DNA of 59,185 nt, filler included. It is 8 parts of 8 records of this genome, joined end to end, with 100 filler letters (N's around TTAATTAATTAA, not from the genome) between each part and the next. Parts side by side here need not be neighbours in the genome. Positions count along the whole stretch, not along the records: positions 6,420 to 13,665 come from SRR31156797_9673; 7 more parts are not named here. One strand, 5' to 3'. The notes beneath the pieces were generated by a model. That model worked only from the letters and a program-made list of their open reading frames with translations. It did no database searches and had not been told where the DNA came from. The stretch's first letter is position 1; each line of letters opens with the position of its first letter. This document shows positions 1 through 59,185 of this stretch, in pieces. Made by a program: the position numbers and the translations under genes.

Positions 1-43
1 CTGTTGATAATAACATTGCTCCTAAAATAATTGTCTTTTTCAT
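1..43 (-). CDS. 5' end of a secreted protein (partial, runs off the window edge)
   Basis: Minus strand reads ATG at 43, MKKTIILGAMLLST..., a signal-peptide-like start, with AGGAGTG RBS upstream. Confidence 0.6.
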   Translation of the reverse strand, partial: MKKTIILGAMLLST

Positions 44-318
44 TTTAATCACTCCTAATTTATTTTTGATTTAAATATTTGTTTTTTAACTCGTTTCTTT
101 CTACACATAAATAATATAATTAAGTTATGAAATAGTTATGAAGAAAATATGAAAAAATTGTGAAATATATTTTTGTTATTAAACTGGTTCAATATAAAGA
201 AGCAAATTAAGTAATTATTTATGGAAAAAATTGAAGTTTGAAAGTAAAGCATAGTATACTTGAATTGTAAGGGATTAATTTAAGTGTGATTTTATTTCAA
301 AATGAAGGGGGAGATATA

Positions 319-1338
319 ATGAAAAAGTTATTTGGTTTTATTTTAATACTAGTAGTAATGTTATTTGGGGCTTGTGGAGAGGATAGTGATCTCAAAGTAG
401 TTGATACGAAAAATGAGATTCAAGCTGAAAATAGTACTTTGAATTATGAAGAGTTAGAATTTGTTTTCTTAACTGTAATTAATCAAATCCCATTTTGGGA
501 TGATCATAAATTAGCATTAAAAGATATCCAAGAAAAATATGGAATTAAAACCTCTTTTGTAGGACCTGAAACTTGGGATACCGAAATTCAAATACAAATG
601 TTGTATGAGATTGCAGATAAAAAACCTACAGGAATACTATTATTTCCAAGTGATGATGATCCAAGATTAGCAAAAGCGATTAACGATGTAATTGATATGG
701 GTATTCCGCTAGTAACTATCATTGGTGATGTAACAGGTAGTAGGAGATACACTAAAATTGGCGTAAATAATTATGAAGCTGGAAGAGTTGGTGGAAAAGA
801 ACTCGCTGAAGCAATCGGAGGTAAAGGTGAAGTTCTATTAGGAGGAACCAAAAGTGAAATATTCACTGAAAGAATGCGTGGATACCGAGAAGAGTTTGCT
901 GAAAATTATCCGGAAATCAAGATTGTAGCTGAAATTGATGATGAAGCAAATCCAGTAGTTGCTCCAAAGAGATATCTAGAGGCGTTGAAAAAATATCCAA
1001 ATGTTGTAGGGATCGGAGGAACAGATGCAGAGAGCGGAAAAGGAGCAGCAAGAGCGATTATTGAATTAGAAAAACAGGGAGAGATAAAAATAGTAGGAAT
1101 GGATAGAGATGATAGGATGCTGACTTATCTTGAAGAGGGAATTATCACATCATCAATAGCACAAATGAGCTATCTGGAGACATTATTTGCGGTAGAACTA
1201 ATACTTGATAATAAAAGAAAAAACATGAGTAGAGTTGAAGAGTGGGAGAAATACAATCTTAAAACTTATCCGGAAAAAATAGAGATGGGGGTTTGGGTTG
1301 TAAATAAAGAGAATATTCATTTGTTTTTGAATAAATAA
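319..1338 (+). CDS. Sugar-binding periplasmic lipoprotein (RbsB/Peripla_BP_4 type)
   Basis: GGGGAG RBS before ATG 319; lipobox LFGAC; motifs PFW, GIPLVTI, GVNNYEAG, IVGMD. Confidence 0.85.
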   Translation: MKKLFGFILILVVMLFGACGEDSDLKVVDTKNEIQAENSTLNYEELEFVFLTVINQIPFWDDHKLALKDIQEKYGIKTSFVGPETWDTEIQIQMLYEIADKKPTGILLFPSDDDPRLAKAINDVIDMGIPLVTIIGDVTGSRRYTKIGVNNYEAGRVGGKELAEAIGGKGEVLLGGTKSEIFTERMRGYREEFAENYPEIKIVAEIDDEANPVVAPKRYLEALKKYPNVVGIGGTDAESGKGAARAIIELEKQGEIKIVGMDRDDRMLTYLEEGIITSSIAQMSYLETLFAVELILDNKRKNMSRVEEWEKYNLKTYPEKIEMGVWVVNKENIHLFLNK

Positions 1339-1341
1339 GGG

Positions 1342-3201
1342 ATGATTGCGATGGTTAAAATTAGGGACCTAAAAGGTTATAATCGTTTAAAATTAAAGAT
1401 GATATTAGCTTTTATTATTATGCTGATACCTATTTTAATCATAGGAATAACCTCTCAAACTATTATAAGTAGATATATCAGAGGTAGAACAAATGATTTT
1501 AATAAGAGAAATATAAGAGTAACGGAAAAGAGTTTGAGTTTTATCAGACATGAAGTTAATAGCATCGCTGATCATATTTTAACTAATAAAGATGTAAAGA
1601 TACTTTTTTTTGACGATCAATCGTTTTATTCTGAAATTGTTGAGGATGAACTAGTTGAAATGTATCGAAAAATTGAAAGTGTCGAAGTATTATTGCAAAA
1701 AACTATATTTAATCAAAGTGAGATAATATCAAAAATTACGTTTATTCCACGAAATGGGGAAATTTTAAGTAGCAAATATTTTGCTAAAAATCATGAAATA
1801 CTTAATGAAATTAAAGAAACTTCCTGGTTTCATATGGGTGAAAAATCTAATCGGGATTTAATTTGGACTGGCTTTCACAAAGAGCTGGATAAACTATTTA
1901 AAGAAGGAGACGATTATGCATTTTCGCTGATAAAAAGTTTGAGAAATGAAAATACAGGGAAAACAAATGGAGTACTTGTTATTGATATCAAGCAAGAGTT
2001 TCTAAAAAAATCTATTGAAGATACTAAGAGTGATGAACTTACTGAGATACACTACATAACTCCTGATAATATAATATTATCTTTCTTTTCAGATAATACG
2101 GATTCTCTAAAAAAAATAAAAATGTCAGAATTTGAACTATATGACAAGCTGAAAATGAAAAAAAACACCCTTGGATTGGGAACAATTCAATACAAAAAAA
2201 ACAAGCATTACTTAATCTTTAGTAAAGATGAAGAGGAGTTTGCAATAGTTACTCTGACTCCTTATTCTACTTTGTTTAAAGAAATAAACGAACTTAATAT
2301 AATAATGGGGATATTAGTCCTTATTTCATTAGTAGTAGCACTTATTCTAGGAGTAAAGAATGCTATAAAACTTAGTGGTCTTTCAAATGAAAATCTGCAA
2401 CTCTTTAATGAAGTACAGGAGAAAAACTATAAATTAAATCAAAGTATTAATTATGCATCTAAAATCCAGAATGCTATTTTACCTCAAGCTCATGAAATGA
2501 AAAGTTGTATTAATGATTTTTTTGTTATATATTTACCAAAAGATATAGTTTCCGGTGATTTTTATTGGATTGCGGAAGTTGAAAATAAAAAAATAATAGC
2601 TGTTTCGGATTGTACGGGGCATGGTGTCCCCGGCTCTCTGATATCTATGGTAGGTAATATGATGCTTAATAAAGTTGTTATCGAAGGTAAAGTAACTGAC
2701 CCAAAAGAGATTTTGGAACAGATGGATTATCAGATAAAATTATTCCTGAAAAAAAATGATTCAACGATTGATGATGGAATGGATATAGGAATTTGTGTGC
2801 TAGATAAAAAGAAGAAGATTCTATCTTATAGTAGTGCCAGAAGGCCACTAGTTGTAACTAATTTCAAAAATGAATTAGTTGAATATAAAGGAAGTAAAAG
2901 AAGCATCGGTGAGAAATCCAGAAGAAGATTAAAAAAAAGAGAGTTTGAAAGAATAGATCTTAAACTTGAAGATATAAATATGATATATATGTTTTCAGAT
3001 GGTTATGCAGATCAAAATAACTCAGAAAATAGTGCATATTCAAGAAGTCAACTTAAAACAGATCTCCTGTCTATTCATGAAGCAGATGTTGATATTCAAA
3101 AGGAGATTTTATTAGATAATTTGAAAAAACATCAAGGTTCCGAAGCTCAAAGAGATGATATAACCTTACTTGGAATAAAAAATCAATTTTGCTCAAAATA
3201 A
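1342..3201 (+). CDS. Membrane PP2C/SpoIIE (RsbU-like) phosphatase with extracellular Cache-type sensor domain
   Basis: Two TM segments flank a ~280-aa extracytoplasmic region; phosphatase motifs VSGDFY, DCTGHGVPG, DGMD, SDG, RDDIT. Confidence 0.85.
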   Translation: MIAMVKIRDLKGYNRLKLKMILAFIIMLIPILIIGITSQTIISRYIRGRTNDFNKRNIRVTEKSLSFIRHEVNSIADHILTNKDVKILFFDDQSFYSEIVEDELVEMYRKIESVEVLLQKTIFNQSEIISKITFIPRNGEILSSKYFAKNHEILNEIKETSWFHMGEKSNRDLIWTGFHKELDKLFKEGDDYAFSLIKSLRNENTGKTNGVLVIDIKQEFLKKSIEDTKSDELTEIHYITPDNIILSFFSDNTDSLKKIKMSEFELYDKLKMKKNTLGLGTIQYKKNKHYLIFSKDEEEFAIVTLTPYSTLFKEINELNIIMGILVLISLVVALILGVKNAIKLSGLSNENLQLFNEVQEKNYKLNQSINYASKIQNAILPQAHEMKSCINDFFVIYLPKDIVSGDFYWIAEVENKKIIAVSDCTGHGVPGSLISMVGNMMLNKVVIEGKVTDPKEILEQMDYQIKLFLKKNDSTIDDGMDIGICVLDKKKKILSYSSARRPLVVTNFKNELVEYKGSKRSIGEKSRRRLKKREFERIDLKLEDINMIYMFSDGYADQNNSENSAYSRSQLKTDLLSIHEADVDIQKEILLDNLKKHQGSEAQRDDITLLGIKNQFCSK

Positions 3202-3212
3202 AGAATTTAAAA

Positions 3213-3238
3213 GAGGCCACTGACTTTTCAGTGACCTC
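3213..3238. terminator. Intrinsic terminator between convergent genes
   Basis: GAGGCCACTGA-CTTT-TCAGTGACCTC hairpin flanked by A and T tracts. Confidence 0.7.
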
Positions 3239-3276
3239 CGTTTTATTTATCTCTTTAATATATTTTATTTTCAACT

Positions 3277-3618
3277 CTAATTATTCCTAAGTCTATCTCC
3301 TTGATAATCCATAAACCACTTAACTTCATTTCTTAATTTTTCATCTTCACAATTCGATAGAAAGATCGAATATATTTCCATGAATCGTTCTCTGTTTTCA
3401 CCACTCATTTCACAAATTACCCTATTTACCAAAAGTAATGTGTGACTTGTTGGCCTTTGCATTACAAATTTATTCATAAAAGTAAAAAGAACATCTAAAT
3501 CATCTTTTGTAACACCTTCAGCTTTTTGCTCCATAATTACTTTATCCAAATTAATATAGTACTCATCATTTTGCTTAAGAGAGAGTACTTCCTTAATCCT
3601 GTTCACAATATTACCCAT
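3277..3618 (-). CDS. Hypothetical protein
   Basis: ORF with GAGGTG RBS before ATG 3618; no family recognised. Confidence 0.65.
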   Translation of the reverse strand: MGNIVNRIKEVLSLKQNDEYYINLDKVIMEQKAEGVTKDDLDVLFTFMNKFVMQRPTSHTLLLVNRVICEMSGENRERFMEIYSIFLSNCEDEKLRNEVKWFMDYQGDRLRNN

Positions 3619-4122
3619 TTTAATCACCTCTTCAAAAAAATTTGAGCTAATTATCAATCTCCCCGTTAAATCCCGCCAATAATTTCTTTTTTCTAATCCC
3701 TATCAAATTCTATAAACCCGATTTCATAATAAAATATATTTATGTACAAATCTCCGTATTCATAATCGATTTCATCTATCGCCCCCGCTTTCATAGTTAA
3801 AATCTCTTGTTAACAAAGCTCCCAATAAAACGACATATTCTTGTACTATTATTTCATCTAGAAACATTTTGTTCCTATATTATAATCTATTACAAAAATA
3901 ATACATTAATATATTTTAACACTTTTTTTCCCAAAAAACAAGATACATTTAATAAAAAATTTTGTATACTTATTTTTACTCTCTTTAGCAAGAGACTTTA
4001 GTCAATATACAAGATATATATTTTCCAATACAATTGTTACTATATACAAGTTTCAATTCAATTAAATATTTAAGCATTTAACTAATTTGAATAGTTCAAG
4101 TTTTTAAATCAAAAAAAATAAA

Positions 4123-4152
4123 AGACAGAGTAGTAAAATTTATACTCTGTCT
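4123..4152 (-). terminator. Intrinsic terminator after tetR
   Basis: AGACAGAGTA...TACTCTGTCT perfect 10-bp stem followed by a T tract on the minus strand. Confidence 0.75.
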
Positions 4153-4167
4153 GTAAATTATCATTTG

Positions 4168-4776
4168 TTAAAATATTAACTCATCTAGCAGCATTTTTCC
4201 TTTATCAGTTAAATACGGATAAATAATTCTACTCATATTTCTTTTTAATCTGGCTTCCTGTTTATCTCTATCACTTTTTCCGCTAAACAACTCACTTTTC
4301 AAAATAAATATATCCATTGTAAACCATGATAAATCTAAATAATCCTCTATCTCTTCATCGCTTAGTTTCCTCATATAGCCTTTCTCCATCGCCTTATTCA
4401 TTGCTACGATGATCTCATTTTTTCTTTTTTCCATTAATTCAAGATGCATCTCTTTTAATTCAATATCTTGCATAAAGAGTGAAAACATCTCTCGATAAAA
4501 AAACCGATACTTATCCTGCTCTTTGAGCATTGTTTCAAGGCTATTTGTAAAAAAAAGTAAAAAATTCTTTATCTCTCCAGTCCAATACCCTTCCAAACTT
4601 TTGACCATTTCTAAATAAATTTTTCTGATTATCTCTTCTTTATTTTTATAATGATAGTATAAATTACCCGGGCTAATTCCACACTCTTTGGCTATATTAT
4701 TAGTATTTATGCTTGCCGTTCCATATTCATTGAATAACTTTCTAGCTGTTTCACTTATCTGATCTCGCTTTTTCAT
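4168..4776 (-). CDS. TetR/AcrR family transcriptional regulator
   Basis: N-terminal HTH IAKECGISPGNLYYHYKNKEEI; GGAGG RBS. Confidence 0.93.
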   Translation of the reverse strand: MKKRDQISETARKLFNEYGTASINTNNIAKECGISPGNLYYHYKNKEEIIRKIYLEMVKSLEGYWTGEIKNFLLFFTNSLETMLKEQDKYRFFYREMFSLFMQDIELKEMHLELMEKRKNEIIVAMNKAMEKGYMRKLSDEEIEDYLDLSWFTMDIFILKSELFSGKSDRDKQEARLKRNMSRIIYPYLTDKGKMLLDELIF

Positions 4777-4875
4777 CTAACCTCCATTTATTGGATTTAT
4801 TTCTTAATTAATAGAGCTATTTTACTAAAAAGTTTAACATAATTTTGGATAATTTACAATAACTGAAAAATAAAA

Positions 4876-4909
4876 AAAGGCACTTCCCATTAAATCAGGA
4901 ACTGCCTTT
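4876..4909 (-). terminator. Intrinsic terminator after the MATE gene
   Basis: AAAGGCACTTCC...GGAACTGCCTTT stem followed by a T tract on the minus strand. Confidence 0.65.
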
Positions 4910-4924
4910 CAATTATTTAATTTT

Positions 4925-6277
4925 TTATATTTCAGCTACTAAATTATTAACCCATTTCTTAGAGTGTACTCTGGTAAACAGTAAAAATGCTCTCAAAACT
5001 TCTTCTAATGAAATAAACAAGAAAGTTAAATGAAGTGGCAAATGAAATACAAAGGCCGAAATCAAACCTACAGGTATTCCAATTAACCATGTACCGATTA
5101 TATCTGTTAATAGAGTAAATTTAGTATCTCCACCACTACGAAGTATTCCGCTGTGACTTACCATATTGAACACTCTGGCTAAAAAAGTAATCGAAAAAAG
5201 TATAAGTAGAGTCCCGGCCATCTTCTGCACATTAGCTGGTACATTATATAAGGAAGCAAATGGATAACTGATTAGGGCCACTATTACTGCCATCAATATT
5301 GACCATTTAAAAGTTAACTTCATAACCTTCACTGAATAATCAAATGCTGTTTCAAGATCGTTTGAACCTAACTTTTTACCTATCATAACCTGTGAAGCAT
5401 TTGCAAGTCCGGAAAATATACCGAAGCATATTCCCTGAATAGGATAGGTAATCGACACTGCTGAAAATGCATCTGTCCCTATATTTCCGTAAATTGCTGC
5501 ATAAATCGATATTCCTATTACCCATAGGAATTCTCCCGCTATTACTGATGAGATAGCATCTATAAATTTTTTCGCAAAAACCATCGAAATATTAAACATT
5601 GCTGATAAAGATAAATATTCACCTATATCACTCCTATACACTGATATCGTAAGTAATATCGCCTCAAGCCATCGTGAAATAAGTGTTGCATACGCTGCTC
5701 CGATAACACCCATTCCCTCAAAACCGCCTATTCCAAATATTAATATATAATTCAGCACAGTATTTGTAAGTACTGCTGCAAAACCTGCTTTCATTGGTAT
5801 TTTAGCGTTATCTGTACTTCTAAGTAGTGCTGCATATGTCAAAGTTATTAGAGTTCCAAAATAACTAAATGAAGTAATTCTGCTGTATTTCGCTCCCATT
5901 TCTATAACTGCCTGATCTTTTGAAAAGAAGGTCATAAACATCTCCGGGTATATTGCAACACATAAAGTTAAGAGTCCTGTAATAACTCCACCTAATAAAA
6001 AGGTAAATCCTACAAGTTGACCTAAACTCTTTTTATCACCTTTTCCCAGAAATTGCGACGCAAATATTGATACTCCTCCGGTAACACCTAGTAGTAAAAA
6101 AAATAGTATGCTGAATATCTGTCCCCCAAAACCTACAGCACTTATAGAAACGTTTCCAGTTCTGCCCACCATCAATGAATCTATCATTCCCATTGATGAA
6201 CCTATCAAACTTTGCAGACTAATAGGTATTGCTATTTTAAGTAAATTCTTTTTGAAATTTTCATGTTCTTTTATCAA
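4925..6277 (-). CDS. MATE family efflux transporter
   Basis: 450 aa, ~12 TM; motifs IDSLMVG, LNYILIFG, GVIGAAYATLISR, GILRSGGDT. Confidence 0.92.
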   Translation of the reverse strand: MIKEHENFKKNLLKIAIPISLQSLIGSSMGMIDSLMVGRTGNVSISAVGFGGQIFSILFFLLLGVTGGVSIFASQFLGKGDKKSLGQLVGFTFLLGGVITGLLTLCVAIYPEMFMTFFSKDQAVIEMGAKYSRITSFSYFGTLITLTYAALLRSTDNAKIPMKAGFAAVLTNTVLNYILIFGIGGFEGMGVIGAAYATLISRWLEAILLTISVYRSDIGEYLSLSAMFNISMVFAKKFIDAISSVIAGEFLWVIGISIYAAIYGNIGTDAFSAVSITYPIQGICFGIFSGLANASQVMIGKKLGSNDLETAFDYSVKVMKLTFKWSILMAVIVALISYPFASLYNVPANVQKMAGTLLILFSITFLARVFNMVSHSGILRSGGDTKFTLLTDIIGTWLIGIPVGLISAFVFHLPLHLTFLFISLEEVLRAFLLFTRVHSKKWVNNLVAEI

Positions 6278-6319
6278 TTTTTTCCTCCATCTATATAGAT
6301 TTTAATTAGTTTCGTGTAC

Positions 6320-6419
6320 NNNNNNNNNNNNNNNNNNNNNNNNNNNNNNNNNNNNNNNNNNNNTTAATTAATTAANNNNNNNNNNNNNNNNNNNNNNNNN
6401 NNNNNNNNNNNNNNNNNNN
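6320..6419. other. Artificial contig-joining spacer
   Basis: N44-TTAATTAATTAA-N44, with stop codons in all six frames; composition changes across it. Confidence 0.98.
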
Positions 6420-6776
6420 ATTCATTTGACGACAGGTACGGGAAGTAAAAACAATAAGATCATGGTCACAATGGGTTATTTCCCCTGTACAGGGAAAGGG
6501 AATTCCTCAAGGGGCCTAATGACGCCGCGGTATTGGCTCTGGCTGCCATAGCCGCCGGCTGGAAATCAGCTATGAGTTTTAACGGGCGCATTTATATTTA
6601 AACATGGGAAAAACTTCACCCAAATTTAGAAAATTATTTTCCTTATAATTCCTGCGACTTATGGACTTTTATCAGATCAGTCAAGCTTCCATATCCATAA
6701 TTATGGTAATCAACTATCATAATTTATACAGTATATTCCCATTGCAATGAAGAATCGTCAAAAACCAATGCAATAA

Positions 6777-6792
6777 AGGTATATAACTTGCA
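6777..6792 (+). promoter_or_regulatory. Putative sigma-54 (-24/-12) promoter of the PEP-CTERM gene
   Basis: AGGTATATAACTTGCA: GG(6778-79)-N10-GC(6790-91), with TTGC at -12. Confidence 0.6.
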
Positions 6793-6863
6793 TATCATAA
6801 TAAAACGACAGTAATCTGCTGTCTGTAATCTATTAATTAAATTGAAAAAGAGGAGACGTAAAA

Positions 6864-7724
6864 GTGAGACGATTTTTAATTCAATTTGTTATGCTGTTCT
6901 TATTCTTAGTGGGGTTAACAGGAGTGAGTTCGGCTTCTTCTATTGATGTTTTATGGTACGGTGCTAACGACAACTTTAATGGTAAGGCTCAAACCCTTGC
7001 AGGTCAGGCCCCTAGCTATGATCCGGATGGAGACGGCAGCCTGACCTGGAATCTGGACATATGGTCCGACGGTGAAGCTATTGACTTTACCTCTTATGAT
7101 GTCCTGGTTATCGGTTCCTCTTCTATTTTTGGATCAGGTATGGACCCCGCTCGCCTGCTTGCAAGCAAGGCTGGAATTGAAGCGGCCAGGGGAACCAGAA
7201 CGTTCTTAAGCGGTCAGGATGCGGATTACCATTATAGGAATGATCTGAGTCACGGCTCTGCCGGGTTCATGATAAACGCTGTAAACTGGGCCGCCTCCGG
7301 CACTGGCCTTGGTATAGTTTCCATGGCTGACGGATTTGTTGGCTCAGGAAGTCAATGGTGGCTTAATGATGATTCATTTCTCAAGGATGAATTGGATGGG
7401 TATATGGAATATTGGCAGGATGAGAATGTTGTGATCCCCGCGGGAATGGAATCTTTCCCTGTTAATGAGGGCTTGACCACGGCATCATTGTCAAACTGGG
7501 GAATCTCTTCCCATTCAGGATTTTTGGGCGATGTCCCTGGCTATACCACAATTAATGTGTCCGGCACCTATCCGGGCAGGGGTATCACGATTGTCACCGA
7601 GGGGTATGAAGGTGGGGATACCAGCGGTGGGGATGACGACCCGCCAGCAGTGCCCGAGCCAACTACCATTCTTTTGTTTGGATTCGGGCTGCTGGGAATT
7701 GCAGGTATGACCAGAAAAAAATAA
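6864..7724 (+). CDS. PEP-CTERM sorting-domain surface protein
   Basis: Signal peptide; C-terminus VPEPTTILLFGFGLLGIAGMTRKK; AGGAG RBS before the GTG start. Confidence 0.93.
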   Translation: MRRFLIQFVMLFLFLVGLTGVSSASSIDVLWYGANDNFNGKAQTLAGQAPSYDPDGDGSLTWNLDIWSDGEAIDFTSYDVLVIGSSSIFGSGMDPARLLASKAGIEAARGTRTFLSGQDADYHYRNDLSHGSAGFMINAVNWAASGTGLGIVSMADGFVGSGSQWWLNDDSFLKDELDGYMEYWQDENVVIPAGMESFPVNEGLTTASLSNWGISSHSGFLGDVPGYTTINVSGTYPGRGITIVTEGYEGGDTSGGDDDPPAVPEPTTILLFGFGLLGIAGMTRKK

Positions 7725-7749
7725 TCTGATAAATAAACCCTATAATCTT

Positions 7750-7780
7750 AAAACAGGGGGCAAAAGCCCCCTGTTTTTTT
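7750..7780 (+). terminator. Intrinsic terminator
   Basis: AAAACAGGGGGC-AAAA-GCCCCCTGTTTTTTT. Confidence 0.9.
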
Positions 7781-8026
7781 GTTTTGGCTTGATTGGAAAT
7801 CTGTATTTCAGATCAGTGCACACCCGTTTTGTCAGCCTGCTGACAAGCCATCTATAAACCGGGCCCCCGGACGGCATTTGCCAAACCGGGCCGGGTAGCC
7901 CGGCAAAAACTTTCTCCAAATTTTCCTTCGGGATGATCGACCATATGATATGATATCCAGGGCTGAAGAAGGGACATCCCTATGCCCTGGTGCACACAGG
8001 CAAAATGCCCCAGGACTCTTTTTCTA

Positions 8027-8055
8027 TTGACACAAGAATTTAAAGAACATATCTT
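8027..8055 (+). promoter_or_regulatory. Sigma-70 promoter of the fluoride-riboswitch leader
   Basis: TTGACA(8027-32)-17 bp-TATCTT(8050-55), placing +1 a few nt before the aptamer. Confidence 0.75.
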
Positions 8056-8065
8056 TGCATTCTTC

Positions 8066-8116
8066 AATGGGGATGGAGTTCCCCGAAACTGCCCATAAAG
8101 GCTGATGACTCCTGCA
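8066..8116 (+). ncRNA. Fluoride riboswitch (crcB motif) aptamer
   Basis: GGGGATGGAGTTCCCC..AAACTGCC..GGCTGATGACTCCTGC matches the motif (GGnGATGGnGTTCnCC...GCTGATGACnCCT) and lies directly upstream of crcB. Confidence 0.95.
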
Positions 8117-8175
8117 TATTAAATGAACCGGACACGACAGCATGGCTGTTTTGTCTATAATGCAGGAGTTTTTTT
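8108..8175 (+). terminator. Riboswitch expression-platform terminator
   Basis: ACTCCTGCAT(8108-17) pairs with ATGCAGGAGT(8160-69), followed by a T run; the 5' arm overlaps the aptamer pseudoknot strand. Confidence 0.85.
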
Positions 8176-8216
8176 ATGTCCGAATCCATACACGCCCCCG
8201 TGAAAAGGGGGTAATC

Positions 8217-8597
8217 ATGATCACCCACAAACTATTCTGGATCGCCGGTGCAGGGGCTTTAGGCTCCGTGTCCCGGTACCTTCTTGCCGTCGGGGTACAG
8301 CGCGCAGCAGGCCCCGGTTTTCCCTGGGGAACCGCCACGGTGAATATCCTGGGGTGTTTTCTATTCGGCCTGGTCTGGGCTGCTGCCTGGGAACGGTGGT
8401 TCCTGGGCCCGGAAATAAAACTGGTGATCCTGGCCGGATTCATGGGAGCCTTTACCACATTTTCCACCTTTATATCCGAAACCGGGCAACTCATCGAAAC
8501 CTTTGAACTGATGAGGGCCGCTGGAAACATGGGCTTTCAGATAGCCGGCGGTATGGGGGCTTTTTTTACAGGCCAAACCCTGGGCCGGTTTATTTAA
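8217..8597 (+). CDS. crcB: Fluoride efflux channel Fluc/CrcB
   Basis: GALGSVSRY, PWGTATVNILG, GFMGAFTTFSTF; start moved to ATG 8217 (AAGGGGG RBS) because the longer ORF overlaps the riboswitch terminator. Confidence 0.95.
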   Translation: MITHKLFWIAGAGALGSVSRYLLAVGVQRAAGPGFPWGTATVNILGCFLFGLVWAAAWERWFLGPEIKLVILAGFMGAFTTFSTFISETGQLIETFELMRAAGNMGFQIAGGMGAFFTGQTLGRFI

Positions 8598-8631
8598 ATC
8601 AGCGGACAATATAACCAAAGGAAATTTCATC

Positions 8632-8961
8632 ATGAAAGAGAATTGGGAAATTCTCCGTATTTTCACCGGGGAACAGGCCCGGTACAACCGCCGGCCTTTT
8701 TACGAAGCCGTGGTAAACATCGCAAACGAACTGGGCCTGTCCGGTGCAACAGTGTTCCGGGGGAGCATGGGGTTCGGGCCCAAACATATGGTCCACACTT
8801 CAAAGATACTCTGCCTTTCTGAAGACCTGCCCGTGGTGGTGGAGATTGCGGACCGGCCGGAGAACCTGGATAAGCTCATGCCCTTTCTCAAAGAAAATAT
8901 GAAGCACGGGCTGATTGCCCGGGAAAAGGTCTCCGTGTTTATTCCGGGAAAAACACCGTAA
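8632..8961 (+). CDS. DUF190 PII-like protein
   Basis: LRIFTGE, GATVFRGSMGFG, LSEDLPVVVEI; usual crcB neighbour. Confidence 0.9.
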   Translation: MKENWEILRIFTGEQARYNRRPFYEAVVNIANELGLSGATVFRGSMGFGPKHMVHTSKILCLSEDLPVVVEIADRPENLDKLMPFLKENMKHGLIAREKVSVFIPGKTP

Positions 8962-8972
8962 AGGAAGCGGCC

Positions 8973-9317
8973 ATGCCCCCATTGTTTCGAATCCTGCCCA
9001 TGCTGGTCTGTTCCAACCTGTTCATGACATTCGCCTGGTACGGCCATCTGAAAACCATGGCGGCAAAGCCATGGATCATTGCCGCCCTTGCCAGCTGGGC
9101 CATTGCCCTCGGGGAATATCTTATCCAGGTGCCGGCCAACCGCATGGGCCATGCCTGTTACAGCCTGGCCCAGCTTAAAATCCTACAGGAAGCCGTAACA
9201 TTAGCCGTATTCATACCCTTTTCCATCTTCTATATGAAGGAAAGCTTTAAAACAGACTATATCTGGGCGGGTTGCTGCCTCATGGGGGCAGTCTATTTTA
9301 TGTTCCGAGGGAATTGA
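8973..9317 (+). CDS. DMT superfamily small membrane protein (DUF486 type)
   Basis: SNLFMTFAWYGHLK, EYLIQVPANRMG, QLKILQE. Confidence 0.88.
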   Translation: MPPLFRILPMLVCSNLFMTFAWYGHLKTMAAKPWIIAALASWAIALGEYLIQVPANRMGHACYSLAQLKILQEAVTLAVFIPFSIFYMKESFKTDYIWAGCCLMGAVYFMFRGN

Positions 9318-9362
9318 GCTGCGCCCTATAATCGGATTCCTTTAAATATAAGGAGAACTTCA

Positions 9363-10643
9363 ATGACAGAAAAAAAAATCGGGTTAACCGGAACCATTGC
9401 CATCGGCATCGGCGGAATGGTGGGCGGGGGAATATTCGCCGTTCTGGGAGAGGCCGTATCACTTGCCCACGGGGCCACTCCCCTTGCATTTTTATTTGCC
9501 GGTATTGTGGCACTACTGACGGCCTGCTCCTATGCAGATCTCTCTGTCACATATCCCAGCCAGGGCGGCACTGTGGTATTCATCGAAAAGGCGTTCGGCA
9601 CCGGACTTTTCCCCAAGGGGCTGAACATGATGCTCTGGCTAAGCTATCTGGTCACCCTCTCTCTTTATGCCGCGGCCTTCGGCGCATACGGCACCACCTT
9701 TTTCAAAGGAATTGATCCGGGAATTTTAAAACACATCCTAATCTCTGTGGGTATTCTCATTCCCGTGGCAATCAATATGCTCAACTCGGATATGGTAAGC
9801 AAATCTGAAACCCTGATTGTAATTGTTAAACTGGCCCTTCTAGGGGTAATTATTTGTACGGGAGTCGGATATGTGGATCCGGGACGGCTCTCTTTTTCCC
9901 GTTACGGACATCCCCTTTCCATTATTTCGGCCGGAATGATGATCTTTGTGGCTTATGAAGGATTTGAACTCATTGCCAATGCCGCAGCCGATGTAAAAAC
10001 CCCAACAAAAACCCTGCCCCGGGCCTTTTATTTATCCGTCATTATTGTGGTGCTACTCTATGTGGTCATTTCCGTGATAACGGTGGGTGCGGTGCCCGAA
10101 TCCGTGATCATGGCCTCCCGGGATTTCGCCCTAGCTGAAGCGGCCCGTCCCGGTTTGGGGGAACTCGGATTTCGCATCGTGGGGGTATCGGCCCTTTTAG
10201 CCACTCTGTCAGCCATAAATGCCACCATATACGGCAATGCCCGGCTGGGGTTTCTTCTGGCCAGGGAACGGGAACTGCCGGAGCCCCTTGAAATAAAAGT
10301 ATGGGGCGACTCCTATCTGGGGGTTCTCATCGTGGGGTGCCTTTCTCTGGTCATGGCCAATACCATTGACCTTACCGCCATTTCCATCATTGCCAGCGCA
10401 GGATTTTTATTGATTTTCACCGCCGTGAACCTATCCGCCTGCAAGCTGGCGAAAAAAACATGCGGCCATCCGCGCATCTCGGGGCTGGGGGCTGTCCTGT
10501 CTCTGAACGCTCTGATCCTGCTGCTGGTCAACACCTGGAAAAGCAGTCCCCACACCATCTATATATTTTTCGGATTTATACTCTTTTCCCTTGGATTTGA
10601 AATAATTTACGGCCGGCTTATCGCTTCGAACACAAGGAATTAA
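9363..10643 (+). CDS. APC family amino-acid permease
   Basis: GGMVGGGIF (TM1), FVAYEGFELI (TM6), ~12 TM. Confidence 0.9.
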   Translation: MTEKKIGLTGTIAIGIGGMVGGGIFAVLGEAVSLAHGATPLAFLFAGIVALLTACSYADLSVTYPSQGGTVVFIEKAFGTGLFPKGLNMMLWLSYLVTLSLYAAAFGAYGTTFFKGIDPGILKHILISVGILIPVAINMLNSDMVSKSETLIVIVKLALLGVIICTGVGYVDPGRLSFSRYGHPLSIISAGMMIFVAYEGFELIANAAADVKTPTKTLPRAFYLSVIIVVLLYVVISVITVGAVPESVIMASRDFALAEAARPGLGELGFRIVGVSALLATLSAINATIYGNARLGFLLARERELPEPLEIKVWGDSYLGVLIVGCLSLVMANTIDLTAISIIASAGFLLIFTAVNLSACKLAKKTCGHPRISGLGAVLSLNALILLLVNTWKSSPHTIYIFFGFILFSLGFEIIYGRLIASNTRN

Positions 10644-10667
10644 ACCCAATAAAAAGAAGGAAACAAC

Positions 10668-11597
10668 ATGATCATCATTTTACCGGAAACACAGGCAAAC
10701 ATTTTAGAAATTGAGGTGGGTGGACGGCTGACCCAATCAGACTATACAACCACCTTTCTGCCCAGGCTGAAACACCTGTTAGCCACCTTCCCCAAGGCCC
10801 GTATCTTAGTTGTTTTTGCCCCCTCCTATGAGGGCATGGATATGGCGGCGGTATGGGAAGATACCCGATTCGCCATGGCCCATCCCCGCGACTTTGAAAA
10901 AATTGCCGTTGTCGGAGCCCCGGGCTGGATGAAATGGGCCACGAACCTGGGCGCAGGTCTCACGGACACTGAGGTTAATTTTTACGAACCCTGGCAGCTT
11001 AACCCGGCCATGGACTGGATTAAAACACCGTTACAAGACTCAACAGGAGACACTATCATGAAAGAAAAAAGCAGCTGCGTAGCCATCTACAATACCCACA
11101 CTGAAGCGGAAAATGCCGTCCGGGCATTGCAGAAATCCGGATTTAACATGAAACATCTTTCTATTCTGGGTAAAGACTATCATACAGAAGAAGATGTAAC
11201 AGGATACTACAGCCTTGGAGACCGGATGAAATCCTGGGGTAAACTCGGGGCATTCTGGGGGGGGCTCTGGGGTTTCATGCTGGGATCCGCCTTTTTTGTC
11301 ATCCCCGGTATCGGTCCTCTGGTGGTGGGCGGCCCCATGGTATCCTGGATCGTGGGCGCCCTGGAAGGCGCCGCCCTGACCGGAGGAATCAGCGCCCTGG
11401 GCGCAGGCCTTTTAAGCATCGGCATTCCCGGGGACAGCATTATAAAATATGAAACCGCCATCAAGGCGGATAAATTCATGGTTGTGGCCCATGGCCCGGC
11501 AGATGAGGTGGAAAAAGCCCAGGCCCTTCTCAAAGAAACGGATGTCCACGAAATTTCAACGCATATGGAAGAGGCTGCCCAGATGATGGGACTCTGA
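10668..11597 (+). CDS. SpoIIAA-like (STAS/SEC14) domain fused to a DUF1269/general-stress-type glycine-rich membrane domain
   Basis: N-terminal GRLTQSDY...AVWED...EKIAVVG..WM; C-terminal GAFWGGLWG..IPGIGP..GALEGA; internal RBS and ATG at 11058. Confidence 0.8.
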   Translation: MIIILPETQANILEIEVGGRLTQSDYTTTFLPRLKHLLATFPKARILVVFAPSYEGMDMAAVWEDTRFAMAHPRDFEKIAVVGAPGWMKWATNLGAGLTDTEVNFYEPWQLNPAMDWIKTPLQDSTGDTIMKEKSSCVAIYNTHTEAENAVRALQKSGFNMKHLSILGKDYHTEEDVTGYYSLGDRMKSWGKLGAFWGGLWGFMLGSAFFVIPGIGPLVVGGPMVSWIVGALEGAALTGGISALGAGLLSIGIPGDSIIKYETAIKADKFMVVAHGPADEVEKAQALLKETDVHEISTHMEEAAQMMGL

Positions 11598-11632
11598 TGT
11601 TCTAAAACAAAACCAGGAGGGAAACAACACCC

Positions 11633-12904
11633 ATGAAAGATACCATTAAAAAAATTACGGCCATGGAAATCCTTGACTCACGGGGAAACCCCACCATTAA
11701 GGTCCGGGTTGAACTGGAAGACGGAACAATGAGGGCCGCTTCCGTGCCCTCGGGCGCTTCCACGGGAATGAATGAAGCGGTGGAGCTTCGGGACAATGAC
11801 CCGTCCCGGTATTCGGGCAAAGGAGTGCTCAAAGCTGTTGAAAAAGTCGAAAAAATCTGCGGGCCACAGATCATCGGCATGTCCGCCCGGGATCAGGCAG
11901 GGGTTGACCGCTGCCTCATGGAAATCGACGGCTCCGCGAATAAGGCAGTCCTGGGCGCCAACACCATTCTGGGGATCTCCCTGGCCGTGGCCAGGGCAGG
12001 TGCCGGCTCTGCAGGCCTTCCCTTGTTCACATACCTGGGAGGTCTTGATGCCCGCCGCCTCCCCGTTCCCTGCATGAATATCCTCAACGGCGGACAGCAT
12101 GCCGACAACAACGTTGATTTCCAAGAATTCATGGCCGTCCCTCTGGGTGCCCCGAATTTCAGGGAAGGACTGAGGTATGTGGCAGAAACCCTCCATGCAC
12201 TGAAAAAAATTCTAAGGGAAAAAGGATTGGCCACCAATGTAGGGGATGAGGGCGGGTTTGCCCCGGACCTGGACAATGACGAACAGGCCATGGAGTTGAT
12301 TATCCGGGCCATTGACCAGGCAGGATACTGCCCCGGAAAAGATATCTCCATTGCCATTGACAGCGCCGCCACCTCCTTTGCCATATCACCCGGCGGCCCC
12401 TATTCCCTTAATTCCATGGATGGGGCGCCCCTTGCCGCCAATGACCTGGCACGGCTTGCAAAGAAATGGGTCTCCACCTATCCCATTGTGCTCTGGGAAG
12501 ACCCATTGGCTGAAGATGACTGGGAAGGGTTCAGGGAATTCACCCGGATATTGGGATCTGACATCGAAGTGGTGGGGGATGATATTTTCGTGACCAACCC
12601 CGAACTGATTCAGCGGGGGATCAACGAAAAAACCGCCAATTCCTCCCTGATCAAGCCCAACCAGATCGGCACTCTTACCGAAACCATGGATGCAGTCCGC
12701 CTCTGCCGGGAAAATGGATGGCGCTACTTCATCTCCCACCGCTCCGGGGAAACCGAAGACCCGTTTATCGCCGATTTTGCCGTTGCCATGGGCGGGGGGC
12801 ACCTCAAAACCGGCTCCGCCTGCCGGGGAGAACGGATATGCAAATACAACCGGCTCCTGGAAATTGAAGCACAGCTCGGCAGATCCGGACGCTATTATTG
12901 GTGA
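11633..12904 (+). CDS. eno: Enolase (phosphopyruvate hydratase)
   Basis: EILDSRGNPT, VPSGASTG, GDEGGF, EDP, VGDD, LIKPNQIG, SHRSGETED and KTG all present. Confidence 0.97.
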   Translation: MKDTIKKITAMEILDSRGNPTIKVRVELEDGTMRAASVPSGASTGMNEAVELRDNDPSRYSGKGVLKAVEKVEKICGPQIIGMSARDQAGVDRCLMEIDGSANKAVLGANTILGISLAVARAGAGSAGLPLFTYLGGLDARRLPVPCMNILNGGQHADNNVDFQEFMAVPLGAPNFREGLRYVAETLHALKKILREKGLATNVGDEGGFAPDLDNDEQAMELIIRAIDQAGYCPGKDISIAIDSAATSFAISPGGPYSLNSMDGAPLAANDLARLAKKWVSTYPIVLWEDPLAEDDWEGFREFTRILGSDIEVVGDDIFVTNPELIQRGINEKTANSSLIKPNQIGTLTETMDAVRLCRENGWRYFISHRSGETEDPFIADFAVAMGGGHLKTGSACRGERICKYNRLLEIEAQLGRSGRYYW

Positions 12905-13010
12905 TATCCGGGATTAAATTTTCCCACTGCCGTGCCCAATGTCAGGGTAACGGGTACGGCAATGGTGGTGCCCCTTCCATAATATACGGAATCGAATCAA
13001 AGGGAAAAAA

Positions 13011-13382
13011 ATGATCAAGCACTTTAATGAACATGCTGCCAATGAACGGACCCTGCTGGCCTGGGTCAGAACATCTCTGGCCGTAAGCGGGTTCGGGTTT
13101 CTAATGGAAAAATTTGAACTTTTTATTACAAAAGTTCATCTATCTTCCCGGGCAGAGGACATTGCAGCAAGCCCCATGGGACGGTTTATCGGACTCGGAC
13201 TTGTGGCCACCGGAATGGTAATGATGCTGTTCAGCGTCCTGCGCTATCTGATTATTCAAAAGCGGATTGAAACCCAAGCCGAAAAGGTTTTCAGCGGATT
13301 TCCAGGCCTGGTCCTGCCCCTTATTCTCATGGGCATTGTTATCCTGGTGATGCTCTATCTGGGCTTACAGCTTGCCGGATGA
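13011..13382 (+). CDS. YidH/DUF202 family membrane protein
   Basis: HAANERTLLAWVRTSLA..GFGF motif, 3 TM. Confidence 0.9.
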   Translation: MIKHFNEHAANERTLLAWVRTSLAVSGFGFLMEKFELFITKVHLSSRAEDIAASPMGRFIGLGLVATGMVMMLFSVLRYLIIQKRIETQAEKVFSGFPGLVLPLILMGIVILVMLYLGLQLAG

Positions 13383-13665
13383 ATTCATCTGCCTTAGAAA
13401 GGGGATAATCAGGTCTGTGGCCTGCCGGGCCCAGACGGAATGGATACCGGGACCGGGGTGGAATCCGTCCTCTGCCATGAGGGCCGGGTCAAGGGGAAGG
13501 TCAAAGGAAAGAAAGTGAAGGCCCTCCCCCTTGGGCATCCAGCCGGAAATAAGGCGGTTCATTTTTTGGGCCTGCCGTCCCAGATACCAGCTTAAGGGAA
13601 AGGGCAATGCCGGAAATTTTTCCAAAGGCGGCACCGCCGAAACAATGATCTGCCTGATGCCGTAT
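13365..13665 (-). CDS. SGNH/GDSL hydrolase, C-terminal part (partial)
   Basis: PPLEKFPALPFPLSWYLG and the catalytic block DGFHP; frame open to the contig edge. Confidence 0.75.
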
Positions 13666-13765
13666 NNNNNNNNNNNNNNNNNNNNNNNNNNNNNNNNNNN
13701 NNNNNNNNNTTAATTAATTAANNNNNNNNNNNNNNNNNNNNNNNNNNNNNNNNNNNNNNNNNNNN
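13666..13765. other. Artificial contig-joining spacer
   Basis: N44-TTAATTAATTAA-N44. Confidence 0.98.
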
Positions 13766-13822
13766 AAGATAAAATAAATAATCTTTTTAAGCAATTTGCG
13801 GCGTAGGTTGTTGATTATTTTA

Positions 13823-16800
13823 TTACTCTTTTTCCAGAGGTAATTTAACAAAGAAAGTTGTTCCAACTCCCTCCTTACTTTCAAACCATATCTCCCCTTT
13901 ATGCTTATCTATAATTTTTTTAACTATTCCAAGTCCAAGTCCGGTACCTTCACCTTCAGGTTTTGTAGTAAAGAATGGCTCAAATATTTTTGCTTTAACC
14001 CTCTCAGGAATCCCATTACCTGTATCTGATATACTCACTGTTTGAGAGTTATTATCTTGTCTGATCTGAAGTTTTAGAGTACCTGAGTAATGCATCGCCT
14101 GAAGAGCGTTGTGGATTAAATTAGTCCACACTTGATTTAGCTCATCTCCAAATGCAGGAATATTTTTAAGATTATCATCATATTCTCTAATAAGCTCAAT
14201 ATCATATTTAATTTTATTGTGATAAATAACAAGTACTGTTTCGAGACTCTCTTTTATATTTACTTCTCTTTTATTTTCTTCAGAATTAAATCTGGCGTAT
14301 GATCTAAGTGCGTAAACTATTTTAGATGCTGATTTAACAGAGTTTTCTATAATATCAGTACTTTTAATAGAAGATACCAGGTTATAACCGGTATTGAAAA
14401 TTAACTCTCTATTTTGACTTGTGCAGAGAGATAAATACCTGTCTATATCGGAAATTTTCAGTATTCCCAGTGAAACAAAATTATCTGCCAAAGTTCTGGA
14501 ATCATCTATATTTTGTTCAGCTAAATACTTTTTGATCGCTCTTTTTTTCTCTCTTAACTCTTTTGTTGTTACGAAAATATTACTCTCTATTCCTGTAGAG
14601 ATCATGCTTAAATAAAGCTCTTTTTCCTCTTGAGTTAATAAAATAAGTAAGTCAGGAAGAGAATTAAAACTCTCTTTTAGGCTGGTTTTAATATTTTCAG
14701 CAGAAGATTTAATTGCACCGATAGGTGTATTGATTTCATGTGCAACACTTGCAACTAGTTGACCAAGTGCAGCCATCTTTTCTGATCTTATAATTTGACT
14801 CTCGACATTTTTTCTTTCAGTAATATCTTGATTAATACCGAACATTCTTACAGGTTTGCCATTTTCATCTTTTTCCATAATTTTTAATATTGAATTGACC
14901 CAAATATAATTATTTCTTATAATTTTAATTCTAAATTCTTCGTTAAAGAACTCTGATTCTCCTTTAAGATGATTATCGATTGCTTTTATTACCCTGCTTC
15001 TATCATCTATATGAATTGAATCCAGATAACTTTTTAAAGTACTGGCAAAATTTTTCGGTAGTTCAATACTACTTCCAAGAGTAATTTTATCATCTTTAAT
15101 ATTCCACACAATAGGAATAAGATTAGCTCCGTCGATAGTCAGTTGCATTCTTTCATTAGCTTCTCTTAAAGAATCATTTTGTTTTTTAATCTCTTTATAA
15201 TTTTTGGCATTTATCATGGCAATAACAGCATTACGAGCAAAAAGTTTTGCGACTTCTATGTTTTCTTTTGAAAATCTATTCTCTTTTTTACTGTTAATAT
15301 TGATTACACCAATTATTTTATCATTAAAAACCAGAGGGACAATAATGAATGATTTAATCTCCTCTATACCCTTTCCATACTTTTCACCAGACATATTTTG
15401 AAGATTATGGATATATTTTATATTTTTTGTTTCCTGTATTTCATCAAAAAAGAAAAATTTGTCTTTTGGAATTTCAAGCCCGATATTCTCTTTTTTAGCA
15501 AAACTTCCTCCGTTTGCAATTATCTTGAGATGATCCTCTTCTACCATAAAAATATCAATTACGGCAACTTCGATTAGTTCTAATAAACTGTTGATAATTA
15601 ATTTCATGATAACATCTAATTCTCTGGCTGAAGTGATCTCATTAAATAACTCATTAACTTTAATTGCGATATTTTTTTGTTTCTCTTCATTTCGTAGAAG
15701 TGTTTCAATCTCCGCATAATTTTTAGCATTAATAATTGCAATAACAGCATTTTGTGTCAGAGTCTCTATAATCTCCATATCTTCATTGGTAAATTTAGTA
15801 ATTTTATTATGATTGATAGACATCATTCCTATGATAGTATCTTTTGATTTCAGAGGTATTAATATCATAGATTTGATTTCATTTACATCATGTCCATATT
15901 TAACAGCATCTATATTTTGAAGATTTTCAATATATATAATCTCTTTTTTTGAATGAAACTCTTCTGAATAAAAGACATTATCTTTTGGAATAATTGTTCC
16001 TACAACACTCTCTTTCTCTTTTCTTCCACCACTTGCAACTACTACATAGTTATCACCTTCTCTGATAAACACATCAACTTTATGACAGTTAACGATATCC
16101 AGAATACTCTTTGTAATTAATTCCAAAACTTTATCGAGATCTTTAGATGAAATAATCTCGGCGAAAACTTTATTAAGTTTAATAGCAACTGCTTTTTGTC
16201 TTTGCTCGGTATTAAGATGCTCCTCTATTTCGAGATTTAATTTAGAGAGTTTTTTATTAAAATTTTTAGAACTAATATTTTGAATAATTAAAAAAATTAT
16301 GATAATTAATATTACTGTTAAACCACTCCAAAAAATTCTGTAATCAAAGCCGGGTTCATAATTGATACTTATCCATTTATCAATTATTTCATTTTTTTCT
16401 TCATCTGATAGTGAGTTCAAAACTTTTTGCATAATAGAATTCAGTAAAGGTTCATCATTTCTTGAAGCGATAGATTGTTTTAAATAAAAGTCAAATTTAC
16501 CTGCAACTTTTAAATTATAAATTGAGTATTTATTTAGGTTATAAGCTATAACAGGCATAGAATCAAGGTATCCAAAGAGCTCTCCCTGGTGAACTCTGTT
16601 TAAGCCATCTGCAGGGTTTTCTACATCAATAATATTTAGATTAGGATATTTTGTTAGCAGTATCTCTTTATGCGCATAATTTCTAACAATACCTATCTTT
16701 TTTTGACCAATATCTTTTAAATCTTTTACGAAAAACTCTTTCTTTTTAGTAGCGATAACCAAGGGTTCTTTTATATATGGAACCGTAAAATTCATATAAT

Positions 16801-17857
16801 CTTTTCTACTTTTAGTTTCAGTTGCCATAAATAAAATATCAGCTTCTCTATTTTTTATATTTTCAAGTGATTTTTTCCAAGTTTTGGTAGGAATAAGTTC
16901 AAACTCTAAATCAGTTTTTTCAGTGATTAATCTTAAAATATCATTTCCGGCACCCTTATGTTTACCATTTTCATCAATCCATTCGAAAGGATGCCATGTT
17001 GGAATAACTGAATATTTGATTTTCCCTTTTTTTCTTAAAAACTCTTTTTCCTCAGTTGAAAACATATTATTTATATCAATATTATCAGGATTACCGAATA
17101 AAATGTTAAACCATGTGCTTTTCATTTGCTCTTTTTCCTCTTCGCTAAGAGAGAGGATAACTTTGTTAAAAATAGATTTAAGTTCCGGCCAATCATTACG
17201 TAATGCAAATGCAACATCGAAAGTTTCGTTGAATGTTAATACAGGTTCTATAAAATTTCCGAGTCCCTTTTTTGCAGCTATATAAGTTATAGATTCATCG
17301 GCAATAAAAAAATCAGTTTCTTCTGAAATAACAGATTTAACTGCAGTTAATTTATCCCTATAATAAATTATTCCTGTATCTTTGAATCTTTTAGTAAGTT
17401 CTTGATAATAGGCATTTCCCTCTTGGACAGCTGCTTTTTTATTTTCTAAATCACTAAAAGAATATATTTGAGCTGGATTGCCTTTTTTAATAACAACAAT
17501 ATTATTAACACTAATATATGCTTCTGTAAAATTTAGATATGTTGATTTTTTCTGATCAAAAGAGGAACCGACTAATCCATCAATTTCTCTTTTTTCTGAT
17601 TTTTCAACCAAATTAGATAGATTATCATAAATGAGATTAATTTCTAATCCACTTTCTTTTTCTATAGTTTTTAATATATTTCCCTTATGTTGTTCATCAT
17701 ATTTCTCCATTAAGGACTCAAAAATTTCATCAAGTCCAAGAGTTATAGTTTGATGTTTTTTTATAAAACTTTTTTCTTTATCTGTAAACTCTATAGTTTT
17801 TATAGAGAAACTAATATTAAATATAATAAAAAATATAATTATTTTAACAAATCTCAT
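13823..17857 (-). CDS. Sensor histidine kinase: 2x periplasmic binding domain (BvgS-like), TM, 2x GAF, PAS, HisKA, HATPase
   Basis: H-box VAHEINTP, N-box NLIHNA, DTGNGI, FFTTK, GTGLGL; two PBPb repeats and two GAF repeats are visible. Confidence 0.92.
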   Translation of the reverse strand: MRFVKIIIFFIIFNISFSIKTIEFTDKEKSFIKKHQTITLGLDEIFESLMEKYDEQHKGNILKTIEKESGLEINLIYDNLSNLVEKSEKREIDGLVGSSFDQKKSTYLNFTEAYISVNNIVVIKKGNPAQIYSFSDLENKKAAVQEGNAYYQELTKRFKDTGIIYYRDKLTAVKSVISEETDFFIADESITYIAAKKGLGNFIEPVLTFNETFDVAFALRNDWPELKSIFNKVILSLSEEEKEQMKSTWFNILFGNPDNIDINNMFSTEEKEFLRKKGKIKYSVIPTWHPFEWIDENGKHKGAGNDILRLITEKTDLEFELIPTKTWKKSLENIKNREADILFMATETKSRKDYMNFTVPYIKEPLVIATKKKEFFVKDLKDIGQKKIGIVRNYAHKEILLTKYPNLNIIDVENPADGLNRVHQGELFGYLDSMPVIAYNLNKYSIYNLKVAGKFDFYLKQSIASRNDEPLLNSIMQKVLNSLSDEEKNEIIDKWISINYEPGFDYRIFWSGLTVILIIIIFLIIQNISSKNFNKKLSKLNLEIEEHLNTEQRQKAVAIKLNKVFAEIISSKDLDKVLELITKSILDIVNCHKVDVFIREGDNYVVVASGGRKEKESVVGTIIPKDNVFYSEEFHSKKEIIYIENLQNIDAVKYGHDVNEIKSMILIPLKSKDTIIGMMSINHNKITKFTNEDMEIIETLTQNAVIAIINAKNYAEIETLLRNEEKQKNIAIKVNELFNEITSARELDVIMKLIINSLLELIEVAVIDIFMVEEDHLKIIANGGSFAKKENIGLEIPKDKFFFFDEIQETKNIKYIHNLQNMSGEKYGKGIEEIKSFIIVPLVFNDKIIGVININSKKENRFSKENIEVAKLFARNAVIAMINAKNYKEIKKQNDSLREANERMQLTIDGANLIPIVWNIKDDKITLGSSIELPKNFASTLKSYLDSIHIDDRSRVIKAIDNHLKGESEFFNEEFRIKIIRNNYIWVNSILKIMEKDENGKPVRMFGINQDITERKNVESQIIRSEKMAALGQLVASVAHEINTPIGAIKSSAENIKTSLKESFNSLPDLLILLTQEEKELYLSMISTGIESNIFVTTKELREKKRAIKKYLAEQNIDDSRTLADNFVSLGILKISDIDRYLSLCTSQNRELIFNTGYNLVSSIKSTDIIENSVKSASKIVYALRSYARFNSEENKREVNIKESLETVLVIYHNKIKYDIELIREYDDNLKNIPAFGDELNQVWTNLIHNALQAMHYSGTLKLQIRQDNNSQTVSISDTGNGIPERVKAKIFEPFFTTKPEGEGTGLGLGIVKKIIDKHKGEIWFESKEGVGTTFFVKLPLEKE

Positions 17858-17970
17858 GCGAAACTCCTTGTATATTTTTTTAAGTCAAAATGAATTAATT
17901 TGACTTTGCTTGAAAAAATATTTAAGCAAATTTTAATTTTATATTTTAAAAAAGATTAGTGCTAAAAACA

Positions 17971-19287
17971 CTAATCTTTATTTATTTCAATTCTATTTCT
18001 TCCATTTTCTTTTGCAAGATATAATAGTTCATCTGCTTTGGAGTAGTAAAAATCTAAATCCATATTATTTCTAACAGATGAGAAAAATACCCCAAATGAT
18101 GCTGTAATGTATTTTGATGCCGGGTTTGATTCATGTGTAATTTTTAGATTTTCAATTCCCTCTTTTAATTGAGTAGAAAATTCAAAGATCTCCTCATAGT
18201 TATTACTGCTGGCAATAATACCAAACTCTTCTCCACCTAGTCTGATGGCATTGAGATTAGGGGAGGAGCATTTTGAATCCAGGAAGTCTCCGATTTTTTT
18301 TAAAACTTCATCTCCTTCTTGGTGACCATATAAATCATTAAATTGTTTAAATTTATCAATATCCAGAAGTATAAAACTAAGCGGATTATTATCTTGTTCT
18401 GCTTGTTTGATTAATTTAGGAAAACTGTCATAAAAAAATCTTCTATTATATAGTTTAGTCATCGGATCAATTACAAGCATTTTTTCTATTCTTTTTTTAT
18501 CAGTAATATCGTGCATTATTAGTTTATATTCACTTAAATTTAGATTTGAAGCAGAAAGCGGACTACATGTTGTAAACAACCATTTTTCTTCATTATTGTC
18601 TAATTTAAATAAGAGCTCACCTTTCCATATCTCTTGATTTTTTGCAGCTAATATCATATTATTAATATTTTCTATCTCTTCTTCAGGTATAGAATTTTTT
18701 AAGTTTTTACCTATAGAATTTTGATAAGCAAAAAAATCAAGAAATGCTTTACTATTTTTTTTAATAATAAAATTATTATCAATAGTGGTGCTGATAACGT
18801 GTTCGTTGATTATATTAAGTGATTCCTGTAACTGATTAGTTCTCTCTTCTATTTTATTTTCCAATTCTTCCGTATGTTTTTTTATCTCCTGCTCATGTTG
18901 ATAACTCTTTAGGGCCTCTTTTATTGTAAGAGTAAGATCACTACTCTCCCAAGGTTTTGATATATATCTATAGAGGTTGGCTTTGTTAACAACATTTTCT
19001 ACAGCTTCAAGATCAGCCTGGCCTGTAAGCATTATTTTTTTAGCTTCAGGATACTCTTTGTTAATTTTAATTAATAATTGATCCCCTTTTGTTCCCGGCA
19101 TAATATAGTCACTTATTATTAAAGCCAGAGAGATACTATCTTCGGCAAACTCCTCTAAGATATCAAATACTTCATTACTACTTTGTGCAAATTCAACTAC
19201 ATAAGAAGTAAAATTTCTTGAAAATATATTTTTTATGCTTTCGATAACTATTTTTTCATCATCGACACAAATAATCCCAGTAAGCAT
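17971..19287 (-). CDS. Response-regulator diguanylate cyclase (REC-PAS-GGDEF)
   Basis: CVDDE, SDYIMP, MLTG, KPW receiver; DIDKFK..ND..GH..GD, GGEEF, AKENGRN; start set at ATG 19287 after GGAAGGG. Confidence 0.9.
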   Translation of the reverse strand: MLTGIICVDDEKIVIESIKNIFSRNFTSYVVEFAQSSNEVFDILEEFAEDSISLALIISDYIMPGTKGDQLLIKINKEYPEAKKIMLTGQADLEAVENVVNKANLYRYISKPWESSDLTLTIKEALKSYQHEQEIKKHTEELENKIEERTNQLQESLNIINEHVISTTIDNNFIIKKNSKAFLDFFAYQNSIGKNLKNSIPEEEIENINNMILAAKNQEIWKGELLFKLDNNEEKWLFTTCSPLSASNLNLSEYKLIMHDITDKKRIEKMLVIDPMTKLYNRRFFYDSFPKLIKQAEQDNNPLSFILLDIDKFKQFNDLYGHQEGDEVLKKIGDFLDSKCSSPNLNAIRLGGEEFGIIASSNNYEEIFEFSTQLKEGIENLKITHESNPASKYITASFGVFFSSVRNNMDLDFYYSKADELLYLAKENGRNRIEINKD

Positions 19288-19388
19288 ATTTTCCCTTCCT
19301 TCCATAAATAATACAATATCCCTAAAAAATATAATTTATTAATAAATTATACAACTTTTGAAGTGAAAAAGCCAGTTAGCAATTAAAT

Positions 19389-19432
19389 AAAAAGCACACG
19401 TGAACTCATAAAAAAGTTCACGTGTGCTTTTT
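19389..19432. terminator. Perfect 18-bp inverted repeat, probable bidirectional terminator
   Basis: AAAAAGCACACGTGAACT-N8-AGTTCACGTGTGCTTTTT. Confidence 0.8.
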
Positions 19433-19492
19433 AAAAATATAATTTTTATTATGATAGTTTTGAATTTAATCGTGATTGAGTTTAATTCTCCG

Positions 19493-19592
19493 NNNNNNNN
19501 NNNNNNNNNNNNNNNNNNNNNNNNNNNNNNNNNNNNTTAATTAATTAANNNNNNNNNNNNNNNNNNNNNNNNNNNNNNNNNNNNNNNNNNNN
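19493..19592. other. Artificial contig-joining spacer
   Basis: N44-TTAATTAATTAA-N44. Confidence 0.98.
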
Positions 19593-20284
19593 TGTAAAAG
19601 TGTGATATTTATCGTGTCATTGTAGTTATCGAAGTGACTTACTCTCTCTTCAGGAGTAGGGTAATAACACTCGATTATAGTATCAGTAATATTTTTATGT
19701 TTCCAATAATGTTTTACTAAAACTTCTACTTCAAAGTTAAATCTTCTAGTTTTAATGTTTAAATCAAGTATTGAAACTGGATATAGTCTAAAACCAGTTA
19801 GTGAGTCATTTATGTGGTAACCACTATTTAATCTAATCCAAAAGTTATGAAAGGCTCTACCTATTTTCGATTTTTGTGGAACATTGGCTATTTCAAAGTT
19901 TCTAGCACCCATAACAATTTGGTTTTTACTGTTTATACAGGCTTTTAGTTTTGCAATTTCTGAAGCTAAATGTTGACCATCTCCATCCATACTTACAAAG
20001 TATTCATATCCAAGCTCTTTTGCTTTTTGTGCACCTGTAAGAATAGCTTGGCCTTTACCTTGGTTTTGTTCATGTCTTAAAACAGTAACATCTTCATTTT
20101 TTTCAATTAAACTAGAAACTTCAATATTTGAACCATCATCTACAACAATTACTTTGTAGTTGTGATTTAAAATGTCTTTTATTACATTTGAGATTGTTTT
20201 TGGGTTGTTGAAAGTAGGAACAACTATGATAATATCATTTTTGTACAATGGAGAACTCACTACATTTTTTATTTTCTTTTTCAA
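19593..20284 (-). CDS. Glycosyltransferase family 2 (partial, aryl-polyene-cluster type)
   Basis: VVPTFN, VVDDGS, NQGKG, MDGDGQH, DSLTGFRLYP, RVSHF. Confidence 0.88.
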
Positions 20285-20555
20285 TTTTTACATTAAAAGT
20301 TTTATCTTTTATTTTTACAAAATAAGTCACTTTATCCTTAGGAAGAATTGCTTGTAAGAATTTAGCTTTTTTTACTTCTATAACATCAATTGATAAAATT
20401 TCACTTATGATATCTATTTGAAGAAATCCTGGAAGTAAACTATTATCTGGAAAGTGAGCTTTGAAAATTTCATGACTTTTGTCTGCAAATGATACTTCTA
20501 TTTCAGTATAGTCATTCTCTTTTTTTAGAACATTAAAACTATATAAATTGTTCAA
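20235..20555 (-). CDS. 3-hydroxyacyl-ACP dehydratase (FabZ-like hotdog fold)
   Basis: HEIFKAHFPDNSLLPG, KFLQAILP. Confidence 0.85.
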   Translation of the reverse strand: MNNLYSFNVLKKENDYTEIEVSFADKSHEIFKAHFPDNSLLPGFLQIDIISEILSIDVIEVKKAKFLQAILPKDKVTYFVKIKDKTFNVKIEKENKKCSEFSIVQK

Positions 20556-20658
20556 TTACTTATTACCTTGTAAATGCAAATATTAGATTCAATTGTATCA
20601 AAAGTAAACTAAGTATATAATAAGAAAAAATTATTTGTATTACTTCTTGGAGGACTTA

Positions 20659-21873
20659 ATGGAAGAAAATTGTGATGTGTTGGTTATTGGTGGGGGACCT
20701 AGTGGTTCTGTTGCTGCGTGTAAACTATTAAAAGCTGGGTTTAGTGTAACAATATTAGAAAAGTTAGAATTTCCTAGGTTTGTTATTGGAGAATCACTAC
20801 TTCCAAGATGTAATGAAATTTTAGAAAAAAATGGTTTAATTGATGTTATTGAAGAGCAAGGTTTTATGCTAAAACCAGGTGCAATTTTCATTGATGAAAA
20901 TAAACAAGAAGAGCTAATTGATTTTAGAAATAACTTAGGTCAAAAATGGGGAACAAGTTATCAAGTAAAAAGAGAAGAGTTTGATAATGTTCTTTTAGAA
21001 ACTGCTAAAAAATGGGGAGCAGATGTTAGACATAAGTATGAAGTAACTGCTTATGATAATGACAATAACAAAGTTACTGCAACAGATGAAAATGGTGAAG
21101 AAAAAGTATTTAAAGCAAGATTTGTATTAGATGCTTCTGGATATGGAAGAGTATTACCTAAACTTTTAGATTTAGATATTCCTTCTGATTTAAGACTTAG
21201 AAATGCAATTTTCACAAGAGTTGAAGGTGAAACAAGAAGAGAAAAAGATAAAAAAGGTTTCATTGATATTGTAATCCATGATGATAATAAAGCATGGTTA
21301 TGGGGAATTCCTTTTAGTGATGGAGTAACTTCTATTGGTGTTGTTTGTGAAGAATCATACTTTGAAGAAACTGGCCTGAGCCTTGAAGACTTCTTTGACA
21401 AAGTAATCAATGAGCACGAATACTTAAAAGAAAAATATAAAGATGCAAAGAAGTTAAGACCTGTGGGTGTTATTAATGGTTACTCAGCAGCAATTAAAAC
21501 TATGCATGGAAAAGGTTTTGCCTTAAGTGGAAATGCAACTGAGTTTTTAGACCCAGTTTTCTCTTCTGGTGTAACATTAGCTTTAGAGTCTTCTGATAGA
21601 GTTGGGGATTTAATTATTAAAGAATTAAATGGTGAAAAAGTAGATTGGCAAAAAGATTATGAAGACTATATGATGATTGGTATTAACGTATTTAGAGAGT
21701 TTGTTTATGCTTGGTATGAAGGAAAATTAAGAAAGATTTTCTATGCTCCAAATAAAGCTGAAAAGATAAAACAATCAGTAGCTTCAATTCTTTCTGGGTA
21801 TGTTTGGGATGAAGATAACTACTTTGTTAAAAACTCAAAACAAAAAATTGATGCCCTTATCTCAATGGTTTAG
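20659..21873 (+). CDS. FAD-dependent oxidoreductase of the halogenase family
   Basis: GGGPSG, FPRFVIGESLLP, GFMLKPGA, WLWGIP, FLDPVFSSGV; GGAGG RBS before ATG 20659. Confidence 0.85.
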   Translation: MEENCDVLVIGGGPSGSVAACKLLKAGFSVTILEKLEFPRFVIGESLLPRCNEILEKNGLIDVIEEQGFMLKPGAIFIDENKQEELIDFRNNLGQKWGTSYQVKREEFDNVLLETAKKWGADVRHKYEVTAYDNDNNKVTATDENGEEKVFKARFVLDASGYGRVLPKLLDLDIPSDLRLRNAIFTRVEGETRREKDKKGFIDIVIHDDNKAWLWGIPFSDGVTSIGVVCEESYFEETGLSLEDFFDKVINEHEYLKEKYKDAKKLRPVGVINGYSAAIKTMHGKGFALSGNATEFLDPVFSSGVTLALESSDRVGDLIIKELNGEKVDWQKDYEDYMMIGINVFREFVYAWYEGKLRKIFYAPNKAEKIKQSVASILSGYVWDEDNYFVKNSKQKIDALISMV

Positions 21874-21950
21874 ACATCTATATAAGATGTCTAAAAGGGC
21901 TAAAATAATATAATAATATAATAAAATAGACTAAAAGAGGGATAAAATTA

Positions 21951-22205
21951 ATGGCAATTTCAAGCAATGAGTTTAAGCAAGTTTTGATTGATGGTTTAAA
22001 ACTTGAAGATATTGAAGTTGGAGATATTGAAGATGCAGATGCACTTTTTGGGGATGAAGGTTTAGGTTTAGATTCAGTTGATTCAATTGAATTAGTATTA
22101 ATTATTGAAAAAGAGTATGGTGTAAAAATTCAAAACCCAGAGCAGTATAATGAAATTTTCGCATCAGTAGAGAACTTATTAAAATATATTAATGACAACA
22201 AATAA
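21951..22205 (+). CDS. Acyl carrier protein
   Basis: LFGDEGLGLDSVDSIEL phosphopantetheine site. Confidence 0.93.
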   Translation: MAISSNEFKQVLIDGLKLEDIEVGDIEDADALFGDEGLGLDSVDSIELVLIIEKEYGVKIQNPEQYNEIFASVENLLKYINDNK

Positions 22206-23316
22206 AAAGGCATATATAAATAGTTTTGAAGCAGTAAGCTGTGCTGGACTTGATTCCCAACAGCTTTTCGCTTCAATCTGCGAAAAAAAAGATTGTATTT
22301 CAATTGATGACTCTTATGTTCAAGATAGAAGTGTTTCAATTGGAAAAATAGATTCAAACTTATCTTTTAACGACTTACTTACAAAAACAGTAAACAAAGT
22401 ACTTACAAACTCTAATCTAGAAAACTATGATAATACTTTACTTATAATTGGATCTTCTGTTGGTGGAATGAACGAAACAGAAAAAGTTTTTTTTAAAGAT
22501 TCTAGTTATGAAAATATTGACTATAAAAAACATCCAATTGATGCAATAGCTTATCACTTAAAACAAGATTTCAATTTTTATGATGATATCTCTTTTTCTA
22601 CAGCTTGTACTTCTAGTGCTAATGCTTTAGGGTATGCAAAAGAGGTAATAAATAAAGGTATTTATAAAAACGTTTTAGTTGTAGGTGTAGATGCTTTATC
22701 TTATACTACTGTTTGTGGATTTTCAGCACTAAGTGTTTTATCATCAAATCCTTGTACTCCATTTGAAAAAAATAGAGAAGGGATGAATGTAGCTGAAGCT
22801 ATTGCAGTTCTTTTAATCCAAGATGAAAAAGAAGATTCAACAAGTGTTGAAATATGTGGAGCTGGATATAGTTCAGATGGTCACCACATGACTCAGCCTC
22901 ACCCTGAAGGTTTAGGTGCTGCAAAAGCAATGCAAAATGCTATTGATGATGCAAAAATAAATAAAGAAAAAATATCTTATATCAATGCTCATGGTACAGG
23001 AACTATGGCAAATGATTCTTCAGAATTAAATGCAATTTCATTGGTATTTGATACTTCAAAACCTTATGTTAGTTCAACAAAATCTTTTACAGGACATACT
23101 TTAGGAGCTGCTGGAGCTATTGAAGCTATTATTGCTTGTCTGAGTTTACAAAAACAGATAATACCACCTTCAAAAAATATCAAAGATGTGGAAAGAGAAG
23201 ATATCTTATTTACAAATGAACCTTTAAAACAAGAAGTTTCATATGTACTTTCTAACTCATTTGCCTTTGGTGGAAATAATACAAGTATTCTTTTAGGACT
23301 AAGCAATGACAATTAA
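22192..23316 (+). CDS. Beta-ketoacyl-ACP synthase (KS)
   Basis: Catalytic Cys-His-His in TACTSSA, NAHGTGT, GHTLGAAG; SNSFAFGG. Confidence 0.92.
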   Translation: MTTNKKAYINSFEAVSCAGLDSQQLFASICEKKDCISIDDSYVQDRSVSIGKIDSNLSFNDLLTKTVNKVLTNSNLENYDNTLLIIGSSVGGMNETEKVFFKDSSYENIDYKKHPIDAIAYHLKQDFNFYDDISFSTACTSSANALGYAKEVINKGIYKNVLVVGVDALSYTTVCGFSALSVLSSNPCTPFEKNREGMNVAEAIAVLLIQDEKEDSTSVEICGAGYSSDGHHMTQPHPEGLGAAKAMQNAIDDAKINKEKISYINAHGTGTMANDSSELNAISLVFDTSKPYVSSTKSFTGHTLGAAGAIEAIIACLSLQKQIIPPSKNIKDVEREDILFTNEPLKQEVSYVLSNSFAFGGNNTSILLGLSNDN

Positions 23317-23944
23317 TTTAGAAATTTTAAATGCAGCATTTTTATTAGCTCCTACACAAGTTGAGGATTTAAACACAAAAGCTTTAGTTCCTAAAATGGT
23401 ATTTAGAAGAAGATTAACAAGAGCTTCTAAATTAACAGTAGAGCTTATGGACAAAGTTGATTTTAAACAAGGAAGAATTATGTATGGAAGTGCATATGGT
23501 GAACTTCCTGCAACTGCAAATATTTTAAATGCAATTTTAAATAAAGAGGGAATCTCTCCTACAGACTTCCAAAACTCTGTTTATAATACACCAGTATCTT
23601 ATGCTTCGATTTTAGAAAAAAATGAGAGTGAAATCTTGACTATCTCTTGTGGAGATAATACTTCTAATAGACTTCTAAAAATGGGAGCTATAAAAGCTTT
23701 AGATGGTGATGAGATTTTATTAGTGGTTACTGAAACTATGAGTATTGAAAATATTGAGCAAGTAAATAAGTGTATTGATTTCCTTGAAGTTGCAGTTGCT
23801 TTAAAAGTAAAAGTTACTAAAGAAGAAGCAACAATGGATTTAAAAGATGATAATACTAAGTGTCCAGAGTCAGTAAAAGAACTTTTATCATATGCAAAAC
23901 AGTTCAATGAAAATCAAAAAAATATTATAGAGGTGAAACTATGA
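23306..23944 (+). CDS. Ketosynthase chain-length factor (aryl-polyene type)
   Basis: RRRLTRASK, YGEL, SPTDFQNSVYN; short, lacks the catalytic triad, overlaps the KS gene. Confidence 0.8.
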   Translation: MTINLEILNAAFLLAPTQVEDLNTKALVPKMVFRRRLTRASKLTVELMDKVDFKQGRIMYGSAYGELPATANILNAILNKEGISPTDFQNSVYNTPVSYASILEKNESEILTISCGDNTSNRLLKMGAIKALDGDEILLVVTETMSIENIEQVNKCIDFLEVAVALKVKVTKEEATMDLKDDNTKCPESVKELLSYAKQFNENQKNIIEVKL

Positions 23945-24294
23945 ATATCCCTCATCAAGAACCAATAAAGTTTGCAAAAGAGCTTTTAGAAGTAAACAAA
24001 GTGTTTATAAAAGTTAAATGTGAATTTCCTTCTTTACCAACTTTACCAATGCTTTTTGAAGCAGCAGCACAAAGTTCTGCTGGATTTTCACAAGAAAAAG
24101 AAGCAAAAATTGGTTTTTTAGTATCAGTAAAAGAAGTAAAACTAAATAAAGAACCAGATACTTTAGAATATGTAATTAAAGTAGAAAAGAATTTAGAGTT
24201 TGGTGCTGTTTGTGAATTCTCTTTTAATGTTTTTGATTTATCAGAGAATACAAACTACGCAACAGGTGTTTTAACAGTAATGATACAAGAGTAA
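23941..24294 (+). CDS. Hotdog-fold dehydratase-like protein
   Basis: IPHQEP, EAAAQS, GFLVSVK. Confidence 0.75.
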   Translation: MNIPHQEPIKFAKELLEVNKVFIKVKCEFPSLPTLPMLFEAAAQSSAGFSQEKEAKIGFLVSVKEVKLNKEPDTLEYVIKVEKNLEFGAVCEFSFNVFDLSENTNYATGVLTVMIQE

Positions 24295-25508
24295 TGAAAA
24301 AGTTTCTTTTTACTTTCTCTTTATTTATTTATTGTTTAAATGCCCAGTTCATTAAGGAACCAATCTTTAATGAAGTAAGTTACGTAGAAACTTATGGAAA
24401 CCCTAAAAATGAAGCAATAGTTTTTGTTCATGGTTTAGGAAAAGAAGCTTCATCTATTTGGCTTGAATCAGTTGAAGCTTTAAAAAAAGATTACTATATT
24501 TTAATATTTGATTTACCAGGTTTTGGAAAGTCAGATAAATCTAACCAATTATATTCTCCTAAAAGATATGTAGGTTTTATTGATACTTTAATTGATAACT
24601 TTGTAGATAAACCTTTTCACTTAGTGGGTCATTCTATGGGAGCTAGTATTAGTTTAAAATATACAAGTTTAAATCAAGAAAGAGTAAAAAGTTTAACACT
24701 TATCGATGCTGCAGCAATTTTACATAAAGTTGCTTATTCGGAGTTTTTAGTTAAATATAAAGTAAAAGAAACTGTAAAGAGTGATGCTGTTTCAGATTTT
24801 ATGTCTGAGTTGCCACAAATGATAGACACTATTATGCCTTTTGAAGTAGATACTATGTTAAACTCTAAATTAACCAGAAAGGTAATTCTTCGTTCAAACC
24901 CAAATACAATTGCTGCTATGGCTTTAGCTGAGGAAAACTTCTCTTCAATTCCCCAAAGAATTGAAGTACCAACTTTAATTATGTGGGGGAAAGAGGATAA
25001 AACTGCACCTCTTAGAACAGGGTATGCTTTAAATAAACTAATTAAAAACTCTAAATTAGAAATTATTGAAGACTCAAAACATACTCCAATGGTAGACAAT
25101 TTTGATATCTACTTAGATTTGTTAAAAAAACATCTAAAAACAAAAAGATATATAAAAAAAGACACTAAAATAGAGCCATCATCTAGAGAAGTTGTAATTA
25201 GAAATGATGAAGGTAGAGTTTTAAAGGGTCATTTTAAAAAAGTGGAGGTTTATGATAGTAAAGATATTACTCTAAAAGATGCTTTTGTTGAAGAGTTAAT
25301 TATCTATAACTCAAAAATAGATTTTATAAACTCAAAACTTGATTTAACAAAAGATAGTTTTATTATTAATTCAAAAGTTCAAATGACAGCAACTACAATA
25401 AAGCTAGATAAACCTATTGAGATAAACAATTCTGATTTTGATTTGGCTGCCGTTGATGTAGAGACTAAGACAAAAGCTTTTTATACAAATAGTGAAAAAA
25501 AGCAAGAG
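24294..25508 (+). CDS. Secreted alpha/beta hydrolase with C-terminal extension (partial)
   Basis: Signal peptide, VHGLG, DLPGFG, GHSMG nucleophile, WGKED, KHTP. Confidence 0.85.
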
Positions 25509-25608
25509 NNNNNNNNNNNNNNNNNNNNNNNNNNNNNNNNNNNNNNNNNNNNTTAATTAATTAANNNNNNNNNNNNNNNNNNNNNNNNNNNNNNNNNNNN
25601 NNNNNNNN
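25509..25608. other. Artificial contig-joining spacer
   Basis: N44-TTAATTAATTAA-N44. Confidence 0.98.
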
Positions 25609-26123
25609 CCTCTATCCCTGGATATTGGTCTTCTGTCCAGCGATTTTATAGATATATCCTAAAAGAATTTTCTTGAGGATTGCCTATATTCCTTTACGCT
25701 ACAGCGCTCCTCTCCCTTTAGAAATAAAGATTTCAGACGGTATACTATTTTTAAATTTTGTAGCTGCCCGGTTTTATATGGTGGAATTGGATTAAAAAAA
25801 TAAGGGATTAAACATATTAAAATGCCTTTTCTGGAATTAAATAGTGAAATTATGTTTATTTTTAATGCTTGTTATAACCAAAACATAATGACTTCCTTTT
25901 ACAAATACAATAATTATAAACGACACCCAAAAAGTAACATTACAAACCAAATAATGGATGTTATAACACCTTTTGTACCATTAACACAAGAGAATAAGTG
26001 GAATAAAGGTGTTGTTATTCAAGCGTTACCAGCAAGTGTGAAGAGTTACATTACAATAAACATCTGGCAACTAAATTGAAAAACATATAACAAGTAAAAA
26101 AAACACAAAATTCTTAAGCAAAC

Positions 26124-28784
26124 ATGGAAACACTTAAAATATACAAATGCTTCATTTCATCGCCAGGTGATTGTGAAAAAGAAAGAGAGATTTGCCAAGC
26201 CGTAATGGATAAAATAAATGGTGGTTTGGCACAACATCTTGGAATCCAGTTTCAAACCTTTATGTGGGAATATGATGTTTTGCCTGATATGGGGCAAAAT
26301 GGTCAAGAAATTATTGACGAATATATTAGAAAATCAGATTACGATATTTTCCTTGGTATTATGAAAAATCGCTTTGGTCATCCAACCAAAAAGGCAGGTA
26401 GTGGTACTGAGCACGAATTTAATGATGCAATGGAGCGCAAAAAGAATTCAAAAAATTCAATGCCAAGAATTTTATTCTTTTTTGGAAATGAGAATGTTGA
26501 TTTAAATAATCCGAAAATTGACGAAATTTTAGAGCAACATAAAAAAGTAAACCAATTCAAGTCAGGAATAAGCGACAATGGTATTTATGTTGACTTTGAA
26601 TCGGTTGATTTATTTGAAAAGGCATTGGAAGAAAAACTTAACTTATTTATTACTCAATTTTCTCCTGTAAGAAATCCAAATGAGAAAATAGAACAAGTAG
26701 ATATAGTGTTAAAGCGACTTGAAGAAGACTTAAATGAATCTCTTAAAACATACAATGAAAAAAGTCCAGTTTGGATTGACCCAATTATAAGTTCTAAACG
26801 AGAAATTCCTACTCATCCTACAGAAAATGGAGATAATAGAGTTGATGTTCAATCTATTATTGAACAGCCAACCAATATAATTATTAAAGCACCTTCCGAA
26901 TTTGGTCTTACTTCTTTAGCCCATTATATAAAATTGAATGCTTGGAAAGCGGGTAAAACATTTGTATATATTGATTCTAAGAAAACTAAAAAATATAAGG
27001 TTGTTAAGGATTTTCTTAATGAAGCTCAAAATTATTATTTTAAAACCACACAAAATATCGATTGTTTAATTCTAGATTCTGTTTGTTTTGAAGAACAAGG
27101 TGTTATGCAGATGATAAAAAACATATGTGATGAATATAAAAACATCCCCTTAATCATTCTTAATACTCTCGACAATAATTTCTTTCTTCGAACAGATGAA
27201 GATGATAAAGTTGAAATAAGAAGAGAATTCACCTCATTATATTTACTCCCTTTACCGCAAACAGAGGTTAGAAAAGTTGTAACAACATATGCGAATTCAA
27301 AGTCATTTTGTGAAGATTGTGAAACTGTATTGGCTAAGGTTACAAAGGATTTAGAAACCTTGAACATGCATAGAACAGTTAAAAACTGTATTTCAATTCT
27401 GAGAGCAAGTTCAAAAATGGTTGATGATTACAGTCCTATTAACAGAACAAAATTATTAGAAACAATTTTAAATGGAGTTTTTCAAGATTACGAAGTACCA
27501 ACTTATCATGATGAAAAGCCAGATGTAAAAGACTGTGGTTTTGTTTTAGGCTATCTATGTGAGTTGTTAGTTTTAAGAAATAATTTTGAATTTAGTGATA
27601 AGTTCTTTAGAGAAGAACTAACTAGGTTCTGCAATGTCAATTATATTATACTCGATTTAAAGTATCTTTTAAATGCGTTGAAGGCTAATTCAATTATAGG
27701 AAGTACAAGTGCAAATTCTAACTATTTTAAAAATTCTTATTGGGTATTTTATTTTATTGCCCAAAGAATGAATATGGATGAAAAATTTCGAGAAACCATT
27801 TACCATGAGAAAAAATATATTGATTATCCTGAGATTATTGAGTTTTATACTGGAATAGATAGAAATAAGAAAGATGCTCTTATAATACTAAATAAGGACT
27901 TAGAAGAAACTTTACAAATAGTGAGAACTAAAGTAAATATTCCGAATAACTTAAATCCATATAAAGCAATTCAATGGAATCCTGACATTCCAACTTTGGA
28001 AAAAGAAGAAGCAAAAATTGGAGACAATGTGATTTCTTCAGGCTTTCCAGATGAAGTAAAAGATAAATACCAAGACAAACTTTATAATCAAATTAGACCT
28101 TATAATCAAGTTATAAACTCTGTAATGAGGGACTATTCTTTTTTAGTATTAATGCGTCAAATTTCTGCGACTTCAAGGGCACTTAGAAATAGCGACTTCG
28201 TAACAAATACCAATATCAAAAAAGAGTTATTAAATAAAATTACTCAAGGATGGAATGAGATAAACAAATTATTAATTGTTTTAACTCCATTACTTGCTGA
28301 AAAGGGAAATGTAGCATTTGAGGGTGCAAGATTTAATCTAAACGAAGACGATTTTCAAATTGATGACCCAATTAAAAAAAGATTGGCTGTATTAACCTCT
28401 GTGCCAACAAATGTTGTGAAATTTTTCAAAGACGACTTATATTCTATTAAGATTGGACCGCTTTTAATAGATAAAGCACTAAACGAAGCAAATAGTTTAA
28501 TTAAGCATGAACTCATGATATTGATAATTGCTGAAAGACCAAAAAAATGGCGTGAAGTAATTGACAAATACATAGTCAGCCTAGATAAAAATTCATTTTT
28601 CCTTTCAGATGCTTTAACAGTTCTAAATTTCAATATTAATTACAATGCAACTGAATTAGAAGATGTACGAAAATTACAAATGTTAGCAAAGAAATGTAGG
28701 GCTAAACATATTTTAAAAAATAACAACCCTGACCTTGGATTAATTAAAAGACTCGACAAATTGGAGAAAGGTTTTAAGTATTAA
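26124..28784 (+). CDS. DUF4062-domain protein with degenerate STAND-like NTPase (candidate defence protein)
   Basis: N-terminal CFISSPGD..ER, DIFLGIM..RFG.PT..SGTEHEF; central IIIKAPSEFGLTS and CLILD; helical C-terminus. Confidence 0.75.
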   Translation: METLKIYKCFISSPGDCEKEREICQAVMDKINGGLAQHLGIQFQTFMWEYDVLPDMGQNGQEIIDEYIRKSDYDIFLGIMKNRFGHPTKKAGSGTEHEFNDAMERKKNSKNSMPRILFFFGNENVDLNNPKIDEILEQHKKVNQFKSGISDNGIYVDFESVDLFEKALEEKLNLFITQFSPVRNPNEKIEQVDIVLKRLEEDLNESLKTYNEKSPVWIDPIISSKREIPTHPTENGDNRVDVQSIIEQPTNIIIKAPSEFGLTSLAHYIKLNAWKAGKTFVYIDSKKTKKYKVVKDFLNEAQNYYFKTTQNIDCLILDSVCFEEQGVMQMIKNICDEYKNIPLIILNTLDNNFFLRTDEDDKVEIRREFTSLYLLPLPQTEVRKVVTTYANSKSFCEDCETVLAKVTKDLETLNMHRTVKNCISILRASSKMVDDYSPINRTKLLETILNGVFQDYEVPTYHDEKPDVKDCGFVLGYLCELLVLRNNFEFSDKFFREELTRFCNVNYIILDLKYLLNALKANSIIGSTSANSNYFKNSYWVFYFIAQRMNMDEKFRETIYHEKKYIDYPEIIEFYTGIDRNKKDALIILNKDLEETLQIVRTKVNIPNNLNPYKAIQWNPDIPTLEKEEAKIGDNVISSGFPDEVKDKYQDKLYNQIRPYNQVINSVMRDYSFLVLMRQISATSRALRNSDFVTNTNIKKELLNKITQGWNEINKLLIVLTPLLAEKGNVAFEGARFNLNEDDFQIDDPIKKRLAVLTSVPTNVVKFFKDDLYSIKIGPLLIDKALNEANSLIKHELMILIIAERPKKWREVIDKYIVSLDKNSFFLSDALTVLNFNINYNATELEDVRKLQMLAKKCRAKHILKNNNPDLGLIKRLDKLEKGFKY

Positions 28785-28864
28785 TCAAATTTATTGACAA
28801 ACACGAAAAAAAAGAAATGACCAACATCTTGAATGATGTGCAGACTCAATAGACAGGAACGCCA

Positions 28865-29040
28865 GCAGGTAACAAAATCTATAGGCAATGCGGCATTCAG
28901 CATGTAATCCAACCGCAGTTCTTTTTTGCAACACCTTAAATTCGTCCGCCAGCTGGTGAATTGGCTCCGCTCAGCTCCGATACTTCGGGAGGAAGTTTCG
29001 TGCTTTTAATCCCGCACTCTACTTACATAAACTGTTAGCT
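28865..29040 (+). repeat. attC-like imperfect inverted repeat (cassette end)
   Basis: GCAGGTAAC...TGCGGCATTCAGCA...TGCTTTTAATCCCGCA...GTTAGCT; the left end is complementary at 8/9 positions to GTTACCAGC at 26025. Confidence 0.55.
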
Positions 29041-29241
29041 ACTAATGACGCCAACTGTAATTATATTTTCAATTATTACAAATAATGAAATTATAGAAAT
29101 TTATATTTGAAATAAGAATAATGCTGAAATTTTCATTTTGAAGAAAACATATCCCTGCTTGCTACTTTTCTTATGAAAAATTCATTCGTACAAACAATCC
29201 AATTATTGCATCCAGGTTTTTCAAAACTGTAAAAATCCACG

Positions 29242-30108
29242 CTACCTTGTGGTTGTCATATCTTCATCAACACAAATGGTATAATCTGCAGTAGCTGTAT
29301 TCTCTTCGGTAAGTTCCATGATATTTCCCTGAGAAACGGTTGAAATGGTAATAATTTTCAAATTCGGATTTTGCTTTTTCAGGTACCAGAAAATACTTTC
29401 AAAATTTGCTGAATGATATGCTCCGTGAAAGTGCAACAACAATTTACCTGGCTGCCAGAATTTTAATATAGAATGAGCCATTGTTGCATCTTTAATTGCC
29501 TGAGCTTTGGGAAAATTCTCGGTAACATGACTTCCCATTCCGGCCATTTCCATCATACTTTTGTAACAATTCAATTCCGGATCATATTCAACAGGAAGAG
29601 GTGGCAAAAATGTCTTTGCTTCATCCGACAGCTCTTCCAATCCTTCAAAACCTGCTGCATTTACCAACGAAGCGTAACGGCGTGGAACATTCGAAGCGAC
29701 AAACTGCAGTTTATTAATTTTGGCAAACTCAACCAGTGGTTTATAATCGGTTTTATAATTGGGCCAAAGTTTTGCTTCATCCTCAAATCGGCTTTGCGAA
29801 ATTGTACTATCAATATATTCAGTTAAAATTAACTGGTTATCTGTTTCAAACATTTCGGCCCCAAGAATTAAGTTATTGTTTTTGAGTGCAAATAAGTCTT
29901 TTGTAATTTCCAGCTGCAACCAATGCGAAATCGGATTATTGTGCAGCTCTCCAAACAACACAATATCAGCAGCATTTAGGTCATCCATCATTTTTTTGTA
30001 TTTTACAGTTTTACCAGCTTTATTAAAAAGCAAATAAGCCGGTTTGTCTGATTTTAATGCAGCAAAAAGAAAAAAGGAAACCAGAAACAGAATTTGAAAT
30101 TTACTCAT
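29242..30108 (-). CDS. ChaN family (iron-regulated, heme-uptake-associated) exported protein
   Basis: FGELHNN..HWLQ, GAEMFE, WPNY..DYKP, NVPRRYA, KDATMA, GAYHS. Confidence 0.85.
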   Translation of the reverse strand: MSKFQILFLVSFFLFAALKSDKPAYLLFNKAGKTVKYKKMMDDLNAADIVLFGELHNNPISHWLQLEITKDLFALKNNNLILGAEMFETDNQLILTEYIDSTISQSRFEDEAKLWPNYKTDYKPLVEFAKINKLQFVASNVPRRYASLVNAAGFEGLEELSDEAKTFLPPLPVEYDPELNCYKSMMEMAGMGSHVTENFPKAQAIKDATMAHSILKFWQPGKLLLHFHGAYHSANFESIFWYLKKQNPNLKIITISTVSQGNIMELTEENTATADYTICVDEDMTTTR

Positions 30109-30159
30109 CACATTCGATTTAAATAAAAAGTCTACAAAGTAAGTTAAAATCAGTTTACT

Positions 30160-30759
30160 ATGAATGCCGAAACCGGATGGTTTTATAAACGATTTATCGA
30201 TCCGCTGCTTTTTTCAGTCCGTAAAAATATGGCAGCTGAAATAAATTCTGGCGAAACAGTACTGGATATTGCCTGTGGAACAGGTGCTTTTGCGTTTGAA
30301 GCCGCTAAAACTGCGAAAAAGGTAGTTGGCATAGATTTATCGCAATCGATGATTAAAACGGCCAAAAAGACACAAGAAACACATTCAATTCAAAATACTG
30401 AATTTATGGTTGCCGACGCCGCACGGTTAGACCAATTTACAAATAACCAATTCGATGTGGTTACCTTATCCATGGCTTTGCATCAATTTAATCCGGAAAT
30501 ACATTCATACATTTTAAGTGAATTAAAAAGGGTGGCAAATACCATTTTAGTGGTCGATTACTCTGTTCCGTTGCCAAAGAATATTTTGGGTTATTCTTCA
30601 AAATTAATTGAATTTTTAGCCGGGAAGGAACACAACAGCAACTTCAGAAAATATTATAAAGCAGGCGGATTATATGGTATTTTTCTTCAAAATGAAATCG
30701 GCATAAATAAATCGAAACATTTTTCGGGTGGCATTTTTCACCTCATTAAATGTCGGTAG
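30160..30759 (+). CDS. Class I SAM-dependent methyltransferase (UbiE-like)
   Basis: VLDIACGTG, GIDLS..M, FDVVTLSMALH. Confidence 0.88.
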   Translation: MNAETGWFYKRFIDPLLFSVRKNMAAEINSGETVLDIACGTGAFAFEAAKTAKKVVGIDLSQSMIKTAKKTQETHSIQNTEFMVADAARLDQFTNNQFDVVTLSMALHQFNPEIHSYILSELKRVANTILVVDYSVPLPKNILGYSSKLIEFLAGKEHNSNFRKYYKAGGLYGIFLQNEIGINKSKHFSGGIFHLIKCR

Positions 30760-30786
30760 AAATAAAAGATTTATAATTTTGTTACA

Positions 30787-31332
30787 ATGAATAATGAGCC
30801 ATCCAAAAATATTCTTTTAATTGCCGGCAGTGGTCAGAATGTTGGAAAAACAACACTTGCCTGTCAGATCCTTCAAAACGAAAGAATAAACAAACCGGTG
30901 GCTGTAAAAATTGCACCTCATTTTCATAAATCAACCGAAGGATTAATAGAATTGGCAAAGGGTGAAAATTGGTTTTTATATGAAGAAACCAATTCAAAAA
31001 CCCAAAAAGATTCTTCGTTATATCTGCACAACGGTGCTGTAAGAAGCTACTTAATTCTAACAAAAGATTATGGATTAAAAGAAGCTTTTTCGGAGTTAAA
31101 AAAAGAAATTCCTTCAGAAAATCCTGTGGTTATAGAATCGGCAGCTTTACAAAATATTATCGATCCCGGATTTTTTATCGTGGTTTTATCAAAAAATAAT
31201 AAGAATGAAAAAGAGATGGAATCATTACTCAAAAAAGCCGATCTGATTGTAATTTCCGACGGCAAAAGATTCTATCCTGCTCCCCAAAAAATTACATTCA
31301 AAAAAACCTGGTCGCTCAATCTAAAAGCATAA
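30787..31332 (+). CDS. Small P-loop NTPase-like protein
   Basis: Walker A GSGQNVGKTT; VVIES Walker-B-like strand. Confidence 0.7.
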   Translation: MNNEPSKNILLIAGSGQNVGKTTLACQILQNERINKPVAVKIAPHFHKSTEGLIELAKGENWFLYEETNSKTQKDSSLYLHNGAVRSYLILTKDYGLKEAFSELKKEIPSENPVVIESAALQNIIDPGFFIVVLSKNNKNEKEMESLLKKADLIVISDGKRFYPAPQKITFKKTWSLNLKA

Positions 31333-31471
31333 AAAGCTTAAAATCGGGATTTTACACTTTTTAACCCCTTTAACATATCTCAAATTTTTTTAACAGAAGT
31401 TTATTTCTCTTAAGTCGGATTAACATAATCATGGCTTAATTTTGAATTATCAAATTTTAAATCCAAAACAC

Positions 31472-32140
31472 ATGAAACAAAAATTACCAAAACTATCTTT
31501 TTTTATTCTACTTATTTTAGGATTAATTTTCTCACAAAACCTAGATGCACAATCAGAGTATGGAATAAAAAGTGGAATCCTATTTTCAAATATTAAAGGA
31601 AGTGGATTAAGTTCAAACTTAGATTTTGACAGCAAAAATGGCTTCACTGCAGGAGCTTTTTTCAAAAAGAAAAAATTATTAGGGCAGGTTGGATTTCAGG
31701 GAGAAATACTTTACCAAAACAAAGGTGCCGACATATTCATAAAACCAGTAAATGCAAATTCGCCATATTTAATCTCAGAAAACAATGTTATAAATACCAC
31801 AGATTCGTATTACCTTTCAAAAGAAAATTTACATTATTTATCGTTGCCTTTATTGGTAACAATACCTGCAACCAGATTCTTTGAATTTTATACAGGTCCG
31901 GAATTTAACTATTTGCTTTCTATGAATTCCAGCAGAATAGAAACAACCAATTTAAATCGGTTAACCATGGGCATTGCTTCTGGTATTGCATTAAAACTTG
32001 GAGAAAATACAAATGTTGATTTTAGATATACTTTTGATATTACTTCATTCGATAATATAGGAAGTGAACAACAACCAGCAAAGCTCCGGAATGATAATTT
32101 TGCAATAACAATTCAACAAACAATTTTCAGAAAAAAGTAA
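31472..32140 (+). CDS. Outer-membrane beta-barrel (porin-family) protein
   Basis: Signal peptide; YGIKSG, EILYQNKG, YLSLPLL, YTGP, DFRY, typical of Bacteroidota OMP beta-barrels. Confidence 0.8.
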   Translation: MKQKLPKLSFFILLILGLIFSQNLDAQSEYGIKSGILFSNIKGSGLSSNLDFDSKNGFTAGAFFKKKKLLGQVGFQGEILYQNKGADIFIKPVNANSPYLISENNVINTTDSYYLSKENLHYLSLPLLVTIPATRFFEFYTGPEFNYLLSMNSSRIETTNLNRLTMGIASGIALKLGENTNVDFRYTFDITSFDNIGSEQQPAKLRNDNFAITIQQTIFRKK

Positions 32141-32216
32141 GATTAAAAGTACTGCTGTCAGGGTTCAGAAAACAATTTGAACAAATTAGGATTTCTTGGG
32201 AACAAGGAATCCTTTT

Positions 32217-32993
32217 TTACAATTTAGCCATCTCTTCTTTTAGCCATTTCGGACGATTCGTGGTTATTCCTGTAACGCCCATTTCGGTTAATCGTTTTGC
32301 CACCTCCGGATTGTCGATGGTCCACGATAAAACCTCGAGGTTATTTTCTTTTGCAAGCCCCATAATTTCATCGTCGATTATCGAATGATTCAGGTTTATA
32401 CCATCTAAACCTGCAGCTGCAACTTCCGGCATTTTCTTTTTAACGGCCGATTTTGACGAGCTTAACCAATAACATTTATTTTCGGGAAATTCCTTTTTTG
32501 TTTCTACAATGGTTTTCCAATCGAAAGCGATAAAAACAATTTGTGTACCCTCGCCATAATTTTCGATACACCGCGATAAATGAGGCACAACTTCTTTGTC
32601 GCATTTAATTTCTACAACCAGCGTTTTTCCTTCGGGCACTGTTTTTATGATTTCCGAGAGAAACGGAATTTTTTCGCCTTTGTATTTTTCATCTTTCCAC
32701 GAACCGGCATCAAGGTCGCGCAGCAACATTGAAGGAGTATCTTCAATGGTCAGGTTCTTTTTGCCGCTACATGTTCTTTTTGTGTTTTTATCGTGAATAA
32801 CCATAATGCGGTTATCTTTTGCAGAATGAATATCTATTTCAACGGCATCGGCTCCAAGCTCCCAGGCCAAATTTGCCGAAGCAACTGTATTTTCAGGTGC
32901 TAAATACGATGCTCCCCGATGTGCGATAAATTTGTTCTGAGCAAAAATATTCATTGAGAAAAAAATGAATAATATTATTAATGGCTCTTTCAT
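32217..32993 (-). CDS. Glycerophosphodiester phosphodiesterase
   Basis: IAHRGAS..APENT, EIDIH, IHD, VEIK, WTID, GITTNRP. Confidence 0.93.
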   Translation of the reverse strand: MKEPLIILFIFFSMNIFAQNKFIAHRGASYLAPENTVASANLAWELGADAVEIDIHSAKDNRIMVIHDKNTKRTCSGKKNLTIEDTPSMLLRDLDAGSWKDEKYKGEKIPFLSEIIKTVPEGKTLVVEIKCDKEVVPHLSRCIENYGEGTQIVFIAFDWKTIVETKKEFPENKCYWLSSSKSAVKKKMPEVAAAGLDGINLNHSIIDDEIMGLAKENNLEVLSWTIDNPEVAKRLTEMGVTGITTNRPKWLKEEMAKL

Positions 32994-33081
32994 GTTTTCA
33001 ATTTTAGCGACCGAAAGATAATAATGATAAAAAGATTTTTAGCGAAATTTTAGTTAAAAAACGTAGCTTTGTGTTCGCTTA

Positions 33082-33181
33082 NNNNNNNNNNNNNNNNNNN
33101 NNNNNNNNNNNNNNNNNNNNNNNNNTTAATTAATTAANNNNNNNNNNNNNNNNNNNNNNNNNNNNNNNNNNNNNNNNNNNN
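33082..33181. other. Artificial contig-joining spacer
   Basis: N44-TTAATTAATTAA-N44. Confidence 0.98.
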
Positions 33182-33478
33182 TGCTTGATATTTCTCTTTT
33201 TCTAATCTTTTTTTAATATTGTCAAAATCTGCATGAGTTCGAAGATATTTATCTTCAGCTTCTTTTGCTTTCTCTTCAGCCTCAGCTACTTTAGCTTCCA
33301 TCTTTGTTTTAAACTCTTCATCTAATGAAGCAAATTTATCACCTTCAGTCTCAGCTGTATTATCTTCAGTTTCCATAGTCTCCACATTCGATGAGTCTGA
33401 AGATACCTTAGTATCTTCATTTGTCATCTCTTCAGTTTCAACTACTTCCTCTTCTTTTTTTAGCTCTTCACTACTCAT
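33182..33478 (-). CDS. grpE: Nucleotide exchange factor GrpE (partial)
   Basis: Acidic N-terminus, then [21 protein letters not shown]; directly downstream of hrcA. Confidence 0.92.
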
Positions 33479-34281
33479 TTACTAATCCCTTTATAAAAAT
33501 ATTCATAATCTTTTGATAATTCACCTAGAACTACCATTTTAAAATTTTGTGTTCCTATTTGAACATCATGTGTTATTGCCATATATTGATTTGGCAGCAT
33601 CCCACCAATAAATGGACTTCCATTAAAGTAAAGCCCATTTGGAAGCTTCTCCATAATATTTCCATGAAGAAACTGATTGATAGAGAATTCATCAAGATCA
33701 TAGCTTACACATAGTTTTAAAAACTCTTTAATATTGATGATCTCATATTCTCTATCATAAAGATATGAATCCAATTCAGAATAAAGCTCATTCGCTCCAA
33801 CTTGTTTTGAAACTTCTAAGATAGAACTTGCTTCAAGTCCCACCATATCACTTAAAAATTTAAAGAGCGCACTATTATATTTTATAGTGATCGAAAATGA
33901 ACTAAACTCTAAAAGTAAATAAAGATCCTCGATTTGTAATACTCTATTTAAAACCTCTTTATGTTGTTTTTTTAGAAATATTGTTAAACCGATATCTTTG
34001 GATAACATATTTAATCTATTATAATCCACAAGTCCAAGTTTTACATTGATCCTAGTTGACCAATACTCCTTAAGCGCCTCAGTAGTAGGAGTTCTTCCAC
34101 TACTTGCATGCTCTTGAGCTAAGTATCCCTCATCTCCAAGCTTTTTAAAGTATCCTCTAATAGTTGCAGGTGAGTATGAAAGGTCATACATCGTTTTTAA
34201 TTGACCTGAACCAATAGGCTCAAGATGCTCTATATAAGCTCTGATAATCGAATCAAGTAAAAACTCTTTTTTGTCAATCAT
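33475..34281 (-). CDS. hrcA: Heat-inducible transcription repressor HrcA
   Basis: [20 protein letters not shown]; start reassigned to ATG 34281, downstream of the promoter. Confidence 0.92.
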
Positions 34282-34302
34282 TTCTAACCATTTTATTAAA
34301 AT

Positions 34303-34329
34303 CTGGCACTTATATATTTCAAGTGCTAG
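34303..34329. promoter_or_regulatory. CIRCE element 1 (HrcA operator)
   Basis: CTGGCACTT-N9-AAGTGCTAG versus consensus TTAGCACTC-N9-GAGTGCTAA; lies at the predicted hrcA +1. Confidence 0.85.
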
Positions 34330-34333
34330 AATA

Positions 34334-34362
34334 ATTATATCATATGAGTGATTTAATGTCAA
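34334..34362 (-). promoter_or_regulatory. Consensus sigma-70 promoter of hrcA-grpE
   Basis: Minus strand TTGACA(34362-57)-17 bp-TATAAT(34339-34) with extended -10 TG. Confidence 0.9.
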
Positions 34363-34363
34363 G
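34343..34363. promoter_or_regulatory. HAIR-like element (putative HspR operator)
   Basis: TATGAGT-N7-TGTCAAG versus CTTGAGT-N7-ACTCAAG (5/7 per arm), overlapping the -35 box. Confidence 0.55.
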
Positions 34364-34388
34364 TATATAGGTGTAAAAGTTTTAAACT

Positions 34389-34415
34389 TTAGCATATAAA
34401 TCAAATGAGTGCTAA
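34389..34415. promoter_or_regulatory. CIRCE element 2
   Basis: TTAGCATAT-N9-GAGTGCTAA; the right arm is perfect consensus. Confidence 0.75.
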
Positions 34416-34453
34416 AAGGAATCTTTTATCATCCTTATTCTATAATCTCTTTT

Positions 34454-36259
34454 ATGCAGTTTCTCAACCCAAATGTATTTTATATGATGCTTATTCCTCT
34501 ACTATTGCTAGTGATACTTATACTTACTTCTAAAGAGATGCTTGAAGAGTACTTTTCTAAGCAGATGCTTGAAAAACTTCGTGTAGGAAATAGTATGTTT
34601 TCTAAAAAAAGCAGAAACTTTTTACTTTTTTTAACATTGATTTTTTTTATTTTCGCTCTTTCACGTCCTGTAATGGATGAAAAAGATCATAATGTGACTC
34701 AAAAACTGATCCCAATAGTAATCGCTCTTGATGTATCACGATCAATGCAGGTAGAAGATATCTACCCAAATAGAATTGAGTTTGCTAAAAAGAAATTAAA
34801 AAGTTTTATTCAGCATGGGAAAAATACGACTATAGGAGTGATACTTTTTGCAAAAGATTCTTTTGTACTCTCTCCTGTAACAGAGGATTTTTTATCTTTA
34901 AACTATATTGTGGATAATCTTGATACAAATGTCAACTTTCCAAATGGCTCAAATATCTTTGCAACTTTAGAAGCGACAAAATATATGTTAGAAGATTTTA
35001 ATGTAAAAAATCTTGTGATCTTAAGTGATGGTGCTAATAAAGAAGACTATGATAATGAACTTGTATTTGCTAAAGAGAATAATATCTCAGTCTACGCAAT
35101 AGGGATAGGAACACAACAAGGTGCAGCAATACCAGATGGAAAAAATGGATATATAACCGATAAAAATGGAAATATTGTAACAGTCAAATTAAATGATTCA
35201 ATAAAAGAGCTTGCTACAAAAAGTGGAGGTGGGTATATAGAGTATTCATTAGATAATGCAGATATAGAAGCGATCTTAGAGCGGATCAATCTTCAGTCAA
35301 AAAAAGAGGATATCTCTAAACAAAATGTAAAAACATATACTGAACTTTTTTATTATCCTTTGGCTTTAGGGTTGCTTTTTTTATTTATGGCATTAAGCTC
35401 TTTTCCTAGATTAAAAAAAGCAAAAGTTATGGCACCTATATTTTTAGTGTTTTTTACAACGCCTATACAAACTCCTCTACAAGCCTATGAGTTTGATTTT
35501 GAGAGGATAGAAAAAGCAAAAGAGCTTTATAAAGAGAATAAATATGATGAAGCAGCAGATCAGTTTCGAGCTATTCGAACGACACCAGAATCATTATATA
35601 ACCTTGGAAATTCATTATATAAAGAGAAAAAATATGATGAAGCGATTGATACTTTTTCTAAAATTGTGACAAACGATAGTGATCTTGAAGCAAAAAAGCT
35701 TTATAACTTAGGAAATAGTTATGTACAAAAAAATGAATTGCAAAAAGCAAAAGAGTTTTATGAAAAAGCTTTAAAAGTAAAACCTGATAAAGAAACACAA
35801 GAGAATTTAGAACTTGTAAAAAAAGCTTTAGAAGAACAGAAAAAACAGCAAGATCAAAAAAAGCAAAATAATGATAATAAAGAGAAAGATCAAAAACAAA
35901 AAGAGCAAGACAATAAACAAAATAATGATCAAGAGCAAGAGAAAAAGCAAGAACAAAAAGATAAAAATGATCAGCAAAAAAATGATCAGGAAAATAAACA
36001 GGAACAAAAACAAGATCAAAAAAATCAAGACTCACAAGAAGAGCAAAACAAAAAACAAGATCAAGAGAATAAAAAGCAAGAACAACAACAATCAGGAGAG
36101 CCAAGTGAACAACAATCACAAGTGCCAGAAGATAATATCTCACAACTAGAAGAGGAAAAGTGGATGAAACAATTAGAAGAGAAAAATAAAGTTCCCATGT
36201 TGATTCAAAAGATGCCATCACAAAATAAGGATAGTTCAGATGAAATTCAACCTTGGTAG
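34454..36259 (+). CDS. VWA + TPR membrane protein (BatB/BatC-like fusion)
   Basis: N-terminal TM pair, ALSRP, MIDAS DVSRS..SDG, TPRs YNLGNS x2, Q/K/D/N-rich linker, terminal PW. Confidence 0.88.
   Translation: MQFLNPNVFYMMLIPLLLLVILILTSKEMLEEYFSKQMLEKLRVGNSMFSKKSRNFLLFLTLIFFIFALSRPVMDEKDHNVTQKLIPIVIALDVSRSMQVEDIYPNRIEFAKKKLKSFIQHGKNTTIGVILFAKDSFVLSPVTEDFLSLNYIVDNLDTNVNFPNGSNIFATLEATKYMLEDFNVKNLVILSDGANKEDYDNELVFAKENNISVYAIGIGTQQGAAIPDGKNGYITDKNGNIVTVKLNDSIKELATKSGGGYIEYSLDNADIEAILERINLQSKKEDISKQNVKTYTELFYYPLALGLLFLFMALSSFPRLKKAKVMAPIFLVFFTTPIQTPLQAYEFDFERIEKAKELYKENKYDEAADQFRAIRTTPESLYNLGNSLYKEKKYDEAIDTFSKIVTNDSDLEAKKLYNLGNSYVQKNELQKAKEFYEKALKVKPDKETQENLELVKKALEEQKKQQDQKKQNNDNKEKDQKQKEQDNKQNNDQEQEKKQEQKDKNDQQKNDQENKQEQKQDQKNQDSQEEQNKKQDQENKKQEQQQSGEPSEQQSQVPEDNISQLEEEKWMKQLEEKNKVPMLIQKMPSQNKDSSDEIQPW
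35830..36120 (+). repeat. Low-complexity Q/K/D/N/E-coding linker
   Basis: Degenerate CAAGATCAA/AAACAA-type repeats encoding QKKQQDQKKQNNDNKEKDQKQ... Confidence 0.8.
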
Positions 36260-37739
36260 AAAAGTTTTACTTCTTTTTTTTATCCCTATTGTTCTTTTTG
36301 CAAAGGTAAGTCTAGAGGCTCCTAAGAGTTTTGTTCAAGGAAATTTTGTTGTATTTGAAATTATAGTTAGTGGTGAAAATATAGAGATACCTAAAATTAC
36401 AAAAATAGAAGAGTATCCTGTACAACTTATAGGAAATTCTAAAGAGTCTTCTACCATTAATGGAAGATTATTTCAAAGACATGTACAAAGGTTTGCTTTT
36501 AAACCAGAGAATGAAATAGTCATTCCACCGTTTGAAATAAAAATAGATGGACAAGTTGAAAAGACAGAACCTAAAAAAATAGTTATGCTAAAAAGAACAA
36601 AAACAGTATCAGACTTATTTGATTATGATATTAAAGTAGATAAAACAAATTCTTATGTTGGAGAAAGCATTGCACTGAGTGTTATTTTAAAATATAGAAA
36701 AGATATTAATGTATCACATCTAGAGTTTGAAAAAATAAATTTTAATAATTTTTGGGTAAAGAAAATTCAAAAATCACCTATTAAGATTAACAAAGATTCA
36801 AATTTCAATTATGAAATTTTTCAATACTTACTTTTTCCCCAACAAGAGGGAAAGTATGAGTTTGGTGCACTCAAAGTAGGTATAGTAACACTAGAAGGAA
36901 ATAGTTTCTTTTTTAGCGGAGCAACTAACAAACATGTGTTATATTCAAATAGTGTAACAATAAATGTACAAAAACTACCTGCAAATGTATATTTAATAGG
37001 TGATTTTACACTAGAAACATCAGTGGATAAACTGAGCGTAAAACAAGGGGAAGCGATCTCTTATAAGATCAATATAAAAGGGGTAGGAAATGTGGATGAT
37101 ATCCCTGAGTTTAAACTCGATATTCCATCAGCTACTATCTATGAAAACCCTGCAAAAAAAGAGTATAGTTATAATGATGGGAAATATGGAGGAGAGTTTA
37201 CTAAAGTATATTCTATTGTTCCATCTGGGGATTTTATTATCCCCTCAATTACTTTAAAATATTTTGACAAAGAAAGTGGGGAAGTAAAAACACTTCAAAG
37301 TAAAGAGTATCCCATTAAAGTGGAAGGGGCAGTGAAAAAAGAGGTAGAGTTAGAGACTGCTAGTAAAGAAGAGAGTAAGTCACAGCTAGTGACAACAAAT
37401 ACTGACAAAACTATTCAAACTCCTATAAATACTTACGAGAAGATCACCTATTTTCTTTTAGGAATAGGAACTATTATAGGATTAATATTATTTATAAAAT
37501 TGGTTCAAACTCTACAAAAGAAAAAAACAAAAAAAGAGCTTCCCCTTCATAGTAGAATCAATAAAGCGGAGAGTAAAAAAGAGTTGCTTCAAATTATGGC
37601 TATTTATATAAATATTGATAAAGATTTGGATAAAATCATCTATACTATTGAGACGCAAGATGATCCAAAAACTTTAAATGCTCTAAAAAAAGAGGCTATT
37701 AAATTGATGAAAACAAAAAATATAAAGGGGCTTTCATAA
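36240..37739 (+). CDS. BatD family protein
   Basis: Signal peptide, beta-sandwich repeats, YVGE, LIGDFTL, GVGN, YFD, C-terminal TM; follows the VWA-TPR gene. Confidence 0.8.
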   Translation: MKFNLGRKVLLLFFIPIVLFAKVSLEAPKSFVQGNFVVFEIIVSGENIEIPKITKIEEYPVQLIGNSKESSTINGRLFQRHVQRFAFKPENEIVIPPFEIKIDGQVEKTEPKKIVMLKRTKTVSDLFDYDIKVDKTNSYVGESIALSVILKYRKDINVSHLEFEKINFNNFWVKKIQKSPIKINKDSNFNYEIFQYLLFPQQEGKYEFGALKVGIVTLEGNSFFFSGATNKHVLYSNSVTINVQKLPANVYLIGDFTLETSVDKLSVKQGEAISYKINIKGVGNVDDIPEFKLDIPSATIYENPAKKEYSYNDGKYGGEFTKVYSIVPSGDFIIPSITLKYFDKESGEVKTLQSKEYPIKVEGAVKKEVELETASKEESKSQLVTTNTDKTIQTPINTYEKITYFLLGIGTIIGLILFIKLVQTLQKKKTKKELPLHSRINKAESKKELLQIMAIYINIDKDLDKIIYTIETQDDPKTLNALKKEAIKLMKTKNIKGLS

Positions 37740-38317
37740 AAACATTTTTTACTATCACTATTGTATTTGTTCAGTTGTGTTTTGCTATGGATCAATTTGT
37801 TTGGGGTGGGATCAGTAAAACAGATATCACTCAAAAAGAGGTTGAAACTATTATCAAAGAGTATGTGGATAATAATATGCAAGATGAGGTAGAGGAGTAT
37901 CATGAGCTTTTAAATGAAAAAAGAGATCAAAAACTTGATAGATACGCTGATAAAACCTTTGTACAAGGGGAGCTTATGTGGCAAGATATGAAAGAGAATG
38001 AAACTGAAAAATTAAATATTATTCAATTTAATGTCTATTGTAGAGATCTTGAACTTGCCAATAGAAAAGATTGGAGACCACCAACATATTATGAGCTTTT
38101 AGAACTAGTGGATTATACAAAAACTGAACCTAGTAGTGTGGATGGATTAAAGTATATTGAGCCAGTGAAGTATTGGAGCACTTCAATTCACAGTACAAAA
38201 AAAGATAGCTATTGGTTTGTGGATTTTACATTAGGAACTACTGATATTACCAGTGGATTAAAAAAGCTTCATATTCGTTGTGTAAGAGAGTTGTCAAAGA
38301 AAAGAGGTGAGTATTGA
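37736..38317 (+). CDS. DUF1566 (Lcl C-terminal) domain protein 1
   Basis: LMWQD, YC..L..DWRPPT..EL, YWST, WFVDF..G, IRCVR; the signal peptide extends upstream of 37775 to ATA 37736. Confidence 0.82.
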   Translation: MKTFFTITIVFVQLCFAMDQFVWGGISKTDITQKEVETIIKEYVDNNMQDEVEEYHELLNEKRDQKLDRYADKTFVQGELMWQDMKENETEKLNIIQFNVYCRDLELANRKDWRPPTYYELLELVDYTKTEPSSVDGLKYIEPVKYWSTSIHSTKKDSYWFVDFTLGTTDITSGLKKLHIRCVRELSKKRGEY

Positions 38318-38739
38318 AAAAGCAAATAATATTCATTCTACTATGTGTTCAGGTCTCTTTATCTGTAGAGTTTACTAAAAGTATCAAAGCGGTATTTGAT
38401 AATAAAAAAAATCTAATGTGGCAAGATGATGAAGAGGTGTTTTTACAAGATGAACTTGTGATGGCTCAGGTGTATTGTGATGAACTGATTTTAAATAGTT
38501 ATAATGATTGGTATCTTCCTAGTATAAAACAGTTACAAACTATCACCGATATTACAAATCCAAAAGGGAGTATTAGAAAAGAGTTTCAGTATTTTAAAGA
38601 GGAAAAATATTGGAGTAATACCCCTTTTGCTAAAGACAAAAATCAATACTGGTATGTGGATTTTAAAACGGGAAAATCGATGTATCATTCAAAAGATGAA
38701 AAGAACTTTATAAGATGTGTAAGGGACAATAATGAATAA
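38314..38739 (+). CDS. DUF1566 (Lcl C-terminal) domain protein 2
   Basis: LMWQD, YC..L..DWYLPS, YWS, WYVDF..G, IRCVR. Confidence 0.85.
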   Translation: MKKQIIFILLCVQVSLSVEFTKSIKAVFDNKKNLMWQDDEEVFLQDELVMAQVYCDELILNSYNDWYLPSIKQLQTITDITNPKGSIRKEFQYFKEEKYWSNTPFAKDKNQYWYVDFKTGKSMYHSKDEKNFIRCVRDNNE

Positions 38740-39463
38740 GATAGTTTTTATTTGTATTTTGTTTATAAGCTCTTTATTTGCAAATCCTTATAAAGTATTA
38801 AGTGAAGAGACCCAGCTTTCTATTATGGTGAACTATTTTTTTAATAGACAAATAAAAGAGGAGTTTCCTCCAAGACCAGTTAAAGAGGTCTATGTAGAAG
38901 AGGAGAATAATCTTAATCCTGGACAATATGAAAGATACTATAACTATATTCAAAGATTAAAAGCGATCGAGGAAACAAGAAGAGAGAGTATTCAAAAGAT
39001 AGAGGAAAAGTTTAGAGGGAAAGCTTCATATTATAATGGAAAACTTGATGCTTTAAAAGAGTATTATAAAGATAAGACCAATAGAAAAGCTTTTGTCCAA
39101 GAAGCTATCAATCAAGCATTTAAAGTAGTATATGGAAAACCGTATGTAAGTGCATTTAGAAATAAAAAAGATATGGTAGAAGCAAAACTGCGAGCAACTC
39201 CTATTTATGATCTTGAAAATAGTTTGGATCTTGATCTTGTATATGATATAGAGATCTTAAAGATACATGACTACAAAAGATACCCAGCATTTGTTTATTT
39301 TAATTATGAAAATGAGTATCTAGAAATAGACTCAATTAAAATAGTGATTGATGGAGAAGCTTATTATGGAAAGCTAAAAAATCAAAATAATGGAAAAATC
39401 AAACTAAAAGTAAAGATAAATGATGATATATTTCAAAAAATAAAATTAGAGGATCATAAATGA
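38732..39463 (+). CDS. Hypothetical exported protein
   Basis: Signal peptide; overlaps both neighbouring genes. Confidence 0.75.
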   Translation: MNKIVFICILFISSLFANPYKVLSEETQLSIMVNYFFNRQIKEEFPPRPVKEVYVEEENNLNPGQYERYYNYIQRLKAIEETRRESIQKIEEKFRGKASYYNGKLDALKEYYKDKTNRKAFVQEAINQAFKVVYGKPYVSAFRNKKDMVEAKLRATPIYDLENSLDLDLVYDIEILKIHDYKRYPAFVYFNYENEYLEIDSIKIVIDGEAYYGKLKNQNNGKIKLKVKINDDIFQKIKLEDHK

Positions 39464-40173
39464 AAAAACTATTAGTGTTTTTATTTGTAACTACAGTAAC
39501 TCTTTATGCAAATGAATATTATGCAAAAGTGCAGCCTATCCATACCTATGAAGTAAAAGCAAGTGTAAGTGGAAAAGTTGATTTTGTCAATAAAGATCTA
39601 GAATCAAAATATCTAGAAAAATCAGAACTGATTGTAAAAATCGATGATGTGGTAAATCAAATGGATTTAAAACAATCTGAAGTGAAACTAGAAGCTTTAT
39701 TGTCCGTGCAAAAACTTGAAGAGGAAAACTTAGAGAGATTTAAACAAGTTTCTTCAAAATCAAAATATGATAGAGACAATCAAAAAATCAAGATACTCAA
39801 CGCCGTATCAACAGTAAGTGATCTACAAACAAAAATAGCAACACTTAAAGATACTATTAAAAATAAAAATCTGTATGAAAAAGATCTGTATATCTATGAA
39901 GTAGTAGTAGAAAAGGGGGATTATGTAAATCCAGGAACCCATCTTTATACTGCTATGGATCTTAGTAGCGGAAAGCTAGAGATTTTTATCCCAATAGATC
40001 AAGCAGCTACAATTCAAACGAAAACGATCTATATAGATGGACAAGCAACAGATCTAAAGATCTCAAAACTCTATGATGTTGCAGATGAGCAACATATCTC
40101 TTCTTATAAATGTGAGATCATTATCCCTGATCCACACAACTTTTCAAGTTTGAAAAAAGTAGAATTTAAATAA
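39460..40173 (+). CDS. HlyD-like periplasmic adaptor / barrel-sandwich hybrid protein
   Basis: VKASVSGKV, coiled coil, VEKGDYVNPG. Confidence 0.75.
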   Translation: MKKLLVFLFVTTVTLYANEYYAKVQPIHTYEVKASVSGKVDFVNKDLESKYLEKSELIVKIDDVVNQMDLKQSEVKLEALLSVQKLEEENLERFKQVSSKSKYDRDNQKIKILNAVSTVSDLQTKIATLKDTIKNKNLYEKDLYIYEVVVEKGDYVNPGTHLYTAMDLSSGKLEIFIPIDQAATIQTKTIYIDGQATDLKISKLYDVADEQHISSYKCEIIIPDPHNFSSLKKVEFK

Positions 40174-40193
40174 TTCTACTTTAAAGTATATCA

Positions 40194-41369
40194 TTGAGCT
40201 TCAAAGACCTTCTTACTGACTATAAACTAGTGCGCTATATGTCTATGGTGCAAATCATCGCATATTTTGGTTCATGGTTTTCAAATGTAGCTATCTATAC
40301 TCTAATGGTAAAGTTAGGAGCAAGTCCACTTCTTATAGCAACAGTTACAGCGATGCATTTGATCCCTGGGATTGTCCTAGCTCCATTTAGTGGAACGATT
40401 GTAGATAGAATGTCAGCAAAGCCATTACTTGTCTCTTTATTGATTGTAGAGATGAGTATGACTTTGAGCTTTTTATTGATCAATGATCTTGGAGATGTAT
40501 GGCTATTGCTGTTATTTTTATTTTTACGAATGGGAAGTGCTTCGGTGTTTTTTACTGCACAAATGACTTACTTCCCAAAACTCTTAAGTGGAAGAGCCTT
40601 GGTAAAAACCAATGAACTCCACTCTATCATCTGGTCATTTACTTTCACTGCTGGTATGGCAATTGGTGGAATAGTAGTAAGCATTTATGGAGTAAAAACT
40701 GCTTTTATTATTGATGCAATTTTATTTATTATCGCTATTTCTATTCTGACCCAAATAGAGTTTGAGATAAAAACACAAAAATCAATTGAACGGGTATGGC
40801 ACTCTATAAAAAAAGGGTTTTTATATATTAAAGAAAATAAATATATTATTCATTATATGATACTTCATGCAAGTGTAGGGCTTACTATGTTTGATACGAT
40901 AGTTACTTTACTTGCTGATTATTACTATAAGTATGTGATAGCGATTCCTTTAGCTATTGGTCTTACCAATGCTATGAGAGCTTTGGCTTTGATGATTAGC
41001 CCACTTATTATTAGTAACTGGATTACCAAAGAGAGACTTTTGTATCTTTTTATTTTTCAAGGAGTAAGTATTATTATTTGGGCAATGGTGCAAAAAGATT
41101 TTTATATAGGATTGGCAGCGATCTTTTTTGTTGGGTTTGCAACCACAACAATTTGGTCTTATACCTATGCAATGCTTCAAGAGAAAATCGATCCAAACTA
41201 TCTAGGGCGAGTATTAGCCTATAATGAGATGGTATTTATGCTCTCAAATGTTGCGACAACTTTTTTTATAGGGTTTATGGTGTCCTTTATACCATTATCT
41301 TTTGTCAGTGGATTATTGGGAGTAGGGTTTTTATTTATTGCATATTATTATAAAAGGGTATTTTTATGA
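40194..41369 (+). CDS. MFS transporter (H+ antiporter/MefA-like)
   Basis: ~12 TM; GTIVDRM motif A; YLGRV. Confidence 0.9.
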   Translation: MSFKDLLTDYKLVRYMSMVQIIAYFGSWFSNVAIYTLMVKLGASPLLIATVTAMHLIPGIVLAPFSGTIVDRMSAKPLLVSLLIVEMSMTLSFLLINDLGDVWLLLLFLFLRMGSASVFFTAQMTYFPKLLSGRALVKTNELHSIIWSFTFTAGMAIGGIVVSIYGVKTAFIIDAILFIIAISILTQIEFEIKTQKSIERVWHSIKKGFLYIKENKYIIHYMILHASVGLTMFDTIVTLLADYYYKYVIAIPLAIGLTNAMRALALMISPLIISNWITKERLLYLFIFQGVSIIIWAMVQKDFYIGLAAIFFVGFATTTIWSYTYAMLQEKIDPNYLGRVLAYNEMVFMLSNVATTFFIGFMVSFIPLSFVSGLLGVGFLFIAYYYKRVFL

Positions 41370-41614
41370 ACTTAGAAAATGAATTTAATGAAAATATGGA
41401 GATGAGAGTATTACTTTTGGCTCTATATAAAAGACAAGAAGGTGAGTCTTTTAAAGATGTAGTGTTAACCTTAGAAGCAAGTGGACTTTTTAGTTTAAAA
41501 GAGGGAAAAAAACTTCTTAAACAATTAAAAGAGTTAAGTTATATCAGCGATGAAGGGTTTTCAGTGATAGGACTTCAAAAAGCGAAAGAAGTGGAGATGG
41601 AGTTTAAAATATAG
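41366..41614 (+). CDS. Small hypothetical protein, possibly winged-helix
   Basis: Start overlaps the MFS stop; 82 aa. Confidence 0.65.
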   Translation: MNLENEFNENMEMRVLLLALYKRQEGESFKDVVLTLEASGLFSLKEGKKLLKQLKELSYISDEGFSVIGLQKAKEVEMEFKI

Positions 41615-42343
41615 TTATTGGTATTTTTCAACTATATTTCTAAATGTCCCATCCTCTTGCATATCAAGTAATATTTTTTGCCATCTTTTTACGATACTAG
41701 GATCGGCATTTTTATGAAATCCAATATTTAAAGTTGAAGCAGATATAGGCTTATTGGTCATAGTTGCTTTGATTTTATTTTGTAGACCAAGTAGCTTGAT
41801 CTTATAGAGTCCACTTTTTTCATCTGCTGCCCATAAAACATTTTTATTTGTTTGAGCCAATGCTCTAATATTTGCATCACTTGAAGCATTTTCTACAACG
41901 ATAAGATTTCTAAAGTCCAGCCGTAATAATACTTGATGAGAAAGATCATTTTTATTCACTAAAATACCTGTTACTTGTTTTGCATCTTCTAGGTTTTTTA
42001 TATCTATTTTATTAGATCTGTTTTTGAAAAATACATACTTTAGATTTGAAATAGGACCAACCCATTGGAAATTGTTTTCTCGTGAGAGGGTTCTTCCTAT
42101 AGAAAAGATAATATAGTTATCTCTAGTTAAAGCTTTTGCATAAGCATCATCCCATCTTAAAACCTCAATAGGATAATTTACCTGAGCTCTTCTTTGAATC
42201 TCATTTACTATATCTACACTGATCCCACTAAGTTTCCCATCTTTATACATTTGATACGGTGGAAAATGTTCAGTAACTATTTTATAGTCCATTGCAAAAA
42301 GTTTAAAAGAGAAAAGAAAAAGAAGTGTGCTGAGAAGTTTCAT
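41615..42343 (-). CDS. Periplasmic substrate-binding protein (family 3)
   Basis: TEHFPPY, GISVDIV, RENNFQWVGP, DGTF..I..KY. Confidence 0.88.
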   Translation of the reverse strand: MKLLSTLLFLFSFKLFAMDYKIVTEHFPPYQMYKDGKLSGISVDIVNEIQRRAQVNYPIEVLRWDDAYAKALTRDNYIIFSIGRTLSRENNFQWVGPISNLKYVFFKNRSNKIDIKNLEDAKQVTGILVNKNDLSHQVLLRLDFRNLIVVENASSDANIRALAQTNKNVLWAADEKSGLYKIKLLGLQNKIKATMTNKPISASTLNIGFHKNADPSIVKRWQKILLDMQEDGTFRNIVEKYQ

Positions 42344-42439
42344 ATAAATTACCTTGAAAGTTATTTTAAGAATATTCTAACGTAACACTACTTAATAGCA
42401 ATCATAAAATATAGCTCAATCCACTAAAAACTAAATTTT

Positions 42440-42539
42440 NNNNNNNNNNNNNNNNNNNNNNNNNNNNNNNNNNNNNNNNNNNNTTAATTAATTAANNNNN
42501 NNNNNNNNNNNNNNNNNNNNNNNNNNNNNNNNNNNNNNN
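42440..42539. other. Artificial contig-joining spacer
   Basis: N44-TTAATTAATTAA-N44. Confidence 0.98.
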
Positions 42540-43139
42540 TCCGATAAAATCCTGGCCAATATGGGCAGGCACCAGGCACCGGTGATCCTGCTGGATAAAG
42601 GGCTTGAAAAGGACGAAAGCATCTATCTGCTTTCAGGGCTGATTCCCAACCGCAAAGGGCACCCCCTGATTCACCATTGGTTCGGCGTGTCCATGGTATG
42701 GGAAGTCAATGCACTGGGCGGAGAAACGTTTATTCCCAAAAACATCCTGGACCTGGACGCTTTGCTGGGGCAGACAGGATTTGGAAAAACCGAAATCCCC
42801 AACTCCTCATCCAGCATGGACACAGCGCTGCTTCAGAAGAATTTGGGCACGGTGATCCGCAAAGCCAAAGAAATCATGACAGCGCAACGCAACGCCTTTG
42901 AGCAGGACATGGCTCCGGCCCTGGCCCGGCAGTTAGAGCGGCTGCGGGAACTGGAGCAACGGCATACCCGGCATATTCAACAGGACCTTTTTACCGGATC
43001 AGTGGAAAAACGGGATCGCAAACTCCGGCAGGTGGCATCAACCTTCAAGGAATACAGTCAGTGGATATCAGACACCTTGAAAACCGAAGACGCTCCCTAT
43101 ATTAAAGTTGTGGCCGTTTTTACCCGCACCGCGGAATAA
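42540..43139 (+). CDS. C-terminal part of a probable SNF2-type (DrmD-like) helicase (partial)
   Basis: GRHQAPV, GLIPNRKG.P, coiled coil and terminal PYIKVVAVF resemble the C-termini of helicases that precede such methyltransferases; the catalytic part lies outside the contig. Confidence 0.6.
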   Translation, partial: SDKILANMGRHQAPVILLDKGLEKDESIYLLSGLIPNRKGHPLIHHWFGVSMVWEVNALGGETFIPKNILDLDALLGQTGFGKTEIPNSSSSMDTALLQKNLGTVIRKAKEIMTAQRNAFEQDMAPALARQLERLRELEQRHTRHIQQDLFTGSVEKRDRKLRQVASTFKEYSQWISDTLKTEDAPYIKVVAVFTRTAE

Positions 43140-43156
43140 GGCAGGAAGGAATACAC

Positions 43157-46100
43157 ATGGACCTCACCGGCATTACCAATGAGAATGAATACTACAGCCA
43201 CCATTATATAACGGCCATCCTGGAAGGCGATCTCAAGGATTTGTTTAAAAACTGGACAGCCCTTGAAAAAGAGAGCGAAACGAAATCGCCCCCCACCTTG
43301 CTGAAACAGGCCGCCGCCAACTATTTTACCCTGCGCAAAAAAAAAGGAGAATCTCCGGAAGAAACCCGCCATAAAATCCAGGCCCTTGTCCTGTCAGCCT
43401 TAGGCTATACGCCGGACAAAAAAGAACGGCTCCTGGAGGCCGGCGGCACGCTTTCCCTGCTCTGCGAAATTGAAAAGAAAAGCGGGGCGCCCATGCTCTG
43501 GATCATGGAAGCCGTCGATCCCCTGGCAGAGGCCACGGACCCATTAACGCTATCCCCTCACCAGGGGCTCCTGTCAGATGAGGCCCTTGAAATATACCGG
43601 GAAGAGACACTGGAAACCCTCCTGACAAAAGAAGTCTTTGCCCGCCCGGAACCCCCGCGGTTTGTCCTTTTACTTTCCCTGGACCAGCTGGTGCTCATCG
43701 ACAGAACAAAGTGGAACAGCAAACGCTTTTTTCGCTTTGACCTGAATGAAATTTTCAGCCGCAGGGAAACCACCACGCTGAAAGCCATGGCCGCGCTTCT
43801 CCACCGAGACTCCCTGGTTCCGGAAAACGGGCTGGCCCTTTTGGACACCCTGGATGAAAATGCCCACAAACATGCTTTCGGGGTGTCCGAGGATTTGAAG
43901 TATGCCCTGCGCAATTCCATCGAACTGTTGGGCAATGAGGCGGTGTTCTTTAAGCGGGAAAAGCTCAAAGAGGGCGTATTCAAGGACCAGTTGGACGAGG
44001 CTCAACTTTCCCTGGAATGCCTGCGGTATATGTACCGCCTCCTGTTTCTTTTCTATATTGAGGCCCGCCCGGAACTTGGCTTTGTTCCGGTGAAAAGCCA
44101 TGCCTATCAAAGCGGCTACAGCCTGGAATCCCTGAGGGAACTGGAAATGGCACAGCTCACCTCGGATGAGTCCCGGAACGGACATTATTTCCATGAGACT
44201 CTGACCATGCTTTTTTCCATGATCTGGGAAGGTTTTTCACCGGAAGGTCCCAACGGCCCCCCGGCATCCAGGATTCACACCTTTGAAATTGCCCCGTTAA
44301 AGGCCCATCTTTTTGACCCGGACCGGCTGCCCTTGCTTTCAAAAATCAAATTTCGAAATCACGTTCTCCAGGAAGTCATCCAAAACATGTCCCTCTCCCG
44401 AAAAAAGAATGGCCGGAAAAAACAGCGCAGGGGACGGATATCATACGCCCAGTTGGGCATCCACCAGCTGGGTGCCGTATACGAAGCCCTGCTCTGCTAC
44501 CGGGGATTTTTTGCCCGGGAAGACCTGTACGAGGTCAAACCGGCCAAGGACAATTCCGACGAACTGGGCACCGCCTATTTTGTTAAAAAGGAGGATCTGG
44601 ATAAATATAAGGAAACGGAAAAACGGTATGACGAGGAAACCGGAGAGCTGATCTGCCATCCCAGGGGTAAATTCATCTACCGCATGGCCGGCAGGGACCG
44701 GGAGAAATCAGCCTCCTATTATACCCCCCAGGTCCTGACCCAATGTCTGGTGAAATACGCATTAAAGGAATTGCTCCAGGACAAATCCGCCAGCCGGATT
44801 CTGGATCTTAAAATCTGCGAGCCTGCCATGGGATCGGCCGCCTTTCTTAACGAAGCGGTGAACCAGCTGTCCGAAGCCTACATGGATAAGATGCAGGCCG
44901 AAAAAAAAGAACGGCTGTCCGCAGAAGCGTATACGGCACAACTGCGCAGGGTCAAACTCTTTATCGCCGACAACAACTGCTTTGGCATTGACATGAACCC
45001 CACTGCCGTGGAATTGGCCGAGGTCAGCCTCTGGCTCAACGTCATCGGCGGCGATGAGACAGTGCCCTGGTTCGGCAACCAGCTCATCTGCGGCAATTCC
45101 CTGATTGGCGCCCGGCGCCAGGTATTCTCCACAGACCTTATTGGAAAGGTAAAAAGGGGGGAGCCCACCTGGCACACAGAAGTTCCCTCCCGGGTGATGC
45201 CCGGAGAAAAAAGGCCCGAAGGCAGTGTGTATCACTTCCTGGTGCCGGATAAGGGCATGGCCGATTACACCCACAAGGACGTCAAAAAACTTGTACCGGA
45301 GCAGATTGCAGCCGTCAAAAAATGGAAAATCGATTTTACCAAGCCCTTTTCCATGGGCGAAATCCGGCAATTGGAAAAACTGTCAACGGCCGTGGACGAC
45401 CTGTTTGCCCAGCATGTAAAAAACTCACGGCAGCTGAGGCAAAAGACCCGGGACCCCATATCCGTATACGGCCTGCCCCCTGAAACCGGGACCGCCACCA
45501 GCGTCCAGGAAAAGGACAGGCTGTTTGATGCTCGGCAGTTGTCCACAGGGCTGCGCAAGTCCACTCCTTACCGGCGGTTGAAGCTGGCCATGGACTACTG
45601 GTGCGCCCTCTGGTTCTGGCCTTTGGAGCAGGCCGACCTGCTGCCCAGCCGCGACGAAGCCATCAACGATATGATCAATATCCTTTTGGGCGGGGTGTTT
45701 GAAACAGTGGCAGGCGAACAGATGCGCCTGGATCTTAAATTTTCCGATAAAAAAGAGGAAAAACAATCCCGGCAGCAGGAATTGCCCTTTGACCCGGATT
45801 TGGGCATCGTCAATGTGGATGATCTGACTGAAAAGTTCCCCCGGCTGAAAAACGTGGCCCAGATTGCCAAAAGCCAGCGCTTCCTCCACTGGGAGCTTGA
45901 ATTTGCCGATATCTTTGAGGACCACGGGGGCTTTGACCTGATTCTGGGGAATCCCCCCTGGCTCAAGGTGGAGTGGAACGAAGGGGGTATCCTGGGCGAT
46001 AATGAACCAGAGTTTGTGCTAAGAAAATTTTCAGCTTCCAATCTGGCTAAACTTCGGCAGGAGACCATCGAAAAACATGACCTGCTTTCTTCCTATCTCA

Positions 46101-47899
46101 AAGAATATGAAGAAGCTGAAAGCACCCAGGCGTTTCTTAACGCCGTCCAGAATTATCCCATGCTCAAAGGGATCCAGACCAACCTGTTTAAGTGCTTTTT
46201 GCCCCAGGCCTGGATGTGGGGCTCAGAGGTCTCTGCCTTTCTCCATCCAGAGGGGATTTATGATGACCCCAAAGGCGGGGGATTCCGGCAGGATATTTAT
46301 CCCCGGCTTCGGGCGCATTTTCAATTCCAAAATGAGAAGAAACTGTTCAAAGAAGTCCATAACGAAACCCTTTTCAGTGTCAATATTTATAGATCCAGTA
46401 CTGCGGCAGTTGATTTTTTTAATATCGCGAACTTATTCCTACCTAAAACCATTGATCAATGCTTCGATCATGATGGACTTGGTCCTGTTCCGGGTATAAA
46501 AACCAATGAGGGGAAATGGAACGAAGACGGTCATAAAAACAGGGTAATCCACGTCACAGAAAAGGATTTGGGCCTGTTTGCATCTCTTTATGATGCATCC
46601 GGGACACCTGCCAGTGCCGCTCGGCTGCCAGCCCTCCATGTCAGCGGCCTTCTGGGGGTTCTTGAAAAATTTGCATCCCAGCCCAGACGCCTAGGGGACC
46701 TCAAGGACGAGTACTATTCCACAGTAATGTTTGATGAAACCTACGCCCAAAGAGACGGTATCATCCGCAGGGAGACCCGGTTCCCGGACCGCCCCTCGGA
46801 ATGGGTCCTCTCCGGCCCTCATTTTTTTGTAGGTACCCCTTTTTTTAAAACTCCAAGGGCAATTTGTGACACCAATCGCGCTTACGACAATATTGACCTG
46901 ACCACCCTTCCTGACGACTACCTGCCCCGGTCCAACTACATCCCGGCCTGCTCTCCCGGGCAATATCTGGAACGGACTCCCAAAGTTCCGTGGGGAGAAA
47001 ACAAATCTGTGACTGAAGAATACAGGTTGATAGCAAGAAAAATGCTATCACAATCCGGAGAGAAGACATTAATCTGCACTATTATCCCTAAAGAAGTTGC
47101 ACACATAGACGGTGGTTTTTCTTTTTGCTTCAGAGAGCAAAAAAAGCTGCCTCAAATTGCAGGACTTTTGTATTCTTTACCATATGATTTTTGGCTCAAA
47201 AGTACAGGTAAAGCAAATTTTCGTGAAGAGCTACTTTCAAAATTCCCAATACCCGATAATAATATGATCCAGGTCCTCGTAAGAGCTTTACTATTATCGT
47301 CTCTAAGTAACCATTATAGTGAATTTTGGAAGAATTTATGGACTAAAAAATTTTGTTCAGAAAATTGGACTAAAATTGATCCACGCCTACCCAACGATTT
47401 CTTTTCTAACCTAACCCCAGAATGGCACCATGACTGCGCCCTGAGAACAGACTACGCCCGGCGCCAGGCCCTGGTGGAAATCGACGTCCTCGTAGCCATG
47501 GCCCTGGGACTCACCCTGGAGGAGCTGAAAACCATCTACCGGGTCCAGTTCCCGGTCATGCGCCAGTACGAAGCCGACACCTGGTATGACGCCAACGGCC
47601 GCATTGTATTCACCAACTCCAAGGGCCTGACCGGCGTAGGACTCCTCAGAAACGCCGTAAAAAGCGATCCCTGCTACGGTATCGACACCCCGGACCGAAC
47701 TGAATCCCATATCCCCCTGGGTTGGAACGACATAAAAGGCCTAAAAGAAGGCACTATCACCAAGACCTTTATGGATGATACGCTGCCCGGCGGTCCTGTG
47801 GAGCGAACCGTCACCTATGTGGCCCCCTTTGACCGGTGTGACAGGGAAAAAGACTATGAAACCGCCTGGGAAATATTTGCAGAGAAGAAGATGTCATGA
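43157..47899 (+). CDS. Large N6-adenine DNA methyltransferase (Eco57I/type IIG-like, DrmMI-related)
   Basis: LGAVYEALL, SASYYTP, motif I EPAMGSAAFL, FLHWELEF, motif IV GNPPW; 1580 aa. Confidence 0.9.
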   Translation: MDLTGITNENEYYSHHYITAILEGDLKDLFKNWTALEKESETKSPPTLLKQAAANYFTLRKKKGESPEETRHKIQALVLSALGYTPDKKERLLEAGGTLSLLCEIEKKSGAPMLWIMEAVDPLAEATDPLTLSPHQGLLSDEALEIYREETLETLLTKEVFARPEPPRFVLLLSLDQLVLIDRTKWNSKRFFRFDLNEIFSRRETTTLKAMAALLHRDSLVPENGLALLDTLDENAHKHAFGVSEDLKYALRNSIELLGNEAVFFKREKLKEGVFKDQLDEAQLSLECLRYMYRLLFLFYIEARPELGFVPVKSHAYQSGYSLESLRELEMAQLTSDESRNGHYFHETLTMLFSMIWEGFSPEGPNGPPASRIHTFEIAPLKAHLFDPDRLPLLSKIKFRNHVLQEVIQNMSLSRKKNGRKKQRRGRISYAQLGIHQLGAVYEALLCYRGFFAREDLYEVKPAKDNSDELGTAYFVKKEDLDKYKETEKRYDEETGELICHPRGKFIYRMAGRDREKSASYYTPQVLTQCLVKYALKELLQDKSASRILDLKICEPAMGSAAFLNEAVNQLSEAYMDKMQAEKKERLSAEAYTAQLRRVKLFIADNNCFGIDMNPTAVELAEVSLWLNVIGGDETVPWFGNQLICGNSLIGARRQVFSTDLIGKVKRGEPTWHTEVPSRVMPGEKRPEGSVYHFLVPDKGMADYTHKDVKKLVPEQIAAVKKWKIDFTKPFSMGEIRQLEKLSTAVDDLFAQHVKNSRQLRQKTRDPISVYGLPPETGTATSVQEKDRLFDARQLSTGLRKSTPYRRLKLAMDYWCALWFWPLEQADLLPSRDEAINDMINILLGGVFETVAGEQMRLDLKFSDKKEEKQSRQQELPFDPDLGIVNVDDLTEKFPRLKNVAQIAKSQRFLHWELEFADIFEDHGGFDLILGNPPWLKVEWNEGGILGDNEPEFVLRKFSASNLAKLRQETIEKHDLLSSYLKEYEEAESTQAFLNAVQNYPMLKGIQTNLFKCFLPQAWMWGSEVSAFLHPEGIYDDPKGGGFRQDIYPRLRAHFQFQNEKKLFKEVHNETLFSVNIYRSSTAAVDFFNIANLFLPKTIDQCFDHDGLGPVPGIKTNEGKWNEDGHKNRVIHVTEKDLGLFASLYDASGTPASAARLPALHVSGLLGVLEKFASQPRRLGDLKDEYYSTVMFDETYAQRDGIIRRETRFPDRPSEWVLSGPHFFVGTPFFKTPRAICDTNRAYDNIDLTTLPDDYLPRSNYIPACSPGQYLERTPKVPWGENKSVTEEYRLIARKMLSQSGEKTLICTIIPKEVAHIDGGFSFCFREQKKLPQIAGLLYSLPYDFWLKSTGKANFREELLSKFPIPDNNMIQVLVRALLLSSLSNHYSEFWKNLWTKKFCSENWTKIDPRLPNDFFSNLTPEWHHDCALRTDYARRQALVEIDVLVAMALGLTLEELKTIYRVQFPVMRQYEADTWYDANGRIVFTNSKGLTGVGLLRNAVKSDPCYGIDTPDRTESHIPLGWNDIKGLKEGTITKTFMDDTLPGGPVERTVTYVAPFDRCDREKDYETAWEIFAEKKMS

Positions 47900-48007
47900 A
47901 AGAACAGAATGCGTCATCAAACAGTCAAATTGTTATTGATTTTGCTTTCCTTCATAGTTTGCTATAATAATAGAATAAAACGATTCAATCTATATAGGAC
48001 AGTGCTG

Positions 48008-48259
48008 ATGAATGTATTATCTATTCCGTATTCCGATGAGCTTTTGCTGTCGATTAAAAAAAGCAGGAAAGAATTCGAAGCTGAAGCCCGGCTGCTGCTG
48101 GCTGTAAAACTCTATGAGACAGGACAGGTAACCACCGGTACTGCTGCTGAATTGGCCGGCATAAGCCGAACGGCATTTATTATGAAGCTGGCCCGATTCA
48201 ATTTTTCTCCTTTTGGGCAGCCCCCGTCTGAGTTGGAAGAAGATTTTAACAATGCTTGA
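48008..48259 (+). CDS. UPF0175 family antitoxin-like protein
   Basis: LAVKLYETGQVTTGTAAELAGISR..F; start set at ATG 48008, downstream of TGnTATAAT (47960-68). Confidence 0.85.
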   Translation: MNVLSIPYSDELLLSIKKSRKEFEAEARLLLAVKLYETGQVTTGTAAELAGISRTAFIMKLARFNFSPFGQPPSELEEDFNNA

Positions 48260-48312
48260 TACCGATCGAATTCCCTATGATTGAAATAAAATGAAAACAA
48301 AGGAAGAACCCC

Positions 48313-48537
48313 ATGAAAGCCATAGAGTTTGAAGCCACGATTGATAAAAAAGGGTGTATTTATTTGCCCAATGAGTTCCGATACGTTTATGGAAAATCAG
48401 CGCGTTTACTTGTTTTATTACCGGAGAAATCGGAATCTATCCCCAAGAAAAGAAAACCGGGTAGTGCAAAAGGGATTCTCCAGGTCTTGTCGGAAGATGA
48501 CGAGCACTTGAATGATTTCAAGGACTACATGCCATGA
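48313..48537 (+). CDS. VapB-type antitoxin
   Basis: AbrB-like N-terminus; C-terminal RKPGSAKG...DFKDYM; ATGA overlap with the PIN gene. Confidence 0.75.
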   Translation: MKAIEFEATIDKKGCIYLPNEFRYVYGKSARLLVLLPEKSESIPKKRKPGSAKGILQVLSEDDEHLNDFKDYMP

Positions 48538-48920
48538 GTTTTTTACTGGATACCCAGGCGCTGCTTTGGTTTCTTCTGGATGATCCCCGGTTGAGTGAAA
48601 AAGCTCGAATGAGCATCATTGATGCCGAATATTTGGTTTATGTGAGTCCGGCAAGTATTTGGGAGATTGCCATCAAAATCAGTATTAATAAATATGCGCT
48701 TCCGGAACCTTTCGCACCATTTTGGGATCGACAGTTACGGGACAACGATTTTACGCTGTTGCCCATCACAGTGTCGCAAACAGAACGTATCATTAGCTTG
48801 CCGTTTCATCATCGGGATCCCTTTGATCGTTTGATTATTGCACAATCTTTGGTGGAGGCAATCCCGGTAGTGAGTAGCGACACCATATTTGATTCTTATG
48901 GTGTGGATCGCATTTGGTAA
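48534..48920 (+). CDS. vapC: VapC PIN-domain toxin
   Basis: LLDT..LLW, SIWEIAIK, HRDPFDRLIIAQ, SSD. Confidence 0.92.
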   Translation: MSFLLDTQALLWFLLDDPRLSEKARMSIIDAEYLVYVSPASIWEIAIKISINKYALPEPFAPFWDRQLRDNDFTLLPITVSQTERIISLPFHHRDPFDRLIIAQSLVEAIPVVSSDTIFDSYGVDRIW

Positions 48921-48992
48921 GATATCACCTACGCAGTGGACGAAATTAGGACCAAGCCCCGAAATCCCAAGCCCTGAACACAGGACACCATC

Positions 48993-51900
48993 ATGTACCC
49001 ATCTGTAGTCGTTCAGCAGGTCGAACAGGGAATAAAAGATTTCCTGCGGACCACGTTCACCATTGCCACGCCCCATTTCCACAGCGTAATAGAAGACTTT
49101 ATCTGTGCAAAATCCCTTTTTGCAGGTCCTTATCTTTCGCTTTCACTGCCCTTTGAGCAGGGCACCTGCGGCCGGGATTTTTTTTCTAACTTTACCATGA
49201 AATATCCGCCCTATGCCCACCAGGAAAAGGCTTTTACCAACCTGACAGGGCCGGCCCCCGTCTCCACCCTGGTGGCCACGGGCACGGGCTCCGGTAAAAC
49301 CGAGTGTTTCCTTTACCCCATCCTGCATCATTGCCGGGAGCAGTCTCCACGCCCCGGGATCAAGGCCATACTGATCTATCCCATGAATGCCCTGGCCACA
49401 GATCAGGCCGGCCGTATTGCAAAATTGATAGATCACGCCCCCAGTTTAAAAGGACAGGTATCGGCCGGACTCTATGTGGGCAGCCAGGAAGCACATCCCA
49501 AGCCAACAATGGGACCTGATCATGTCATCACCTGCAAGGAGACCCTGCGACAGTCCCCGCCGGACATCCTGCTGACCAACTATAAGATGCTGGACTACCT
49601 GCTGACCCGGCCCCAGGATGCACGGCTCTGGGGGGACAATGCCCCAGACACCCTCAAATACCTGGTGGTGGATGAGCTGCACACCTTTGACGGGGCACAG
49701 GGCACAGATCTGGCATGCCTTATCCGCCGCCTCAAGGACCGGCTTGATATCCCGGAAAAAGGGCTGTGCTGCGTGGGGACCTCCGCCACTCTGGGAGACA
49801 ATAACGCGGCGGACAAGCTTTTGGCATATGCCGGAAATATATTTGGAGAGTCCTTTGAACCCCGGGCCCTGATCACGGAATCCAGAAAGTCCGCCGCAGA
49901 ATTTTTAGGGGACGAAACCATTGACACCATCATGACCCCGGGGCCGGAGAAAGCATACCAGATGGACCCGGAAAATTTTGACAGCCGGGAAGCCTATCTT
50001 CTGGCACAGTATAGTCTGTGGTTCGGCAAAACAGCGCAAATAGCAGATCTGGAGAATCTTGAATGGCGGGCTGGCTTGGGCAGCGCCTTAAAAAAACACC
50101 TGATTTTCCAGAACCTGCTCAAGGTCATGAAGGGACATATCTTCTCTTTTTCAGACCTATGGGACCGGCTCTCAGGAATCATCCCGGGGGCGGACACGGC
50201 ATCCGCCCTTTATCCGGACCGGCTTTTAGGCAGCCTCATCGCCCTGGTCTCTTTGGCAAGGCGAAAAAACGGTGATGATGAGGGAAATCATCATTACACC
50301 TCATTTGTGGACGTCCGGGTCCAGCACTGGTTCAGAGAGCTGGGCCGGATGGTCGTGTCTGCGGGCAATTCGCCCCAACTGGCCTATTCCGACGATCTTA
50401 CCGATGAGGAACTGAACCGTCACCTGCCCGTGGTCCATTGCCGTGAATGCGGCGCCATGGGGTGGCTGGGGGTGAAAAAAAAGCTGGAAGACCAGGTGAT
50501 CCCCAACCTGAGACAGATATACACCGCTTTTTTCTCAAAAAAAGACAGGGGCTGTGTTTATCTATTCCCGGAATCCGGGACAACGGATCAGGCAGGGCTT
50601 GCGGGCAGTATGGTTCAGTTTTGCGGAGACTGCCTCCACTATCATGCTGAAAAAGGGAAACCTGCCTGCCCGTCCTGCGGCAGTGAAAATCAGGTTCGGG
50701 TATTTCTGCCGGACAAATCCGGTTCCACCTGCCCCTTTTGTCAGGCCCACAGAAGTCTGACGCTTCTTGGTTCCCGGGCGGCAAGCCTGACCTCGGTGAT
50801 GATATCTCAGCTCTATTCCACATCGTTCAACGACGATAAAAAGCTGATTACATTTTCCGATAATGTGCAGGACGCGGCCCACAGGGCAGGCTTTTTCGGT
50901 GCACGGACCTGGGGGTTCAATCTGAGGGTGGCCCTGCAGCAGGTGGTGGAAACCCTGGAAGAACCGGTATCCCTGGCAGAATTGCCACAAGTCTTCATGA
51001 ATCATTGGCAAAACCGACTGTCTCCCGTGGCCTATATATCGACATTTATTGCCCCCAATATGGCGTGGTTTAACGACTATGAACACCTGATCGCATCAGG
51101 GAACCTGCCGCCCAAAAGCAACCTTTTAAAACGGGTCAACCAGCGGCTGAACTGGGAAATCCATTCGGAATATGGATTTGATGCCCGTATCGGCCGGACG
51201 CTGGAAAAATCCGGGGTATCCATGGTCCATTTGAAGCCGGGCCTGCTTGACGCATTGTGCAGGGACCTGCAGTTCCGTCTGGAGAACGAGGTGGAGGCCT
51301 GCAGGGGGACAAATCCTGAAAAGATATACCGTCTGGTTTGCGGAATCATCAACCACCTGAGAATCAACGGTGCGGTTTATCTGCCCTTTCTTGAAGGATA
51401 TTTGAAAGAATGGGGCAATGATTATCTGTTGTCCAGTAAACGCATTAAATGGATGCAGAGCATCGGGCCTGCCACCCGCGCGCCTAAATTTCTCACCAGC
51501 AAAAAGGAGCTTAGAAACCGAAACGGTATTATTCGTTTTTTAGGGCTGTATAATCCGTCCAGAAAGACCTGGTGCGATACCTGGGTCCATAAGCTTTTTT
51601 TTAATGATGAAATATTCGAGACTGCCGATGCCTGTGACGTTCTGGAAATCACCATTTCAGAACTTGTGCAAAAGGATATTCTAAAAGAGCTTTGCGTAGG
51701 GTCCCATAAAATCTGGGGGCTCAAGCCCAAGTATCTCGACGTCACGGGTGCCCTGGGGCAGATAAAATGCAGTTACTGCGGCCATATGTCCTCTGCCGCC
51801 AAAAGTGAATTCAAAATATGGGACGGGGCTCCCTGCATTCGAAGGAACTGTCCCGGGACCTATGCAGTCAGCACCACTGCTCCGGATTATTATGGCAAAT

Positions 51901-52647
51901 TATTTATGAAAGGGGACGTATCCCGACTTTTTACCCGGGAGCATACAGGGCTTTTAGACCGGGATACCCGGGAAAAGATAGAAATTGAATTTAAAGCCAA
52001 AGAAAAGGATCGAAATCCCTGGTCACCTAATCTACTATCCTGCACCCCAACCATGGAAATGGGCATTGATATCGGGGACCTGTCTGCTACTATTCAGTGC
52101 TCGGTTCCTCCGGCCCAGGCCAATTATCTCCAGCGGATCGGCCGGGCCGGCAGAAAAAACGGCAATGCCCTCAACCTGACGGTGGCCAATTTAAAGCCCC
52201 ACGATATGTATTTTTTCTCGGACCCTTTGAACATGCTGGCGGGAGCGGTTGAACCGCCCGGCGTATTCCTGGACGCGGCCGCTGTTCTGGAACGACAGCT
52301 TACCGCATTCTGCTTTGACCGGTGGGTGGCCTTGGGTGTTCCGCCCAATGCGCTTCCCCAACGCTTGGGTACAGTATTGGACCTGGTAAAAAGGAAAGAG
52401 ACAAAAGGCTTTCCCCACACGTTTCTGGATTTCGTGGAAGCCCATCTGACCCAGTTACTGGACAGTTTTGTCCGCCTGTTTGAGGATCCCGCATTAAGCG
52501 AGACTGCCGTAAACCATGTCCGGGAATTTGCCGCAGGCCGGGAAGAAGGAAGCCTGGGATACAAGATTATGGACAGCCTCAACGGACTTCTCAAGGACCG
52601 TGATAAGCTTAGATCCCGGATAACCGGCCTGAACACAGCCATCAAGA
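48993..52647 (+). CDS. Large DEAD/DEAH-box helicase, YprA/DrmA-like, with Zn ribbons (partial)
   Basis: [23 protein letters not shown], several CxxC pairs, [19 protein letters not shown]; truncated by the contig end. Confidence 0.9.
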
Positions 52648-52747
52648 NNNNNNNNNNNNNNNNNNNNNNNNNNNNNNNNNNNNNNNNNNNNTTAATTAAT
52701 TAANNNNNNNNNNNNNNNNNNNNNNNNNNNNNNNNNNNNNNNNNNNN
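52648..52747. other. Artificial contig-joining spacer
   Basis: N44-TTAATTAATTAA-N44. Confidence 0.98.
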
Positions 52748-53068
52748 AAAAATACAGCTTTTTATATTGCATTCCTCCAGGGAAAAATCGATCATCAGTG
52801 TGTCGCATTTTGTAAAATCGATCCCCATGATTTTGCAATTGGTAAAAACCACCCCTCTGATTTGTGTGTTGAAGAGTCCGGATAGGGAAAAATTGCAATT
52901 ATAGAAGGAGCAGTCTTCAAAAAGGGACGATTCAAAATCCGTATATGAAAAGTTGCAATTATGAAACTCGCAGTCAAAGAATAGTTTATTGGCGATTTTT
53001 TGATTTTCCAGGTCTTCTTTGTCAAAAGCCATATCCTGGAATTCGTTTGAGCTGCTGAATATTTTCAT
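52748..53068 (-). CDS. Pentapeptide repeat protein (partial)
   Basis: CEFHN CNFSY TDFES SLFED CSFYN CNFSL repeats; AAAGGA RBS. Confidence 0.88.
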
Positions 53069-53371
53069 TGGTGTCCTTTCTCAAGTTGTCTGCAAAGAAA
53101 TAAGTGTTATCGAAGCTTCTTCCTGCCGTCACTTATACTCGTCTTTGTTCAAAAACGGTAATGGAATTACAAGTTGCATATTGATTTGTTGTATTGTACA
53201 TTTATCAAATGTACATCATATAATAATTGCCATTCTGTACATTGTTTTCTGTTCCCATCTTGTTTTTTTGTGAAAATTCCGGCTGTCCCGGTTCAAGACC
53301 GGTTTTTTGAATCAATATTAAACATTCACCCCCACGGATTGAAAGATAGTCTGAAAAGGGAGAACGTGGCC

Positions 53372-55357
53372 ATGAACAATAATATTCTGGTTATTGATGA
53401 TGAACCTGATATCCTGAAAGCCTTGGAGATTACCCTGGGCCAGGAGGCGTATCATGTGACCACCGCTTCGGGGGGGGAGGAGGGCATGGAAATCTTCCGT
53501 CGTAAGCCCTTTGACCTGGTGATGACCGATATGCGGATGCCCCGCATGGACGGGCTACAGGTGATTCTCAATGTAAAGGCGCTGGCGCCGGACGTAGAGG
53601 TGATTGTGCTTACCGGTTATGCCACCCTGGACAACGCCATCAGTGCCCTCAGGGATATGGGGGCCTTTGATTACCTGACCAAGCCCCTTGAAAACATGGA
53701 TGAACTCTTTGTCGCAGTGGCAAAGGCTTTGGAAAAGCGCCGGATGACTTTGGAAAACCGCGCACTTGTCAAAAATCTCAAGGAGAAAGAGCGGGAACTG
53801 GCCCGTCAAAACCGTGCGCTCCACCGGAGCGAGCTGCTGAAACAGGCTGTTCTGGACGGTATTTCCAGCATGCTCTGTTTCGTCAACCGCGATCTTGAAA
53901 TTGTGTGGGGCAATCGAGCCCTGTTGCAGGCCATAGATCTTTCTCCAAAAGGGCTGGCCGGCCGGAAGCTTTCCGCGGTCATGGGGGGGGGGGCGGGAAA
54001 ATTCCCGGAATATCCCATGACCAGGGCCATCAGCTCCGGGGAACCGCAGCAGGTCATTCTAAAGTCTCCCAGTGGAAAAATAGTGGATGCAAGGGCAACG
54101 CCGGTGACGGATGAAAAGGGCCGTCTTCTTGGTGTGCTGGGAGTTGCCGATGACATTACCGACCGGGAGCTGCGGCAGGAGGAGATGGCCCGGATGGCCA
54201 AGCTTGAATCCCTGGGCACCCTGTCCGGTGGGATCGCACATGATTTCAACAACCTGTTTTCCGTTATCCTCGGAAACATAGAGCTTGCCATGCTGGAAAT
54301 CGGGCCTGAAAAACCATCGTCCAAAGCCCTGGAAAATGCGAAAAGGGGATGCTTTGCCGCCAGGGAACTGACCGGACAGTTTATCACCTTTTCCAGGGGA
54401 GGATATCCCCGGAAGCGGGTCACAGCCATGGAACCGTTTCTTCGGAAAACGGTATCGCTTTCCTTGAGCGGCTCCAACGTGGATTGTGAATACGGGATTC
54501 CCGAGGGTCTGGACCTTGTTGAACTGGATAAGCGGCAAATGGGGCAGGTTTTTCATAACCTTATTCAGAACGCCCTGGAGGCGATGCCCGGCGGCGGAAC
54601 CATCAGGATCCGCGTAGAGAATGCAAGTATGACGGGAGCCCGGGCCGCTTCTGTTGCCGGGCTTCCGGAAGGCCGGTATGTCAAGGTGGTCATTCAGGAT
54701 GAGGGGTGCGGAATTCCCGAAGAACATAAATTCCGTGTGTTTGACCCCTATTTTTCCACCAAGTCCCGGGGGGAGCAGAAGGGGATGGGGCTTGGCTTGT
54801 CCACAGGTCTTTCCATCGTGAAGAAACATGGCGGTGTCATCCTCCTGGAGTCCAATGGGGCTTCCGGAACCGCGGCTTCCGTTTATTTGCCCGCTGTCCC
54901 GGAGACGAAAGCTGCCAAGGGCGGTATCACGGCCGCTGTTCTTCCGGCTGATGGTCTTTTGAAGGGTCGGAAGGTTCTGGTAATGGACGATGAAAAAATG
55001 GTCAGGGAGATGATTATAAGGATGCTGAAATCCCTGGGCCATGATGCTGTGGGGGTCAGGGACGGCAACGAGGCTGTGGCGGCATATCTGAAGGGCCTGG
55101 AGGGTTCATCCTCCTTTGATCTGGTGATTCTTGATCTGACCGTGAGGGGGGGGGCGGGTGGAAAAGAGGTGATCGGGGAGCTGTTAAAGCTGGATCCTGA
55201 TGTCAGGGCCGTGGTGTGCAGCGGTTATGGGGATGATCCGGTGATGTCGGATTACGAGACTTACGGATTCCGGGCTTCCCTTGTCAAGCCTTTCCTGAAG
55301 GCTTCCCTGGAAGCAGCCATGGAAACGGCATTGGGCCTGGGGGGGGACCGTGGGTAG
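53372..55357 (+). CDS. Hybrid sensor kinase (REC-PAS-HisKA-HATPase-REC)
   Basis: ILVIDDE..TDMRMP, GIAHDFNN, GMGLGL, VLVMDDE..LDL; start set at ATG 53372 after the GGGAG RBS. Confidence 0.92.
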   Translation: MNNNILVIDDEPDILKALEITLGQEAYHVTTASGGEEGMEIFRRKPFDLVMTDMRMPRMDGLQVILNVKALAPDVEVIVLTGYATLDNAISALRDMGAFDYLTKPLENMDELFVAVAKALEKRRMTLENRALVKNLKEKERELARQNRALHRSELLKQAVLDGISSMLCFVNRDLEIVWGNRALLQAIDLSPKGLAGRKLSAVMGGGAGKFPEYPMTRAISSGEPQQVILKSPSGKIVDARATPVTDEKGRLLGVLGVADDITDRELRQEEMARMAKLESLGTLSGGIAHDFNNLFSVILGNIELAMLEIGPEKPSSKALENAKRGCFAARELTGQFITFSRGGYPRKRVTAMEPFLRKTVSLSLSGSNVDCEYGIPEGLDLVELDKRQMGQVFHNLIQNALEAMPGGGTIRIRVENASMTGARAASVAGLPEGRYVKVVIQDEGCGIPEEHKFRVFDPYFSTKSRGEQKGMGLGLSTGLSIVKKHGGVILLESNGASGTAASVYLPAVPETKAAKGGITAAVLPADGLLKGRKVLVMDDEKMVREMIIRMLKSLGHDAVGVRDGNEAVAAYLKGLEGSSSFDLVILDLTVRGGAGGKEVIGELLKLDPDVRAVVCSGYGDDPVMSDYETYGFRASLVKPFLKASLEAAMETALGLGGDRG

Positions 55358-55450
55358 AAGCGGAGGGTAAAGCTTAAAATTTTGATGTCTGTCCATGGTT
55401 TGGTGGGGGCCGGGCGGGTATGCTTTCCTGGTTTTCAAGGGGGATATGGA

Positions 55451-56791
55451 ATGAGAAAGCTTTTGTGGGGCGTTGTCATGTGCTGCATGTTGTTTCCGGG
55501 AGTGGGGCTCTCATCTGCTCAAAATTCAAGGCTTGAGAAATTGCTCTTAATGCTGAAGGATAACGGCACCATTACCCAAGAGCAATATGAGACGCTTATG
55601 GAAGCGGCTGAGCCCATTGGTCAGGAGGCGTTCCCCGAAGCAGCGCTGCCAGGGGAGGTTTCAAATGAAGGCGTGATCGTAAAAACCAGGGGAGGGCTTG
55701 AAGTTGAGTCCCCGGACGGCCGCTTTTCGTTCCGGTTGGGTGGCCGGTTGTTTCTTGACGGTGCCGCTTATGTTGAAGACAGGAACCGTATGGGTGACGG
55801 AACGGAGCTTCGAAGTGCCAGAATAGGGGTTGAGGGCAGGCTGTTCGAGGATTGGGGCTACGAGTTCGATGTCGATTTTGCCGGCGGCTCCGAGATAGAG
55901 GTGAAAGATGCATATCTCCGTTATGACGGCTTTTCCGGCGGGAAAATTGTCCTTGGTCAATTCAAGGAACCCTTCAGCCTGGAAGAACTCACTTCCTCAA
56001 GATATATCACATTTATGGAACGGGCGCTTCCCAACGAACTGGCGCCGGGGCGCCATATGGGCGCAGGGCTGTACCGCTACGGGGGGGCGTGGACTTTTTC
56101 AGGCGGTCTCTTTGGCGAGTCTTTCGACAATGGGGTCGAGGACGAAGGAAACGATGGATGGGGGGCAACCGGCAGGGTTACCTTTGCGCCATTCCATCAG
56201 GATGATCGTGTGCTCCACCTGGGAGCCGCCGCATCCTGGCGGAAACCGGATCAGGAGAATGAGAAAAAGTTCAGCGCCAGGCCTGAATCCCATGTTACGG
56301 ATGTAAAATATTTGAATACGGGAAAGATAAAGGAGGTTGACCATGAAAGTGAATGGGGGCTTGAGGCTGCTGTTGTCCATGGTCCTTTTTCCTTGCAGGG
56401 CGAATACATCCGGGCACATATTTCCCGGGACAACGGATACGAAAATGCCGATTTCGATGGCTGGTACATCTATGCCAGCTGGTTTCCCACCGGGGAAAAC
56501 AGAAGGTATAAATTTAAAAAAGGGGCGTTTGGCCGTGTGAAGCCCTTGGGTGAAGCCGGTGCCGTGGAACTGGCTCTCAGATTCAGCGCCCTTGATCTGA
56601 ATGATGGGAGCATAAAGGGCGGGAATGAAGAGAATGTTACCTTCGGGCTGAACTGGTATTTAAATTCCCATATCCGTTGCATGGCTAACTACAGCCTGAT
56701 CAATAACGATTCCCATGGGGATGATGACGGTGATGTTCTTGGGGACGATGACCTGAGGATCTTTCAGGCACGTTTTCAGTTGGATTTTTAA
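55451..56791 (+). CDS. OprO/OprP family phosphate-selective porin
   Basis: Signal peptide, GGRLFLD, GQFKEPFSLE..TSS..FMER, LQGEY, GLNWYLN, terminal F. Confidence 0.9.
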   Translation: MRKLLWGVVMCCMLFPGVGLSSAQNSRLEKLLLMLKDNGTITQEQYETLMEAAEPIGQEAFPEAALPGEVSNEGVIVKTRGGLEVESPDGRFSFRLGGRLFLDGAAYVEDRNRMGDGTELRSARIGVEGRLFEDWGYEFDVDFAGGSEIEVKDAYLRYDGFSGGKIVLGQFKEPFSLEELTSSRYITFMERALPNELAPGRHMGAGLYRYGGAWTFSGGLFGESFDNGVEDEGNDGWGATGRVTFAPFHQDDRVLHLGAAASWRKPDQENEKKFSARPESHVTDVKYLNTGKIKEVDHESEWGLEAAVVHGPFSLQGEYIRAHISRDNGYENADFDGWYIYASWFPTGENRRYKFKKGAFGRVKPLGEAGAVELALRFSALDLNDGSIKGGNEENVTFGLNWYLNSHIRCMANYSLINNDSHGDDDGDVLGDDDLRIFQARFQLDF

Positions 56792-56811
56792 CAGCTTCAG
56801 GAGGTGATTGC

Positions 56812-57768
56812 ATGACCCTCTTGTCAAGGTTTCGATTCCGGGGCGTAATGGCAATATGCTGTACCGTGGTGCTCTTGTCTCCGTTATCGGTGAAGGCGGA
56901 TAAGGAGGTGGCCGGCGGGAAAGCCAGGGGGGAAATCCTGATTCTTGGAAAAGTGAGCACCAACCCCAAAAAGCATCACAGATATTTCAGGCCCATGGCC
57001 GATTATGTGGCAAGGCACATGAAAGACTTGGGAATAAAGGAGGTTAAAATACTGCTGGCCAGGGATAACCCGCAAATGGTTCGCTACCTGAAACAGGGCA
57101 AGATTGACTGGATTTCCGAGACCCCTTTCTCCGCGGTGTTTTTCAAGGAAAAGGCCGGCGGGGAGATGTTGCTCAGAAGATGGAAGAAGGGCGTCCCTGA
57201 CTATCATACCGTTTTTGTTGTCCGCAAGGATGGCGGCATCCGTTCCCTGGAAGATCTGAAGGGAAAAACCATCGCCCTGGAGGATCCGGGGTCGTCCACC
57301 GCTTTTCTTGTTCCTGTCTGGGTGTTGCTCAAGGAGGGGCTTGGGATCATCGCCCTGGAATCTCCCAGGGAACCGCCTCCGCCCAATCTCGTAGGATACG
57401 TGTTTGCCAAGCAGGAGATCAATATGTCCACCTGGCTGCATAAAAAACTGGTAAGCGGCCTGGCCTACAGTAACCTTGATTGGGTCAAAAAAGACCATAC
57501 CCCCCTCGCATTTCGGCAGGATTTCAAAATCATCCATAAATCCCGGCCCATCCCCCGGGGTATTGAAATGGTGAGAAAGGGCATGAGGCCCGAACTGAAG
57601 GCGAGACTGAAAAAAATTCTCTTGAATGCCCACATGGATCCCGAAGCGGCCCATGCCCTTCATATGATGCAGAGAACCACCCTGTTTGACGAACTGGACA
57701 GCAGCGTTCTGGCCCGTCTGGAGGAAATACGGAAGATGCAAAGGACCGTTTTGGGGGAGGGGAGATAG
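56812..57768 (+). CDS. PhnD-like phosphate/phosphite/phosphonate-binding protein
   Basis: Signal peptide, DLKGKTIALEDPGSSTAFLVP. Confidence 0.85.
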   Translation: MTLLSRFRFRGVMAICCTVVLLSPLSVKADKEVAGGKARGEILILGKVSTNPKKHHRYFRPMADYVARHMKDLGIKEVKILLARDNPQMVRYLKQGKIDWISETPFSAVFFKEKAGGEMLLRRWKKGVPDYHTVFVVRKDGGIRSLEDLKGKTIALEDPGSSTAFLVPVWVLLKEGLGIIALESPREPPPPNLVGYVFAKQEINMSTWLHKKLVSGLAYSNLDWVKKDHTPLAFRQDFKIIHKSRPIPRGIEMVRKGMRPELKARLKKILLNAHMDPEAAHALHMMQRTTLFDELDSSVLARLEEIRKMQRTVLGEGR

Positions 57769-57772
57769 GGCG

Positions 57773-59185
57773 ATGCTCGGGCTGAAGGGAAGATATACCG
57801 TAGCCATGGTTGCCCTGATCGCTTTTATCGTATGTCTCCTGTCTTCCGTTTTTTTGTCTATGTTTAAAGTAAGCCTGTACGAGCATACCCGGGTGAGCTC
57901 CGAAGCAATGACCGAAGATTTGCTGATCCAGATGAAAAAACGCGGAGAAGCCATTACCCGGCTGCTGGCCAGGAATCTCATGACCCCCATCTACTATGAT
58001 GATATGCAGGCCATATACGAGTTGCTGGACGCAACCAGGGAGATGAAGGATGTCCTGTACACCTGTGTGTATGACAGCCAGGGGAGAATTCTGCACGATG
58101 GAGATGAAACGATCCCGACATTCGGCATGATCCTGGATGATAAGAAAAGCCTGGCGGCATTGCAGACAAAGGGCCGCCTGGAAATGGAGTTCGCCGAGGG
58201 CGTCCTTGGGGTTTCCCTGCCCATCTGGCTCGGAGATCGGTGCATGGGAGGCGTAAAAGTCCGTTTGTCTTTAAACGATGTCAATCGGGATATTGCCCGC
58301 ATGCAACAGTATCATCGAACGATCTCCCAAAAGGTATTGCAGAATGCCGTTACCGCCCTGATCGTGCTCATGGTGGGGCTTATTTTCATGGGGGTGATCA
58401 TCTCGTTGTTTGTTGCGGGCAGGTTGATCCGTCCCATCGAAGCGCTTTCCGGATACGCGCAACAAGTGGGCCGGGGAGATTACGACTCAACGATTTCCTA
58501 TTCCCGGAGAGATGAAATAGGGGATCTCATTCATTCTTTTTACCGGATGAGCCAGGATCTCAAGGCCAAAGATGAGGATCTCAGGAGCGCCCATGAACAG
58601 CTGGAACGCCGGGTGCGGGAGCGTACTTCCGAACTGCTGGAGGCCAACCGCCTTCTCCAGGAAGAGATAAAGCAAAGAATTCATGCTGAACAGGAGCTCA
58701 AAAGAACCCAGGCCCAGCTCATCCAATCCGGCAAACTTGCCTCCATCGGTGAATTGGCCGCCGGTGTGGCCCATGAATTGAACCAGCCCCTTATGGTGAT
58801 TCGGCTGACGGCCCAGGTCCTGGTGCGCAGTATTTCCAAAAAAACGCCAACTCCCGAGGCACTGGTTGAACAACTCGAAACCATCGAGAGAAATACAAAA
58901 CGGATGATGAACATCATCAATCACCTCAGGACCTTTTCCAGGGATTCAGAGGGGGAATTTTCTTTGGTGGATGTAAATCAAGTCGTAAAGGACTGCCTGC
59001 TTATGGTGGGGGAGCAAATGCGACTTCGGAATATCGAGGTGAAATTACAGCTTGTTGCCGGCCTGCCCATGATTCCGGCTGACAGTAATCAGTTGGAGCA
59101 GGTCTTTTTAAACTTGATCACCAATGGGAGGGATGCCATCATGGAAAAAGCCGGGAATGAGCTGAAACAGGGGGGTGCAAAGGTA
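57773..59185 (+). CDS. Membrane sensor histidine kinase with HAMP domain (partial; absent from the ORF track because it runs off the end)
   Basis: ATG 57773 MLGLKGRYTVAMVALIAFIV...; second TM; HAMP RPIEALS..RRDEIGDL; H-box GELAAGVAHELNQP; N-box LEQVFLNLITN. Confidence 0.9.
   Translation, partial: MLGLKGRYTVAMVALIAFIVCLLSSVFLSMFKVSLYEHTRVSSEAMTEDLLIQMKKRGEAITRLLARNLMTPIYYDDMQAIYELLDATREMKDVLYTCVYDSQGRILHDGDETIPTFGMILDDKKSLAALQTKGRLEMEFAEGVLGVSLPIWLGDRCMGGVKVRLSLNDVNRDIARMQQYHRTISQKVLQNAVTALIVLMVGLIFMGVIISLFVAGRLIRPIEALSGYAQQVGRGDYDSTISYSRRDEIGDLIHSFYRMSQDLKAKDEDLRSAHEQLERRVRERTSELLEANRLLQEEIKQRIHAEQELKRTQAQLIQSGKLASIGELAAGVAHELNQPLMVIRLTAQVLVRSISKKTPTPEALVEQLETIERNTKRMMNIINHLRTFSRDSEGEFSLVDVNQVVKDCLLMVGEQMRLRNIEVKLQLVAGLPMIPADSNQLEQVFLNLITNGRDAIMEKAGNELKQGGAKV

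Follow-up and report, generated by a model that had tools for sequence, protein, structure and literature searches.

A fluoride riboswitch that probably drives a compact seven-gene operon with crcB, DUF190 and an enolase

The FRM operon of Enterobacter cloacae is described with the order riboswitch-ppaC-uspA-eno-gpmA-crcB-orf5249, and its induction by fluoride and its co-transcription were demonstrated (PMC5533749). A review states that enolase is often found in fluoride-riboswitch operons (PMC11139923). The locus analysed here resembles the E. cloacae operon, as it is described, in that a riboswitch heads a co-oriented multi-gene cluster containing crcB and eno. However, crcB is the first gene here and the fifth gene there, the ppaC, uspA and gpmA families are unmatched among the seven proteins of the cluster and the product of the upstream gene, and in their place the cluster carries DUF190, DMT_6, an APC permease, a SpoIIAA-like/YflT fusion and DUF202, the comparison being one of genes. 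Since the ppaC, uspA and gpmA families are unmatched, the cluster is, judged by its gene content, the same kind of operon as that of E. cloacae but not the same operon.

The arrangement riboswitch-crcB-DUF190-enolase is already known from what these two sources describe and from a metagenomic locus of our comparison sample (L073), which bears out the placement of an enolase behind a fluoride riboswitch in an earlier reading of this DNA made from its letters (the sequence-only reading). In L073 the riboswitch, crcB and DUF190 follow in the same order and run directly into an enolase 59% identical to ours, whereas here three more genes lie between DUF190 and the enolase, and DUF202 is appended. 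A plasmid island of Methylocystis sp. MJC1 also shares crcB, DUF190, fluoride riboswitches and an enolase, 63% identical, which is the best fluoride-linked plasmid relative and the second-best plasmid match overall. The island differs in that it contains three riboswitches, each separate from the others, and encodes both a cation:proton antiporter and a universal stress protein; no same-strand riboswitch lies directly in front of its enolase, and the DMT_6, permease, SpoIIAA-like/YflT and DUF202 families are all absent from it.

The window, i.e. the whole stretch of 59,185 nt that was analysed, consists of eight contigs joined by seven N44-TTAATTAATTAA-N44 spacers. The entire feature lies on one contig of 7,246 nt (6420-13665), bounded by spacers at 6320-6419 and 13666-13765. 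The DNA past 6420 and 13665 is artificially joined, and arguments from neighbourhood therefore end there; a histidine kinase considered as an operon neighbour was rejected, since it sits beyond the spacer on another contig. A circle or repeat suggested by a joint of 6449 with 13568 in run X1, at an 85% threshold, was dropped; the contig ends have no common 12-mer in either orientation. Upstream of the operon lies a PEP-CTERM gene (6864-7724, Pfam E 1.4e-6), followed on the plus strand by an intrinsic terminator (7750-7777) with a 12-pair stem, including 7 GC pairs, and a T run. This strong terminator is predicted to close the PEP-CTERM gene and to insulate the operon from it, so that the operon needs its own promoter. 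On the other side, the 3' end of a convergent minus-strand gene (13365-13664), a 99-codon open frame that matched no Pfam family and runs off the contig, overlaps the DUF202 stop, and the cluster ends there.

The sequence-only reading had placed a promoter, a fluoride aptamer and a terminator ahead of crcB, and all three were recovered, the promoter as a consensus match. The aptamer (8060-8121, plus strand) scored 57.4 bits (gathering score 34; E 2.5e-13) over the full length of Rfam model RF01734 (1-64 of 64), and it was the sole Rfam match in the window. The alignment obtained with cmscan contains the core GGxGAUGGxGUUCxCC ... CUGAUGAxUCCU and both pseudoknot strands, GGAGU and ACUCC, with one non-standard pair in the short second helix. 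A sigma-70-like promoter was found on the same strand at 8027-8055 (TTGACA-17-TATCTT, 10 of 12 consensus positions), and its predicted transcription start lies a few nt 5' of the aptamer core. Taken alone, the promoter call is weak, because the region contains 18 promoter-like sites where shuffled sequences contain 11.9 +/- 3.8.

The expression platform (8107-8175, plus strand) comprises a terminator hairpin at 8107-8169 followed by T7 (8169-8175). The 5' arm of the hairpin, GACTCCTGCAT (8107-8117), includes the 3' pseudoknot strand of the aptamer, and the 3' arm, ATGCAGGAGT (8160-8169), runs into the T tract. Minimum free energy and centroid structures of the 127-nt leader were judged against 200 shuffles; none of the shuffles folded as well as the leader (-41.3 kcal/mol, z -3.19). 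In the Bacillus cereus crcB fluoride riboswitch, aptamer and terminator reportedly compete for a strand. Here that competition is read from sequence and fold: the terminator 5' arm reuses the pseudoknot strand, as expected of a platform that would compete with the aptamer. An aptamer combined with an intrinsic terminator to form an ON switch is also what is described for B. cereus (PMC8752731). Without fluoride, ACUCCUGCAU (8108-8117) would pair with AUGCAGGAGU (8160-8169) and transcription would halt at the U7 run, ahead of crcB. With fluoride, the Mg-F-bound aptamer would keep ACUCC in the pseudoknot, the terminator would be blocked, and RNA polymerase would proceed into crcB and DUF190. The leader is thus predicted to be a transcriptional ON switch, from which we infer the response to the ligand, and the reading of the whole operon to which this switch belongs is held with somewhat better than even confidence.

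The first gene, crcB (8217-8597, plus strand), encodes a Fluc-type fluoride channel subunit of 126 aa that matched Pfam CRCB with 83.9 bits (cut-off 32.9). All NCBIfam equivalog models that matched the product carry the name CrcB, with a best E of 2e-26, and all matches stay under the equivalog cut-offs (at best 92.8 vs 129; for TIGR00494, 69.7 vs 80.45). The in-frame start is the ATG at 8217, preceded by the ribosome-binding site GGGGG; a longer open reading frame from 8142 was rejected because it overlaps the terminator and the start at 8217 is the one backed by a ribosome-binding site. The DUF190 gene (COG1993; 8632-8961, plus strand; Pfam 115.8 bits, E 1.1e-33) is, as had been proposed, a usual partner of crcB: in 32 of the 126 sampled riboswitch segments a DUF190 gene lies behind the riboswitch, and 67 of the 126 contain crcB. 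CrcB would export fluoride and DUF190 would serve as a conserved accessory. The sequence supports a textbook fluoride unit made up of riboswitch, terminator platform, crcB and DUF190.

Beyond this unit follow DMT_6, the APC permease, the SpoIIAA-like/YflT fusion, the enolase and DUF202, all co-oriented with crcB and DUF190, and the Pfam matches of all seven products exceed the curated cut-offs. The gene list, the orientation and the gaps of the sequence-only reading stood: the intergenic distances are 34, 11, 45, 24, 35 and 106 nt. Every gene also has its own ribosome-binding site upstream. The failure of that reading to find an internal terminator was confirmed insofar as the cluster contains no convincing one: the region holds 16 terminator-like sites where shuffles give 11.9 +/- 3.6, and those within the operon fall inside coding regions and are followed by poor T tracts. 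A single transcription unit is consistent with the close spacing, with a ribosome-binding site for every gene and with the lack of a convincing terminator inside the cluster. Co-transcription of the seven genes is likely, and past DUF190 it is the spacing from which it is predicted. Read-through would reach DMT_6, the permease, the SpoIIAA-like/YflT gene, the enolase and DUF202 with decreasing certainty. Inside the cluster, promoter-like sites ahead of eno (11030-11059 and 11419-11448) and at 12558-12586, together with a stable hairpin in the 106-nt spacer between eno and DUF202, make independent or processed transcripts possible. On balance we favour, if not strongly, a fluoride ON riboswitch that drives a compact seven-gene fluoride-defence operon.

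The enolase gene (11633-12904, plus strand) encodes 423 aa with matches to Pfam Enolase_N (181 bits) and Enolase_C (344 bits). Among solved enolases the protein aligned end to end with 4rop_A (E 1.4e-142, residues 5-421), and the stretches SGASTG, DEGGFAP, VGDD, NQIGTLTET, SHRSGETED and KTGS, which we take to be those with catalytic roles in enolases, are identical in the alignment. The best matches, among them a 424-aa protein of Francisella philomiragia, belong to mixed phyla and are at most 70% identical. In the sampled loci, riboswitches are followed by four distinct enolase genes, including that of L073; an enolase is carried by L070 and L078 as well. In the proposed operon the extra enolase would make up for the enzyme inhibited by fluoride.

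The four remaining genes are less easily placed. DMT_6 (DUF486; 8973-9317, plus strand; Pfam 148.3 bits, E 9.8e-44) encodes a small membrane protein of four helices. The APC-superfamily amino-acid-type permease (9363-10643, plus strand, 426 aa) matched AA_permease_2 with 104 bits (E 1.1e-29) and the NCBIfam amino acid transporter model TIGR00909 with E 1.3e-51, which is under that model's cut-off; its closest relative, from Vibrio hepatarius, is 73% identical. The fusion protein (10668-11597, plus strand, 309 aa) combines a SpoIIAA-like (STAS-like) part and a YflT/DUF1269 part (Pfam 77.1 and 37.2 bits), the latter a glycine-zipper membrane domain termed 'general stress'. Very many proteins of 171-176 aa share about 70% identity with its C-terminal half, whereas a full-length relative was found once among the 120 matches listed (P0010, 46% identity over 301 residues). 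DUF202 (YidH-like; 13011-13382, plus strand; Pfam 62 bits, E 7.6e-17), the last gene, encodes another small membrane protein.

The sequence-only reading had proposed that these proteins may be uncharacterised parts of a fluoride-stress module that combines export, target replacement and membrane remodelling; of a recurrence of these families with fluoride genes, little was seen. The comparison sample comprised 122 metagenomic riboswitch loci, or 126 riboswitch segments, whose gene content was determined from plus-strand open reading frames, with tblastn and with six-frame HMM searches; the Pfam scan of the riboswitch-downstream frames took in the first 150 of 337. DMT_6, SpoIIAA-like and YflT were each found in none of the 122 loci, and in every sample built their homologues never occurred with crcB or the riboswitch. 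APC permeases were found in two loci, both marginal. In the reverse direction, neither crcB nor DUF190 occurred in any of 10 loci anchored on the permease, 7 of which were scanned with Rfam and contained no fluoride riboswitch; the same was true of 9 loci anchored on DMT_6, all 9 of them scanned and without an Rfam fluoride match. Among the matches examined in a plasmid collection, DUF202 and DMT_6 showed no fluoride context. In the literature searched, a link of DUF202, DUF486, DUF1269, YflT, SpoIIAA-like or the permease to fluoride was not found, lists of riboswitch-associated families lying outside its scope; papers there that pair crcB with DUF486 deal with classification in the Pfam DMT clan. 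Of the four, DUF202 alone recurs, in two of the 122 loci (L065 and L069), both from one other lineage and with proteins 84% identical. In these loci (crcB-DUF190-MFS-DUF202/DUF302) it also lies same-strand and downstream of riboswitch-crcB-DUF190, but it is fused to DUF302 and comes after an MFS transporter; four loci of like gene order (L041, L052, L066, L094) were searched for DUF202, and it was not found.

A recurrent fluoride module of DMT_6, permease, SpoIIAA-like/YflT and DUF202 is thus not supported by the comparison. Most likely they are lineage-specific cargo rather than a conserved fluoride module, and three of the four are probably passengers by the comparative evidence; as cargo they would be co-induced with the operon. 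A relative syntenic with the whole cluster was not found through protein relatives or in DNA searches of 401 and 301 genomes: those of one phylum (401) gave only short matches of 64-78% to the enolase, YflT and DMT_6, and those of another (301) gave one chance-level match. None of eight window proteins had an exact match in a collection of 15 billion proteins.

The same comparisons lend some weight to a smaller unit, in which the riboswitch would control crcB-DUF190, perhaps with DMT_6, and the permease, the fusion, the enolase and DUF202 would be chance co-oriented neighbours transcribed mainly from internal promoters. This is a serious though clearly less probable explanation. It accords with the zero counts among the 122 riboswitch loci and the 10 permease loci, with the fact that unrelated genes trail most sampled units that begin with crcB-DUF190, with the promoter-like sites ahead of eno (11030-11059 and 11419-11448), and with a hairpin and its weak T tract at 9274-9292, close to the end of DMT_6. 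However, that hairpin lies within the translated frame, promoter-like and terminator-like matches within the cluster are no commoner than in shuffles, and gaps of 24-45 nt leave scant space for promoters. An enolase after crcB-DUF190 recurs in L073, and this speaks for including at least the enolase, which is located past the three doubtful genes, in the unit.

Whether that enolase is a spare copy bears on a second explanation, which we regard as unlikely: it would be the sole housekeeping copy of the organism, transcribed from a constitutive promoter of its own and boosted by fluoride read-through. As the only copy it must be expressed without fluoride also, and a promoter-like site does lie 185 nt upstream. 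The protein looks ordinary and, by alignment with solved enzymes, catalytically intact, and a second enolase was not found elsewhere in the window, but the other contigs amount to only about 52 kb of the genome, so that this result means little. Best matches of only 70% identity in mixed phyla count against this explanation, and so does the occurrence of the best fluoride-linked plasmid relative in the fluoride island of Methylocystis, as would be expected of a mobile extra copy.

Run X1 contains a Logan contig of 7,178 nt that equals 6420-13597 with 0 differences, and it may be the source sample; it holds 1.5 million contigs and so represents a community, not a pure culture. It is very improbable that the order of the genes arose by misassembly, through a chimeric contig in a mixed bin of metagenomic sequence: the window does join short contigs that fall into two classes of GC content, near 0.30 and near 0.51 (0.509 for the operon contig, 0.299 and 0.281 for its neighbours), and X1 is a community, but GC stays even at 0.48-0.58 over 7000-13600, the X1 contig reproduces the order, though probably from the same reads, and three 151-nt pieces of run X2, from a second study, show 0-1 differences from the riboswitch and permease sequences that they match.

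Within the favoured seven-gene operon, DUF202 is the best candidate for a role in fluoride tolerance, because it follows riboswitch-crcB-DUF190 in a second lineage, there as the DUF202-DUF302 fusion; DMT_6, the permease and the SpoIIAA-like/YflT protein are the others. The full proposition, that one fluoride-induced transcript spans all seven genes and at least one uncharacterised membrane protein measurably aids fluoride tolerance, is unlikely. The locus is a useful annotation more than a discovery, one more case of the strategy that combines an exporter with a spare enolase. Fluoride riboswitch regulons are a rare setting in which sequence alone gives uncharacterised genes a stress context. 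The locus supplies four such candidate genes, and if a membrane protein among them does aid tolerance, families that so far lack any functional clue would gain their first.

A fluoride riboswitch, RF01734, lies at 8060-8121 (+) and is the sole RNA family that the Rfam search of the whole window revealed. The match covers the full 64-position model and reaches 57.4 bits, compared with a gathering score of 34 (E 2.5e-13). It is preceded by a promoter-like consensus match, TTGACA-17-TATCTT (8027-8055, +), from which transcription would begin a few bases 5' of the aptamer core. The gene farther upstream, which according to Pfam encodes a PEP-CTERM protein (6864-7724, +), is closed by a strong terminator in the hairpin prediction (7750-7777, +), so that the cluster needs the promoter at 8027-8055. 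On the 3' side of the aptamer, GACTCCTGCAT (8107-8117) is able to pair with ATGCAGGAGT (8160-8169), the latter arm being followed directly by a run of seven T. The 127-nt leader folds with -41.3 kcal/mol (z -3.19); all 200 shuffled sequences folded less well. Within the 5' arm of the terminator hairpin is ACUCC, the partner of GGAGU in the fluoride-bound pseudoknot. Since the terminator arm and the pseudoknot share ACUCC, the leader displays the competition expected of an ON switch, in which fluoride bound to the aptamer would prevent formation of the terminator.

Seven genes follow on the plus strand, each named by a Pfam match above the curated cut-off: crcB, DUF190, DMT_6 (formerly DUF486), an APC-superfamily permease, a 309-aa protein that combines a SpoIIAA-like domain with a YflT/DUF1269 glycine-zipper membrane domain, enolase (eno), and DUF202. 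For crcB, a longer open reading frame starting at 8142 was rejected as it overlaps the terminator; the start at 8217 is in frame and has a ribosome-binding site. A purine-rich ribosome-binding site precedes each of the seven genes, and the intergenic gaps measure 34, 11, 45, 24, 35 and 106 nt. Both the riboswitch and the gene list with its short gaps had been read correctly from the sequence alone. Along its whole length the enolase can be aligned with enolases of solved structure (4rop_A, E 1.4e-142), and it looks functional, because the active-site stretches in the 4rop_A alignment are identical. The fusion of the SpoIIAA-like and YflT domains is judged to be real and not a sequencing slip, because the two domains are combined in the same way in a second protein, P0010, with 46% identity over 301 residues. 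The full-length fusion is rare, found in 1 of 120 proteins among the matches listed; the remaining ones are about 172 aa long and correspond to the C-terminal half only, with approximately 70% identity.

The cluster occupies one of eight contigs of 5.7-10.1 kb that are joined by seven N44-TTAATTAATTAA-N44 spacers (6320-6419, 13666-13765, 19493-19592, 25509-25608, 33082-33181, 42440-42539 and 52648-52747), across which gene neighbourhoods are not to be read. The large histidine kinase that appears to come after DUF202 lies on a separate contig beyond a spacer and is no neighbour of the cluster. The cluster contig (6420-13665; 7,246 nt) has a GC content of 0.509, and the contigs on either side have 0.30 and 0.28. 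In the window as a whole, five contigs fall at 0.28-0.32 and the other three at 0.51-0.52; this bimodal distribution points to a metagenomic assembly that is mixed or loosely binned. In the last 300 nt of the cluster contig, the 3' end of a convergent gene, in which no Pfam family was found, runs off the contig; with an 18-nt overlap across the DUF202 stop, it limits the cluster to seven genes. The sequencing run X1, probably the source, is a community, as indicated by its 1.5 million contigs, and reproduces 6420-13597 as one contig with no differences. In run X2, a sediment metagenome from a different study, three 151-nt contigs with a depth of about 2 match 8038-8188, including the riboswitch, 9857-10007 and 10080-10230 with 0-1 differences, which places the same or a nearly identical organism in a second sample. 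One X1 contig was reported to join 6420-6449 with 13568-13665 (85% threshold, 30 letters on the short side), and another of 295 nt, with twice the depth, covers 13568-13665 and extends past the contig end. The two ends of the cluster contig have no 12-mer in common, and the joint may reflect a repeat at the contig end.

Spacing, common orientation, ribosome-binding sites and the lack of a convincing internal terminator, the last already noted in the sequence-only reading, argue for a single operon. Terminator-like matches within the cluster fall in coding regions, and their T tracts are weak; the region contains 16 such sites, compared with 11.9 ± 3.6 in shuffled sequences. Evidence against a single operon comes from promoter-like sites upstream of eno (11030-11059 and 11419-11448), a hairpin near the end of DMT_6 (9274-9292) and a stable hairpin in the 106-nt spacer between eno and DUF202 (12905-13010). 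The spacer hairpin (CUGCCGUGCCC...GGGUACGGCA) lacks a U tract and, instead of ending transcription, may serve in RNA processing or stabilisation. On balance, the gene arrangement makes co-transcription beyond DUF190 somewhat the more probable outcome.

Fluoride operons that combine crcB with enolase are known. In Enterobacter cloacae FRM, a fluoride riboswitch heads ppaC-uspA-eno-gpmA-crcB-orf5249, and experiments demonstrated fluoride induction, co-transcription and a part played by the genes in resistance (PMC5533749). According to a review, such operons frequently contain enolase, and the common riboswitch associates after the exporters are Na+/H+ antiporters, pyrophosphatase, haloacid-dehalogenase-type enzymes and formate hydrogen lyase (PMC11139923). 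In searches of the open-access literature, no paper was found that links DUF486/DMT_6, DUF202, DUF1269/YflT or SpoIIAA-like proteins to fluoride.

A metagenome collection scanned with the riboswitch core motif yielded at least 122 loci, equivalent to 126 riboswitch segments, with L070 and L071 overlapping on one contig. Downstream DNA of at least 1, 3 and 5 kb was available in 58, 41 and 35 segments, respectively, and with 41 segments of at least 3 kb the 122 loci can reveal only associations above a few percent. With the window proteins as tblastn queries (E <= 1e-3), crcB was found in 67 and DUF190 in 32 of the 126 segments. Enolase matched in eight segments, which represent four distinct genes (L070/L071, L073, L078 and L132) and a short weak match (L051). 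Locus L073 has the order riboswitch-crcB-DUF190-enolase, to which the window operon adds the three middle genes and DUF202. No DMT_6, SpoIIAA-like or YflT match was obtained in any of the 126 segments, and the permease gave two marginal matches among the 122 loci, one on the opposite strand (L028) and one with 23% identity 5.7 kb downstream (L066). DUF202 occurred at two loci, L065 (8819-9634) and L069 (5010-5729), as a DUF202-DUF302 fusion after crcB-DUF190-MFS; the two proteins are 84% identical and therefore count as one additional lineage. L041, L052, L066 and L094, which are sister loci sharing these flanks, showed no DUF202. An HMM search with the window proteins and their relatives against 6,805 six-frame ORF pieces of at least 50 aa from all 122 loci agreed with tblastn. 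Among the first 150 of 337 downstream ORFs, Pfam identified CRCB, DUF190, CLC, Na_H_Exchanger, H+-pyrophosphatase, MutS-related, NUDIX and MFS proteins and none of the four doubtful families (DMT_6, permease, SpoIIAA-like/YflT fusion and DUF202).

The riboswitch loci contained further genes. At L065 and L069, the fusion gene precedes genes for an MrfA-like helicase and an RNase_H_2 protein. Three loci encode dynamin-like GTPases behind the fluoride riboswitch: with two MutS-related proteins at L040; with an AAA ATPase, a HEAT-repeat protein, enolase, a HAD-type hydrolase and a HIT protein at L070; and directly 3' of enolase at L078. L070 also encodes, after Na/H exchanger-USP-crcB with a riboswitch upstream, a 240-aa protein with two tandem DUF190 stretches and a weak P-II match (8077-8799, -). 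At L039 (4461-6214, -), the riboswitch and a CLC-type channel are followed by a half-size EamA/DMT protein (148 aa). Besides the DMT_6 of the window, it is the one small DMT-type protein that the scan of the first 150 ORFs showed behind a riboswitch.

Further surveys started from the doubtful families. Relatives of the permease were found at 10 loci of a species-genome collection (Vibrio hepatarius, 73%; Sulfurimonas, 55-57%; Saprospiraceae and others, 43-47%), and in all 10 crcB, DUF190, DMT_6, enolase and DUF202 were absent within 10 kb; at one of them (L006), a YflT homologue lies at a distance of 3.7 kb. Rfam detected no fluoride riboswitch in the seven permease loci scanned and none above the cut-off in five whole genomes. 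Nine DMT_6 loci, examined as far as 8 kb to either side, represent the nine matches to the DMT_6 part of the query among those listed in a DNA search; their proteins are 55-76% identical, and all nine lack the other operon genes and an Rfam fluoride match. Two further DMT_6 contexts from a plasmid collection are likewise without the other operon genes, and neither crcB nor DUF190 occurs within 1.5 kb on each side of three YflT loci.

Plasmid-borne enolases are common (359 records). The two best matches are from Fulvitalea (64%), with no fluoride context, and Methylocystis (63%), where the enolase gene belongs to an island that also carries three fluoride riboswitches together with genes for an antiporter, a universal stress protein, CrcB and DUF190. 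With no more than 70% identity to its best matches overall, and these drawn from mixed phyla, the window enolase would fit a mobile extra copy, although this is no proof. On the plasmid of Methylocystis sp. MJC1 (L159), the three riboswitches lie within 6 kb (947-1008, +; 3952-4013, +; 6440-6501, -). One precedes antiporter-USP-crcB-DUF190, another two hypothetical proteins of 151 and 127 aa without a Pfam family, and the one on the opposite strand a HEAT-repeat protein. As candidates for unknown fluoride factors, these two hypothetical proteins rank above the extra genes of the window.

The riboswitch, crcB and DUF190 form a textbook fluoride unit, and the placement of an enolase farther down such an operon has precedents and recurs in the sampled loci. 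The locus belongs to a known kind of fluoride-riboswitch operon: the observation made from the sequence is confirmed, and its interpretation as a fluoride-stress module that also includes DMT_6, the permease, the fusion protein and DUF202 is partly supported. The core and enolase recur behind riboswitches in the sampled loci; for DMT_6, the permease and the fusion the interpretation finds no support, and these three are most simply regarded as lineage-specific cargo of the operon. For DUF202, the single additional lineage gives a weak hint of recurrence. Absence from the sampled loci is no proof of absent function. Should the cluster be transcribed as a unit, the four doubtful proteins would be induced by fluoride in the host organism, whatever their role.
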